From the NCBI RefSeq assembly GCF_002571385.2, contig NW_019217790.1, positions 1,842,776 to 1,903,500 on the forward strand: 60,725 nucleotides of DNA. The letters are read 5' to 3'. The notes under the pieces are model-generated. The model did not search any database and had not been told where the DNA came from. It saw only the letters and a program-made list of their open reading frames with translations. Positions 1 to 60,725 of this stretch are shown piece by piece (within the stretch, counting starts at the first letter, position 1; each line of letters starts with the position of its first letter). The DNA is from Stylophora pistillata (Eukaryota). The translations under genes were made by a program, and so were the position numbers.

Positions 1-1
1 T

Positions 2-190
2 GAATTTTGTGACAGCGGTGCTTACGGTGGGGAGTCTGTTGCTCGAAAGGTCAAGGAAAGGGCGAAGAAGAAACAAGTTACACGGAAACCAGTGTCAAGT
101 ATCCAAAAGTATTGGAGAGGTGGGGAGGATGTTCGGGCCCGGACCCGCAGTGGGAGGATCTCACGCCCCCCAGTGAGACTGGACTTATGA
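2..190 (+). mobile_element. 3' end of a probable LTR-retrotransposon (Gypsy-like) pol ORF, truncated by the window edge
   Basis: Open frame from base 2 ending ...RARTRSGRISRPPVRLDL*. The TRSGRxxxxPxxL motif is typical of Gypsy pol C-termini and recurs in the Gypsy copy at ~43.95 kb (TTRSGRVVKKPAYLRDY). Confidence 0.5.
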
Positions 191-699
191 CGAGACCACC
201 CTACTGAGGAGATTTTGTTGTGTTACTATTATGGTATATAAAAATACATGTGGTTTTCACTTGAAGTTATTTTAGTAGTCTGAACAGAACAGGAGAAATG
301 TCTAACATCGGATATAGTTTATTATCATTAACTTTTTTTTATCTGCACAAAAAGGTTCCTGTAGACATTTTAAAACTTGTGTTGCGGTCCACCTACCAGA
401 AATATCACATGCGTTTAAGAAGTCATCGTCCACTCATTTGAATGTCGGTTCTTTTGAAATTTGATGTGCTTTTATACATTTGGACAGAACGTATCTACAC
501 TGATCAACATCTACATTAAAATACGTCGGTAAAGTCGTTAGACATCACACCAACGTTAAAAATACAAAAAGTGTAAATAACAACAATAGAAATAATATCT
601 ACCAGTTTAAAGTTTCTCGTTAAAATACTTGGAAATCTTGAGTTCTAAAAGTCTCTAAAGAGATGCTTTGAACAATATCTTTCGGAAGTTTGTTCCATA

Positions 700-1110
700 T
701 TCTGAGGTTGTGTGGAAAAAAGGAATAAAAATATACATTCTTTGTGGCAGTTTATATTAAAAAAATTGTAATTATGACCAGAACGAGTTCTGGCTCCGTA
801 AATTTTAGAGGGGCACAAATAACTATTTTTGTCAATGTCGACGTTGCCATGGCATATTTTATACATTAGATTTAATCTGGCTATTGTTCTCCTTGTTTCG
901 AGGCTGGACCATCCTAGGTCGCTTAACATCTCGGTTACACTGGCTGTAGGTTGATAGTTGTTTAAACAAAACCCTGCTGCTTTCCGTTGCACACGTTCGA
1001 GAGATGAAATGTCCTTTTTAAAATAGGAATCCAAGGCCTCACAACCATACTCCAATTTTGGGCGAACCAGAGTTGTATAAGCAGTTACCTTCACTGGTCG
1101 TGGGCAGTTC
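700..1110 (-). mobile_element. LINE (CR1/L2-like) reverse transcriptase C-terminal fragment
   Basis: ORF 645-1226(-) contains AYTTLVRPKLEYG...LERVQRKAA...VTEMLSDLGWSSLETRR...LMYKI, the conserved post-RT region of non-LTR retrotransposons. Confidence 0.85.
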
Positions 1111-1499
1111 CACGTATGAAATATCACGCGGGATATTATACCCAGATAAGCAACTTTTATGTTCGTACCTTGCGAAGCTTCATTCAGCAAGTATTCCGAG
1201 ACGAGAACATTTGATATTTCAAACACAAACCCAAGTTGTTATATAGAAATCTTATGATTTTCTCTTAAGAAAAATGAACGTAACTATGTAGCTTGTTTCT
1301 CCTTATTCTAAAGTGCGCTAAGTATATGCAGAGCAAAATATAGATTTCAAAAGCGGAGAGTTGCAACTCAAATTTTACGAACAAAGCAATGATCTGAAGA
1401 GAGTTTTAACTGCGCGAGTAGAAGCTAACCTTTAAGTTAGATTATTGTAGAATCGCATTTTCCGCTGAGGGTCTCGAAATATTTTTCCTTATGGTGACA

Positions 1500-1934
1500 T
1501 TTGCTGTCCAGTTCGAGTCTGTCGCTTAGAAAATTGACATTAAGATGACTACCTGCATTAATTGCAGCGGAGTGGGTTTCCTTTAGAGGCGTTTGACAGG
1601 CCGTTAATCAGTTCATCATTCTCAAGTTGTCTCAGCCCGATTACCGAACTTATGTAAAAAGGTCTTAGTGGAGATTTTTCCATTTAGTTCCTCAGAGATG
1701 ACATTCCTTGTAAAGGTTTCGGAAGAGTGCTTCCATTTAGAACGCCTTGCTTTGTTGACCTTAGCGAAAGTTGGAGTTAGGTCGAAGTTCTGACAGAGTG
1801 TGAGGAATTCGATTGAGCCATCGCAGTTAATCTGTTTCTTGCTGCATTGTTCAAGTCTCCTGAACAAATGTAGCTGATTATCGCGTTTTAAGATTCTTAT
1901 CAATAAAGATTTAGAAATGCAAAGACTAGCTTTT
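1500..1934 (-). mobile_element. Possible Penelope-like element N-terminal ORF fragment, running into a gap
   Basis: Peptide LFRRLEQCSKKQINCDGSIEFLTLCQNFDLTPTFAKV resembles the FLxxCxxxxLxPxF motif of PLE ORF N-termini. No catalytic motif visible. Confidence 0.4.
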
Positions 1935-2582
1935 NNNNNNNNNNNNNNNNNNNNNNNNNNNNNNNNNNNNNNNNNNNNNNNNNNNNNNNNNNNNNNNNNN
2001 NNNNNNNNNNNNNNNNNNNNNNNNNNNNNNNNNNNNNNNNNNNNNNNNNNNNNNNNNNNNNNNNNNNNNNNNNNNNNNNNNNNNNNNNNNNNNNNNNNNN
2101 NNNNNNNNNNNNNNNNNNNNNNNNNNNNNNNNNNNNNNNNNNNNNNNNNNNNNNNNNNNNNNNNNNNNNNNNNNNNNNNNNNNNNNNNNNNNNNNNNNNN
2201 NNNNNNNNNNNNNNNNNNNNNNNNNNNNNNNNNNNNNNNNNNNNNNNNNNNNNNNNNNNNNNNNNNNNNNNNNNNNNNNNNNNNNNNNNNNNNNNNNNNN
2301 NNNNNNNNNNNNNNNNNNNNNNNNNNNNNNNNNNNNNNNNNNNNNNNNNNNNNNNNNNNNNNNNNNNNNNNNNNNNNNNNNNNNNNNNNNNNNNNNNNNN
2401 NNNNNNNNNNNNNNNNNNNNNNNNNNNNNNNNNNNNNNNNNNNNNNNNNNNNNNNNNNNNNNNNNNNNNNNNNNNNNNNNNNNNNNNNNNNNNNNNNNNN
2501 NNNNNNNNNNNNNNNNNNNNNNNNNNNNNNNNNNNNNNNNNNNNNNNNNNNNNNNNNNNNNNNNNNNNNNNNNNNNNNNNNN

Positions 2583-2673
2583 CCAATTGTGGGTAGTATT
2601 GAACCAATTGTGGGTAGTATTGGACCAATTGTGGGTAGTATTGAACCAATTGTGGGTAGTATTGAACCAATTG
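2583..2673. repeat. 21-bp minisatellite (ccaattgtgggtagtattgaa), at least 4 units, running into the N gap
   Basis: Direct tandem units with no spacers; the array probably continues into the gap 1935-2582. Confidence 0.9.
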
Positions 2674-2849
2674 TTCTAAAAGGAGATTTGAAGATTCCGG
2701 AGATTCCGCCGATAAAGCAGCCACGAACAATGACCACCCGTAAAAACTCTTCTTTTGGACGCTCATACGCTTCTGTTGGGCAGCTGGGTTTCCGCTTCAC
2801 GTGAATATCTTACTTCTTGATCCCTTTTCACGCTGGTTAAATAAAAGCT

Positions 2850-4004
2850 TCAAAGTTTGGAGTTGCATTCATTATTTCCTTGTTGAGCTGAAAACTCTAA
2901 AGTGCATGCCCTTACGGTTGTCCTTGAATCGCCCTTACTTCCCAGTGCAGAAATATCTGTAGCTTGGCTAATTCTGTGAGCAGTAGATCGCCTCCTCTCC
3001 AGCGCCAAGCCTCTATCACTTGAAAGTGTTATGTCAGGTGTCCTTCGTAAGACTTTCCATGCCATTCTTTTCAATGTGCCTCTCATTTCTTGGTTGGTAA
3101 AACAGAATAGACAAGGATTCACCGCTGAGCAACTGTACTGAAGGGACAAAGTGATTGGGTACACAAAAAGGGGTATGCTGCGTGCGCCTATGATTAGCCC
3201 CATTACGAGCACGACCATATGAGGGACCCAACAAAGGAGATACGCACCCACAATTAGAGAAATGCGCTTCGCTGCTCGGAAGTTTTTACGGATTTTTTCA
3301 GCGCTTGGACCCATCGCCGGAACGACGCGAAAAATCCGCTTCGCCTGGTTGGCGGCGATGCGATAGACAATTGTGTTTGTAGTTAACATAATGAACGCAG
3401 GAATGAAGAAACTTCCTACAGCCATGAACAGAGTGTAGCTTTCGACGTTGTCATTGAGGCAGACATGGCCTCGAAGTGCTGCAGGCCGAGCCCTCCAACC
3501 CATCAATGGTAACAGAGCAGCAACCAATGAATACACCCAAACGGTGCCTATGACTCCAGCGGTGGCTTTTGTTGTCGTGAATGCTTCGTATTTGAAGGGA
3601 AAGGCAATAGCAAAGAATCTCTCCATACTAACAGTACAAAGATTTAGCGACACGGCTGAAAGGCTGACTAAGTTCACGGTGGACAAAAATACGCATTGTT
3701 CGGCCGACTTGAAGCGAAATGTTCCCAGTATCAAGCCAATGTTGACTGGAATCACCATGGAAACGATCATTAAGTCGGCTATGCCAAGACTGACGATAAA
3801 ATAATTGCAGATCGTTCGTAAACGCCGATTCATGCAAACAGTTGCGATGATGATTCCATATGCTGCTAGAGATGTGACAATGATTAAAATATAGAAAAAG
3901 GTTACCACGTTTACGTAAGGAGCGCTGTAACTGCTTTTCTTGGTACTCAGATCTGTACAGTTGGAAATTTCGTGCAAGTCGGTTGAGCAATTAATGTTGG
4001 ACAT
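2850..4004 (-). CDS. Class A (rhodopsin-like) GPCR, aminergic/adenosine-receptor-like, single coding exon (~384 aa)
   Basis: Seven hydrophobic segments with NYFIVSLGIADL (TM2), SMERFFAI (DRY variant), CWVP (TM6) and NPCLF (NPxxY variant), plus N-terminal NxS/T sites. ATG at 4004 lies just downstream of a splice acceptor (ttcatttcag, ~4031), so the ORF-track start at 4103 is probably intronic. Confidence 0.92.
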   Translation of the reverse strand: MSNINCSTDLHEISNCTDLSTKKSSYSAPYVNVVTFFYILIIVTSLAAYGIIIATVCMNRRLRTICNYFIVSLGIADLMIVSMVIPVNIGLILGTFRFKSAEQCVFLSTVNLVSLSAVSLNLCTVSMERFFAIAFPFKYEAFTTTKATAGVIGTVWVYSLVAALLPLMGWRARPAALRGHVCLNDNVESYTLFMAVGSFFIPAFIMLTTNTIVYRIAANQAKRIFRVVPAMGPSAEKIRKNFRAAKRISLIVGAYLLCWVPHMVVLVMGLIIGARSIPLFVYPITLSLQYSCSAVNPCLFCFTNQEMRGTLKRMAWKVLRRTPDITLSSDRGLALERRRSTAHRISQATDISALGSKGDSRTTVRACTLEFSAQQGNNECNSKL

Positions 4005-6659
4005 AATGACGCGATGTTTGTTCTGTGCTCCTGAAATGAAATCAAAGGAAAGCATGAAAACTCTTCGAAATGTTATTTCCCCAACATTGACAGTTTGAGA
4101 CACGAATCATTCAATCACTGTAGTGGAATTAGTTTTCCCTCCGACAGCCCATTACATTTCGCTTTGATGATGAATATATATTAACCTTTTTGCAAAATGA
4201 CAGTTAGAAGTGGATCTAAATATCAGAGGAAGGCTATACAAAAATTACCTCACGCCTAGAATTCGTACATCGAGGTATGGATAAAGGCAGGAGACTTTAG
4301 AGAGCACGATCGCGAGAGCTGGATAAGAGCTGTTCGAAGCGCAGCCGGGACTGATTCGAAGCGCAGCCGGGACTGATTTTAAAAGCTTCAACTTAAGTGT
4401 TCTCCAAATTTTCTAAGTGCCACATTGTGCAAAAAGCTAAAACTGAGCATAAACCAATTATTTTTTGACTTAGTGGATACAAAAGTCGCTTTTAAGCATT
4501 TGGTTAATCTTAAATTTTCCATTAAACATCTTTATACCAAAACATTTGTCAATGCAAAAATTCGCTTTGAAGAACCCGAGGCCGGTTTTGATTTTGATGT
4601 TGCCGTTCACATTTGCTGAAGATCGGCCTTGAGAAACTTGCAGTTTTATCCTGCGCGACTACCACAAAGTTATTTGGACGGACAAAAATACCAGTAGAAG
4701 AAGACTCAGGTGTGCTGGTGAAGGGGCCTTGCCGCGAAACTGGACGGGAATTTTACCAAAAAAAAAAATAAATTGCACGCACTATGTTTTGTTTGTACGG
4801 CGGTGCGTATATAGGGATGTAGACCGTGCTGGCTTAATAAGAATTAGATAAGACACAAGCGTCACCTAAGGACTGTTTTTGAAAAAAGGATCTGCTATCG
4901 CATAGCTCAAAGTTTCAATCCTTTAAAAAATTTAAGAATTGGAAAACAAATAATAATAAAAAAAAACAACAAATACCTTAACTCCTCGACGTTTCCTTTA
5001 GTTATACTTTTTCATATGCATCACCCGGCATGTCCCAACTGTAACTAAGCCAAATTTTAAGAGGAAAAACTAACGCATGCAAGATGAACGTCATTCACTA
5101 CAACCGTTCACACATTCTGTCGAGCGTAAATTGTTTTGCTATCATTATTTTTTCCTTCGTCAACAGGATAAATTTCACTTCCTTGATCTTCGCCGATACA
5201 ACTTCGAAATTTGTAAACACCCCACAGTTTTGAATATTAGATGAATCGGTTTTTGAGGCAGTTGATATATTAACTATTGGGTCAACTTTCCTGGTGGGAT
5301 GATAATAACGCATTGTTAGTTCGGACAGGTGGAAAAGTTTCTAAAATAACTCATTATTTTGAATTGGTGTAAAAACTCAGTTTTTTTTATCTCATCAAAA
5401 AGACATTTGCAATCATTTTATATAAATTACATTTTGAGTAGTTCTGCAAAAGCTTTCTAACACGTTTTGAGGGTAATGTTGTATCGCATGACAGATACTT
5501 AAAAATAAAACACAGAGCAGAAGTGCTTATTCGATTCGTTTTGATTTGTAATTTTCATGGATTAGCCGAATCTTAGTTTTTTTCAAGACGAAGAGAGGCG
5601 TCATTTCGTCCAACGTATAAAAGAAAGCTGTTTGCGTGGTTTTTTCTAATGTCTGAGTGAGCAACATAAAAGACAAATGTCTCCGTTTTTTGCTTAGGTA
5701 AAAAAGAAAAATAAAACATGTCCGACGAACAATTATGCGCGGCTTGTTAAAGAGCATCTCACCTAAGCATTGTTCTTATACAAGAGTTTGTCTAACAGCT
5801 ATATTATTCTTACATAAATGCAGCCACACTTAGCAATTTCTCTTGTTCGATCCTTCTACAATTAATTATTTTGGTTTCATTAGTTCAACGAAATGTTTTT
5901 ATAGATTATGGTGCTTGATCGCGCGGAAGCATTTGGCTGGCATTTCTTTGTTTCAATTCTATTAAGATTTAGCAAAACAAGCTTTGGGTTCCGGCAAATA
6001 CTATTATAATATTGTCAGGCCGAAATCGTAGTTTCTTTCAGCTGTAGTTCCATTAGATAACATGATTTGCGGGGTTCAAAGAAACACCGTGAATAAAAGT
6101 CTGGACAGAAATAATATTTGCAAACAAACCTTATTTTTCGAGATATTGTAAGTTAGTCAGTAAACCTATCGAACTTTCCTTTTATCCACTATGAATCTCA
6201 CCCAACTGACTTACTTCGACCTCTCAAACATTGCATTCGTTAAATTACATATTCTCTTCCGTTTCGGTCAACATTTTCACCTCATTTTTCATCGACCACA
6301 ACCTGGTCGACTAGTTTAGCAAAGGAAAGGCTTAAGCTCCAAACAAGCTTTGTTGCTGATTAAAAATTTTGACAATCTAGTTGAATTACCGGATACCGGA
6401 TGAACAAGATCTATATAAAAAATTCAGGTTTGCTATTTCCAAAATGCTTCCCGTGAAAGGACAAAGCATGATAAAAATAAAAGGAGGATCTGACGATAAA
6501 ATTCGAACTGAACGCTAGTAAAAATTGAAATAAAAAGAGAACGAAATAGATAGCACTCGTAGGTAACTTTTTTTTAAGTGCTTTAACACACTTATCTTTT
6601 AATGCTATTTTCCCACCAATAACGGAGCTTCATTTTCTGCCTTTAAAAGAACACACAAC

Positions 6660-6830
6660 CCACAATTCCTCTATTCGCTCCGACGAAGGGCTAACGCTCG
6701 AAACGTCAGCTTTTGTAATCGTTACGGTGGCCAATTTACTATTTCAACTTTGTTGATATATCCAAATTATTTCGTTACTCCCACCGACGCAGCCCCAAAC
6801 AGTTTCTTTCGAAACTATCAGCCTCTATCT
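6660..6830 (+). mobile_element. Short interspersed repeat carrying a minimal hammerhead-ribozyme-like motif; partial copies at ~8890-8965 and ~11545-11645
   Basis: gct-CCGACGA-a-gggc-taac-gctc-GAAA-cGTC-agc at 6677-6710. Downstream segments (cggtggccaattta; cccaccgacgcagc...cagtttcttt) are shared with the two other loci. Confidence 0.65.
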
Positions 6831-7959
6831 ATTAATGCTTGCCGACATTTCAGATGGCCGACAATTGAAGAAAATTTAAATTTCGAGACGGCTGCATTGA
6901 TTAGTTCAGAGTGACAATAACCATCAAAATAATTTTTTTACAGATTCTGTAAAAATGCATTTTTTTTTCGTTTTTCATTGTTAGTTAAAGCAGACAATTC
7001 CTCAATGATTTATGTCCGGCTAAACAAGCAGTCGCCAACAAGCTTCATGGTTTAAAAATTTGTTGATTTCAATCGCTGCGAAAAAAGCATTGAAGAGAAG
7101 GGAAATTCACGATTTACCTTGCCAAATCGATGGAAAATTCTTTGCCTGATGGAGCTTCTGGTCAGAATTTTGTCCCACGATTTACTCTATTTACGGAAAC
7201 GACGCAGAATTTTTACTACACGTCGAGTACTAATTAATTTCGCGGCCCCTTTTTCAGTATTTGTATCTTTTATGACGTCCTTTGTAATGACCGTGTGTTT
7301 TTTCTTTATCCACGTATAATGAAGCGAATGATTGCATAGGTATCTCCCTTATTCAAGTGAGTTCTGGAAGGTTTTTTATCTAGGGGAGTCTCTAAGTACT
7401 AAAAAGAAACAACAAATTATGAAAACTTTTCCAGTAAACTTACTAATCATAGCAAGCTTGAAAATTGGAAAACGCAATATGTTAGAATACGATAAAAACA
7501 AACAAATCAAGTGTGGGAAAGTGAACAGAAAACATGAAAATGACGCTGAAACTATAGAGAAATTTTGTCTTTAGGGCGAGTTTTGAAGTTAGTTCTCATT
7601 TTGCCTAAGGGCCAGGGAAGGAAATTATTAACAAATGGTAAACACCACAGCGTACACTATTGAGTTATGGATGCACGCGGNNNNNNNNNNNNNNNNNNNN
7701 NNNNNNNNNNNNNNNNNNNNNNNNNNNNNNNNNNNNNNNNNNNNNNNNNNNNNNNNNNNNNNNNNNNNNNNNNNNNNNNNNNNNNNNNNNNNNNNNNNNN
7801 NNNNNNNNNNNNNNNNNNNNNNNNNNNNNNNNNNATGAATATAGTTTATATCTGACCACTTGCAGCCCAGAGGCTGAATTACGGGTGCAGTGTAAGGTTG
7901 AGAACAGACGTCAGCATATCAGGCGCCTCTGGCAGCCGCTTCAGTCTATCGATCTCACC

Positions 7960-8240
7960 TTCCCACCCATCCCACCCCAGGGGAGGACATCCATCACACA
8001 GTAATCTCGTGTGTGGGAAATTAACGTCTCCTACCCCAACCCTGCAGGAGACGGGACCTCCATTTATTCGTCCCTATCCGAGAAGACTAGAATATCTAAT
8101 CATTTCTTGATGTTATAGAAAGATAGCAAATTCTTCTCAATTATCTTAAGACCTTGAGTGTTGGTCCGGCCGGGGCTCGAACCCTCGACCTCCCGCACAA
8201 CAGTCCAGCGCACTATCCATTGAGCTAACTGGGCGGCGGC
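7960..8240 (-). mobile_element. tRNA-derived SINE, family A
   Basis: Minus strand reads ttagctcaatggatagtgcg...gggttcgagcccc (A/B boxes), followed by a body shared with 15295-15575. Confidence 0.8.
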
Positions 8241-11200
8241 AACTGAAGCAAATCAACGTGTGGTTGCAATTTTTTTCGCACCAATATTGTCACTGCATGT
8301 TAGATTGTTCGAAAAGGTTTCGTCGCTTTTTCAAACGATGCCTCGTCAAAACATGAAAAACGATCAGCTAATCTTCACACGTTTATTGCGATGAGGCTGA
8401 GTGTAGGATATACGCTGTAACACTTGCGATGAAATCTAAAAGAATATGTGATTATCCACATGCAAAAGAAAACCAAAGATACAAATTTGACATATTGCTC
8501 AGGAAACAAATAACTACTTAGTTTTGTCTCGGTAACTTATGTCAGATGTTGGCTCTGGGCAGGATCCCCAAGACTTCTCGAAGTTCAATGAAACTTCAAG
8601 AGATTAAATCTTAAAATACATCATGTTGAGGTTGGTACAAGAGAGGTTCTTCCTGCAACCATACGCTTAAGTACAAAAGTAAACTACTAACGAAGCAACT
8701 ACATATCTTTTGGTTTCCAAAGGTTCTAAGCCAATCTAAACACAAGTAACAAACGAAACTGAGGATTACGCTTACCAAAAAGGCGAAGTTTCTTTGATGG
8801 ATAAGTTTTCAAGTGCGCCTGAGAACGAACAAGTCTTTTTTAACCCTAACACCTTTATAGGCAAGAGAAATTACAAGTTTGTTGTTACGCTTACGCTCGA
8901 AACTTCAGCTTTGAAACTTTTCACGGTGGCCAATTTACATTATCAACTCAGATGATAACACCAAATTAAACCTAAATTTGATTATACATGCTTTCTGTTT
9001 TTTTTTTGCAATTCTAGGAAAAATAGTCAGGAAAAACAAACAACAGAAATTCGGTAATTATACAGTCAACAAACGAAAATACATGATAACAGTTTAAAGG
9101 AAGGAAAGGTGCTTACGATCGTGATACAAGGGGGCACTGAGTGGTTTGGTAACCGGTTGAATTAAGCAATCATGATTTTGATTTAAGTTTCTGTCCGCGT
9201 CATAAGCAATTGGTTCATTAAGAAGCTGATTTTTTCAGACCTCAAATTCGACAACGGTCAATTCACAGATTTCTGTGAAAGTTTGCAGGTGAGTTTTATC
9301 TAGTCAAGTTACTTTGAAAATACCGTCATTTTGTTTGCGATTGTTATTTAATTCGTCCATTTTCTGCGGGGTTCTGTAAGGAACAAATTGGCAATATTGC
9401 CTTTAAAAAGATACACTTTTTACTCTTAATCGACACCTGAGAAGGTCGCCCAAATTTAATGCAACACTGTATCCCTTTATAGGAGAGAAAGTATATGACC
9501 CCTTGCGGTTACTAGTTTTTCTTAACGTTTCAACAGGGCCAGTTTGTGCAGTAAGATATCTACTTTTGACAGAGTTACGCTTTTACACCTTGATATCAAA
9601 AATGCACAACAAGGAGATAGAAAAGTCTACAAGTAAGGTAACCTCAGAGTAAAGCTCCATGTTAAATCTGATTAGCTAGAATCCTTCATTTTCGATTTAT
9701 CGCTGAGGAATCTCATTTGCAGTACCAGACGTTTACACCTTATGCAAATCTTTATTAACAAGAAGTACAACCAATGCCGCACAATTTGAAACCCTAGAGG
9801 ATAAAATACATCACTGATGGCTTCATTAACATTTCTTCTTGATCAGCGCGAGATCTCGTTGGTGTCAGCCTGCTGCACCAGCATGCGATCCGGTAGAGTG
9901 GGATGAATGCCGGGATTATTTTGGGAATCATGCTATTGTCAAAGTAGCGAGTATGATGCCAGCATCATTATTGCAATACTTCAAAAATTCCCTGAGTATT
10001 ACAGTTTAACATGATAAATATCTGTAAGCAGAACTCTGTCGGCAGCAAGTACCTTAAGAATTTCTTTCTGGAAAACTGGCTGGGGGGGGGTAGGTAAGGG
10101 CTCTCAAAAGCTGCCTAAATAGAATTATCAAAGGGAGAATGATGTAAAATGCGAGCATATTTTAGGCATAATGCCATGTTTTCAAAGGGTAACTCTCAAA
10201 AGCAAAGCTCAAATTTTTCGGCATAATTTTTCTGACCCTAATGACTAGCAATTTGACAACATCACTGAAAACAATGCACTTGGTTAGGGACGTCCGTAAA
10301 GCCTCTGCTTCAGAGGCAAACAGTCTTGTAAATGAAAAAAGAGACTGTATCCAAAAAATATGTATGGTTGCTCTAAGGTGGTAAGAAAAGAAGGTATGGG
10401 TCTCGACTTCGAATACGCTTCATTTCATTTTTACCGAGCAATCAAAATGTTAAGAGCCAGACACGTTTCATCTGAGACAAAAATAAAGTACGGAGTCATT
10501 TGGAAAATATTCTAAAACACCTTCACGCTCATGCGCACCTCCCTCAGTTGTTTGGGAGTGAGTACATTTGACTAGCAACCAAAGAATCTCTCCAAGCGAC
10601 TTAATAGATTAACTCTATAGAATATTGCTTTTATTTAAACTATATTTAAGAAGTAAATACCAATTACTATACTTACAAATGGGAGGCTGCAGTGAGGCAA
10701 TGACACAAAACTGGTTCCTGATCACCTTAGTGTTTTATGATCACCGCCGGATTTCTTGAATGGTGTGGCGTTTTGAGTGGCCAGATTTATTGACCTGGAT
10801 TTCACACAGATCAAGAGCTTCATTTGGTGTGATCGACAAAAAGAGACAAGTACATGTAGGTGGAAGCTTAAACTAAACACATAAGACCTATATCGATGGG
10901 GCGAATTTTCTAGCATTCAACAGTGTTTTGTGGGCGATCCTTCTGAGTTAGTGAATAGCACATGCTCTGATTAAATATAAATGCAAAGCTGTGACACGTG
11001 TTTGTTTACTTTATAGGATCATGCAAACAAAGAACTAGAGCTTTGGAACAAAATAATTTCCGCTTTCTACGATTATCAACCCATGTTTTCGACCCTTCTT
11101 TTGTTTTCTAGACAGAAGAAAACAAAAGAGTTGTGGTCTGAAATTAAAACGTGGCTGCTTTAATCGTTCATTGTCATAAACTTTCAACACATGCTTGGTT

Positions 11201-11599
11201 TTCCATGTGGTGATTTCTTCCTTACATCGTACAAATAGTGAAAAGTGAAAGGTAAAGTCTGTCATTCACAAGCCATATTTATGAAAATAATTATCAAGTT
11301 CTCTTCAAGGAATATCTTCCCAGCTACGGATCTGTTCAGCCTTAGGTTTGTCTCATACCAAAATTTAACACACGGAGCACCTATTTTAAATATCGATGAG
11401 CTCTTGACGTTCCTGCTAGCGCAATTTAATAGACTTAAAATATCATTAGAAGTAAAAAGAGTTGTATCATCTTTCAAGTTCTTGTTTGATATCAGTTGTA
11501 CCGGACAATAAGACTGTTCTGGGTAGATGTAAACTGCAAATAGTGGTCAATTTCCATCAGTCAACTCAGTTGATAAAACAAGATCACCTTGTCCCACCC

Positions 11600-11639
<40 letters not shown>

Positions 11640-11979
11640 TCTTTACTAGTGTTAAGGGTCAATGCCCGTATGTAAGTAAAGGCGCTGACTACTAAAAGCT
11701 GCATCGTAGTATACTGAGTGAGTCATGGGTATTGATTGCAAAGTTATGAAGTAAACGATTGAAAATGATAAAGCCCGCTCTAAAATGAAAGAAGTTATTA
11801 CCAGGGCTAAGCTAGATCGAACATCCTCGGTTGCCCGTCAACTTAATTACTTGTGTGAGGCTTTTACACCGTCTTTAAGATTAAGAATAAGTCAGAAATC
11901 AGAGAAGTTCTGCTTGACACGATTGCCGAGAGTGGAAGTAAAATTCGACAAGCTAGTGGCGGACTATCCCTTTTACTTA

Positions 11980-12205
11980 TGATGCACGATCCTCGTAGTA
12001 GAGAGCGCTATTTATGCAATAGCAAAAATCAGACCTGAAAAAAAAATCAGGCCTGTACGGGATTTGAACCACTGACCTCTGCGATACTAGTGCAGCGCTC
12101 TACCGATTGAGCTAACAAGCCAACTGGGAGCAGGCCGTTAAGTTGATTCGTAATAAACCCGTGATGATAAATCAGATACGATGAATATATGAATTTCATA
12201 TATTC
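11980..12205 (-). mobile_element. tRNA-related SINE-like repeat, family B
   Basis: Minus strand ttagctcaatcggtagagcgctgcac...ggttcaaatcccgtacaggcctgattttttt. Related sequence at 13840-14105, 41800-41870 and 59890-59970. Confidence 0.75.
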
Positions 12206-13569
12206 ATCGTATCTGTATCCCTTTTGTGTTTTATGAAATCCCAAATTAAAGCTTATGCGCCACTGTGAGATGATAGCTTTCGAAATCACTCAAATGGGAA
12301 CTTCTTTCTGATCTTGCCCATCTTTATTAGTTCGCACAAGCAATCTGACAAACGATTTTTTTACATGCAGTATTACGCATGCGTCCCACCTTGTCTTAGA
12401 TAACCGGATCACCTGCTAACTTTGAACTTGAGTTGGTTTTACCTTCTCTGCTGGTAAACAAAAGAGCAAGCGCTCACAAAAATAGAAAGTGATCAGGCCT
12501 CGGTAACGAACACATAGCCTCATGATCGATATCTACTACAGCACGAAAAAAAAGGTGGTAGAACTTTAACTTGTGTTCTAAGAGGGTTCTCTTGAATTGC
12601 CTTTAACTTCTGGATTTGTCATAAGGTGAGTTTGGTGGCGTGATCACTTCACACAACGGGGGCCTAAAGATTTTTTGTCGGTAGACCACGACAGGGTCCC
12701 GTTATAAATGGAAATAAACAAATATCAGTTATTTCATGATAACTATAGTAAAACAATTAAGTATTTTAAATGCGCATTTTGTCAACAGTAGAAATCTTCA
12801 TTTCAGAAACGACCACCTTTATTAAAACTTCTTTCCCCTACTGATTCATCTTGTCAATTGATCATTAGAAATTCATTTCAAAATAAATACTGATCATTTA
12901 TTATTATTATTATTATCATTATTATTAGTTTTTATTAAATTAAATTCTAAACTTCAACTCTGCTCAGAGCGAGCACGACCTCTCCGCTTTAATCATAATA
13001 GATGTGCAAACCCTCGTTAGCAATTCGGTTTTTCTTCGTTTTGAGCTTGCGCAAAGAGAACAAGGAAATTGCTTTGTTCAAAGCAGTGTCACTTGTCTTT
13101 CGGACTATCATCCCCAATCTGGAGCGTAGTTACAAGTAAGGATTAAAATAATTATTAAGTGCCACAACACTAAGCTATGAAAAAGGGACAAATTCTCTTT
13201 TATTGTTAAGAATTCCCCTCAGTGAAACTGAGTTTTCATTTCCCGAAAGTCTCAATGTTCCCCGAGCCAAAGCCATTGTTCCCTAGGGGCCATTCATCAA
13301 GTATTTTGGTATACCTCTACCCCTAAAAATAGGAAATTGACTACACTGAAAAAGTTTTTTTTTTTTAGCGGGCTGGCACACAAATTTGCTCATCCTGTGC
13401 GAGTGGGAAGTCCAAGCTTGGGAGTTAATAGTCGTGTTTTGTTCATTTGTGTTTTACAAAAGAACGACCTTTTAAAACGTAAACAAACATTTAATCTTTA
13501 AATACACACGGCACAAATTACTTGAACAACCAAATTTATCTTCGGCTAAATTACGTAAGGGACAAGTCC

Positions 13570-13810
13570 CTACATCTCCCTAAGGGGATAAGAGGGGGGG
13601 AGGGGAGTTGAAGGATTTCGGTTATGCCACAATAAATTTAACTGATCCTCCCTTAGGCTCTGTAATGTTTTTGTAACCCCTCGTTGGTAGTTAATTGGTA
13701 GTCAATTTTCCGAAGTACCCCCTTTATGTACTATGTTAGCGACGACTGTGCTCTCTTCCGCTCCCCCCCTAAAAAACATGTGATCCCCCCCAAAAATCCT
13801 CCACTCTTTC
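13570..13810. repeat. Interspersed non-autonomous repeat; an inverted-orientation relative lies at ~51520-51720
   Basis: Shared segments cacaataaatttaactgatcctcc / ggaggatgaagtaaattttattgtg and aaaacatgtgatcccccc / gggggtcacatggtttt. Confidence 0.6.
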
Positions 13811-13839
13811 ATAAAAGGCGATGAAAAATGTGGTGTTAA

Positions 13840-14105
13840 GTAGTGTTCATTACTGCGAAGATCGCTCTGACACTAATTTCTTTAACCGCTGTTCAGATAT
13901 ATTCGCAGGCGTCGACTCATCAGTTTACGGATTTATTACGAACCAACGCAATAAGCAGCTCCCATTTGACTCATTAGCTCAGTTGGTAGAGCACTGCACC
14001 AGTATCACAGAGGTCATGGGTTCGAATCCCGTACAAGCCTGAATTTTTTTCAGGCCTTACTTTCGCTACTGCTTAAGTAGTGTTCATTTCTGCCGGAAGA
14101 TCGCT
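13840..14105 (+). mobile_element. tRNA-related SINE-like repeat, family B
   Basis: ttagctcagttggtagagcactgcacc...gggttcgaatcccgtacaagcctgaattttttt, flanked by the direct repeat ttaagtagtgttcatt...gaagatcgctc. Confidence 0.75.
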
Positions 14106-15294
14106 CACACTATAAATGACATTATGTAACGAAATTGATAAAAATGAATGCCACACAAATGAATGATTGTATATATATAATTGAGAATCTACAGCAATTA
14201 ATTGGTAACACTAAGTTCGCGTACTATTTACAACTTGTAGTGTTTGTTCCTATTGGGATAAATACCTGTTAGATAATCTTTACCATATTGGTTAGCACAC
14301 CCTTGACCGCAGTCACGTGATTATCCATATACATCTTTGTATGTAATTAATTTCATCGTTATTCTAATAAAGCAGGTGTGTAGAGCACTTGGTCTGTGCA
14401 CGCGTTACCTTATAGTAGTACACAACGCTACTGATTTACATTACTGTAGTAAGATTTGTTCTACCCAGGGAATTAGCGAGTTTTAACTCATGGCACGTGA
14501 CATTTTCAACTACAATCGGAAAACGTATTTAGATTGGGAGGTATAACAATACTTATTATTTCATTTTTCACTTCATTATCCAAAACAGAACACGGAGATG
14601 CTTGGGAGTGGCGTTGTGATCATCACAGTCGTTTGCCTCGTATGCTGCACGTGGTTTCTGTGCATTTGGTCCAATGAACTTCGTAAGAAATATCACGTGG
14701 ACTGACATTCAGGGTAACAGTACGTCGCGACCTGTTGACTGCGAAATAATACAAAATAACTCGGGTTACATAATATTACCACCTAGGGACATTCAAGTTA
14801 TCAAACAATCGACATGTACAGGAATCTTCCTAAGGGTCAGTTTCGAAATTGTACTTGAACAAAAAATGTGGACTGTATTCAGCTTGTCGTGAAAGCTAGT
14901 GCTGGAGCTAGAAAATGGGTAAATAAAATGGTGAAAAATATCCCTGTTCCGTTGACAGAGATTACGGAGTCTTTCAACAAATACCTTCAAAAAAGTTATT
15001 TAAAGTATCATGAAACGATCCATTGCGCGCTGTTAGTATCGTACAGTAGTCGCTTTAGCATCATTAGTAGCGTTGGAGGCGAGGAGCTTTGCCAAAGCTC
15101 GGCGGAAATGTTGGTGCAGATCGAAAAATCATTGGTATGACAAGCAGGCTGCATTGGGGGAGAGGAAAGCGTTAATCGGACCGTTTGTAGAAAGAAAGAA
15201 ATAGTTTAGTTTAAGTTTAAGTTTAATTGATTCGCCACAGGAATGGCAGGAGAAAGGAACAGAACTTTCGTTCCAATTAACACCTAACCCCTTT

Positions 15295-15575
15295 TTTTTA
15301 CCCACCCATCCCAACCCGGGGAGGACATCCATCACACAGTAATCTCGTTTGTGGGAAATTAACGTCTCCTAGCCCATCCCTGCAGGAGACAGGACCTCCA
15401 TTTATCGTCTCTATTCGAGAAGACTAGAAAGTCAAACCATTTGCAGATATTATTACAAAGGCAGCACTTTCTTCTCAGTTAATTAAAGACCCTGAGTGTT
15501 GGTCCGGCCGGATTTGAGCTCACGATCTCCCGCACAACAGTCCGGGTTTCTACCAATTGAGCTAACCGGGAGGTT
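15295..15575 (-). mobile_element. tRNA-derived SINE, family A
   Basis: Near-colinear with 7960-8240 (ggaggacatccatcacacagtaatctcgt...gagtgttggtccggccgg...ttgagctaac). Confidence 0.8.
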
Positions 15576-15905
15576 AGGANNNNNTAAGAGAAAAGCAGGC
15601 CTTGCTCGTAAATAAATCTCTTTCCCAAAAACGGTCATAGTTTAAACCAATTTGTTGTGAAAATAAGCACTGCTATACTACACATAAGTTTTGTGAAATC
15701 ATTACATAGCAAGATCGTGCGTCCACAGGTTTTCATCAACTTTTAAAGATTCTTGATACCTGAGGAAGAGTTGGTCGGGCTCAGTCCCTCTCAATGTGGC
15801 ATGACGAAGCAATATTCAAATTACCTGTATTTATGTAAAGACCCATCAACATTTTGAAGTCACTCACATTAGCACTCGAAGAACAGAGTTTCTCAGTTCT
15901 CCGTG

Positions 15906-18900
15906 ATGATAAAGCTCCAAGTTTTTTCTCTTCTGTTGCTATACATGGGTTCGCTGGCAAATCTCTCTGCAGAGTATAGCAACACAGCATCCTTGGATGG
16001 AAATAATTTCAAGGTCTACTGGACTCACAATGCTACATCGAACATGATGTACATTGCGCTCGAGGTGAAAGCGACGGGTTGGGTGACACTGGCTTTTGCT
16101 AAGGAGAAAAGCAGTAGCATGAAAGACTACGATGCTTGTCTTGGATACGTATCTGGTGGAACTAAAGTTTTGAATGTGAGTGCACTTGATCTTGATTTGT
16201 TCGCTTTAAATTTCAAAAAAACTCGTTGACGTGATATCGCATCGAAAAACTGAAGATGCGAATCAGTTTACCTTTACTAACTGAAAATTCAAATCGGCAA
16301 ACATTCGCTGATTTGCGGGCAATGAAATGTTTCCGTATTTGTTTTAATTTGTTCGCGTTTGTGGTTTTGTTGAAGGTGCTGATGTTGTTTTACAAGGTGT
16401 TCGACCGCTTATTCTGGTGTTTTTTGTTTCAGCCTTGTTGATTGCATGATACCGGTAGCTAGTGAAAAATTTATTATGTATTCAGGTTTGCACTTGTTAC
16501 CTATTGTCAGTAATCTCCCGTTCGTAAACAAACTCTGGCCAATGGGAATCAACAGTGATTAATATCTTTCAAGAGCATGACTGAAACCGACATGAATAAT
16601 GATAATAATAATAATTATAATAATAATAATAACATATTTAACCAGGGTAAACCTGTCAGCAGAAGCTGTTATCAATAGGTGCCCTGGGAAACAAAAACAA
16701 AACAAAACAAAAAACAAAAAAATAGCAAAATAATAATAAAAGCCCTAAAAACTTTTACAATATACATAATAAGATAAAAACTAGGAAAGTATATACATAG
16801 AAGAAATATCAAAAGTAAAATTCAAAGTTAATTACACAGAAAATCCTTAAGCTTTGTTTTAAGCATGCATATTTTTCTCATGATTGTTCAAAGAAACTGA
16901 AACATGTATATTTGTTTTTCTTTTGGACAAACTACAACAAATTACATGTTATTGTCATGGCAACGTCACGTAAATAGATAAAGAAAAAAGAGAAGTGTGC
17001 ACTCTCGTGCTGTTTTCGTGCTGTTATAATAAAGTGTAAATGTTGGCCTTCTGCAGCTGGTTTTCCCAGAATTTTCGCTCTTTCTTAAGTTCTGGCCTCG
17101 ACTATCCATTTTGACGTTTTCTCAAACCTTCCAAGAGATAATTGTTCCAGGCTTCAGCAATAGACCGTAACTGTTGAATAAGTCGAATGACTTAACGTTT
17201 TGAAGCTTCAAAGACTCTGTTTAAGAAGTAACGTTAATGGTGTTTTTTCTTCTTATCTGAAATCTGAGCGATGCAAGCTCCAGATGGTCGTTATCCAAAG
17301 TACAAAGCAGCGAGCTTGTAAGACTCGCAAGTTACTTTTCACACATCCATTTTCCCATCGCGGCGTTTTTATTTAACTTGATGTTTTTGTTCCTTTGATC
17401 GTTTTTTTTGAATCCATACAGTACGGAAAATTATCTTAATAGGAGAGAAAATTTTGGCTATGTCTAAAACGTATAATTAATTCAGCACACGTAATTTTCC
17501 AAAATTGAAAAATTTAAGTGCCGCGAAATGTGTGCCCTTAAGCTATACGCGAGGTAATGTGCCGGGAATTTTTTTTGAACTAAGACAAATTTTGCCATCA
17601 CAAAGGGTACTTTTCAGTCTCGGTACTACTTTGTAGCGATTAAACAAGGGAAAAACGTAACTTAAAAAAGCAGGTGCGTAATATCTTTAATACTTGTGAA
17701 ACATTCCGACATTCGGCAAAGTCAAGGAAGCCAAAATCGATCAGTTTGAACTAAGACTTTCTCAATCGTTAGCGCTAAACTAAGCGACCAATATAATTCC
17801 CCAGTGGTTGATATATGTATTGTTTCTTGCTGTAGCGGCTTTTAACTGTTGCCCAGGTGAGGATACTTACGTAGAATTTTTCAAGGAAGAAGCAGATATA
17901 AATTTCAGTATAGAACTGACCATGAGGCACTGAACCTTTTTTTTTCTTTTTTTACTTTCAGGACTATTTGACGAAAAGCCGCAACTCACCTCCTGAAGAC
18001 AGCCACAATGACTGTATGCTTGACGAGGCTATGCTAAATGGTGGTACTACTACAATTAAGTACCACAGGAAGGTTAATACTGGCGATTCACAAGATATCG
18101 TTATTGAGGTTAACTATTTTCCATTGTAGTTTTAATTAGAGGAATTTGTCGGCGGCCATCATGGCTACCATTAAATTATGTTATCGCGAGTGGCAGCCCA
18201 ACAGCGGCTCATTATCAGCAGAAATGTGATATTCTTACACATTATGATATCAGTTACTACTGAAATTTAGCGGGTGTATGGCTTCCAGTCGTGATGATTT
18301 ATGCTGATTCAGGAGCCAACCAGATCGCATTTTGTTCAAGCATCACTTTTGTTAAAATGGAAGTACAACCAGGGTAGTTTGCTAGACATGGTGGCCAGCT
18401 GGTTTTTGCTTTCGACTTCGAAACTGTCAGAGATCTACGCCCAAGCCTGTGCTAGACTATTGGGGTTTGTTCTTGGGCGAGAGACTCCATTCTCCCTGGT
18501 AACCAGTGCTTCTCTATACATTCAGGAGTATAAAGGGAAATTGACGAACAATCAGAGAAACGTAACAAAATGCCTGTCGTGTACTAGCCGATCCCATCTA
18601 GTGGGAGTTGAAGTACTCCTAGTCTCTTGACTACAAAACGCGGGATGACTTGATACATCATGTCACACCCGGTCAACGACGACCTCTTGCCCCTAGTAGA
18701 TGTGATACACTGCAATGCAGGGACCACGGGGCAGAGTGGTTCATGGCTAAATTAACTATTTTGCGAGGTCGACTCTGCTACGGTAGCTGCAGTCGTGGTA
18801 GGGTGACAGTGAAAGAGTACATTTTTATGCAAGGTTTCTTTGCCGGCAGATTTATTCGAATTATACCATAACTCGTAGGAGAATTATACGAAGGAATCCC

Positions 18901-19306
18901 TAATGATCTTCACGAGTACGCATGCATTACCTGATTTCGAATGTTTTTGTCTGACGGACCTCCTTTGTTAAGTCAGTTTCAGTCCAGCTGGAGTGGTAAC
19001 AATTTCCCCCCAGTTGGGAAAATCAAGAGGAGCAAACCATAGTTTTCGTATTTTATCTATTCAGTCCAGTTTAGTGATTGTTGTATTAATGGTTTAAATC
19101 TCTTTTTCTCTCTTGTTTTTCAGAAAGGTGAAATAATTGTCGTGTGGGCATACAGAAACGCTGTAACTTCCCTCTCAAGACACGATAAAAAGGGTTTTGA
19201 GACCCTGACGATGATAAGCTCCGGTAAAGCAGCTAAGCTCAAGAGTTTCTATTGGAAAATCACGGTTGCCTCTCTGTCTGTCGTAGTGGCCTTGTTTTTC
19301 AAATAA
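15906..19306 (+). CDS. Secreted, probably GPI-anchored single-DOMON-domain protein (199 aa, 3 exons)
   Basis: Exons 15906-16175, 17962-18108 and 19124-19306; both introns GT-AG, phase 0. Signal peptide MIKLQVFSLLLLYMGSLANLSA. DOMON motifs FKVYW...LEVKATGWVTLAF...SMKDYD, IKYHRKVNTGDSQDIVI and VVWAY...RH. Hydrophobic C-tail ...ISSGKAAKLKSFYWKITVASLSVVVALFFK*. Confidence 0.88.
18370..18640 (+). mobile_element. Degenerate SINE in DOMON intron 2
   Basis: Remnant SINE-like core (ttcttgggcgagagactc...cagtgcttctctatacattcaggagtataaaggg...gtactagccgatcccatc); heavily diverged. Confidence 0.45.
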
Positions 19307-19667
19307 AATGGAATCCAGCCACGCTGCCAGACAAATTTGTTTGTTGGACAAGTTTTTTCCCCTCTCTCTCCCACGTGTCCCTCTAACTGTTGGTTTGCAA
19401 AATGGCAAAGGCACATAGGTAACTGTTATATCTTGGATTGCAGCTTTGCGCTTATAAAGCTCAACACTTTTTAGTTTATATACCCCAAACAATATGCACG
19501 TTATTTGACAACTATTCGCAGTTTGTTACAGTTTGTAATCGTCAGAGAAAATTCCCATTGACTTACTTAATAAATCTTGTTTACCTTGGACTGTGAACTT
19601 GAATTAAGAGTTAAGAGGTGAATACAAGCGCTTTGTTTGACGCAGTTTGTTTTTGTTTGAATCTGAG

Positions 19668-19820
19668 CTGGCCCCGGTTCTTCGATAACGCCATCCAGGG
19701 GACAAATCTCCATCCGGTAGGAAGCGTAGTGCGTTTCATGAACAGTGATCGTCATTATCCTCTAGATAGCGATTTATCCGTTGGAAAGCGTTATCCAAGT
19801 TTTGGACAACTGGGCCCCAG
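19668..19820. mobile_element. MITE (~150 bp) with imperfect terminal inverted repeats
   Basis: ctggccccggtt ... aactgggccccag, with internal gataacgc / gcgttatc inverted segments. Confidence 0.7.
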
Positions 19821-20814
19821 TTGATCAAAAGGATGGCGCGAATTTTGTGGACGAAACATAAAACAAAGTAACTGACAAAACCGAAAAGAATTTAGAATTC
19901 TTTTTGATGCTCCATATTAAAAATTGTTTTGGAAAACGGGCAGCCTTCCATTCCAAGCCAAGTCCGTCGTGCGAGTTAATAGAAATAACATCGGAAGAAT
20001 GGTACTGATAGGAAACTTTTTTATATCTTTCAGTTAGTACATGTTTATTTAACTGTACCGGCGGCCCACTAAGTTTAAAAGTTCGTTTGAAATGAAATAT
20101 TTCGGCTCTGTTTGTACCCAGAGATATAATAGAAGTCTTGCTTACCTCGTTTTCTCGGTCCATACTGTGAGTTGCGGAGCCTTGGTGTTTTTCCACTTGG
20201 ATTTATGGCCTGTTCACTTCGCTTCCCAAACGAGTGATAACAAAACACAGAGGATATAAAATTATGTTTCTTCTGATTTGTGCCATGATAGACTCATCCG
20301 CGAAATAGAGGCTATCGTGCGTGCGGTTCCTGTCCAAGATAAAACATGTCTGGCCTCTTCCTTTGATTCTAAGAGAAGAGGCTTCAAAGGGCGCCTTTTG
20401 CTCAAAACTGGGGTAAAGTATGTGTAGACCATTTTCTGAGCCGTCTCACTGAGTGAACTTATCAACTTGAAACACCTCCATATTGAAAGATAAAACGGGT
20501 TTATTCCGCTGCAAACACTTAACAGGTAAGGTTCAAATTCACCACTTCACTTAGCCGAGGTTCAAATTTTCCAATCCTCCAAAGAAAGGTCGCAATTTCT
20601 CATCCCCGGCCCTGACGCCCGTCAAATGCCCGTGGGTTGCCCGGAGGGGTGTTTAAGATCGATCAACGTTTAAGATCGTTTTAAGATCGATCAGCGTTTA
20701 AAAGGGGTGTTTAAGATCGATCAAACCGAGCGTAAAAATGTCACTCTTTTCTCAGTTTTGTTGACTCCTCAAGTTCACACAAAGCTTGCAGAGATCCATC
20801 CATTTTAATGCTAA

Positions 20815-23000
20815 TTATTGTAAGAAATAGACAACTTTTTTGAGAGACGTGTTTCGGCATGCTTATGCCATCTTCAATCAATGAGTAACAGAACGTGAGT
20901 AATTATATAACAGACAAGTAGATGAATAAAATATTTAGAGTATGATGTAATACAAAAGCGGATACTAATTACAACGTGACACCAAATATCAAAGGTGTGA
21001 ACTAAAAGCCCTTATCGCATTTGTCTCTGCATTGCAAAGGGTCCTCAGCGCCTTGCGTTCGGCCGGAAGCAATTTATCTTTTGGGTTTGTAATTCCTATT
21101 CTAAATAGCTTTCAAGGGCTACTGATTTTTGCATTGGTGGTATCCATGTAGATTTGACGTGGCAGGGATGGGTTTTTTTTTGTCCTCCCCTCGGAAAATG
21201 TAAATAAGACGCATTCTCCTTGCGAACTGATCAAAGTCACACAATAGATATTGTCTGATCTGTTTTTGTTTTGTAGCGGGTGTTGGAATGAATTTAAGCC
21301 CTTTTTCCAGCAAATTAACCTGGCCGTTTGTAAGTTCTTTATTTGAGAGGTTTTTAATGTGCGTTTTGTTCGCCTCTAGTTTGATAGTTGAACGCGTTTG
21401 GCGTCTGACTTTTCTGTGTTAGTTGCTAGCCGCTTGGCTTTTGAAATTCGTTTTTTGGTCCCATGTTTGTATTGGGAGTCAGAGAATACACGTGTGTACT
21501 TTTCAAATTCTTTATTCTCCATTATTCATAGTCTTTTCATCATACTGCCGAACTGAGCGATTTTTTCCTGGAGATTAACAGCATTTTTTTTCACTGTCTC
21601 GATCGTTACATTGTCTTGACTGCTTTCAGCTCAGTGTGCCACGCGCGCTGATTCGATCGTACTACAGTTCTTAGTGTTCAGTGTTCCAGCCGTTTTGGCT
21701 CGTTTTCTTCTCTGTATTTCACGTTCATGGAAGCACATGATCGCCTTTACTGTTCCTTGCTTCGCATTGTTACGGATTTGCTTTATCTCTTTTCTGAAAT
21801 CCTCGTCCGCTCTTANNNNNNNNNNNNNNNNNNNNNNNNNNNNNNNNNNNNNNNNNNNNNNNNNNNNNNNNNNNNNNNNNNNNNNNNNNNNNNNNNNNNN
21901 NNNNNNNNNNNNNNNNNNNNNNNNNNNNNNNNNNNNNNNNNNNNNNNNNNNNNNNNNNNNNNNNNNNNNNNNNNNNNNNNNNNNNNNNNNNNNNNNNNNN
22001 NNNNNNNNNNNNNNNNNNNNNNNNNNNNNNNNNNNGATATTTCCATAAGGTCGTAGTAGTAGCAAGTATGATAAATATTGTAAGAAATAGACAACTTTTT
22101 TGAGAGACATGTTTCGGCATGCTTATGCCATCTTCAATCAATGAGTAACAGAACGTGAGTAATTATATAACAGACAAGTAGATGAATAAAATATTTACAG
22201 TATGATGTAATACAAAAGCGGGTACTAATTACAACGTGACACCAAACATCAAAGGTGTGAACTAAAACGCTAGAAAAGTGTTATAATGCTGTAATTGTTT
22301 GTTAAGTTCAGGTTTGATCTTATTTATATAAAAAGCTTCTTTGAGTTTTGAATCAGTTGAGTTGTTAGCAGACTCCAGAATACTAAAGCAAGAAAGGGAG
22401 TATTTGTTCTTACAAGAAGGAGATGTGTTGAAATGCTTAAAAATATTCCATCATGCTACAAAATTGGCCTATCCGAACTCTTATTGACCGTATCAACAAA
22501 ATCAACAACACCTCTTCCGGCCTTCAAAACGATCTTGAGAAACTTTCCGACACTTTAAAACGTAATTATTTTCCTTCGCATATTATTGAAAGAACTTTCA
22601 AGCGGTATCTTGACGGGTCCTCCTCTCAAAATAGCCGGAACATTGATGACAATAATACACGTTACTTTAAACTCCCTTTTGTCGGCTATTATTCTAAAAT
22701 AGCGAACCTCAAACTCAGACAACTCACTAAGCGCTTTTGTAAATCGGACCTAAATATCAAACTAGTTTTCACCTCTTTTAAAATTAAAAACATGTTCAGT
22801 GTTAAAGATCGTACTCCTGATGCTCTAAAATCCATGGTAGTTTATCAATTTTCTTGTGCGGGATGTAATTCCCGTTACCTTGGCGAAACTAGTCGCCACT
22901 TCTCTACTAGGATAAAGGAGCACACGGAAAGCGATAAAAACTGGCATATTTTTTAAGCATTTCAACACATCTCCTTCTTGTAAGAACAAATACTCCCTTT
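20815..23000. mobile_element. Rearranged Penelope-like retroelement cluster (pseudo-LTR direct repeats, RT/GIY-YIG fragments)
   Basis: ~190-bp direct repeat at 20817-21008 and 22077-22268. Minus-strand N-terminal PLE peptide LEKGLKFIPTP...DFDQFARRMRL (21119-21313). Plus-strand thumb + GIY-YIG VVYQFSCAGCNSRYLGETSRHFSTRIKEH (22453-22956). Minus-strand GIY-YIG end LKEAFYINKIKPELNKQ (22290-22350). Confidence 0.85.
22098..22142 (-). ncRNA. Minimal type I hammerhead ribozyme motif in the Penelope pseudo-LTR; second copy at 20838-20882
   Basis: Minus strand UUGAAGA-u-GGCAU-aagc-AUGCC-GAAA-cauGUC: core box with C3 to U, perfect 5-bp stem II, GAAA, palindromic ACAUGU stem III and a GUC triplet. Confidence 0.65.
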
Positions 23001-26000
23001 TAAAAGTCAGAGGCATATACGGGTAGAATCACATTTAAGAATTTATCCATTTAATTTATGAATTGTAATATCAAAATGTGATAAGGTCATCCAATGAGGC
23101 TTTGAGATTGTGCTAAATCGGTAACTCCATACTGAGAACTAATAAATATGTTACATTTTGACGAAATGTCCAAATTGTTAGTGGATCGAATTTGTTTACT
23201 GATTTAAATATGAAATTAGTAAATTTCCTCTTTCTTTCAGTTTCGTACACACTTCTCACACTCCTATAAATGAAATTTGATTTTTCGATTTTGGTTTATG
23301 TTTCTCCTGAAACTACAGTACTTTTCCCATCTTGAGAGAGGATCATAGACTTAACATGCCTGAGGAAAAAATTCCATTGATCATCATAACTATCATTTTA
23401 ATTATATTACCATTAATGTATGTTTGGTCAATTTTTTTTTGCCCGCACTGCTTGATTAATGATTACCAACAGGACAGCTTGGACGAGTGAGAGCCTGGGT
23501 CCGGTGTGCAATTCTTACTAACCCCTCTCCTGTCAAATAAACTTTTGCTTTGATTTTGTTCTAATCGTGAGAAATACCACGAAGAAAAAAATTTCAAATA
23601 TCTTTAAAATGAGAGGAGAATATTTTCGCCACAAATATTAGAAAAAATTTTCGAAGGAAGGAGGTTTTTCAAATGATGCGGAAATTCCTTTGTACGCAAT
23701 TTCCCCCCGGAAACTCAACCTTGAGCTTGGGGCCTAAAAAGGAAACTTGTTATTGCGGGCTCAAGGGGCCGCACCTCGATCGTCTTTTACATTGCTCGCT
23801 GGTGTGGTGGCGTAGCATTTTGACTGCGAAGGAATTTTGACTTTATCTCCGAAATAACCGGTAAGTTGTCGCTATTTTATGTTAATTTTGCACATTGTAG
23901 TATTCATTTTGTATTTTTGTTCGTTTGAGCGCATGAATTGTTGCCATGAATTAAAAAACCAGCCTTCTGCGCGCCAAGTGTTACGATTTCGTAATATGCA
24001 TTTACAATTGAAGTTTTTTCTCGACATAAATTCTCTTCATTTCGGAGTTGGTATTGAATATTTATTCCCTAGATCTGTTCCCCTTGCCTTTGTAAGAAAT
24101 TGGAGTGTTAGTGGGCCTATTTTGTTCGACTTTCTGGCCTTTAAAGTTTCGCTTCACCCGTAAAGTTCGTCTGTTAATTTCCGCATGTGCTTCGACCCTC
24201 GATAGGTCGCATTCTTTGATCGGTCTTTTCCTGTACCACCCCGAATACCTCTAGATCATGACACTGTTTTCGTCTAAAACAGTAATTGATATTTTCTTCC
24301 ATTGAAAGTCTTGTCTTTCGGTTCAAGAGATATTACGAATCGTTTCATTTCAAACGAATAACGATGATAGCCCGTCGAATTTCCTGGTGACCGATTACTC
24401 GGTGCTACTCGCAACTACAGTTTTATATTGGCAAAGTGTTTCATAAAATAAACGTAATTTGACTTCAAGTTTGAATACAAAGTGATTCCTGTGTTATTTC
24501 GGTGACAATGGAAACCTTCTGGGGAAAGAACCCCTCGCATAATTGGTAATTCAAATGCCGTTCTCCAGTAACTCTCCTTCGAATACAGAAATGTCGAGTA
24601 AGCGATTGTCGAGTTAATCCGAGAAGAGCCGTGCGTGTTGTCATACGTTTTTCATTTTTCTACGAGCAGTACGGACGGAGTACATGGTAAACATCTTGAA
24701 GTATTTGTTTAGTAGCATTTTATGTCCTTGCACACTGTATTTCATAAAAGAGTATTTGTAGTCAAGTATGAGAAGACGGCTATAATTTTCAGATGTTTCA
24801 CAATTGATCACGCACCGAAGGACCTCTGTACACTTATGATTCGGAAAGTCTAGAATCGTTGATTTTTTTCAACCCCAGTTGCCTTGAAAAACCAATTGTA
24901 CTAAAGATAAATCATTTTATTGATTTCCTTATGTAGTTTGTGGCTACACTTGAGTACAAGTATGCCCCCATTTTCTGTAAAATCACAAATACCTTGACTT
25001 TTGACAAAATCGTTTTGATTCTTTATAAAGAAAGTCGATTCGATGATAAATATTTGAATGCCAAATCTTAAAGTTAATTGAACATTTCCCTGAATCTCTG
25101 CTCTCACTTTAATTGTATAGCATGTATTTCAGCTCTGCCCAGGGGAAACAAAGCATTTCTTAGGCTCATTGTGAGACCCTCAGACAAAGAGATGAAATTA
25201 CATGAACATGCTTTGATACTGGATTCAACATATAGAGAGTTTCTCAAAACACCTTTGTATTGCCAAAGAGTTGTCTTTGTCTTCTGAAGAATTCAAAGGG
25301 CTAGTCGAAACTGAATGGAGAGCAAATCGTTGTGATCATCCCAAGTGGCTTTCTATGCCAACAAATTTGATCAACCAAATAACATACCAGTAATTTGTGA
25401 CAATTGATATTTATGATTATTTTGATTTTTATTTTTGATGTATGTAAACTGATTTACGGGGTATAGTTTTAGTTTAAATAGACTTGAATTCTTTGAAGAT
25501 ACTTAGGAGGTTTTTAAAATATTTTACAGTATCTTTTTTGTGAATCTCCACGGAAGTAATTGCAAGGCATGTTCTATATGTCTAGGCAGATTATGTCAGC
25601 CATTTTATGACAACACTTGTACAAGAGTGAGGTGAAAGTCAAGTGTGACACTGGTTGAATGAATTATAAATGTGTACATTCTTGTGTTTGTGAGAAAGGT
25701 GTCAAAACCTAATTGTGATGCAACAACTTGAAAGTGAAATTGGAGGAATGCTTGCTAAGAGATGCACTTTTCACAATAGTGCAAGTTTGGAGTGGATATA
25801 CATTTGTTATTTTAAAAAAATGGAATTAAAAAGGGTAAGTGATCTTTGAAATTGCAAATGAAACAATTTGGGGTATTGGCTAGCTGACAAATAGTAGTAG
25901 TACAAGTCTTGGTTAGATATATGTTGACTAGGGTTTGATCATGTTCATTAGTTGTATATGGATATTGTTTATTTTTACATGTAATTCACTCTTAAGCACA

Positions 26001-26639
26001 AAGCAGAGATTTTAGAAAATCCTTTACAAGGATAAATAGCCTCCCCTTAACACGTGTTAACTACTACACAGGGTTGTTGTTGAGGGCTGGCAGCCAGTGA
26101 AATTTGCTGGCTGAGAAAGAGGCAGTTGCAGGCTGAATTTTTGCTGGCATTTGCTTGACAGGCGGGTCTTGATTTTTTTACAGTTTAAGTGGAAAAAAAA
26201 TACCTTGCCGTTTGAAAACAAAAAGGTGAAAATAGATACAGAACTACATCTAAGATGCAGAATTATTAAAGGTGAAATGAAGTGTTGCTTTGAGTCCACT
26301 GGTCTTAACTGATCTGTAGTGTCTCTCTTTGTTTCGTATTGCCATTTTGCAAACTCAAAGCTTGGTAGCCTTGCGGACAACATGTTGCAAACGACTGGAC
26401 ACAGCCGGCTAAATGGCTTCCTCAACCAGCAGGCCATTTTCTTAGCTATAACACACTGCTACAGCAGGGATTTCATTAACTTCAGAAGTAGGGGTATCTT
26501 AGGACATAAGTAGGCAGAAGATAGTTTAGCAGTAAGCAATAATAATACTAATACAAGACTTAGGACCCATGCTAGAGTTCAGAGCGCTGTACAGCTATAT
26601 GGTTAAAAAATAAGATAAAGATGAGTAAAACAACTTACT

Positions 26640-27310
26640 AAAAGTACATTAAGCAAAAACTGAATGAATATTTAAAGACTTGATCAAATAAATGAGTCTT
26701 CAGGTTGGATTTATATGTCACAAGCAATGGTGCCTGCCATATGCCGTCCAGAAGCTGATTCCACAGATATGGAGCTATATAACTAAATGATCTGCCTCTG
26801 TAAGTCTTAAGCTTGAAACGAGGAACTTGTAGCAGTTTCTTATCGGATGAACGCAAAGCTCTAGGTGGTTTATGTTGTATTAAAAAATAAGAAATGTATT
26901 GAGGTGCTAAAGCTTTCAGGGCCTTATAAGTAAATAGTAATATTTTAAAGATTATATGTTGCTTTACAGGTAGTCAGTGAAGCTCTTTAAGGACTCGGGT
27001 AATTCGGTCATATTTTCGAGTGCAGGAGATGAGATGCACAGCAGCATTTTGTACTCAATGAACCTTATCTCATAAATTTTGTGGCAATTCAGCCAACAGT
27101 GAATTGCTATTGTCCAACTTAGATGTTATAAATGCATGAACTAAGGTTTCTGTATCTTTCTGAGTAAGACATTAATTTTCCTGATTTTAGATAAATTGCG
27201 TATGTGAAAGAAAAAGCTACTTTACAGATATTTTGAACTTTGATGCTCATGATTCGTAACATTGTTAAACATTGCTCCTATATGTTTCTAGCTGACTCAG
27301 TTGAAACTAC
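26640..27310 (-). mobile_element. Degenerate LINE (L2/CR1-like) RT 3' fragment
   Basis: LLQVPRFKLKTYRGRSFSYIAPYLWNQL, with upstream RITRVLKELH*LPVKQHIIFKILLFTYKAL. Confidence 0.8.
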
Positions 27311-27339
27311 CCAGACACCAGCTTTTTTGATTTCATATT

Positions 27340-27810
27340 GGTGGTTTGGTGGTAATCAAGGCAGATTTGTCAGTAGTCTTTCTCTATTCCTCAATTTGAG
27401 GGAGTGTTGTCAGAACCTAACCCTGTTTTCACAGATGTTACCCAAGGAAGCATTCTCGGGCCATGATTGTTTTTAATTCATTTTGATGATATGTCCACAA
27501 GCTGCTCTGTTATTCTAATATTATCACCTACACAGATGACTCAGTAATTTTCACATCCTCGAAAGACTTGGATATTATCCAACGCAACCTCAGCGAAGAC
27601 ATCAATAACCTCGCCTCCTGGTTTAGAGATAACAAACTTATCATTAATCTTAAAAAGGAAAAACTGAAGTAATGCTATTCGGAACAGCAAAAAGATTAAG
27701 TGGTTTTGATGGCAAAGAACTAAACCTCTCTGTAAATGGATCTCACATCAACACAACTATACAAATTACAAGTACCCAGGTGTCTATCTGGACCCTACAT
27801 TGAATCTTGA
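27340..27810 (+). mobile_element. Degenerate LINE RT core fragment
   Basis: Remnants of VPQGSILGP (acccaaggaagcattctcgggcca) and YADD (tacacagatgac = YTDD), followed by LIINLKK..TEVMLFGT. Confidence 0.8.
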
Positions 27811-28028
27811 TCAATCAGAAAAATCAAGCAATAAATGTTTTTCTCGCTATGGAATGCTTGCAAAACCGAGCGTGGCCTATGGTTTATTCCCATCCCTAAG
27901 ACACTCCAAACTTTCTGTGATATTTTAGTGCAGTGGAATACTTGGAAATGAAGGCTGAGAGTTTGGAAAAGGTTCTCTGTGATATTCTTACTGTGATATT
28001 ATTTTGTGTTTTTCAGGGTTTCCTCAGA

Positions 28029-31000
28029 ATGTCTTGGGATAGTTATCTTGACAACCTAATAGCACAGACTAAAGACGCCAGTGGTACTGCTCATGCAGAT
28101 AAAGCCTGCATCATTGGCGTTGATGGGGGAGCTAAATGGACCTCAGATGGTCATGCTAATGCCTTCAAGGTAACACTAGCTTATGTTAGCTTCTTTGTAC
28201 GCATACAAGTGTATCACAAAAAGTATCTAAATGATCCAACTGCAAGATTTCAGCTTAAATGAGGATTTCACTTCTTAGAAGATGTAGACAGTCCAAGAGT
28301 AGAAATTGACCACAATTCAACAACTAGTAGTACATTGACTCCATTAAAAGCAGTTTGCTCTTGTTAACTGGAGCCAGAATCAAAATTCTCTGCCATTAAC
28401 CTTCATTTTGCCCCTGGTAACTCAAATGTGGACAAGTCTAACCTTTAACTGTTAACTGGAATCAGTCCATGTTTGCCTCCAGCAACTCTAGTGATGAACA
28501 GCTGGAATTTCTAGGTAAATGCCCTTCCAAATAATGCAGTGAAATGATAGTTAAAACCCCCATTTACACATGTAAGTTCAAATTGCATATACTGTTTTTG
28601 TAGTACTTTAAGCTACGACTTTGATAACAAAAAAAATCAAATCTTGTAATTTTTGGCCCTCTTCAAAAGAAAATCTGGTTTCTTTGACAAATACATATAG
28701 TACTTGATAGGGGGAAAAGTAGAAGAGTCAGTTTAGAACATAAGAGTTACATCAAGTATTTAGGTTTTTTAATTGATGAAAATCTTTCTTGGAAAAACCA
28801 CTTTTACTGTGCTATCACTAAAATAAGTAAGACAGTACAGGGTGCGCCAAAACTCATGTCCGATATTGTCCGGAACAAGTAGAAATTTAGTTCGGACCTG
28901 TAAGTCTTAAACATGACTTGTCTGTGGGACAAGCACATTTCTGAGGTCTAAACAACTACAGAAACAGAGGAAAATTGAGGTCAAGTTGCAGTAGAATTGA
29001 AATATATCTAACGGTAATGACAGCAAACCTTTAACTTGACAAAATAAGTGTAAAGATTCCTGTAAATTTTGCTATTCTACAGCCATTCATTTGTTTCGGT
29101 GACCTCATCTGGCCTTAGTAACCAGGCCTGTTAAGACCAATCCCCAGGCTCTAAATTCTAGTGAATAGTGGCGGAATCTCAAAAGCGTCAGTCCACACTG
29201 TTTGCTTTCCTATCAAACCAGTCAACCAAATAATCAAGCAAAGAATCAACTGAGTCTTTGAGTAATTATTGCAAGAAGAAAGGCAAGATCCTTGCAAAGC
29301 AGGATTATGAAAAGAGGAGAAAATGCAACTTTCAAGAGCAATGGAAGTCAGAATTTCCATGGCTTGGCATTGCAGCAGATGAATCAGGAGGGAAAATGTA
29401 CTGCTTCTACTGCAGAGAAAATGAAGCTTTAGCTGATAAAAGCAGCCCCCACGTTTCAGGATGTGGTTCAGACGGATTACAGATGCGACCCATTGGTGAG
29501 CTATAACACCTAAGTGTCATTTGGCTTGTGCTAAGGCCTGGCAAAAGAATAACCAACTTGAATACCAACCTCCTATTAAGAAAGCTGTACAACAGATGAT
29601 AACTTCCCTGGATGAAAAGAACAGGCACCACCTCAGAGTCCTCACGAACACTGCTTATTTTGTGGGAAAGGAAGAACTAGCTTTTAGAAAATTTGGCAGC
29701 CTCTGTGACCTCCAAGAAAAGAATGGTGTAAAGATGGAGAGTATGTACCGTAATGAGAAGATGTGTAGCCAATTCATTGCCAGCATTGCTGGTGTTGAGA
29801 AAGAAAAAACCAAGAGAGAAGTGAGAGAGACAAGGTTTCTATCGTTACTGTCAGACAGCTCAACAGATGCAGGAATTATTGAACAAGAGGCAGTGTTTGT
29901 ACGTTATGTGGACAAACAAGGACGGCCATGGACAAAATTTCTTGACATTATTCCCCTTGAATCTGCAACTGCAGATGGAGTTTGTAACACAATTACAACC
30001 AGCTTGGAAAAAATTGACATTGATGAAGAAATGCTGAAGAAGTTAGTTGGGTGCAATTTTGATGGAGCTAGCGTGATAATGGGCAAGAAGTCAGGCATTG
30101 CTGTACAAATACAAGAAAAAGTTCCACAACCAGTTGTTATTTTACACCGTGTTGCTCATAACCTTGAGCTTGCTGTTTTAAATGCAGTTAAAACCATTCC
30201 CTACCTTGAAAATTTTCATAAAACTATTAGGCAAGTGTTCAAGCTTAACTGTTATTCACCTAAGAAAAGAAGAGAAGTCGATGCAGTATCAGAAATCCTT
30301 GATGAAAATCCAGCTCATTTCAGCAGTAACATCAAGAAGACATGGTGGCTGTCTAGCAGACATTAGGGCTCGCTGCTATGGAAAAAAATCTTGCTGTGAC
30401 AGTTGCACACTTGGAGCAGGTGAGCAGTGGGAAAGGTGAAGATGGAGCCAAAGCCAAGGGGATATTAAAGCAAATCACAACAGGGAAATTTGCAAGATTC
30501 CTTTACTTCATGTTAGATGTCACTGCAGTTTTAAAGGAACTGAGTGAAAGTTTCCAAAGAGCTGGTCTTTTCATCACCGATGTGGCAAAAAAACTTGACA
30601 CAGCCATCGCAAACTTGGAGCTGTTAAAGAATGACAAGCCTCCTACAGAGTTGTCGAAGTTCCAAACTAAGTTTAAAAGCAGCTATGATGAGGAGAAAAA
30701 GATCCTACTGAATGGAAAAAACAACAGCCAAGAAGTTTCACTGAAAGATAATAGCAAAGTTCAGATCTCGGTGAGCTTTTTTCAAGATTTTTGACTGATT
30801 CCATTAACTATCTTGAAAAGAGGTTTGCCAGCCTCAGCAGCCCACCTCTTTGATTTCACTGTTTTTGATTACAGAAATTTCCCTGTTCAAAGAGGAGAAA
30901 GAGCTTTATGGTAACAAGGAAGTTCAAAGGCTAGTTGATTATTTTGCCCGACTTCTTTCCCAAGAAGAAGAAGATGGAGCGGTTAAAGAGTTACAGGAAT

Positions 31001-33825
31001 CGAAGAGCTTCTTGGCTACACAGGGAGCGTTGAAACCAAGTGATGTGTATCCCTGCTTGCACGTCACCAAAATGACCTAAATAATGTTCTTGTCTTAGTT
31101 AAGCTCATGATCACTATCTCACCAACAACTGCCATGTGTGAAGGTCATTCTCAGCAATGAATCGGCTGAAAATAGTGCTGAAAACAAGAATGCAGCAGGG
31201 GACATTGAGCAACCTCCTGAGTTAAAGACCAAGGCACGGTGCGAAAAGACTTTGACCCAGATTGTGCAATTGATCAGTGGCTCTTAAAGGCGAAAACAAA
31301 GGGTCACATTTTGTCAAAACCCAATGTTAGTTCTTCTTCTGCCATCCATAGTGACACTAATGATGGAAGAGAAGCGGAGCAAGAACAGCAGGAGGATGAC
31401 AACATGTCGCTGCCCCCATTGCCACAACTTGTTGTTGATGAGGAAGAAATCAAGTGATGGCATTGTTGAATCGTCCTTAATCTCAACTGAACAGTCAGAC
31501 TTATTGCTGGTGAAAAACATTTAATGTACGAGTGAATTTTGATTTAAATAAAAGGAGTTACTATTTAAGCAAGCTATTTTGTGCCCCACAAGTTTGATGT
31601 GCATGACATCCAGTTTAGGTTTAGCAGAAAAAATTACTTACAAGGCTTAAAATGTCATTAAAAAGAAAAAAAAAAACCTGAATGTTTTTGAGTCAATGAA
31701 GTCATCGTATCTGCAGGGTTAAGGTGAGTTACTTGCAATAAAGTGAAAAGTGTTCGGTTTTTTATCTTTAATAACATTTTTACCCTTGGACATAGTTCAC
31801 AATTAATGTTGTTGCTATAAATTAAAATACACCACAAGCCACATGTTGAATTGATTTTATTTCTAAATACAATTTGAACCAATCTTTTTTTGACAAGCAC
31901 TTTTGGGCTCTTGGACAACCAAATTCTCTATGCTGGTTGTCTGATGGACAAGGGGATTTCAAAAATTTTCTCTTACTGTGCGGTGTAGGAATGCTGGCTG
32001 AGCTGAGATTCTTTGCTCCATCATCTGTACTCAAATATTCATAAATCGTTAATTTTACCTGCATTTAAATCTTTATAAATCCTTAATTTTACCTGCATTT
32101 AAATCTTTATAAATCCTCAATTTTACCTGCATTTAAATAGTGGACTTGTTGCTTGGGGTAATGCATCTAAGGACTTTCTTTAAAAAATTGTTATTCTCCA
32201 AAAGTGTGTATTATGTTTAGTCTACTTTGTTGATAGGAAAGAGCATGTAATGCCCCATTTGTAAAAGCACAAATTCTACTCTTCACCTTCTTTTATTAAG
32301 AAGCTGAATATGAATTAATGCTTGACTTTGATAACAACAGTGCACCTTAACAGCATCACAAAACTTTTCATGAGAGCTTTAAACTTCCATATATACCACT
32401 TGCTCATCAACGTCACGACTCTTCAGTGTTAAGTACTCTACGCTTGCTATGCAAAGAAAAGCTTTTTCCAGTGTTGGTTCAAACTCTAGAATGAGATACC
32501 TCATAAATTTAAAAATTTGCCAAAGAAATTCTTTTAAAGAAAGCAAAAGAGCTCTTAATATTCTAGAGACTGAAGATTCTTATATGGAGCTTGATGAGAT
32601 AATGCTAAAATTCAAACACAGCAAATTTAACCAGTGTCTACAGTATGTTGGGTACACTTAGAAACTCTGACCTTTTTCCTTTACAATGAACACGTCATTT
32701 TCCTTTTTCTTAATTCTTCTCTTGCATATCTTTTTGGCTTTTTTATATTTCTTCATTCTTGAACATTTCACAGACAATTTCTACATTGTTGGAATGCAAG
32801 AATAAATGTACGGACAACATCTGACAAAAATAAAATAGTCGCTGGCTGAGCTTTTTGATAGTCACTGGCTAGTGTTACACCAAGGCTCTGTTCCCTGTCT
32901 GTACATTCGTGGGTTGTCATATTTCCTCATTGTTTTGGAGCTATCTTTTTCATGACATCTCTCAAATGTATTCCTTGTTCAAGAGTGCCAGTGCCAGTTT
33001 GCTTGTGGAAAAAAATCTTACTGGCAAAACTTTGCAAATAGACTAAAAAGTTAACTTTGAGCCCTGTATAATGTACATTTGATTGTATTAACATTTTAAA
33101 ATTGCACATTACAATCATTTAACTATTATTATTATTACTATTAACATGTTTAGTTGATTGTACACAGCTTAGAAAAATATAACTTACAAGTTCTGAACTA
33201 AAACTTTGTTGAGAAATTGTATAACTCAAGCAAAATATTTTCTTATTATTGTACGTATTACATTTATTTATTCAATTGTCATTCATTCAAAGCTAGTTTG
33301 TTAATGTTTCTCACTGATAGCTCCATGTGTATTTGCAAGATAAATATGATCATAGACTGTATATGTATAAGCATGTATGTATGCATGTGACCTTTTGTCA
33401 ACAGTTGTATTCAAGCCTTGAGTAATAAGCTCTCTAAATCGTTATGGTAGTAGAGAAGGATCATTTTAAGTGTGAGTGGGCCCTCTAAAAGGTTATAAAT
33501 CACCATTTTGCTGGTTTAATAATCTTTTCTTTTTTGTCTCCAGTTAGATACAAGTGAATGTGCCAAAATAGCAGGCTGTTTCAAGAGCAAGGATTTTTCA
33601 CCATTTATGACAAGTGGTATTTTTGCAGAGGGAACGAAGTACCAATTCTTGCGTGTGGAAGACGAAAAGTTAGTTCTGGGAAAGAAAAAAGAGCAGGGAG
33701 CTATCTCCTTGCAGTGTTCCAAGACAGCAGTTGTCATTGGCCATTGTCCAGAAGGAGGGCAGCAGGGCAACCTAAACAAAGGTGTTGCAGTAATTGCAGA
33801 GTACCTTGAAAGCTTAGGCATGTAA
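28029..33825 (+). CDS. PFN: Profilin (140 aa, 2 coding exons)
   Basis: Exons 28029-28169 (MSWDSYLDNLIAQ...ACIIGVDGGAKW...AFK) and 33544-33825 (LDTSEC...GTKYQFLR...KTAVVIG...GQQGNLNKGVAVIAEYLESLGM*), joined by a GT-AG phase-0 intron. A possible 5' non-coding exon donor lies at 23861 (gtaagt). Confidence 0.95.
28838..31980 (+). mobile_element. hAT-superfamily DNA transposon with a pseudogenised ZNF862-like transposase (29258-31457)
   Basis: TTF-type Zn finger (FQEQWKSEFPWL...MYCFYC), DSSTD...EQE, DGASV, H[C>R]VAHNLEL, TWWLS and a C-terminal SPTTAMCE..FSAMN-like motif, with several frameshifts and stops. Left end cagggtgcgccaaa at 28838 has ggacaa/ttgtcc subterminal motifs; right TIR is degraded. 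Confidence 0.85.
31980..32620 (+). mobile_element. LINE RT 3' fragment, continuing from 28510-28837 and split by the hAT insertion
   Basis: The left part ends IKYLGFLIDENLSWKNH...KISKTV and the right part resumes VGMLAELRFFAPSSVL. Contains a ~34-bp internal tandem repeat at ~32050-32138. Confidence 0.75.
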
Positions 33826-34719
33826 TGCAACTTTAATTTCTAACTAGCACTGTGCAGTATGTGGTTAAAATCTGTTCTTTGATTCTCAACCACATTACCT
33901 AATTATTATTTTTGTTGTTGTTTTCATTGAGGCCTTGCTGTAGAGAAACTGGAGTTTTATGAAAAAATGAACTGTTTTGTAGTGTTGTGATGATGATGAT
34001 GATGATTGCAATTAAAAGGCCATCCTTTCAACAGGTTTCAAATTGACAAAATATTTCACTGTAATTGTCTTGAGAAACTAGCAAATAAACTAGCTTAGTT
34101 AATTTATGTGGTTGTTTTAAGAAGTGTACCTGATGTATTTTGGAAAGGGATACACAGCCTAAGTACTTGTCTCAGGAACTTGCTCTTCAATTCTAATAAA
34201 TCGAATTCTTTGTGCTTTTTATTGTGTGAAGCACTGGTATTGCGACTATTTAAATGCTAGCTAACAAAAAAAATGCAATATATGTTTCAAGAAACCCACT
34301 CAGACCTCCCCTCCCTGCTAATGCACACAAATCCCCTACCCATGGTGGGCTGGAGGGAAGCTGTACTCTACAAAATGTTTTCTGAATTTTCAACTTGAGC
34401 AACTAACCGCCCTTGAGAGGACGAGGGAGTTATTTTATGAAACGAAACAAGAGTGGAACCTCGAAAGATGAGGGCTAGATATGCTGTATTCCCTCGAATA
34501 AGCCCCCACTCCGTAGGCCACAATGTCAAACAAAGACCCCTCTCCTCCCTCAACTTCTTAAAGAGAAGGAACAGAGGAATACATATTTCTATTGCTACTT
34601 TAATTACAACTTTTCAAGCTTCATCGACAGTGGAATCAGCAAACAAGAGTAGGTTTTTTTTTCGTTGAAGTCACTTCCAGGTACGTAGTTGTTACTCTGT
34701 GCTTCCAGTGTTCGGTTAA

Positions 34720-36128
34720 GTGCGTCACTTGATCTTTAAGAACGTGTCTGTAAGAATCAAACATCTTGGGAAATGAAAATTTTCAACCCCCCTCCAAATT
34801 TTGCATGCAGTTAGGCACTCGGGGGGGGGGAGGATGCACAAAAATGCCCTTTTTAAAGGTTGCAGCACTCTTGCTGCCATGGTAACAACGGCTGCCTGTT
34901 TGAGGCCTGGGGCCTCATTTTCATACAAAAGCGTAAAAAAAGTGTAAAATGTTTATTTCTCTATCTCGAGCTAAATACAACATTGCAAATTGGTACTTCT
35001 AGCATACATAATGACATCATTTGAAGGGGGGTTGAAAATTTTCATTAGGTGCGTCACTTGATCTTTAAGAACGAGTCTAAGAATCAAACATCTTGGGAAA
35101 TGAAAATTTTCAACCCCCTTCAAATTTTGCATGCAGTTAGGCACTTAATGGCGATGCACAAAAATGCCCTTTTTAAAGGTTGCAGCACTCTTGTTGCCAA
35201 GGTAACAACGGCTGCTTGTTTGAGGCCTCGGGCCTCATTTTCATACAAAACCATCGTAAAAATAGTGTAAAATGGTTACCTCTCTATCTCGAGCTAATTA
35301 CAACATTACAGATTGGTACTTCTAGCATACATAATGACATCATTTATCTTGACTTTCATACATTAAATTTTCCCTGGGAGTGAATGTAAGCACATCAATA
35401 GGTTATTTATCTCGCTACAGTTTCGGTCATTTGCTGTAGGGTAAAACAGGGAAAACGTTTTTCTAAATTTCTCCAAAAGTACACCGATTCTGGAACTGAA
35501 ACTACGCACTTAGTTCGTCATAATATTCTAGTTTTTAAATATGTAACCATCTCTGCGGGCCGGCCTCCACTTTTCATAATGGCTTCGCGAATAAAGCTCA
35601 AAAATCAGACATTGCATAAATTGCAGTGTTTCCATCTAATGTTCTCAACAACAACCCTTTCAGACAAATGAAAAGTACAAGACTTTGAAAGAATGTTATC
35701 TTATGAGCAATATCCCGAAGAGAAATCTCGCCTCTAGCTTTAATATTTACAAAAATGTGATCAACCTTCATGGAGGACTACTCGACGTAACTACAAACAT
35801 GTACCTTAAATTGTGTGCATATCATCCAGATTCCGAGTACTGTACCTTCTTTCATGGGAATTTGAGCAATCTGAAATCCTCTGAAGATACACTGTTATAC
35901 CTGTCTGTCATTTGAAACATGTTAAAGCTGGCTGATCTACACGAAACTATCCGTAACACCGGTCATTTGACATAAAAAAGTACGTTGTCGATGGCGTGAC
36001 GCTGGATTTCTCCATGAAGTTTCAATCAGGTCGCTCCAAAGAAGACGAGATATGGACATTTTTCGACATTTCAGCAGTTTTCCTCGCATTCTGAAGAAAA
36101 AACAACAAAAAAAGGAGGGGAAAACTGT
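34720..36128 (+). repeat. Left arm of a long inverted repeat (35049-36128), preceded by a partial tandem duplicate (34720-35020)
   Basis: Reverse-complement colinear with 48486-49572 over ~1.05 kb, e.g. gatggcgtgacgctggatttctccatgaagttt vs aaacttcatggagaaatccagcgtcacgccatc. Confidence 0.9.
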
Positions 36129-36417
36129 TGTATCTTAGGAAATTCAAGGACGAAATTATAAACAAACCCGCAATGAACATGAACATTCCAAGATCTTTTT
36201 ATTCCTGTTCTTTTCTGCGCAGGCGCATCCATGTACACGTAACACAACCATGACGTAACTTAATATAATGTAACACAAGTATAACAAAACAAGATCACGA
36301 TATGACAAAAACCTTGATTGAAAGCTCATAAACAATGAGATTATAAATCGCAACTTATCAGCAGTAATACGGCCACGTTAAAAGGCAGACTGCAAACCGT
36401 GCAGACTCTGCAGACCG

Positions 36418-39400
36418 GGGTGTGGACAAAACGTGGCCTAGGCCATGGCCTACCCTGTGGCCTACCCTATGGCCTACCCTGTGGCCTACCCTGTGGCCTA
36501 CCCTGTGGCCTACCCTATGCGGATNNNNNNNNNNNNNNNNNNNNNNNNNNNNNNNNNNNNNNNNNNNNNNNNNNNNNNNNNNNNNNNNNNNNNNNNNNNN
36601 NNNNNNNNNNNNNNNNNNNNNNNNNNNNNNNNNNNNNNNNNNNNNNNNNNNNNNNNNNNNNNNNNNNNNNNNNNNNNNNNNNNNNNNNNNNNNNNNNNNN
36701 NNNAGGTTTTTAATATATTTGACCTCATTCTAGTAACAATCCTGTTATAAACGCTGAAACCATGACTATTCCAGTTACATTTAATGCGCAGACGATTACT
36801 AACCTAGACTCGTCTATATCTTTATTTTCAGATTTATGGCATTACTTCACGAATATTGTCCAAAATCCTGGACATATTTAGTGCTTGCCCTTTTATCGTC
36901 TGGTTCCCCGTCAGCCATTTTCTGTTTTTGGTATCATAGTAGCGATCCAGAACGTTCAAAGACCATGGTATGTTAACGTTGTGCAGCTCGGAAACAAAGA
37001 AACGGGCAAAGTTGATGGCTTCCGATTCCGTTATCGAACCATTTGCGTTATCTTGCGGCATCCACGCTCCGAGATATGTCAGCAAACCGTTTTCCCCCTT
37101 TTGATAATCAGTTGCGTGTTTAATTGCAGTTTTGACATTGTTTTGGCCTTCAGAACTGCCGTCACTGCTCCAGTACTTCTGGGAACCAAGCACTTTGTTT
37201 GGACCAGAGGCATAAAGATGCCACTCAGCCATCATATACTTATCATTTTCATAGATTTTTGAATCAATTTTAGATAAGTCCTCGGCAGTTTTTCCGGGAG
37301 ATCCCAAAATCAGAATACGCTGAGGGTTGTTCCCACCTGTACGTCGGATTTCGTGCGTCACGTTCATGGTCCATCGGTTATATTTCTCGGTATTCTGGCG
37401 AAGACTCTCGTCATTTTTGTTATTTCGTTTGCAAGTGTCTTTTCCTAGTTCTGTAAAAAGATTAAAACTCAGTCTATAGTCCTTGTCCTTTAACTGCCGT
37501 GCTACCGCTGTCCACCAATTCACGTAGGCTTTAAAGTCCTTTTCCATGGCGCAGGCCTCTGCTTGATGGTGAACCCAGGAGATGATTGGAATCACATCAT
37601 GTTTCAGACAATGGTCGACAACGGTCGTCAGGTCGCTAAGAAACCGTTTGAATTTGACGGTAGAGTAGTCATATGAATAGAGATCTGCCCTGCATCGAAG
37701 TCTTAAGTTGCTAAAGCCTTTTTCATGGACGTCTCTGATGTTCCGTTCCCAGTACTTTTTCATCGGCGTCTTCGTTTTGAACCAATTCGTAGAAAATCCT
37801 GCTCTGACAATCCCTGCTTGGTACTGTTCCGGGGTAATTGGATCATTTACGTTCACTACTGCAAAAAAAAAAATTGAATCGACCAAGAATATTTGAACGA
37901 ACATTGTCGAATGTCTGGTTTACAACAGAGTTCGTTCACCAAGCGAAAATAAACAACGATCCAAAATTTTGACATTTCAATTCTATATCATAAGAAGACC
38001 AATGATATTAGTCGAAATGACAATTGGAAAAACAGTTTCATCGAATCTCAAAAAGTACCCCAAAACAGACGAAAATATTCAATTTGGTCTAGAGATGTGG
38101 TCTCAAGCATCGGAGCGCTGAATCCGCAGGTCTAAGGTTTGATTCTTTGTGAGGATTTGATTTTTTTTTTGTCACACGCTCATGACACACACACAAAAAA
38201 ACAAAACATCTAGACAACGAGGAGTCCCTCCTTTTCGGCGAAGTCCTTAACGCGAGTAAAAACATTAGTGAAAAAAAAAATTGATGTTAGTTTGCCGCGG
38301 GAAGCTCTTAGAGTAAGCTCCTGCGGTGCATCGACTTTACTCCAAGGGATGCCTTCTAATTAAATCATGGCTACCAGTTTCTAGCAAAGAAAAGGTGGAG
38401 CTTCATCCCTTTACCAGTAGTTTTAAGCAATTTGTTAAAGGTCTTTCATTTCTAACGAATAACTGACAAAATTTGAAATTTATATCGCGACCTTAAACTG
38501 CAACTGTGCGCAATTTCATTGATCGTTTTCGTGAGCCAATGATTTTCTTTCAGATATTTACGTGATGGAATACAAAGTAAACTCTTCACATCACATTTTA
38601 ATTAAAAATTGTCTTTGGACCCACCTGTTTCCCCGGTTATGAAAACCATAAACGGCAGGAAAGCTGAACTTAACAGGACCAATGATCTGAACATTTCGTC
38701 TCCTTAAGTTGATTGTTTTCGATCTGTATAAAGGAATTTAAAAACTACATTTAGGGCTTTGTGTCCGAGAAAAAAACGTCGTTTACTGAGTTCCGGGATT
38801 CCTGAGTGAAGTAACAATTATTATAACATACGGCGCAGATTAATATTTCCTTAAAGTATACTTCAATAGAAGATTTTAATTTTAAAATCGTACAATTTCA
38901 GAAATTCCATCACAAACTTACGAAATTTTCTGGCCGTAAATTCTAGTGANNNNNNNNNNNNNNNNNNNNNNNNNNNNNNNNNNNNNNNNNNNNNNNNNNN
39001 NNNNNNNNNNNNNNNNNNNNNNNNNNNNNNNNNNNNNNNNNNNNNNNNNNNNNNNNNNNNNNNNNNNNNNNNNNNNNNNNNNNNNNNNNNNNNNNNNNNN
39101 NNNNNNNNNNNNNNNNNNNNNNNNNNNNNNNNNNNNNNNNNNNNNNNNNNNNNNNNNNNNNNNNNNNNNNNNNNNNNNNNNNNNNNNNNNNNNNNNNNNN
39201 NNNNNNNNNNNNNNNNNNNNNNNNNNNNNNNNNNNNNNNNNNNNNNNNNNNNNNNNNNNNNNNNNNNNNNNNNNNNNNNNNNNNNNNNNNNNNNNNNNNN
39301 NNNNNNNNNNNNNNNNNNNNNNNNNNNNNNNNNNNNNNNNNNNNNNNNNNNNNNNNNNNNNNNNNNNNNNNNNNNNNNNNNNNNNNNNNNNNNNNNNNNN

Positions 39401-39943
39401 NNNNNNNNNNNNNNNNNNNNNNNNNNNNNNNNNNNNNNNNNNNNNNNNNNNNNNNNNNNNNNNNNNNNNNNNNNNNNNNNNNNNNNNNNNNNNNNNNNNN
39501 NNNNNNNNNNNNNNNNNNNNNNNNNNNNNNNNNNNNNNNNNNNNNNNNNNNNNNNNNNNNNNNNNNNNNNNNNNNNNNNNNNNNNNNNNNNNNNNNNNNN
39601 NNNNNNNNNNNNNNNNNNNNNNNNNNNNNNNNNNNNNNNNNNNNNNNNNNNNNNNNNNNNNNNNNNNNNNNNNNNNNNNNNNNNNNNNNNNNNNNNNNNN
39701 NNNNNNNNNNNNNNNNNNNNNNNNNNNNNNNNNNNNNNNNNNNNNNNNNNNNNNNNNNNNNNNNNNNNNNNNNNNNNNNNNNNNNNNNNNNNNNNNNNNN
39801 NNNNNNNNNNNNNNNNNNNNNNNNNNNNNNNNNNNNNNNNNNNNNNNNNNNNNNNNNNNNNNNNNNNNNNNNNNNNNNNNNNNNTAGGCCATAGGGTAGG
39901 CCACAGGGTAGGCCATGGCCTAGGCCAGGTTTTGTCCACACCC
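36418..39943. mobile_element. Foldback/Mutator-like non-autonomous element with 12-bp tandem-repeat TIRs and a 9-bp TSD, carrying a GH5 gene
   Basis: Left gggtgtggacaaaacgtggcctaggccat(ggcctaccctgt)n; right (acagggtaggcc)n atggcctaggccaggttttgtccacaccc. Flanks tgcagaccg (36409-36417) and tgcagacag (39944-39952). Both arms run into N gaps. Confidence 0.8.
36834..38694 (-). CDS. Secreted glycoside hydrolase family 5 (cellulase)-fold protein, 364 aa, 2 exons; predicted nucleophile Glu is Ala
   Basis: Exon 1 38694-38625 (MFRSLVLLSSAFLPFMVFITGET, signal peptide, donor gtgggt); exon 2 37858-36834 (acceptor tttttgcag); phase 1 matches. GH5-like motifs: GFSNLRL, VVDHCLKHDVIPII, WWTAVARQLKD, FNLFTE, IRRTGGNNPQRILIL, EWHLY, YLGAW, NIPWSL. 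Confidence 0.85.
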
Positions 39944-42115
39944 TGCAGACAGTGGAGACGGGGGAATTTTTGGTTACTTACTACTTCACCCTTCGATACA
40001 GTACACCCGTGATTATATATATATTTTCTTATTTTTACAACAGGGAAGGTTTCGTGGCCAACAGATAAGTGCCGACTGCTTGTTTACTAGACTTGGCCGG
40101 TTTTTGGGTCCTCAACGAAGAGTCCGGACTCGCTCACACTCTAGTCCTGATCACGTGAAACTTTATTTGCTGAATCAAAGTGCTTATATACATATTGGTG
40201 GCTAGTTTTTACGTGATTAGATATGCGAGGGAAGGCATGTAGTTTCCTTTCAAGTAAACACCTCAATTCGAACGCGAGCATAATGTTTTGTTCGTCCCTA
40301 AGTAAATCCTGCTTTGTTAAGATTACACTTTGCACATTTTTGCATGTTACAAGGATCATATTTCTGCTTTACAATAACCTCGTAGACTATTGATCTATTC
40401 TTAAACTTAGGATGACAGGTCACGTTTCAATGCGCTAGTCACGCTTTCTTTAGTTTTACTACACTTATCATTAATTTTTGATGAAAAGTCTTAGAAAAGT
40501 CTTAGCTTCCACGAAATGTAGAAATCATTGTTTCATCTTTAAGGCAATGTCCTATCAGAAAAAAGGCGTGCAAATGTATGGGTACGATCTTATTTCCGAA
40601 TAAAAGTCGATTTTAGCTTGCAGCACTTTATTTACTGTAAAGTTCGTTGGGTCGTGTTGTGAAGATCCTGATAAATATTTGCTTCGTCCACGCAGCCCAT
40701 TTCTTACCACTAAATCAGTCACTGGTTTCCATACTCAATACAGAAATAAAGAGAGTTAACAAAAGTGTATGACAAAGCTAAAAAATTCATCTCAACACAA
40801 GGGAAAATTCAAATCAGTACAACCCTCCCGTCTCCCTCTCAGCCGTTTTTAGGGTCGTCACGCAACGCTCCTCCCCACTAACGGCTGCTCACGAGAGAGA
40901 CACATTCCTTTCCCTTAAATTGACCAATAAGAAACAGGCTTCCATATTCTGGAAATCTGGTCCAAGTCCCTCTCCATTACTTGAAAGCAAACTTTAAACT
41001 TTTTTGTAATTCGTGAGGGTGAACCGTGAGCCAAAGCTTTTAGAATTGGTTCCATATCGTCAGACAGGGTCTTGTTCATGGTCTTACTGGGATACTCAGC
41101 GACGACCTTCGTCTTGTTTCATTTTTTGGCTGATTTGTTTGTTTTATCTTTGGACTCAATGTGACAAATTGGGCGGCAAAAGCGCTTCGTACGAGTGAAA
41201 ACGTGCCATTGTCAAATAAACAACCTTGTGGTTTAGTGAGCCTTGGTAAGGTTGAACTCGAGGGAGTTAAGTTGGAAGAAGTCGTAGGAAATTCATTTAA
41301 ACTTACAAATGAAAGATGTTTTTTGACGGATGTCCCACCGACAGGTGTTAATTGATTTATATTTTCGGTGCGCAGTAATCGTTTCAAATGTTTGCCACTC
41401 TCTGAATAAGGAGACTTGAGCTCAGTCTTTATCTCTCTGACATGTTCTTCCGCGTTTTTGGTATTTCATCGAAGACTTGTAGCATTTAATTCACACTGCA
41501 ACGTCCGAATCAGAGTAAACATTTACATCGATGTCGAGTGCCTTGTTTATAAGTCTTTGAAGGTCAACAGAGCTTCTTCCCGTACTACAAAATTTAAAAA
41601 CACGAACACGTTGTTTAGAAGTGATTGTAGCTGAACAAATAAGCAATTTGTATCACTATTCAATATCTTTTATGGAGTAACATTCATCTTCCACTTGGGC
41701 AAGACCGCGCACGTGTGTATCTGTTTTTTGTTTCGCGCGCCCAGCAAACCTAAGAAGGAATTTTATTGGTGTAGCCGATGACAATAACGTGCATTCTACA
41801 TATGATGCACGATCCTCGCAGTAGATAGCGCTATTTAAGCAATAGCGAAAATCAGACCTGAAAAAAATCNTTGCCTTCGTCCTGAAAGATGGCGTCAGTC
41901 TCTTCGCTGTACCAATGTGCAGCATGTATGTTTTCGTCAGCCACCATGGCTGACATGTTGAACCATCAGTGCCACATTCCTACGTCCCAAGGTGAAAACG
42001 TTCGCTTCTTTCTCAAATGCATTTCGAGGGTACATACCGAATAATCAAACAAAGCAATACGAGTGGAGTTTCCCCGCGATATTTAACACGTGACATTAGT
42101 TTTTTTTTTTTCCAG

Positions 42116-42910
42116 AGTCTGAAGATATTGTGGGGGAAGATATTTGCGGTTTAGCCTTGATGCAGGCCGAAGAGACTGTAACACCTGAAGTTGTCTCACC
42201 CGATAATGTAAGTGCTGAGAGCCAAAAGTTACTTGTAAGATGGGAAGACAGACGTGTTTCCCTGTTGATATCGTCGTACTCAAAATTTAACCACCTTTTA
42301 GGGAAAGGAAAGACCACGCGTACGAAGAATGAAGTTTTTGCCAAAATTTCCTCGGAATTGAACTCGATCTCCGAGGAAAGAGTAACGGCTGATCAATGCC
42401 TTCGAAAATGGTCCAAACTAGAGATCAAGCAAAAGGAAATAGAAGACAATAACAAACAAACAGGAAAACCTCGAGAATCATGGAAGTTTCATGATGATAT
42501 GAGTGAGTGCATGGGGTCGAGTCCAAAGATGAGTCTGGCATTTACCTTTGACACCTCTTCCTCTAGTTCAAGTAGCACAAACCAGTGTGACAGGGATGGT
42601 GACTATCATTTTGAAGATCATTCAGACGAGTCAGGTAATGATGAATCAGGAGACGAAAACCAGAAGAAAAAGAAAAAAGCAAAGCTTCCAACCAGGAAAA
42701 GGAAGAGCAATTCATCTGCAGCTGAAATGCTGCAATTCCTTCATTCTTACATTCTTGTCTTCATTATTTCTCTTCTGTTGGGCAATTCCTTCATTCTTAC
42801 AGTGAGAAGAGGGAAAAAGTGGAGGCAGAGAAATTAGCTTTAATGCAAAGTATGAAAGATGAGTAAAAATAATTTTATTCTCATTTCCTGGAATTGTTTA
42901 AAAATAAATA
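42116..42910 (+). pseudogene. Myb/SANT-like (trihelix) DNA-binding ORF, probably Harbinger transposon ORF2, frameshifted
   Basis: RWEDRRVSLLISSY...VFAKISSEL...TADQCLRKWSKL...NNKQTG...WKFHDDM, followed by an acidic/Ser tract and a coiled-coil tail. A 50-bp insertion at ~42752 breaks the frame. A convergent Harbinger-nuclease-like C-terminal remnant (RLAQQKRNNLKAVI) lies on the minus strand at ~43550-43650. Confidence 0.7.
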
Positions 42911-43650
42911 AGCACTACCTGTAGCAAATTTATTTTAAGTTTACTATTGAAATTGGAAATTTCTTACAAAGCACAGGTCATTGTTGTCTTTTAAATTGAA
43001 ACACTGATATCACTGATGTCAAAGTTTTTCTCTGCCAGTCTAAATTTGTTATTTAAAACATTTATTTGAAGACTTTGTTGTTTAGTTTCCATTATTAACC
43101 AAAGCACTGTTTTTCAAAACAAAGGCATTCTACTGTGGCATGTTGTGTTTTTCAAAGTTTTAATATTGCAAACATTTGAATCAATGAATAAGTAAGAAGC
43201 TGTATTTTTGTATAGCTACTAAGATTACGAATATCAATGACTTTAATTTACTTGACAAAGGAAAGAGATAATTAAATTTTACATTTCATTATCTGATGTC
43301 CCATATTTATTATCACCACACAGTCACAACGGACTGGTGATATTCAGAAGAGGGTAGGGGGGGCAAACAACTCTGCATTTCATTATTTTATGATAAAGCT
43401 TTGTAAAATTTCATGAAGTTGAGTTTTCTGAAAAAATATCTGTCAAACAACTCTAGTTAGGGCAGGAGTGGACTCTAACCCAAGATTTCCACCTATTCCC
43501 TTTGCTTTAGCAGCTCCCCTTGCATATAGCTGATTAATTGATGGTTCTGTTAGATGCGGTTAGCATATATAACAGCCTTCAAATTATTTCTCTTCTGTTG
43601 GGCTAATCTGTCATTTCGTTCAGCAATACCATTGTCATTACCACCATCAT

Positions 43651-46312
43651 TGTTGTTTAGTTACGAAAGAATCGTTTTAATGTCTCCCATCAAGTGTTAC
43701 ACCAACTGCCTAGTTATTACAAACGTCCGTCCCTTAAGTTTGAACACTCAAACGAGGCTACTACTAAACAATGCCTATTGTTACATCCTTTTCCTTATAA
43801 AATAAAATAAAAAATAAAATAAATCAAAGAGAAACAGGATAAACAAAAAACATACTAACAGACAACGTCAGTGAGTTCAACTGTTCAAAGTTTGTGAAGC
43901 GTAGAAAGCTTCGACGCTGGTTACATCCCAGTAACATAATCCCTTAAATAAGCTGGCTTCTTAACAACTCTGCCTGATCGCGTTGTTGGGCCTTGCACAG
44001 GTGACCCACTAGGCTGAACAAGTGGCTCCGGTTGCCGAGATGCCATTGGATGCTCCATGGTCGCATCTACTTGACCACTGGGTACGGTTGTCCGCATACA
44101 CGGCGCGGAGAGCTCATGACCGGTCTGTGCGTGTTCGGGTAAGGATATCGACTGTTGATCCGATTGCTAAACGCCTTCTTCAGCCACTAAAGCAGATCTT
44201 GAACTTCGGCAGGCCTCCTTTGTTTTCCTCAGGTGACGGCGATTTCGAGGATATCTGGCTCCATCTTCGGTCGCCACCTCGAAGGATCGAGTGCCAACAC
44301 ACTTTCAACCTTGGCTTTCACAGCTTTTTTACTAGAATTTCCAGACGGCAAGAGTCGCACTGTATCTCCACTTCTAAGTGCTCCCAGATCCTTAGCCCCC
44401 CCTATTGTAAGTAAGGACTCGTCGTTCTTTCTTGGCGAGAAGCTTCTTGATGGATCTTGGGCTGGACAACTGGCCTGAGAAGCTTAGGAATGATGGGTAG
44501 TTGTGCTCTTGTTCGCCTTGACATCAACCGCTGCACGGGACTGGTGCCCAATCCTTGACTGGGCGTGTTTCTGTATTCTAGGAGAGCGAGATATGGGTCT
44601 GTTCTGGCTTTTCTTGACATCCTCATAACATTTTTAGCTGATTTAACAGCCGCTTCTACCTTTCCGTTACATTGCGGATAAGCTCGCGAACTCGTTACAT
44701 GCACAAAGTTCCACTGGCGGGTAAATTCCTTAAATTCAGTCGATGTAAACTAAGGACCGTTGTCTGATACACACGTCTCCTGGATTCCGTGCCTTGCAAA
44801 GTGCGACTTTAACTTCTGTACTACCGCCCCCGAGGTAGTTTTGTCAAGGCAATCGATTTCCCAGAACGAAGAATAGTAGTCAACACAAATGAGATAGTTT
44901 CGACCCCTGTAAGTGAACAAGTCAACTCCGACTTTCGCCCATGGCCGGTCGGGAACTTCATGAGGAATGAGAGTCTCCTTGGGCTGCTTCCGGTCAAACG
45001 CCCTGCAGACATCACACATTTCAATAAACTGCTTGATTTCACCGCTCATTCCTGGCCAGTATACGCTTTCTCTAGCGAGCAAAAGGGTGCTTACAACTCC
45101 ACTATGAGCATAATGCAGACGATACAACATGTCTCGAGGCAGCGACTTTGGGACCACCACTCTTTCTCCTCTAATGACAATACCATCGCAGACGCTCAAC
45201 TCATCTCGAACGTCAAAGAAGGGCAACACCAGATGACACAACTCTCCTTTAGTTTCAGGCCAACCAGCCTTGATAACTTTAATCAGTTCTAGAAGGCTGT
45301 CTTCCTTCTGCGTGTGGTCTTTAATTTCTTGAAGCGTACTCGGCTTCAAACGGATGTGCTGCGTCATGTTAATGCTCTCAATCTCTGAAGCGATACCGTG
45401 GCTTCCATCGTAGGGTAAATAAGCGCGACTTAGGGTGTCGGCTAGATACATGGTGGAGCCATTCTTGTAGGCAAGGCTGACGTTGTACAACTAACCTCGC
45501 ATGAGCATGCGCTGAAGCTTCTTCGGAGCTCGATGCAGTGGCTTCTTGAAAATAACTTCCAGAGGCTTGTGGTCTGATTCTACGAACACTTCTCTTCCGT
45601 AAGTGTAAGTATGAAACCTTTCCGAACCATAAACGACCGCCAAAAGTTGCTTCTCAATCTGGACGTACTGAGACTCTGCATAGGTTAACGCACGGCTCGC
45701 ATAGGCAGTAGGCTGACCTTTCTTAAGTAGGATGGCACCCAGTCCTTTATCTGATGCATCGCACTGTAAGGTGAGGCTCCCTGTTGAGTCGAAAAATTTG
45801 AGGACAGGTACCTTTGTGACCAACAGCTTCACTTGTCTGACAGCACTGTCAGGTATGTCAGTCCACAACCATTCTGCATCTGGTGAAGTGAGCTTACGGA
45901 GGGGCTCCAATGCATCCCTTAGTCGAGGCAGAAACTTGCTAAGATAATTTGTGAATCCAATAAACCTTCGAACACTGACCACATCAGATGGCGTGGGCAT
46001 TTCTAACACTGCCTTAACTTATGCGGGATCTGCTTGGAGACCCTTCTCCGAAATCACATGACCCATAAATGGGACTCCTTTGCGTCGCAGATTCACCTTG
46101 TCCTGGTTCACGTTAATGTTCTGCTCCCGGCACCTTCGCATTAAGGAGGGAAATTGTTGTCATGATCTGTCAGTGCTTCTTCTAATGTAGACCCCTCGCC
46201 TAAAAATCAAGATATCATCATGAATGGTTAATACACCCGTCAGGCCGTCAAGTGCGTGGTTAAGCCTTCGATGGAACTCCTCGGGGGCCGAACAAAGACC
46301 AAAGGGTAGGCA
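43651..46312 (-). mobile_element. Gypsy/Ty3 LTR retrotransposon, 5'-truncated and degenerate (RT-RNaseH-integrase, PPT, 3' LTR)
   Basis: RT LPFGLCSAPEEF...IHDDIL; RNaseH LQCDASDKGLGA...ESDHKPL; integrase H-H-C-C, VGVDLF, VSDNGP, YPQCNGKVE; stop at 43921. PPT aaggaaaagga at 43786-43796; TG...CA LTR at 43651-43785. Confidence 0.93.
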
Positions 46313-47277
46313 GCCCTCGAAAAGCACGTTTTCTAAGTCAAAATCTTCTGTTAGCTCATGTACTACAATGAAGCTTTGGTCCGCCATATTGTCAAATTTT
46401 CCCGCCGTGGAACGCAGACGTGTTTCCGGCTCCAGTTGGAGCGGGACGAAACACCTGATGGATAAATGGTAAGCTCAATCTCATTCGGTTGGTCCATGAA
46501 TTCGGAAACTCCCTTACCTTTATGCCACGGTCACACCGATCGGATTTTTCTTACAAATGGTAAGCACCCTAAACCTTCCCTCGTCGATCTCCGTCTCACC
46601 ACGTGCTCGATAACTTTGAACCTTGGGATTTCGTCCAAATTGTTGCTAGGTAACCTAAGCTCGAAACAACCTCGTGAAACTACCGTTATGTGGTGTCCAA
46701 AAACTTGACGCTGTTCCAACGTTACTAAAAGAGTAAGGAAAAGGTGTAAACAAGAATTTAAAAAAAGTGAAAAAGCTGAAAAGATACAAAAAAAATTCCA
46801 GTCTGCACAGTCTGCACGGTCTGCAGTCTGCGTTTTAACATGACCAGCGGTCGTACTACATGTAAAACCCAGTTTCCACAATAGAAATTTGTACGATATA
46901 TTGCCTCTTCTTCGAGCGGATGTCATTTCTGAGTGACAGGAACTGAGATATTTCGAATCATCTAAAAACTGTTAGAAAATTGTCAGAAAATTTGCATAAG
47001 ATATATTAACGAGAGACTTATCACCACCGCAGTGCAATCGAGTCAGTCAATGTTTCCTTCCACGTCTTGATCTGGGAAAAATCCAAACAAAATTCGAAAT
47101 AAAAGATTAAATGAAATAATAATGTCATAATTCCACCTTCTAAGCTACTCATTATCCACACGCAAAGCGCAACTCGTAACTGGAATGAACTCCCCATGGT
47201 GATATGTAATCTGGATTACTTCAGGCTCTTCAGGAAAACGAACAGCGATTTTGTCACGATTTCTTTTCTAAGCTTAA

Positions 47278-47589
47278 AGAGGGGGGCATTGGGGCCTCTG
47301 GGAAACCGCAAAACCGGAAAAAAAAGCCTCCAAAACAGAAACACCGACGGAAAAAGGCAACAAAACCGAAAACCGCTACAGTTTCACCTTTAAAGGGGTC
47401 AAAAAAGAAAAACCGAAAACCGCATCAGAGTTTTCGTGAAAACCGAAAACCGAATGCAAAAACACGTAAAATTCGCCAACCGCTCTGAACATCAAAACTG
47501 GAAAATCGAACCTTTTAGGCCCAAAAACCAAAAAACCGATCCAAAAAACAGTCAAAGCCGCAAAACCGAAAATCTCAAAGCCCCCCTCC
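47278..47589. mobile_element. TTAA-flanked MITE with internal aaaaccg repeats (Kolobok/Sola3-like termini)
   Basis: ttaa|agaggggggcattg ... caaagcccccctcc|ttaa. Confidence 0.7.
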
Positions 47590-48125
47590 TTAAAGAAATA
47601 TGGATATAACGCAATCTTCCGGTGATTTACACGTCAGGAAGTCAAAGGTCTCTTTTATTGCCCCTTGAGGTGGCCGGCTCACCAGGTGAAAGAAGGGATC
47701 GTTTTTTCCGATGACGTTAGTCTGTGGAGATTATCAAGCTAACATCTGAGAATATTGTGCTCGTTGGTTCACCAGAGACACATCTGTACTCCTCAGTCCA
47801 TGCAACACCGAAAAAAGAACCTTTGTAATTTGTAGGCACTTACTGTAGCATTTTATCATCAAGAAAAAGAAATCTCAAGGCTCAAAGCCAAAGTATCGTT
47901 CAAGCATGCAAAAGATTCCCTGAAAAAAGCTAAATTTGTGGAAAATGGCTGCGATAAAATCCCTGTTCCACTTGTTGTAATGCGGGAATACCGAGTTGTT
48001 CAAAATCTCCACTTCGCGATAATTTTCGCGCGAGTGGTGGATTTTACATGTAGTTCTACCGCTGACAAGTTGTGATTTAATACTCTCACTCTCAGTGTTG
48101 ATGAGCATTCAATCAAGGTATTCCT

Positions 48126-48486
48126 GACAGAGCTGAATAATGAAAATCTACGTCAGAAGGTATGCGGTCAACAACGCGGGCTCAAGTGTACTTGGTCTTA
48201 AAATTTAGCGAAATTAGCGGAAAATAATAAGGGCTGACTTTTAAAACCGAGGAACTCCGTTTTCGTCGAAGGCACTTTCCTATTTCTAGATGTTTTAAGG
48301 AGAAAATAAATTTTTGAAAATTTTTAGGGAGTGTACCAAGTTTTTGGAGGTTGTTCTGTAAAAGAAAAGCAGCAAGGAAAACGATGCCTCGAAGCAACAG
48401 AATAGGAAATCAACCATGCGAACGACTCAAAGTCCGTGTTTGCGCGGCAAAACCTAGCGCATGCGCATACATTATTCAGCTCTGTC
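48126..48486. mobile_element. MITE-like element with a perfect 16-bp TIR
   Basis: gacagagctgaataat (48126-48141) / attattcagctctgtc (48471-48486); no clear TSD. Confidence 0.6.
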
Positions 48487-49572
48487 GGTTTTCCTCTCTC
48501 TTTTTTGGTTGTTTTTACTTTAGAAGGCGAGGAAATCTGTTGAAATGTCGAAAAATGTCCATATCTCGTCTTCTTTGGAACGACCTGATGGAAACTTCAT
48601 GGAGAAATCCAGCGTCACGCCATCGTAATAACGTACATGTTTATGACAAATGACCGGTGTTACGGATAGTTTCGTGTAAATCAGCCAGCTTGATTTAACA
48701 GGTTTCAAATGACAGACAGGTATAACAGTGTATCGTCAGAGGATTTCAGATTGCTCAAATTCCCGTGAAAGAAGGTACAGTACTCGGAATCTGGATGATA
48801 TGCACACGATTTAAGGTACATGTTTGTAGTTACGTCGGGTAGTCCTCCATGAAGGTTGATAATTTTTTTTTTTAAATATTAAAGCTATAGGTGAGATTTC
48901 TCTTCGCTATATTGTTTAGAAGATAATAGAAGATAACATTCTTTCAAAGTCTTGTACTTTTCATTGGTCTGAAAGGTTTTGTTGTTGAGAACATTAGTTG
49001 TAAACACTGCCAATTTATGCAATATCTGATTTTTGAGCTTCGTTCGCGAATTGCCGCTATGAAAAGTAGAGGCCGGCCCGCAGAGATGTTTACATATTTA
49101 AAAACTAGAATATTATAACCAACTAAGTGCGTAGTTTCAGTCCAGAATCGGTGTACTTTTGGAGAAATTTAGACAAACGTTTTCCCTGTTTTACCCTACA
49201 GCAAAATCGACCGAAACTGTACCAAGATAAATAATCTATTCGTGTGCTTGCATTCATTCCCAGTGAAAATTGAAGGCATCAAAGTAAAGACAAAGTGTCA
49301 CTATGTATGCTAGAAGTACCAATCTGTAATGTTATATTTAGCTTGAGATAGAGCAATAAACATTTTACACTTTTTTTGCGATGTTTTTGTACGAAAATGA
49401 GGCCCCAGGCCTCGAACAAGCAGTCGTTGTTACCATGGCAACTAGAGTGCTGCAGCTTTTACAAAGGGCATTTTTGTGCATCCCCCTGAGTGCCTAACTG
49501 CATGCAAAATTTGAAGGGGGGTTGAAAATTATCATTTCCCAAGATGTTTGATTCTGACAGACTCATTCTTAA
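48486..49572 (-). repeat. Right arm of the long inverted repeat, pairing with 35049-36128
   Basis: Reverse-complement colinearity along its full length, with scattered mismatches and indels. Confidence 0.9.
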
Positions 49573-50277
49573 AAGCGCTTATTCAAGGAAATGCAGTGAC
49601 TAGTTTAGTTGTCGAAGACTGCAAGCAGAAGTCCCCACCGTCCCGTTTGTTCCTCTATTTAGAGGAACTACAGTGCTAATGCCGTACTTTTGAAGCACAC
49701 GTGAGTCGCACGAGGGGGACTAAACCGGTCGTAAGGCGTTAGCCTCGGTCTAGCAGAATCCAGCACTAACGTGTTAACTTTGCAGGTATATTTCAGTATT
49801 ACAAACCCAGCAGTTAAGCGCTCAAAAAACACCCTACGTTAGTAAATGCACCTCGCGGATAAGTACAGGCGAACTCATTTTCGTGATAACCGACGGAGCT
49901 TTAGTCAAACCTTTTAACCGTAATAGTGACTAACATTTAAATTCTCATTACTGTCTGTACTTCTGCGAAATTACTCACTGGGTCACGAGAATAATGGAAA
50001 CGAACGCCAACCTAAGAAGCTTTGATTGTCAAACGAATTCTACCGGTCATTTCCGAAGGAATTTAATAGGAAAGAGTAGGGAGAATATCAACACTTATGT
50101 TAGGGTGCAAAGGGTTATATCACTCAGTGACGCTATAGCTAGTACTGAGTCCCTTCATCCTGGAAATGAAAATTAAGTCAATGATTGCAGTGGAAAGGTG
50201 AAAAATTTGCCAGATATGACAAATTTATGCCTCTGTCTCAAATGCAAGCCGGTGACTCTGAACCAACGGTCAGATCG

Positions 50278-50550
50278 GGAGCAGGGATGGCGCAGTGGTG
50301 AGAGCGCTCGCCTCCTACCACTGTGGCCTGGGTTCGATTCCCGGACCTGGCGTCACATATGGGCTGAGTTTGTTGTTGGTTCTCGTCCTTGCTCCGAGGG
50401 TTTTCTTCAGGTCCTCCGGTTTTCCACCCTCCGCAAAAACCAACATTCCAAATTCCAATTCGACCTGGAGTCGAGTGTCTTTAACGTGAGCCACTTGCTC
50501 GCAAGATTGGGCAACCACTTCCAACGTTATCGACTTAAAATAAATTATTT
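50278..50550 (+). mobile_element. tRNA-derived SINE, family C
   Basis: A box tggcgcagtgg and B box ggttcgattcc, followed by a non-tRNA body gggctgagtttgttgttggttctcg...ctccggttttcc and an AT-rich tail. Confidence 0.8.
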
Positions 50551-50958
50551 ATACTCGGATTCATCCATATCCAGATTCGAACCGCAGGCAATGCTTTATT
50601 GAAGGGTTACAATTCAAAAGTTGATCAAAAGATAACCATAATATGACTAACACTATAAGAGAAGTCGTGTAATCAAAGGTGACTGCGCAAGCGTGCTCCT
50701 TATTCCTATTTTGCTCTGGTCGTGTGTGTTTACACATTAAGGCGCACCAGGGAAATTCCTATTGATTTAAGATTGAAACTACTGCGTTGAAAATTTTTTG
50801 CAACAAATGGCTAAGCTCCAGCTGTGCGGAAGGTAGAGTTGGTCTCGTTTACACCGGGATACGTAATGCATTTACGGTTCCTTATATCTTTTCTACGAGT
50901 AAGTAAATGAGATGAATGAAGTTTTTTCTTTAGATGGATGCAGAATCAATCGTGTCTC

Positions 50959-53900
50959 TTACGACTGCTGCTGATCGGACATCTCTGCCAGGTACGATTC
51001 CAAATCCCTTACCACACTGTCAAATGATGGCCTTGCTTCGGGATCCTGAGTCCAGCACTTTTGCATAAGTTGCCAGCAGTGTTCTGGAAAGACGTCCAAC
51101 TTCTCTGGTGTCTTGTTGTCAACGGCATTCATCATGAGCATAACCAGAGGTAGAAAGTGGCGATTTATATTCTGTGGTTGGTTTCCCTGGCCTTCGCACA
51201 CTCGCCATAGCATCATACCGAACGCGTACACGTCAATGGATTTGTCGTACTGTTGCTTGATCATTTCGGGCGCCATGTTAATGGGAGTACCAACCAACGA
51301 GTTACTGATAAGTCCCTCGGGTTTACAGAGACCCAGATCAGTTAACTTGGCGTTGTTTTCCTCGTCCAACTGAAAGGAGAGACAAGGAAAAAAATCGAAT
51401 TTGCTCGTCTACAAATGTAAGCTATGTGTATATCATAACTTCCGTATACACTGTAAGCATTTAAAGGAAAAAAACAAAACAAAACAAAAACAACACTAGC
51501 CGGAAATGAAAGATATTTTGGGATGGGGGATGGAGGGGTCTTGAGGGGGTCACATGGTTTTCAGGAAGAACGGAGAGGGATCAGCCATCGCTAACAAAGG
51601 GTAAAGGGGGCACTAAAAAAAAAAAAATGGCGTCTACTTAACTACCACTGAGAAGGGAATCGTAGAGCCTTATTGGAGGATGAAGTAAATTTTATTGTGA
51701 CACAGCCAAACTAACCCCCATTATATTATTATAATATAATATATATTAATATTATTCTAATATATTAAATTATTATAATGTATTATAATATTTCCTTTCG
51801 GTCCAAAACTCGGCAGCTCCTGAGCACAGCCCTACATCTTAAACACCCATTACAGCCCCATTTTTTACAGTCAAGGCTAACAGGTAGCATTCGGTCACGG
51901 TACTCACCAAGACGTTCTGCATTTTAACATCGCGATGGATCAGATCTTCTCCATGAAGATACTGCAAGGCTTTGGCAACGTCAAGAGCTATCTCAAGTCT
52001 CTTTCTCATGGAGGGTATATCTTTTAGACCATCATGAAGATCGCATCTCATTCGCTCTGAGACGAGTTGTACAGAAAGGCCACGAGTAGGGTTCGACTCC
52101 ACTACGGTGCACAAGACAGGTAGAATGTTCGAATGTTGGAGAGCCCTTAAACGGAGAACTTCATTTAGTAAATAGTTGGGATTAAAAAAAGACGAGGGCT
52201 TGAATAACTGTCGAGAATTTCTTAATCCTCCAAATGTTTGGACAAAGCTTTGAGAAAAAGGAAAATAAAAAAGGATTCCTGATTGCCTTTATCAATTATT
52301 TCTCAAAATACGCGCGAATCTGAATCGTCACAAGCGATCAGTCCAAACGAACCCATCGACCCCTCAGACCGCGCGTCGTTTCGGACTTATATCAAAATGT
52401 TACGTTAGGTTAACATCCTATATCGCATATTACCTGGTATTATGAAGTTCCAGAGTCAAATCCTTGAGCACCTCCTCCGTAGCGACTTTTACCACCTTAA
52501 CAACACAGGGCCGTCCTTCTGGAGTTTTAATGTTGTTACAAGCAAAGACACTACCCTGCGCTCCTGAACCAATGAGATCTCCCGCGGCTGGAAATCCAAA
52601 CTTGAACCTGTCCATGACTCCATATGCCAGCATCTCAAGGAGCGCAAGATTGGGAGCAAAGCCAAGAATGGTTTCCCTTTGCATATCTTTGATAGTCTCT
52701 CCGCGATCGAACAGGTCTTGGACTTTTCCTATTTCACTGGTAAACTCTTGATGGCAGTCACAGAAGTGCTGTTTCAAGCTGCTGACGATTTCCTTAGCCA
52801 TGAGAGATGGATCTACTTTCTTGAGGGCCTCTGAAGCAACCTTCACCTTCCATTCCTTGGAGCCAACCTGAACCTCTCCCGTGATGGTCTTGACAACTGT
52901 GTCGATCGGATTACGAATCGCCTTGTAGAACCACTCGCTTACTTTCATTATGAAACGGACAGCTGCTCCGTGGCGTTGTGAAAATGTGATTTGAGTTTCG
53001 TAAGAAGAAAGAAGGCTATTGCCTAGAGCGAGCGCTGCTGATGGAATGTCGCTGTCTGCGGCAATCTCGCCTTGAATTTGCTCCATGCCGTCTTTGAGGT
53101 GAACGACAAACAGATCTCTGGAGCGGAACATCATGGTTAACCTTTGCTTGATCTCTCCTTGGAGTTTATTCACCACCATACACCGAATCTGGTCCTGGCA
53201 GTGGGCCACAGCTGCTTTCTCTTTTACATGACCACTTGACGGAATAGTCAATTCGGCTAAAACGTATTCAAAATCTCCTGCTTCTTTAAGGATGTCGCCC
53301 TTGGCTCCCTCCATGGCATCACTGAGCAGGTCTCGAATATCCTCGGCCCGCTTTTCATCCTCCAGGTCGCGGATTATGTTGTCGTGAACTTGCTGTTCCT
53401 CGCGTAGAAATGTTCCCAACGTCTTCAATATCTGCGTTTTTCCCTTCTTCAAAACGTTGGCTTTCTGAATGAAGAAATCCAAGCATCTGGATAGAACACG
53501 AATGAGAGTTTTGCACACGCTCTCTACCCTTGCGCGTAAAGATTCTTCAGCGAACTTCTTCAAGCTGTTTTGAAATCTCTTAAAGGCTTCAACATAATCT
53601 GTATACTCGTCAAAAGAGGCTTTGGGATTTTTCTTCTTAGAAGCGAGGTATTGTTGGATACGCCAAGCTGACAGACCATGGAATCGCTCGTTTTCATCCA
53701 TGCACAGTTGAGAAGGAAAATGCCCGTTTTTGACAAGCCGCTCGTACACGCGTGTTTTCTTTCTCTCCTGTACTTTGAGCTCTCCCTTTTTCCGCGCCTT
53801 CGTTGATGCTGCGTGGCCGCCTGGTTCATCGTCCTCATCTGATGATTCGGTACGATCTTCTGGTTCCAGTTTGCTAACAACGAAAAATATTGATAAATCG

Positions 53901-55930
53901 TTTCCTGAAGACGTCATTTCATTAAGGACCTCTCTATCCTGGCAACGAAACAAATAAAAATTGGTATTAAGTTAGTGTTACGCCTGTGATAAAACTGTGT
54001 CAAGAAAAATCATTATTAACAACTAGATGTCATGGAAATCGAGGGGGAATAATCCAATATTGTACTTGTAAATCTACTCACAGTTCAAAACGTAATAGCT
54101 AGACAGACTCATAGTTATTTTATTTTGTTTACAACCCCACAAAATTACTAGTAAGCTACTCCTTTTACTCATCATCTATCCCGAAAACATGGCGAATGGA
54201 TTAGCCATTGCTGCATTTGGATTTGGCAATGCACGGGCATTGAGTGTCATCCGTACCCTGGGGAGAGGAATTAGAAGACTTGCCTTGGGGTGGGGGTGAC
54301 GAATTTTAGCCAGAGGAATGAAGAAATGGCTTAGAAGTAAGTTTTCGCATCATGAGGTAATGCGCACCAGCGTAAAAAATCAACAATGGTAACAAAATCA
54401 CGCAAGGAATCGTTTGATAAAAAATTGTGCTTGGTAAGGCATTTGAACACAATTTTGGCCCGTGGATCAGGAATTTTAACACGCCAATTCTCAAATATTC
54501 AAATGCCTGGTGGTTCCTCAGCAGGAGGATACCGAAGCTTCGAATTGATCGACGCATTATTAGTGCAGAGATTACAACGATCACTGAAGAGACCAAAACA
54601 AATATTAATTAATCCTTAACTGACTCACTCCTATGAGTGACCAAGACAGAATTTCTCTATGCAGTATCAATAGAGCATCAAACAGATGAGGATTATTACT
54701 TGATCCAATGCGAAATTCTCCAAATCAACATCATGAGAATTGTATAGCAGACAGTAAGGAAAACTATGAATGAGATTTAGGGAGTGAAACTGTTATGTTG
54801 TACATCTGGCAATTGAAATGGATTGATTTTATACCTTTTTTCTTCTTCAGTACAACAGTCGCTTAAGAATTATTTCGCAATAAATGCAACAGCCAGAGTA
54901 AAGTTAACCAAAGGCACACAATGCTAATGTTGTGGTGCATATTTCGTCGTCGTTTAGGCGATTTCGTGTAAATTCAATCCACGCTGTTTAAAAGGAGCAA
55001 GCTTTTGCTTATCAGCTTCGTATAAACAAACAACTCTGACTTACTGATTCACGTTTCAACATTTCAAAGACCCAGGCCAAGTGACTCACAAAACAAAGCA
55101 CTCGGTGTAATCTGATCTTAATACAATCCGGAAATACAAATTAAAACTGATCAAGGAATCATGTTGACGACAAAATATCTTACCTGTTTTGTAAAAAGAT
55201 CATGTCCATCCACCACGTATATAACAAACGCCAGAGGATTTTCCAGCTGCTTTTTCACCAAATTATCCAGTGCTTCGTTTTCATTTCTTCCAGGGGAGTC
55301 TATGATGGTTACACCGCACTTCAAGAAGTCGATATTTATGCCTGACTCCACGATAGCCCCCACTTTAGTAGGGTCGTTACGATCTTTCGGTTTGAGCTCG
55401 ATCTTCTTTCGAGGGATTCTGTTTCCATCTTTGCCTGTCATCTTTATCTCTTCTAAGGTTTTACCATTTGTGTCAACCAGGCGACAGTAAGGCTTCTCGG
55501 CGTGGCAAACGCGAACAATTCTCGCGGTGCTCGGTTGGTCTGATGTAGGAAGCGCTTTACAACCCAGAAGCTCGTTGATTATGGAGCTTTTTCCGCAGTT
55601 GGTTTGCCCTACAAAAATGAGTGCCGGCTCCTGATCAAACAGATCGGTGACTTCCTTCTTCTCCTTAGCAGTATAAAGCATCTCAGCAAGGGTATTATCG
55701 AACTCCAGATGAACATCCGCCATTGCCACTGTTAGAGCCATCACTTGCACTTCCTCTGGAGAGGCTTGCACGGGTAAGGTTTTGTAGCGAAGTTCTTCTG
55801 CAATATCTGCAGTACCTTTACTAGAAAGCTTTTGAACGATTTCATCGAAGTATTTAACTGTATCAAGGTGAACTTTTTGCAGCACAGCCTTGCTTTTCTT
55901 GAAATCCTCAAACACCTCCTGAAGCGACAT
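50959..55930 (-). CDS. DSTYK: Dynamin-like GTPase + helical region + protein kinase, DSTYK-like (966 aa, 4 exons)
   Basis: Exons 55930-55184, 53938-52434, 52145-51908 and 51369-50959; GT-AG introns of phase 0/2/0; total 2901 nt. GTPase G1 GQTNCGKS, G2 PTSDQPST, G3 DSPG, G4 SKLE. Kinase GSGAQG, VVK, HRDVKMQN, DLG and GTPINMAPE; the last two are DSTYK-type. The symbol denotes family likeness; orthology is not established. Confidence 0.9.
54610..54795. mobile_element. MITE family; related copies at ~49910-50115, ~57480-57650 and 57808-58017
   Basis: cactcc...gaccaagacaga..ttctc ... gagat...gggagtgaaa architecture. The 57808-58017 copy has taaccct / agggtta termini. Confidence 0.6.
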
Positions 55931-56823
55931 GGCTGAAAGACTCGACGAGATTGGGGAGCAGTGGTTTAATGTCCAACGCTATCAATTCCTTTCGTGGAAA
56001 AAGAGGAAGTCAATAATCATCGGTCACGTTCAATGAAACTTTTTAAATTTGGTATGGACTCATGCATACTAGAAGACTGGAGCACACAGTCCGTAGTGTC
56101 TTTATTCAATACTTAATGGTTATGTTATGAGTAATATTGTGTAACGATTCAGAAACTGTTAATGTTTCTTCAGAAGATATCTCTCTTCAGTGCGAATGCT
56201 ACTCGTTGGATCTAACTACAGGTTTTCTGAGTTGATTACAGCGCAAGCGATTCAAAAGGAAGTGACAGACTTGTCAAAATCAATAAGGGAGTTCTTGGCT
56301 ATCAAATATTTCCCGTCAGCGGTCTCATACAGTTATAGTTAGCTGAAAAGGTCTACTTTCTTGCTCTTTTCATCGTGTCTTGAGCTACTGGGAAAACCGT
56401 TTGTGTTGTGCAAATATTAGATGAAAAATCAGATAAGTTTATATGCTGATGAAACCCCGCTCTGACTGATGAAAATTCACATAAAAGAAAAACAAAAAAG
56501 AACTGAAATAATGAAGTTGCTGATGATATCGAAGTTTTGTACCTGTCTAGAGTGATCAAAGCAAGATTTGTAATGATGCGGAAGTTCAGTGAAGAAAAGA
56601 AATCCTTCCCGGTAAATTCCAAGTCCACTCCAATCTGTAATAGCATGTCTGGATGTCACGCGACATGTTCTCAAAGTCCAATTTTTCCGAGAATCTGAAT
56701 GAACCAGGAATTAAAGTGAATTCTCGAAATAAGCGTGGATCTTTTTACTCGTCTGTACAGGATCAAGTCCCTTTTCAAACCTTTATACTGAATAAGGTCT
56801 AACCAGACTGACATTGTGAACGA

Positions 56824-59621
56824 ATGGCTTCCCTCCAGGGTAAGCATATTTGAATAATTTCTTGTTCATAGTATTTTTACAAAGGCCTTGAGTCTGGCCG
56901 CTCTATTGCTATGTAAACAAATATTTGCAGCTGGTTGTGGAGCGAGAGCCTAAACTAAGCAATACTAAAGCTTTGCAGGGTTGTTATGCGAAGACAAGCC
57001 TTAATGATATTAAGAGTTCAACCAGCAATTTAGTAAGAAATGGAAATTGGACCTTCGGTGGTCTAAACTGCCACTGATCAAGCAGACGAAAACCAAAAGT
57101 CACGAGCTTTCTCTACGTTTCGTTTAAGTATTATCATAGGTTATGTTCCTATCAAAAGAATCGTTTCCCATAATTAAGACGTTATCTTCTTTAGAATAAT
57201 TTTCGTTCGGCACTGATTACCGTCGCAATGCGATTTCACTCAGAAGTTTCTCTTTCTGGACACTGCGAGCCCACATCAGTACGAACACTAATTTCAGCTT
57301 ATAGCTAAACCTGGAGATCTTTTCGCCATCTTACTTTCTTGTCCTTTCAAGCTCAATTTGAGGACTGTATTTACTTAAAAAATTGAATCAAAGAAATCCG
57401 ATTTGAATCGTTGACTAGGTAAAACTCATATCCTAACCAAAAAATCAGACACTGAGGAATGTTTGGGATAGCAAATCTCTGTACTGTCTACCATATTGAA
57501 TTATTTTGATCTTAATAGTTTGGAGGATTTGGTGTTGTACTAACTAATGATTTTCTAATTGATATATATGTTTTTTCTCATTGCTTGTCCACTTGATATT
57601 GGATTGATATTGTTAGGAGAAATTGTCTTGATCACTCATGGGTTAATTCTCATGGGAGTAATACAATTGACAGTACAAACTACTGCTTAAGTGTTACAAT
57701 TGGTAGTTCTTACAATCCAACCTGTCAAATTAAAACTAAATTCTATGTATCAAGAAAATGGAAGCTCATTCTATGCCTTCCCTGGGCCAGTTTAATAAAA
57801 GTAATATAACCCTTTTACCCCCAAGATCTCATCATAAATTCTCTCTACTATTTTCTGTATAATCCTTATGATGTTAGTATGGAGAATTTGGAATTGGATC
57901 AACTAATAATCCCATGATTGATATTTTTCTTTACTCTTATTTGTCTTTTACCTGATATTGTATTTATATTGTAAGGAGAAACTCTGTCTTGGTCTGTTCT
58001 GGGAGTGAGAGGGTTACTGAAAGTAATATATCTTCTCTATTGTAAAATCAGATATCTCTGACAATGACGGCACAGAAACAGAGGAATGTCCCACACTATC
58101 ATTTGAAGAACAGTTCAAAGAGTTGACCTCTCTCATATCCTTTTTTGAGGAGTGTTCAATGAAAACATGGGAGTTTATTGACTACATGAAAGAAAAGCTT
58201 TCAGACAGCTTGAAAACAGATCTTATGACTGACACAGAAAGGAAGCGTTTGCAATCATATGCTGCAAAGAAGTCCACTCTTTTGGTCCTTGGACAAACAA
58301 ACAGTGGAAAGAGCTCCTTTGTGAATGAACTCCTTGGTGGGTCATTCATGCCAACTTCTGAAGTGCCATGTACGTCTCGCATTGTCCGTCTCAAATATAG
58401 TGAGAAGAACTATATCCAGGTTTGTGATGCATCTTTCTGTTTGATACATTTTAACAAATAAAGGCTGAAATTTTTTCAAATGCCAGCATTTGGGGGGAGT
58501 AGAGGGGGGGCTTAATAAGCCCCTTACTATCCTCTCCCTTTGCCTCACAGGTGTAGTTTCATAGCACACTTGGTAGTAGTAGCCAACTATATCTTAGAGG
58601 CACAGTTTCAAATCCCTTTAAAGTCTGGGGGGGGTGAATAGCACCACTGCTCTGTCACCTGTCCTGGCTCAGAGGATATTTGTTGTTTTCCAGTTTTTCT
58701 CCTCCCCGAAAATTGATGTTCTTAAATGAGACCTCTGCTTCTGAGACCAAATGACTTTTTACCATTACCATTAGGAAAGTGAACCAATAGTCTAAAAAAT
58801 TGTCTTTAAATATGCTTAAGATTCAGTGAAGGACATTTCCATTTAAGAAACGATGCAGATATAACCTGACCAAAAAGCTAGATTTAAAAACCTCTGTTAC
58901 TATGGTTATCGCCAAAACTCACTCTATTGGTCAAGGATACATTTTGGGGGAGTTTGCAAATTATTTTAATAGATGGTGCTGGGATTAAGTTGAATGATAT
59001 TTTGTCACTGTCTATATTGAGAGGTGGCCAGGTTCAAAATACATAAAGCAGGAGGACAATTTTCAAAGTGTTGGGGTTATTCTTTGGAATCCCAAAATGA
59101 ATCCATTGTCATAGTTCATAGTGCACTAGATAAAAATTTTAATTTTCTTAAACATACTTCTTTGGTCCCAATTTCGACCTGGAAAAAGTAGAAAAAGATC
59201 CAACATGTGCCAGGAATCCTTCTGGTATCGATTATATTTGATGAGTGGACCTCAATAAGCATTTTGTAGCCACTCACTCTCCCTGTTTTGAAACAGTAGT
59301 ACTGAGAAATCAACCATTCATTTTAAGGTATTGGATGAGTCTAGACCTAATGAAGGAGAGAAGATTTTCTTTGATAAAAAGAAAGTGCCGAGGAAGGAAA
59401 TAGAGTTGGATGAAAGCCAGAGGGCAGATCAATCCTGGATCAATGCCATGGTGGAAGTGGGCCTGAACAACTCTCTCCTTCAAAATGGACATCTGGAAGT
59501 TATTGATGCACCTGGGATGAGCGAGAATGAAGCTCTGGACAAGATTGTTGAAGAATGTATTCACGGCATTCTTCAAGTCATTATCTATGTCATAGACGGT
59601 AACTCCTCTCTAAGGCTGCAG
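56824..59621 (+). CDS. Second dynamin-like GTPase (DSTYK-like paralogue), 5' exons only; the 3' part is lost in the terminal palindrome
   Basis: Exons 56824-56839 (MASLQ, gtaagc donor; tentative), 58052-58419 and 59328-59621; phases 1/0 are consistent. Motifs GQTNSGKS, PTSEVPCTSRIVRL, VIDAPGMSENEALD and IYVIDG. The last donor is at the same position as intron 1 of the minus-strand paralogue. Confidence 0.8.
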
Positions 59622-60725
59622 GTCAGTTATAGCCTCACATTCTTGAGAGACTTCATCATAGTCATCATCATCATCATCATCAATCCTTTTCATGCCTTGT
59701 GGCACCTAGGGCCTTCAGAGAGCTTTTCCACTCCTCTCGATTAGTTGCTGCTGTCCGCACCTCTTTCCACGACCTCCAACCCGCCTCTTGCCTTTCTTCC
59801 TCTGTTTTACATCTCCAAGTGCTTTTTGGTCTTCCCCTTCTCCTTTTACCTTCTGGCGCCCAGCTCACAGCAACATTTCAATCATTGAGATAGAATAAAT
59901 ATATGAAAATCATATATTTTGAACTGCGGTATTTGATACGTATGATGCACGATCCTCGCAGTAGATAGCGCTATCTACTGCGAGGATCGTGCATCATACG
60001 TATCAAATACCGCAGTTCAAAATATATGATTTTCATATATTTATTCTATCTCAATGATTGAAATGTTGCTGTGAGCTGGGCGCCAGAAGGTAAAAGGAGA
60101 AGGGGAAGACCAAAAAGCACTTGGAGATGTAAAACAGAGGAAGAAAGGCAAGAGGCGGGTTGGAGGTCGTGGAAAGAGGTGCGGACAGCAGCAACTAATC
60201 GAGAGGAGTGGAAAAGCTCTCTGAAGGCCCTAGGTGCCACAAGGCATGAAAAGGATTGATGATGATGATGATGATGACTATGATGAAGTCTCTCAAGAAT
60301 GTGAGGCTATAACTGACCTGCAGCCTTAGAGAGGAGTTACCGTCTATGACATAGATAATGACTTGAAGAATGCCGTGAATACATTCTTCAACAATCTTGT
60401 CCAGAGCTTCATTCTCGCTCATCCCAGGTGCATCAATAACTTCCAGATGTCCATTTTGAAGGAGAGAGTTGTTCAGGCCCACTTCCACCATGGCATTGAT
60501 CCAGGATTGATCTGCCCTCTGGCTTTCATCCAACTCTATTTCCTTCCTCGGCACTTTCTTTTTATCAAAGAAAATCTTCTCTCCTTCATTAGGTCTAGAC
60601 TCATCCAATACCTTAAAATGAATGGTTGATTTCTCAGTACTACTGTTTCAAAACAGGGAGAGTGAGTGGCTACAAAATGCTTATTGAGGTCCACTCATCA
60701 AATATAATCGATACCAGAAGGATTC
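59214..60725. repeat. Perfect spacer-less palindrome centred at 59969/59970 and running to the window end; probable assembly artefact
   Basis: The ORF track shows identical mirrored ORFs (59331-59744 + / 60195-60608 -). Centre ...gtagatagc|gctatctac... Confidence 0.95.
59655..59890 (-). mobile_element. RTE-clade LINE 3' end with (GAT)n tail
   Basis: SWAPEGKRRRGRPKSTW...AATNREEWKSSLKAL followed by gatgatgat repeats. Confidence 0.8.

What the first reader, a model, noticed from the sequence alone, without database searches (positions are those of the whole stretch)
36409..39952. Foldback/Pack-MULE-like element carrying an intact, spliced, secreted GH5-fold gene as cargo
Seen: inverted termini gggtgtggacaaaac... 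/ ...gttttgtccacaccc, each followed inward by a 12-bp tandem array (ggcctaccctgt). They are flanked by a 9-bp near-perfect duplication (tgcagaccg / tgcagacag) that interrupts another repeat, whose uninterrupted inverted counterpart is visible at 46790-46846. The only recognisable content between the arms is a complete 2-exon gene with no stops or frameshifts, and no transposase. Known: 9-bp TSDs with G-starting long or tandem-repeat TIRs characterise Mutator/Foldback elements, and Pack-MULE gene capture is well described in plants, mostly as gene fragments. Inference: an animal DNA transposon is mobilising a whole functional gene, possibly amplifying it across the genome. Caveat: N gaps (36525-36703, 38950-39884) separate both arms from the cargo.
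Basis: partly seen in the sequence, partly recalled or inferred. Interest (0 to 1): 0.88.

Follow-up and report, generated by a model that had tools for sequence, protein, structure and literature searches.

The report
Transposon ends around a scaffolded coral gene
The two ends of a common small coral transposon are real. So is the expressed GH5-like gene drawn between them, but two unread gaps separate the gene from both ends, so gene capture is unproven, and spread of the gene by this element is not seen.

Summary
The observation largely holds. Two inverted ends (36418-36524 and 39885-39943; 59 nt, 98% complementary) interrupt another repeat at one point. They belong to a real family in this coral genome (Stylophora pistillata by contig match): about 187 tip matches against 23 in the control, at least 40 full-length copies of 0.73-1.03 kb with one conserved 0.7-kb interior, and 9-bp target duplications. 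The gene between them (36834-38694, minus strand) is NCBI LOC111331712, 364 aa, GH5-like. It is intact, and its intron is spliced out in poly-A RNA.

- No read or contig joins either arm to the 2,246-bp gene contig.
- RNA contigs, and an independent 3.7-kb contig, run past both contig ends for 296-392 nt and 365-1,044 nt without meeting an arm. Both gaps are therefore undersized.
- No other family copy carries foreign DNA.
- None of about 12 paralogue loci lies near these arms.
- The ancestral home of the gene family is the cluster on scaffold C59, which is syntenic with Pocillopora.
- In favour of real linkage, a second, 96-97% identical contig pair on scaffold C404 repeats the order left flank, arm, gene.

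My odds are about 50% scaffolding artefact and 40% real inclusion. Amplification is refuted.

The parts
36371..36417 (+). Left piece of the host repeat's 5' end, a run of TGCAGACNN 9-mers, into which the element is inserted
   Evidence: Seven other copies read through this point without interruption. Inverted 48-nt counterpart at 46798-46845.
36409..36417 (.). Left 9-mer (TGCAGACCG), a possible target-site duplication
   Evidence: Matches 39944-39952 at 8 of 9 bases. It is confounded by the host's own 9-bp periodicity.
36418..36524 (+). Left arm: about 35-nt tip, then at least six 12-bp units. The contig ends inside the array.
   Evidence: The exact family boundary is seen as loose ends of many unrelated contigs at 36418.
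36525..36703 (.). Assembly gap (179 N). The true length is larger.
   Evidence: An RNA contig runs 296 nt beyond 36704, and the independent contig L089 runs 392 nt beyond it, without reaching an array.
36704..38949 (.). 2,246-bp contig holding the gene. It has no similarity to the family's interior.
   Evidence: It is 93% identical to C59:524814-527036 and 97% identical to C404:133995-135626.
36834..37858 (-). Exon 2, including the stop codon, of the GH5-like gene LOC111331712
   Evidence: Homologues carry PF00150. PDB 4im4 endoglucanase E matches at E=7e-9.
37859..38624 (-). Intron, GT..AG on the minus strand. It contains a MITE-like repeat at 38211-38314.
   Evidence: An RNA contig joins 37858 to 38625, with ends CT..AC on the plus strand. 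Repeat hits.
38625..38694 (-). Coding part of exon 1 (23 codons plus 1 base): hydrophobic signal-peptide-like N-terminus
38950..39884 (.). Assembly gap (935 N). The true length is probably larger.
   Evidence: An RNA contig runs 365 nt beyond 38949, and L089 runs 1,044 nt beyond it, without a tip or array.
39885..39943 (-). Right arm: two to three 12-bp units, then the tip
   Evidence: The family boundary is seen as loose ends at 39943.
39944..40829 (+). Continuation of the host repeat. Its first 9 nt are the right 9-mer TGCAGACAG.
   Evidence: Dozens of copies at 82-88% identity begin at this point or run through it.

Best explanation
Two ordinary things are drawn together by a scaffold.

(1) One copy of a roughly 0.9-kb non-autonomous cut-and-paste transposon is inserted 47 nt inside the 5' end of another repeat. 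This family has 9-bp target duplications and inverted ends made of a 35-nt tip plus a variable 12-bp minisatellite. It is Mutator/Rehavkus-like by its ends only. At this copy the minisatellites could not be read through. The canonical 0.7-kb interior, being shorter than ALLPATHS-LG's contig cut-off as I recall it (about 1 kb, not checked here), would have been dropped (inferred).

(2) A 2.2-kb contig carries a recent duplicate (93% DNA identity) of a gene from the GH5-like tandem cluster on scaffold C59. That cluster is the ancestral home of the family, shared with Pocillopora.

The contig was placed in the gap between the two arms by read-pair or transcript scaffolding. That it really lies there is not shown. 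The gene is an expressed, spliced, probably secreted GH5-like protein that does not depend on the transposon.

Shown: the family, its ends and duplications, the host-repeat interruption, the gene model and splice, the paralogy and the synteny.
Inferred: that the placement is an artefact.
For: - At least 40 full-length copies share one interior at 87-93% identity and none has foreign DNA. The gene contig shares nothing with that interior.
- No contig of three DNA runs or one RNA run bridges an arm to the gene contig.
- RNA contigs extend 296 nt and 365 nt into the gaps. An independent metagenome contig (L089, 3,684 bp, no N, 99-100% identical to the window over the gene core) extends 392 nt and 1,044 nt beyond the contig ends with no tip, array or family interior. 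Both figures exceed the 179 N and 935 N estimates.
- Those flanks resemble the GH5 cluster regions of C59 and C1265.
- The assembly pipeline adds transcript scaffolding and three SSPACE/GapFiller rounds.
- On scaffold C404, two small contigs 96-97% identical to this locus sit between large gaps in otherwise unrelated sequence. Small repeat-rich contigs do get placed oddly in this assembly.
Against: - The same order and orientation (left flank plus left arm, then gene contig) appears twice, in C7 and in the 96-97% identical contig pair on C404. That is hard to obtain from random false links.
- No other gap within 14 kb on the left, or within the remaining 20 kb of the window on the right, could hold the contig.
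- No other place in the assembly holds the flanks of the window-type copy at allelic identity.
- L089's 3' flank is a mosaic that looks like the C59 copy. Its silence about arms on that side is therefore weaker evidence than its length suggests.
Confidence: 0.5

Rival explanations
1. Real cargo. A copy of this transposon family lost its interior and acquired a segment of at least 2.9-3.7 kb from the GH5 cluster: promoter, signal-peptide exon, intron, catalytic-domain exon and 3' UTR. The likely route is template switching during gap repair after excision, as proposed for Pack-MULEs. A transposase supplied in trans then moved it into the host repeat on C7, where the gene is expressed.
For: - Scaffold order in C7, repeated in the C404 contig pair.
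- Arms 98% alike, in inverted orientation, at a single point of a host repeat.
- A parent-like paralogue, now a pseudogene with two stops, lies in the ancestral cluster at 93% identity including the intron and flanks. This indicates a DNA-level copy.
- The C7 position is not syntenic with Pocillopora.
- The scaffolded span between the flanks (3.36 kb) is within about 0.4 kb of the minimum implied by L089.
Against: - No sequence joins an arm to the cargo.
- Both gap estimates are too small.
- This would be unique among at least 40 copies.
- The target duplication cannot be read at this site.
- No autonomous partner was found: 18 PF10551 hits, none within 10 kb of a listed tip.
- The C404 twin shares 2.65 kb of flank outside the arm. 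If it is a second locus, it arose by segmental duplication, not by transposition.
Confidence: 0.28
2. Real adjacency without mobilisation. The gene-bearing segment entered a resident element copy in place, through ectopic repair or a nested segmental duplication, and has never moved as a unit. The C404 pair is then either the other haplotype or a later segmental duplicate of the whole region.
For: - The linkage evidence is the same as for the cargo reading.
- Only one locus, plus its 96-97% identical twin, has this structure.
- The twin shares 2.65 kb of flank outside the arm.
- More than two sequence variants of the gene occur in single runs, which suggests extra near-identical copies.
Against: The same absence of bridging sequence. 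There is no independent sign of a repair junction, because both junctions lie in gaps.
Confidence: 0.14
3. Two independent insertions of the family on either side of a gene that was already resident at this locus.
For: Only that each arm is separated from the gene by a gap that could hide a partner arm.
Against: - The two flanks are adjacent parts of one host repeat that is continuous in seven other copies.
- The closest annotated Pocillopora meandrina homologue lies next to a Neur_chan gene, as on C59, not in this neighbourhood.
Confidence: 0.03

Closest known systems
Pack-MULEs of rice, maize and Arabidopsis (Jiang et al. 2004, as cited in PMC6446971)
   Same: A non-autonomous element with inverted ends and 9-bp target duplications, no transposase and, as scaffolded, host gene DNA as its only interior. 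A parent-like copy exists elsewhere in the genome.
   Different: - Pack-MULEs usually carry gene fragments, are numerous, and are contiguous from end to cargo.
- Here the cargo would be a whole expressed gene of at least 2.9 kb, in an animal and in one copy only.
- The junctions are unread.
- The superfamily of the ends is not established by a transposase.
Rehavkus / MuDR-group elements (Table 1 of PMC6446971: 9-bp duplication, inverted ends of 26-400 bp, minisatellite)
   Same: 9-bp target duplication, and inverted ends of 60-200 nt that contain a minisatellite.
   Different: - In Rehavkus the minisatellite is described before the 3' end only. Here it is in both ends.
- Rehavkus is reported there from arthropods and annelids, not cnidarians.
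- No PHD-finger transposase with these ends was found.
Drosophila Foldback (FB) elements and FB-flanked composite transposons (from my own knowledge)
   Same: Inverted ends built partly of short tandem repeats, 9-bp duplications, and in Drosophila the ability of FB ends to carry foreign DNA between them.
   Different: Classical FB arms make up most of the element, with little or no middle. This family has short arms and a conserved 0.7-kb unique middle.
Cnidarian/bivalve 'cellulase/esterase CelE-like' GH5-domain proteins (for example S. pistillata LOC111331712, Nematostella LOC5504203)
   Same: The window gene is LOC111331712 itself. Relatives at 47-80% identity occur across corals, anemones, an octocoral and Mytilus.
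   Different: Nothing differs apart from its scaffold position away from the ancestral cluster.

Membership tests
Mutator-like elements (MULE / MuDR superfamily) | Target-site duplication of 9 (8-11) bp | tested here: met
   7 of 11 end pairs match at 7 or more of 9 flanking bases, against 0.6% of displaced controls. One pair fits 10 bp. At the window copy itself the test is confounded.
Mutator-like elements (MULE / MuDR superfamily) | Autonomous partner with a MURA-type DDE transposase and the same ends | tested here: inconclusive
   18 PF10551 matches in the genome, including open frames of 645 and 810 aa. None lies within 10 kb of any of the 100 listed exact tips.
Classical Foldback (FB) elements | Long arms made mostly of tandem repeats, forming most of the element, with little or no unique middle | tested here: not met
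   Arms are 60-200 nt. A conserved, non-palindromic 0.6-0.7 kb middle is present in at least 40 copies.
Pack-MULE-type transduplicate | Uninterrupted sequence from each inverted end into the captured host DNA | tested here: inconclusive
   Both junctions lie in N gaps. No contig of four runs bridges them. The independent contig L089 reaches no arm.
Pack-MULE-type transduplicate | A parental gene copy elsewhere in the genome | tested here: met
   C59:524464-527354 is 93-94% identical over about 2.9 kb, including intron and flanks, and lies in the cluster syntenic with Pocillopora.
Pack-MULE-type transduplicate | Evidence of movement: further cargo-bearing copies with different flanks | tested here: not met
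   No arm lies within about 1.5 kb or more of the GH5 loci on C59, C11, C1265, C1 and C4. The only twin (C404) shares the outside flank.
Rehavkus | 9-bp duplication, minisatellite next to the terminus, PHD-finger transposase | tested here: inconclusive
   The first two features are present. The transposase was not identified. Definition taken from PMC6446971.
Glycoside hydrolase family 5 (PF00150) | Significant match to the family profile or to solved GH5 structures | tested here: met
   The window protein gives no Pfam hit at E<=0.01. Most homologues at 47-74% identity carry PF00150. The best PDB matches are GH5 endoglucanases, 4im4 at E=7e-9.
Glycoside hydrolase family 5 (PF00150) | Two catalytic glutamates (acid/base after strand 4, nucleophile after strand 7) | tested here: inconclusive
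   In the HMMER alignment to 4im4 the acid/base Glu aligns (TE in place of NE). The nucleophile position aligns to Ala (GAW against GEF), in a low-confidence stretch. No structure model was made.

The most novel reading that the evidence does not exclude
A cnidarian non-autonomous Mutator/Rehavkus-like transposon has taken up a complete GH5-like gene with its own promoter and intron (at least 2.9 kb), and the gene is expressed from inside the element. This would be a whole-gene 'Pack'-type transduplication in a coral, caught at the single-copy stage.
Probability: 0.4. Interest if true: 0.65.

Novelty: new member of a known kind. Interest (0 to 1): 0.35.

Why it matters
If the gene really lies between the arms, this would be a rare animal example of a DNA transposon holding a whole working gene. 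It would give a direct handle on how gene duplicates leave a tandem cluster in corals. As it stands, the practical value is different:
- It defines a roughly 100-copy transposon family with 9-bp duplications and minisatellite-bearing ends in Stylophora.
- It shows that the apparent cargo rests on two undersized scaffold gaps.
- It flags scaffold C404 as holding stray near-identical contigs of this locus.
- It shows that the GH5-like family's ancestral cluster is on C59.

Tried and rejected
1. Bridging the gaps with public data. Contigs of three DNA runs and one RNA run were laid on 36200-40200, and none bridges an arm to the gene. The 'opposite strands' and 'goes back' joints lie inside the 12-bp arrays and come from the repeat itself. 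The 38206-to-40014 joint has only 22 letters on one side, in low-complexity sequence, and was disregarded.
2. Looking for longer independent contigs through exact ORF look-ups on L089 and on both window flanks. These returned only L089 itself or nothing.
C404:124000-130565 and the flanks of the MULE transposase hits were therefore not inspected.
4. Using the 9-bp flank match as proof of transposition at this site. This was rejected because the host repeat has the same 9-bp period.
5. Treating L089's 3' flank as the content of the left gap. This was downgraded because that part of L089 follows the C59 pattern of indels.
6. Treating transcript contig L088 as a clean allele. Its 5' part is 99% C1265-type and its exon 2 is 99.7% C404-type, so it may be a chimeric assembly.
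7. Earlier-findings searches by words and by sequence gave nothing on the transposon family.
8. The joined two-exon protein was not sent to any search.
9. No letters were proposed for either gap.
Full report
**What is in the sequence**

At 36418 a tip beginning GGGTGTGGACAAAAC is followed by at least six copies of a 12-bp unit (GGCCTACCCTRT). The contig ends inside this array at 36524. At 39885-39943 the reverse complement of the same array and tip is found. The arms are 59 nt long and 98% complementary. Between them lie 179 N, a contig of 2,246 bp (36704-38949) and 935 N. The window has only five other gaps, none close to this one.

**The arms belong to a real transposon family**

The 15-nt tip occurs 187 times in the 397.6-Mb assembly at one mismatch or fewer, against 23 for the reversed control. 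Most hits form plus/minus pairs 0.7-1.0 kb apart. Ten complete copies without N measure 731-1,028 bp.

Each end consists of three parts:
- a tip of about 35 nt;
- 0 to 13 of the 12-bp units;
- a further inverted stretch of about 20 nt.

Between the ends lies a unique, non-palindromic interior. At least 40 scored copies, of 131 candidates, carry this interior over its full 721 nt at 87-93% identity.

Seven of eleven end pairs are flanked by 9-mers matching at 7 or more of 9 positions. The control rate is 0.6%. The family is therefore a non-autonomous cut-and-paste element with 9-bp target duplications and minisatellite-bearing ends. These features fit the Mutator group, and especially the description of Rehavkus in PMC6446971. 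It does not have the architecture of a classical Foldback.

No transposase with these ends was found. The genome has 18 matches to the MULE transposase domain, none within 10 kb of a listed tip. The superfamily assignment therefore rests on the ends alone.

**The insertion site**

The left flank (from 36371) and the right flank (39944-40829) are adjacent parts of the 5' end of one high-copy repeat. Seven other copies read straight through the point. Everything between 36418 and 39943 therefore sits at a single point of a host repeat. This excludes the scenario of two independent insertions around a resident gene.

That part of the host repeat is itself a tandem run of 9-mers of the form TGCAGACNN. 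The window has as many units as one uninterrupted copy (L068). The near-duplicate 9-mers at the two ends are therefore not by themselves evidence of a target duplication.

**The gene**

The exon coordinates on the minus strand are:
- exon 1, coding part: 38694-38625;
- intron: 38624-37859;
- exon 2: 37858-36834.

Together they give 364 aa, identical to NCBI XP_022792620.1 (LOC111331712; UniProt name 'Endoglucanase D') of Stylophora pistillata. The organism also follows from the 1,000,252-bp contig that C59 shares with an annotated S. pistillata protein.

A poly-A RNA contig joins 37858 to 38625 with GT..AG ends on the minus strand, so the intron is really removed.

The protein gives no Pfam hit at E<=0.01. 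Its relatives at 47-80% identity occur in corals, anemones, an octocoral and Mytilus, and most of them carry PF00150. The best solved relatives are GH5 endoglucanases. It is thus a member of an old metazoan gene family, with an N-terminal hydrophobic exon that looks like a signal peptide.

**Paralogues and ancestral home of the gene**

The genome holds about a dozen related loci, most of them on C59 and C1265. The nearest is C59:524464-527354. It is 93-94% identical over about 2.9 kb, including intron and flanks, and it has two stop codons.

In Pocillopora meandrina the closest annotated homologue lies beside a ligand-gated ion-channel gene. The same neighbour lies beside the GH5 genes at C59:534-544 kb. 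Nothing else in the Pocillopora locus matches this window. C59 is therefore the ancestral cluster, and the window copy is a recent DNA-level duplicate of one of its members.

None of the paralogue loci that I hold has a tip, an array or family interior nearby.

**Are the letters across the gaps continuous?**

This could not be shown, and the gap sizes are wrong.
- Contigs of three DNA runs and one RNA run were laid on 36200-40200, and none links an arm with the gene contig.
- One RNA contig continues 296 nt beyond 36704, and another continues 365 nt beyond 38949.
- An independent metagenome contig (L089, 3,684 bp, no N) is 99-100% identical to the window across the gene core. It continues 392 nt beyond 36704 and 1,044 nt beyond 38949. 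It has no tip, array or family interior, and it ends in the inverted terminus of a different high-copy element.

Both extensions of L089 exceed the gap estimates of 179 N and 935 N.

One caveat applies. The 3' flank of L089 follows the indel pattern of the C59 copy, so L089 may be a mosaic on that side. I have not written out or proposed any letters for the gaps.

**Evidence for a real linkage**

Scaffold C404 holds two small contigs bounded by gaps:
- C404:131334-133983 is 96% identical to window 33667-36524, including the same insertion point and left arm.
- It is followed, after 11 N, by C404:133995-135626, which is 97% identical to 37240-38878, in the same order and orientation.

The rest of C404 that I could read is unrelated to the window. 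This pair is therefore either the other haplotype, misplaced, or a segmental duplicate. In either case the adjacency of left arm and gene is seen twice.

Against this, the two gap estimates disagree with each other by about 700 bp. The assembly pipeline includes transcript-based scaffolding, which a single transcript could mislead for both versions. If the C404 pair is allelic, its placement there is itself a scaffolding error. Single runs also show more than two variants of the gene, which hints at collapsed near-identical copies.

**Weighing**

The priors favour an artefact. This would be the only one of at least 40 copies with foreign DNA, and whole-gene capture by DNA transposons is rare in animals. 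Short-read scaffolds do misplace small contigs between repeat-bounded gaps. The repeated adjacency on C404 favours reality. My estimates are:
- about 50% on a scaffolding artefact;
- about 40% on real inclusion: 28% captured and moved, 14% entered in place;
- 3% on two independent insertions.

The claim that the element is amplifying the gene across the genome is refuted for this assembly.

**Comparison with known systems, and novelty**

If real, the structure would work like a Pack-MULE: a non-autonomous element whose interior is host DNA, with a parental copy elsewhere. Several features would differ:
- a whole expressed gene rather than fragments;
- an animal host;
- a single copy;
- ends not yet tied to a transposase.

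The transposon family itself is a new member of a known kind. The gene is already annotated. Another (s1-788431) covers the nested inverted repeats around it, which I traced in part to the host-repeat copies at 35064-36418 and 46798-49573.

Noticed in passing
G000 C404:131334-135626 (loci L033, L062, L084): Two small contigs 96-97% identical to window 33667-36524 and 37240-38878 sit between large N gaps in an otherwise unrelated 297-kb scaffold. They are either misplaced haplotigs or a segmental duplicate of about 5 kb.
   Followed up: partly
window 36126-36307: A 182-bp stretch in the left flank is absent from the C404 version and from other copies of the flanking repeat. It is an insertion or deletion difference next to the element.
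   Followed up: no
L089:3595-3684 (independent contig, 3' of the gene): This is the terminus of another high-copy element. Its 33-55-nt pieces recur at 96-100% identity, often as inverted pairs 1-4 kb apart. It shares the 9-mer TGGACAAAA with the tip of the family studied here.
   Followed up: no
window 38211-38314 and 38840-38947: Two short MITE-like repeats lie in the intron and upstream of the gene. Each has dozens of copies at 75-86% identity, some as close inverted pairs. The second ends the contig and may explain the assembly break.
   Followed up: no
window 36837-37856 (minus), protein residues near GAWMP: In the alignment to endoglucanase 4im4 the acid/base glutamate is kept (TE for NE), but the nucleophile position aligns to alanine. 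The same YLGAWMP motif is present in the Pocillopora and other Stylophora relatives shown (P0001, P0002, P0009, P0069). The protein may be a non-hydrolytic GH5-like protein.
   Followed up: partly
L092 (Pocillopora meandrina CALNXJ010000039.1:591826-617037) against L087 (C59:535000-544999): Conserved neighbourhood: a Neur_chan ligand-gated channel gene lies directly beside the GH5-like genes in both genera. The Pocillopora gene model P0009 fuses the two.
   Followed up: partly
L088 (Logan transcript contig, 1,806 nt): Its 5' UTR and exon 1 are 99% C1265-type, while its exon 2 is 99.7% C404-type. This is either a chimeric transcript assembly or a recombinant gene copy in another colony.
   Followed up: partly
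window 37863 and 37187-37373 in runs X1 and X6: Three length variants of the poly-T tract occur in one run, and two sequence variants at about 1:2 depth occur in two different samples. This is more than a simple heterozygote would give and hints at collapsed near-identical gene copies.
   Followed up: no
G000 C404:136443-137600 and window 11974-12204: A tandem array (period about 248 bp) of a tRNA-like SINE unit lies on C404. A single 95% identical copy is in the window.
   Followed up: no
G000 C16:571844-574160 (loci L017, L018): A 2.3-kb composite of the same family: an outer pair of tips with an 8/9 flank match encloses a gap and a second full copy. The left flank of the inner copy is identical to that of the copy on C30.
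   Followed up: no

What the first reader, a model, noticed from the sequence alone, without database searches (positions are those of the whole stretch)
36834..38694. Prokaryote-like GH5 domesticated with a signal-peptide exon and lacking canonical catalytic residues
Seen: the whole barrel is in one uninterrupted exon, and a separate 70-nt exon supplies the signal peptide through a phase-1 intron. The end of beta-4 reads FNLFTE (canonical NEP) and beta-7 reads YLGAW (canonical xxGE[FW]). Known: clan GH-A enzymes need a Glu acid/base after beta-4 and a Glu nucleophile on beta-7, and cellulase-type GH5 genes in animals are often horizontally acquired. Inference: this is an HGT-derived secreted pseudo-enzyme or glycan-binding protein, or it uses a non-canonical mechanism. 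It could plausibly act on algal or symbiont cell-wall or mucus glycans. My unverified recollection is that some prokaryotic GH5-annotated proteins share EWHxYAxGP and GAW, which would make this an uncharacterised subfamily rather than a recent loss.
Basis: partly seen in the sequence, partly recalled or inferred. Interest (0 to 1): 0.78.

Follow-up and report, generated by a model that had tools for sequence, protein, structure and literature searches.

The report
Coral GH5-like enzyme lacking usual nucleophile
This is a real, expressed, secreted coral gene from an old and widespread branch of the cellulase-type (GH5) family in which every member, from gut bacteria to corals and mussels, carries alanine where the catalytic nucleophile should be, so it is an uncharacterised enzyme subfamily rather than a recently broken coral gene.

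Summary
On the minus strand, a 70-nt signal-peptide exon (38694-38625), a 766-nt GT..AG phase-1 intron and one barrel exon (37858-36834) encode 364 aa. This equals the existing Stylophora pistillata model XP_022792620.1, which is annotated as uncharacterised. PolyA RNA contigs carry the 37858/38625 joint.

The fold is GH5 (AF2 pLDDT 95; Foldseek TM about 0.74). Alignments to solved GH5s place Ala264 at the nucleophile position. They also show that the acid/base Glu136 is kept; only the preceding Asn has become Thr.

FNLFTE, EWHxY and GAW are near-invariant in about 130 eukaryotic clusters and, as [DN]-x-x-[IV]-E, EWHFYAxGP and VGAWMP, in 79 bacterial and archaeal loci. So this is an ancient subfamily, nearest GH5_25. 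dN/dS is 0.29.

An extra invariant Glu211 on beta-6, which is Ser/Thr in canonical GH5, is my candidate replacement catalytic carboxylate. That is inference only.

The eukaryotic members (Anthozoa, Mytilus, an acoel and unnamed lineages) form one clade nested in bacterial diversity. Opitutales and Kistimonas sit at its base. The Nematostella and Mytilus genes are intronless. The transfer is therefore ancient, and the signal peptide was not added by exon capture.

Sulfatase and fucosidase neighbours in marine bacteria hint at sulfated glycan substrates. Activity is untested.

The parts
38625..38694 (-). Exon 1 coding part (70 nt). It gives Met plus a 23-residue signal-peptide-like segment, MFRSLVLLSSAFLPFMVFITGET, and the first base of a Val codon.
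   Evidence: Read directly. It is identical to the N-terminus of P0241/XP_022792620.1. Mean Kyte-Doolittle hydropathy of residues 4-20 is 2.1. RNA contigs cover 38625-38790 and run on beyond 38790.
37859..38624 (-). Phase-1 intron, 766 nt, GT..AG, 36% GC.
   Evidence: The joint 37858/38625 'skips 766, CT..AC on + strand' appears in polyA RNA contigs of runs X8 and X12. Intron-retaining contigs are also present at lower depth. The intron and exon 1 are conserved in a Pocillopora orthologue, L093.
36834..37858 (-). Exon 2 coding part. It holds 340 aa of the (beta/alpha)8 barrel plus the stop codon (36834-36836).
   Evidence: ORF list. AF2 model with pLDDT 95 and pTM 0.93. Foldseek top hits are all GH5, with TM about 0.70-0.77. 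phmmer to PDB gives 4im4 at 7e-9.
37449..37454 (-). Thr135-Glu136 (Thr159-Glu160 of the 364-aa protein). It replaces the canonical Asn-Glu of beta-4, and the acid/base Glu is kept.
   Evidence: It aligns with NE of CelE and FnCel5A and of CtCel5E and TmCel5A. It is invariant in 62/62 eukaryotic sequences. Bacteria have [IV]-E at this position.
37224..37226 (-). Glu211 (Glu235 full-length), two residues before the beta-6 His213-x-Tyr215. It is the family-specific invariant carboxylate.
   Evidence: It is invariant in A1 (62 sequences) and A2 (24 sequences), and 119/120 bacterial clusters have EWH. The aligned residue in solved GH5s is Ser or Thr. A catalytic role is inference only.
37065..37067 (-). 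Ala264 (Ala288 full-length), codon GCG, at the position of the canonical beta-7 nucleophile Glu.
   Evidence: 'vGAwmp' aligns with 'fGEFav' of wild-type CtCel5E and with 'fGAFav' of its E314A mutant, which is the top PDB hit. Ala is found in 60/62 eukaryotes and in all 78 bacterial and archaeal loci where this column aligned.

Best explanation
The locus is the annotated Stylophora pistillata gene LOC111331712. It is a transcribed, spliced, two-exon gene for a secreted 364-aa protein with a GH5 (beta/alpha)8 barrel.

It belongs to an ancient GH5 subfamily whose nearest solved relatives are the GH5_25 enzymes TmCel5A, FnCel5A and CtCel5E. In this subfamily the beta-7 nucleophile Glu is Ala as a family trait. 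The beta-4 acid/base Glu, the beta-2 Arg, the beta-6 His-x-Tyr and the beta-8 Trp are kept. A new invariant Glu sits on beta-6, two residues before the His.

The gene is under purifying selection. I think it is most likely still a glycoside-cleaving enzyme with a non-canonical second catalytic group. Glu211 would act as the relocated nucleophile or base, or would hold a water or the Tyr. This step is inferred, not shown.

Gene neighbours in marine bacteria suggest sulfated and/or fucosylated marine glycans as substrates. In a coral these could be algal or microbial surface glycans or mucus.

The eukaryotic copies descend from an old bacterial donor related to marine Opitutales- or Endozoicomonadaceae-type genes. 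The intron behind the signal peptide, seen in the Stylophora and Pocillopora genes, arose later.
For: - Gene model and expression. Twenty runs from nine studies hold the stretch, including polyA RNA-seq.
- Fold and nearest relatives. The A2 profile hits CtCel5E at 4e-29 and TmCel5A at 3e-27.
- Pfam PF00150 is met by bacterial, Nematostella and other relatives at 45-85 bits.
- Motif invariance across eukaryotes is shown. Across 79 bacterial and archaeal loci of many phyla it is shown, and in 120 further clusters.
- Selection: dN/dS is 0.285 against the Pocillopora orthologue (dS 0.39), 0.30 against the C11 paralogue and 0.15 against the 98% copy. Several other Stylophora copies carry stops.
- Origin: the 'TE-type' clade of 97 eukaryotic rows plus Kistimonas and Opitutales has 100* support, and the eukaryotes sit on one side of a branch with support 63.
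- The gene is intronless in Nematostella and Mytilus and in unnamed eukaryotic contigs.
- Named taxa are only anthozoans, four Mytilus species and the acoel Convolutriloba.
- Substrate lead: a co-oriented sulfatase lies directly upstream in Opitutales, Marinifilaceae, Gaetbulibacter and Melioribacteraceae, 9 of 79 loci in all. A GH29 fucosidase lies upstream in a Calditrichota MAG, and an enolase-superfamily gene in the Opitutales locus.
Against: - No activity has been measured for any member that I could find.
- The window protein itself scores nothing against Pfam or NCBIfam at E <= 1.
- I could not read model coordinates. The proximity of Glu211 to Glu136 and to the position of residue 264 rests on strand register (DSSP strands 208-212 and 260-265) and on general TIM-barrel geometry.
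- Every characterised clan GH-A enzyme I know of uses the beta-7 Glu, so a nucleophile-free barrel could equally be a binding protein.
- Sulfatase adjacency occurs in only 9 of 79 loci, and sulfatases are very common in those marine phyla.
- Support for the branching order at the base of the eukaryotic clade is weak (63-80). The direction of transfer between animals and Kistimonas is therefore open.
- The CAZy subfamily was not determined.
Confidence: 0.55

Rival explanations
1. It is a non-catalytic, secreted glycan-binding protein (a lectin-like pseudo-enzyme). The whole subfamily lost the nucleophile once and has since served to bind glycans rather than cleave them. Known parallels are inactive GH18 chitinase-like lectins and the Rsi24C GH5 sensor module.
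For: Ala occupies the nucleophile position throughout the family. The Asn that binds the substrate 2-OH is also lost. Aspeborg et al. 2012 (PMC3526467) describe GH5 modules and subfamily GH5_30 with incomplete machinery and presumed new functions. Firmicute members carry cell-wall or choline-binding repeats.
Against: The acid/base Glu, the beta-2 Arg, His-x-Tyr and an additional Glu are invariant over roughly 28-100% identity in bacteria, archaea and animals. That is more than binding usually demands. The bacterial genes sit in operon-like rows with sulfatases, a fucosidase and canonical GH5s, where enzymes are expected. Most bacterial members are stand-alone secreted or lipoprotein catalytic-domain-sized proteins.
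Confidence: 0.25
2. It is an active enzyme that needs no enzyme nucleophile. Catalysis would be substrate-assisted (a 2-acetamido or other neighbouring group of the -1 sugar) or proceed through a 1,2-anhydro route as in GH99. Glu136 would be the only catalytic carboxylate, and Glu211 would be merely structural.
For: The loss of the nucleophile and of the 2-OH-binding Asn go together. This fits a -1 sugar whose C2 substituent is not a plain hydroxyl. Cell-wall-binding repeats in Firmicute members would suit N-acetylated cell-wall glycans.
Against: Families with substrate-assisted catalysis normally keep an Asp or Asn next to the acid/base to orient the acetamido group. Here that residue is Thr, Ile or Val. 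Five eukaryotic lineages have put a Glu back at position 264, which would clash with a bulky C2 group in that space.
Confidence: 0.12
3. It is a recent inactivating loss in a coral gene, or a bacterial contaminant in the assembly.
For: The barrel lies in a single exon. The window protein is too divergent for Pfam.
Against: The gene has a spliced intron and polyA transcripts. It lies on a contig of more than 1.9 Mb, and the identical NCBI protein lies on a 1.93-Mb scaffold. Host-like GC is seen. Paralogues and pseudogenes lie on six other contigs. The Ala is shared with all relatives. dN/dS is 0.29.
Confidence: 0.02

Closest known systems
GH5 subfamily 25 endoglucanases/mannanases (Thermotoga maritima Cel5A 3AMC/3AZR, Fervidobacterium nodosum Cel5A 3NCO, Clostridium thermocellum CtCel5E/CelH 4U3A)
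   Same: These are the best sequence and fold matches. They share the (beta/alpha)8 barrel, the beta-2 Arg, the beta-4 acid/base Glu, the beta-6 His-x-Tyr and the aromatic residue after the beta-7 catalytic position.
   Different: Identity is only 15-19%. Asn-Glu has become Thr-Glu (Ile/Val-Glu in bacteria). The nucleophile Glu is Ala, so the family profile scores the engineered E314A mutant 4U5I best. There is an extra invariant Glu two residues before the beta-6 His, where these enzymes have Ser or Thr. The family-specific motifs are YAxGP and AWMPxDN.
GH5 modules with incomplete catalytic machinery (fungal GH5_30; Xanthomonas expansin-linked GH5; C. thermocellum Rsi24C-GH5 sensor), as listed by Aspeborg et al. 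2012 (PMC3526467)
   Same: They have the GH5 fold with a missing catalytic residue, and the authors raised the possibility of 'alternate mechanisms'.
   Different: Those are small, lineage-restricted groups. Rsi24C lacks the acid/base, not the nucleophile. The present family is very large and spans bacteria, archaea and animals. It keeps the acid/base and shows strict conservation of a substitute carboxylate. I could not check whether the 2012 tree contained this family, because the supplement is held as images only.
Horizontally acquired animal GH5 genes (nematode GH5_2 cellulases, coffee-berry-borer GH5_8 mannanase, mollusc GH5_10 mannanases, cnidarian GH5_27 endoglycoceramidases)
   Same: They are secreted GH5 genes with a patchy animal distribution nested among bacterial sequences. 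They are often intronless or intron-poor (PMC3526467, PMC6011409).
   Different: Those carry the canonical Glu/Glu pair and have known activities. This clade does not. Its named hosts are anthozoans, Mytilus and an acoel.
GH5_13 beta-D-galactofuranosidases (M. tuberculosis GlfH1, Bacteroides ovatus)
   Same: It was formerly a large uncharacterised bacterial GH5 subfamily and is now known to act on unusual (furanosidic) substrates.
   Different: No link was found. GH5_13 lies in the mannanase-side clade of the GH5 tree and is described as Actinobacteria, Bacteroidetes and Gammaproteobacteria only. This family matches GH5_25/GH5_4/GH5_37 structures and no mannanase. I could not obtain a GH5_13 sequence to compare.

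Membership tests
Glycoside hydrolase family 5 (clan GH-A) | (beta/alpha)8 barrel most similar to solved GH5 structures | tested here: met
   The AF2 model has pLDDT 95. All listed top-50 Foldseek PDB hits are GH5, with E 4e-15 to 2e-12 and TM 0.67-0.77.
Glycoside hydrolase family 5 (clan GH-A) | Significant sequence match to the family model (Pfam PF00150) or to GH5 sequences | tested here: inconclusive
   The window protein has no Pfam hit at E <= 1. phmmer finds GH5 PDB chains down to 7e-9. Nematostella, other eukaryotic and all six tested bacterial relatives pass the PF00150 cut-off. Membership is therefore by transitivity.
Glycoside hydrolase family 5 (clan GH-A) | Acid/base Glu at the end of beta-4 (N-E-P) | tested here: met
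   Glu136 aligns with the NEP Glu in 4im4, 3nco, 4u3a and 3azr and is invariant. The preceding Asn is Thr, so the motif is only half kept.
Glycoside hydrolase family 5 (clan GH-A) | Nucleophile Glu at the end of beta-7 (G-E-[FWY]) | tested here: not met
   Ala264 aligns with the nucleophile. Ala is found in 60/62 eukaryotic sequences, in all 78 bacterial and archaeal loci where this column aligned, and in 117/120 clusters. Five eukaryotic cluster representatives have Glu there.
Glycoside hydrolase family 5 (clan GH-A) | Other conserved active-site residues: beta-2 Arg, beta-3 His, beta-6 His-x-Tyr, beta-8 Trp | tested here: met
   Arg52, His97, His213, Tyr215 and Trp298 are invariant or nearly so in eukaryotes. 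The beta-3 His is not kept in most bacterial members (AYQADE).
Glycoside hydrolase family 5 (clan GH-A) | Retaining hydrolysis of a beta-glycosidic bond | not testable with these tools
   This needs an enzyme assay and the stereochemical outcome by NMR.
CAZy GH5 numbered subfamily (e.g. GH5_25, GH5_13) | Placement by the CAZy/dbCAN subfamily models | not tested
   No dbCAN model is on hand. The nearest solved relatives are GH5_25. The GH5_13 link was sought and not found.
Horizontally transferred gene of bacterial origin | Eukaryotic sequences nested within bacterial diversity, patchy host range, intron-poor | tested here: met
   See the tree. The named hosts are Anthozoa, Mytilus and Convolutriloba only. 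The gene is intronless in Nematostella and Mytilus. Polarity at the Kistimonas/Opitutales node is unresolved.

The most novel reading that the evidence does not exclude
This GH5 subfamily is catalytically active without the clan GH-A beta-7 nucleophile. The catalytic carboxylate has moved to the neighbouring strand (Glu211 on beta-6), or the mechanism has changed, for example to inverting or Tyr-assisted. The family would then be the first documented case of catalytic-residue migration in clan GH-A. It is spread from gut and marine bacteria into corals, mussels and acoels, with natural Ala-to-Glu revertants as ready-made controls.
Probability: 0.35. Interest if true: 0.8.

Novelty: new variant of a known kind. 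Interest (0 to 1): 0.55.

Why it matters
Clan GH-A enzymes are textbook examples of a fixed pair of catalytic glutamates on strands 4 and 7. This is a large, strictly conserved subfamily that has Ala on strand 7 and a new invariant Glu on strand 6. It is present in hundreds of bacterial lineages and in reef corals, so it is a clean, testable case. It is either a new catalytic arrangement or a family-wide switch to glycan binding.

For coral biology it identifies a secreted, expressed, multi-copy gene family of bacterial ancestry that probably handles sulfated or fucosylated glycans such as mucus or algal and microbial surfaces.

For annotation it shows that the names 'Endoglucanase D' and 'cellulase/esterase CelE-like' on these proteins are unsupported.

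Tried and rejected
- Pfam and NCBIfam scans of the window protein found nothing.
- The ESM Atlas look-alike search gave only generic 'GH5' clusters.
- I tried to equate the family with GH5_13 (galactofuranosidases). The papers were read, the GlfH1 paper is not held, and no GH5_13 sequence was obtainable. The PF00150 control genomes gave no Mycobacterium hit. The PDB neighbours argue against this equation, so I dropped it.
- The tree supplement of Aspeborg et al. is held only as image captions, so no accession look-up was possible.
- Literature searches for a nucleophile-less GH5 subfamily, or for cnidarian GH5 with this feature, found nothing specific.
- Model coordinates are not exposed, so the Glu136-Glu211 distance could not be measured.
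- The dN/dS printed for the C59 pseudogene (1.03) is unreliable. The aligner dropped the stop symbols and shifted the codon register, so I do not use it.
- Contamination and recent-loss readings are rejected (see rivals).
- The large representative search (search of protein representatives) was not run. The word search and the genome scan had already placed the protein in a family.
- No search or fold was run on a joined two-exon model of my own. Exon 2 was used by reference, exon 1 was only translated, and the joined step was left out. The database protein P0241, which equals the joined model, was only read.
- The N runs flanking the gene were left as they are.
Full report
**1. What is in the sequence**

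On the minus strand, one ORF (36834-37904) holds the whole domain. Upstream, the stretch ATG...ACAG|gtgggt at 38694-38625 encodes MFRSLVLLSSAFLPFMVFITGET plus one base. The acceptor ttttgcag|TA lies at 37859/37858, so the intron is 766 nt, phase 1 and GT..AG.

The first 23 residues have a basic start and a hydrophobic core (mean hydropathy 2.1 over residues 4-20). This is what a signal peptide looks like. No dedicated predictor was available.

I searched exon 2 by reference (window:36837-37856:-) and did not search a joined model of my own.

The public protein XP_022792620.1 / A0A2B4SZJ2 of Stylophora pistillata is 364 aa. It is named 'uncharacterized protein LOC111331712' and, automatically, 'Endoglucanase D'. 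It is exactly exon 1 + Val + exon 2. The gene model is therefore already in the databases. Contig C7 of this 398-Mb assembly is coral.

**2. Expression and splicing**

Twenty runs from nine studies hold the stretch, nine of them recorded as RNA. I laid four polyA RNA-seq runs from four studies on the stretch.
- Their contigs cover exon 2 and exon 1.
- Two of them (X8, X12) contain a contig with the joint 37858/38625 skipping 766 nt. In X12 its depth is 96, against 11.8 for an intron-retaining contig.
- The shorter side of that joint is 27 letters, which is under the tool's 31-letter bridging rule.
- I therefore also rely on Logan contigs of 1.3-1.8 kb that encode the complete 364-aa protein. 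The genomic span is 1861 nt, so those contigs cannot be unspliced DNA.

**3. Fold and catalytic positions**

An AlphaFold2 model built on 62 homologues has pLDDT 95 and pTM 0.93, with eight beta/alpha units. Foldseek against the PDB returns only GH5 enzymes at the top: FnCel5A, CelE, GH5_4 endoglucanases, TmCel5A and CtCel5E. TM is about 0.70-0.77 at 14-19% identity.

Sequence alignments to solved GH5s fix the catalytic columns.
- FNLFTE aligns with F-E-x-x-N-E-P. The acid/base Glu136 is retained, and only the Asn has become Thr.
- MAEWHLYASGP aligns with the beta-6 His-x-Tyr.
- YLGAW aligns with hFGEF, which puts Ala264 on the nucleophile.
- The best PDB hit of the bacterial family profile is the engineered E314A nucleophile mutant of CtCel5E (4U5I, 3.9e-29). 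The wild type follows at 6.1e-28.

**4. This is a family trait, not a recent loss**

The word-based protein search found 205 relatives. In an alignment of 62 of them, at 47-80% identity, many residues are invariant. These are Arg52, Arg54, Trp94, Asn132, Phe134, Thr135, Glu136, Glu211, His213, Ala216, Gly218, Pro219, Trp265 and Asn301. Ala264 is present in 60 of 62.

A scan of one genome per GTDB species with the three motifs gave 167 confirmed loci, of which 79 distinct loci were read. They cover Lachnospiraceae, Oscillospiraceae, Prevotella/Segatella, Alistipes and Flavobacteriaceae. They also cover Marinifilaceae, Saprospiraceae, Ignavibacteriota, Calditrichota, Nitrospirota, Chloroflexota, Spirochaetota, Pseudomonadota, Verrucomicrobiota and two Thermoproteota MAGs.
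- Every one has [DN]-x-x-[IV]-E and EWH-x-Y-A-x-G-P.
- Every locus aligned at beta-7 has Gly-Ala at the nucleophile position; in 75 of these 78 the following residue is Trp, giving V/L/I/F-GAW-M-[PAS].
- The six bacterial members tested all pass the Pfam PF00150 threshold at 45-85 bits.
- A profile search returned 763 more clusters. Of the 120 shown, 119 have EWH, 115 have GAW (two more have Ala at the nucleophile position with Val after it) and 120 have IE.

**5. Selection and the coral gene family**
- Against the Pocillopora orthologue (80% aa identity, from a Tara coral metagenome scaffold), dN/dS is 0.285 at dS 0.39.
- Against the intact Stylophora paralogue on C11 it is 0.30.
- Against a 98% partial copy on C404 it is 0.15.
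- The genome also holds decayed copies with stops or frameshifts on C59 (three), C4, C1265 and C1. One C59 copy is 93% identical over 2.2 kb, including the intron.
- All Stylophora copies that still show the motif read GAW.

This is a birth-and-death family, with the window copy maintained.

**6. Origin**

In a maximum-likelihood tree of 127 rows, the eukaryotic sequences group with three Kistimonas genomes (Endozoicomonadaceae, which are symbionts of marine invertebrates) and one Opitutales MAG. This 'Thr-Glu type' clade has 100* support on a long branch, apart from all other bacteria. The 97 eukaryotic rows lie on one side of a branch, with weak support of 63. The two bacterial lineages sit in the unresolved base.

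Inside the clade, a 48-row anthozoan group contains Stylophora, Pocillopora, Oculina, Actinia, Actinostola, Nematostella and the octocoral Dendronephthya. It faces a 46-row group that contains Mytilus. A three-row group of unnamed eukaryotic sequences (P0092, P0097, P0108) sits separately in the unresolved base.

A second search added Mytilus coruscus and two genes of the acoel Convolutriloba macropyga. No other named animals appeared. Many members come from unnamed eukaryote-like contigs of up to 4 Mb.

The Nematostella and Mytilus trossulus genes are single exons that include the signal peptide. The bacterial proteins also start with signal or lipoprotein leaders. The Pocillopora orthologue keeps the exon 1/intron arrangement, and the C11 paralogue has the same acceptor. 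Exon GC (44%, GC3 49%) is host-like.

My reading is one ancient transfer, or a few, from marine bacteria. It predates the hexacoral-octocoral split, was followed by patchy retention or further transfers, and a later intron arose in the Stylophora/Pocillopora genes. The signal peptide was not bolted on by exon capture. The direction of transfer at the Kistimonas node cannot be decided here.

**7. How it may work**

Shown:
- The pocket keeps Arg (beta-2), Glu (beta-4), His-x-Tyr (beta-6) and Trp (beta-7+1 and beta-8).
- It lacks the beta-7 Glu and the Asn that normally binds the substrate 2-OH.
- It has a family-specific invariant Glu211 two residues before the beta-6 His, where GH5_25 and GH5_4 enzymes have Ser or Thr.

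Inferred:
- DSSP places strand 6 at 208-212 and strand 7 at 260-265.
- Glu211 and Ala264 are each the penultimate residue of neighbouring parallel strands, so they should point the same way into the barrel top.
- Gly263-Ala264 would leave room for the Glu211 side chain to reach the place of the canonical carboxylate.

This suggests a relocated nucleophile or base. I could not read coordinates, so this is a hypothesis.

An unexpected observation bears on it. Five eukaryotic cluster representatives carry Glu at position 264 again. These are P0019, P0049 (with P0120), P0101 and P0290 with A-E-W, and P0299 with G-E-W. They need five separate changes on the tree, and all keep Glu211. The window codon is GCG, one step from GAG. 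The pocket therefore still tolerates a carboxylate there.

**8. Substrate lead**
- In four separate marine or sediment lineages a formylglycine-type sulfatase (PF00884 + SGSH_C) lies directly upstream on the same strand. These are the Opitutales MAG, five Marinifilaceae, two Gaetbulibacter and a Melioribacteraceae MAG, 9 of 79 loci in all.
- Canonical GH5 genes also lie nearby in Marinifilum, Gaetbulibacter and Yeosuana.
- The Calditrichota locus has a GH29 alpha-L-fucosidase upstream.
- The Opitutales locus also has an enolase-superfamily (sugar-acid dehydratase-like) gene.
- These lineages are the bacterial ones closest to the eukaryotic clade and share its F-N-L-F motif.
- Gut Firmicute members instead carry choline or cell-wall-binding repeats or PF07833. 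The Kistimonas neighbours are uninformative.

I take sulfated and/or fucosylated glycans as the best guess for the marine branch, at low confidence.

**9. Comparison with what is known**

The nearest characterised enzymes are GH5_25. Aspeborg et al. 2012 noted GH5 groups with incomplete machinery (GH5_30 and a few others) and listed metazoan GH5 only from nematodes, molluscs and arthropods. A 2018 survey treats animal GH5 as HGT-derived in general terms. I found no paper on this subfamily, its missing nucleophile or its presence in cnidarians. I could not assign a CAZy subfamily number. A link to GH5_13 galactofuranosidases was sought and is unlikely.

**10. Verdict**

The interesting part is not coral-specific. 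It is a large, ancient GH5 subfamily with Ala at the nucleophile position, a kept acid/base and a new invariant Glu, shared by bacteria, archaea and a patchy set of marine animals. I rate it a new variant of a known kind, with moderate interest. The biochemical tests are clear and cheap.

Noticed in passing
window 36418-36476 and 39885-39943: A 59-nt inverted repeat (98% complementary, rich in GGCCTA/CCCTGTGG units) brackets the gene. Each arm abuts an N-masked run. The same repeat directly abuts the truncated 97-98% copy of the gene on C404 (L004:1371-1490). The gene may therefore sit inside, or have been copied with, a foldback-type repeat, as another first-stage note suggests.
   Followed up: partly
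G000:C59:471448-535449 (L002, L003, L006), C4:841825-844268 (L007), C1265:5883-44225 (L008), C1:196853-197865: There is a cluster of decayed paralogues with in-frame stops or frame changes. One (L002) is 93% identical to the window locus over 2.2 kb, including the intron. This indicates recent duplication followed by decay.
   Followed up: partly
G000:C163:438647-439591: A second, canonical-looking GH5 (PF00150 87.5 bits) lies in a 503-aa open frame without stops elsewhere in the coral genome. It is unrelated to this subfamily's motifs as far as seen.
   Followed up: no
P0019 (L088:6001-7065), P0049, P0120, P0101, P0290, P0299: These eukaryotic family members carry Glu again at the canonical nucleophile position (A-E-W or G-E-W) while keeping the family's extra Glu. 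The tree requires five independent changes.
   Followed up: partly
L009-L011 (Kistimonas scapharcae, K. asteriae, Kistimonas MAG): These invertebrate-symbiont Endozoicomonadaceae carry the animal-type version of the gene (F-N-L-M-T-E, HH, no Tyr insertion), 38-40% identical to the coral protein. In the MAG it lies next to an ankyrin-repeat protein. The direction of transfer between hosts and symbionts is open.
   Followed up: partly
window 38677-38790 and beyond: An RNA contig of run X12 (638 nt, depth 63.5) overlaps exon 1 and runs more than 500 nt upstream of 38790 into the masked repeat. The 5' UTR or transcription start may therefore lie inside the flanking repeat.
   Followed up: no
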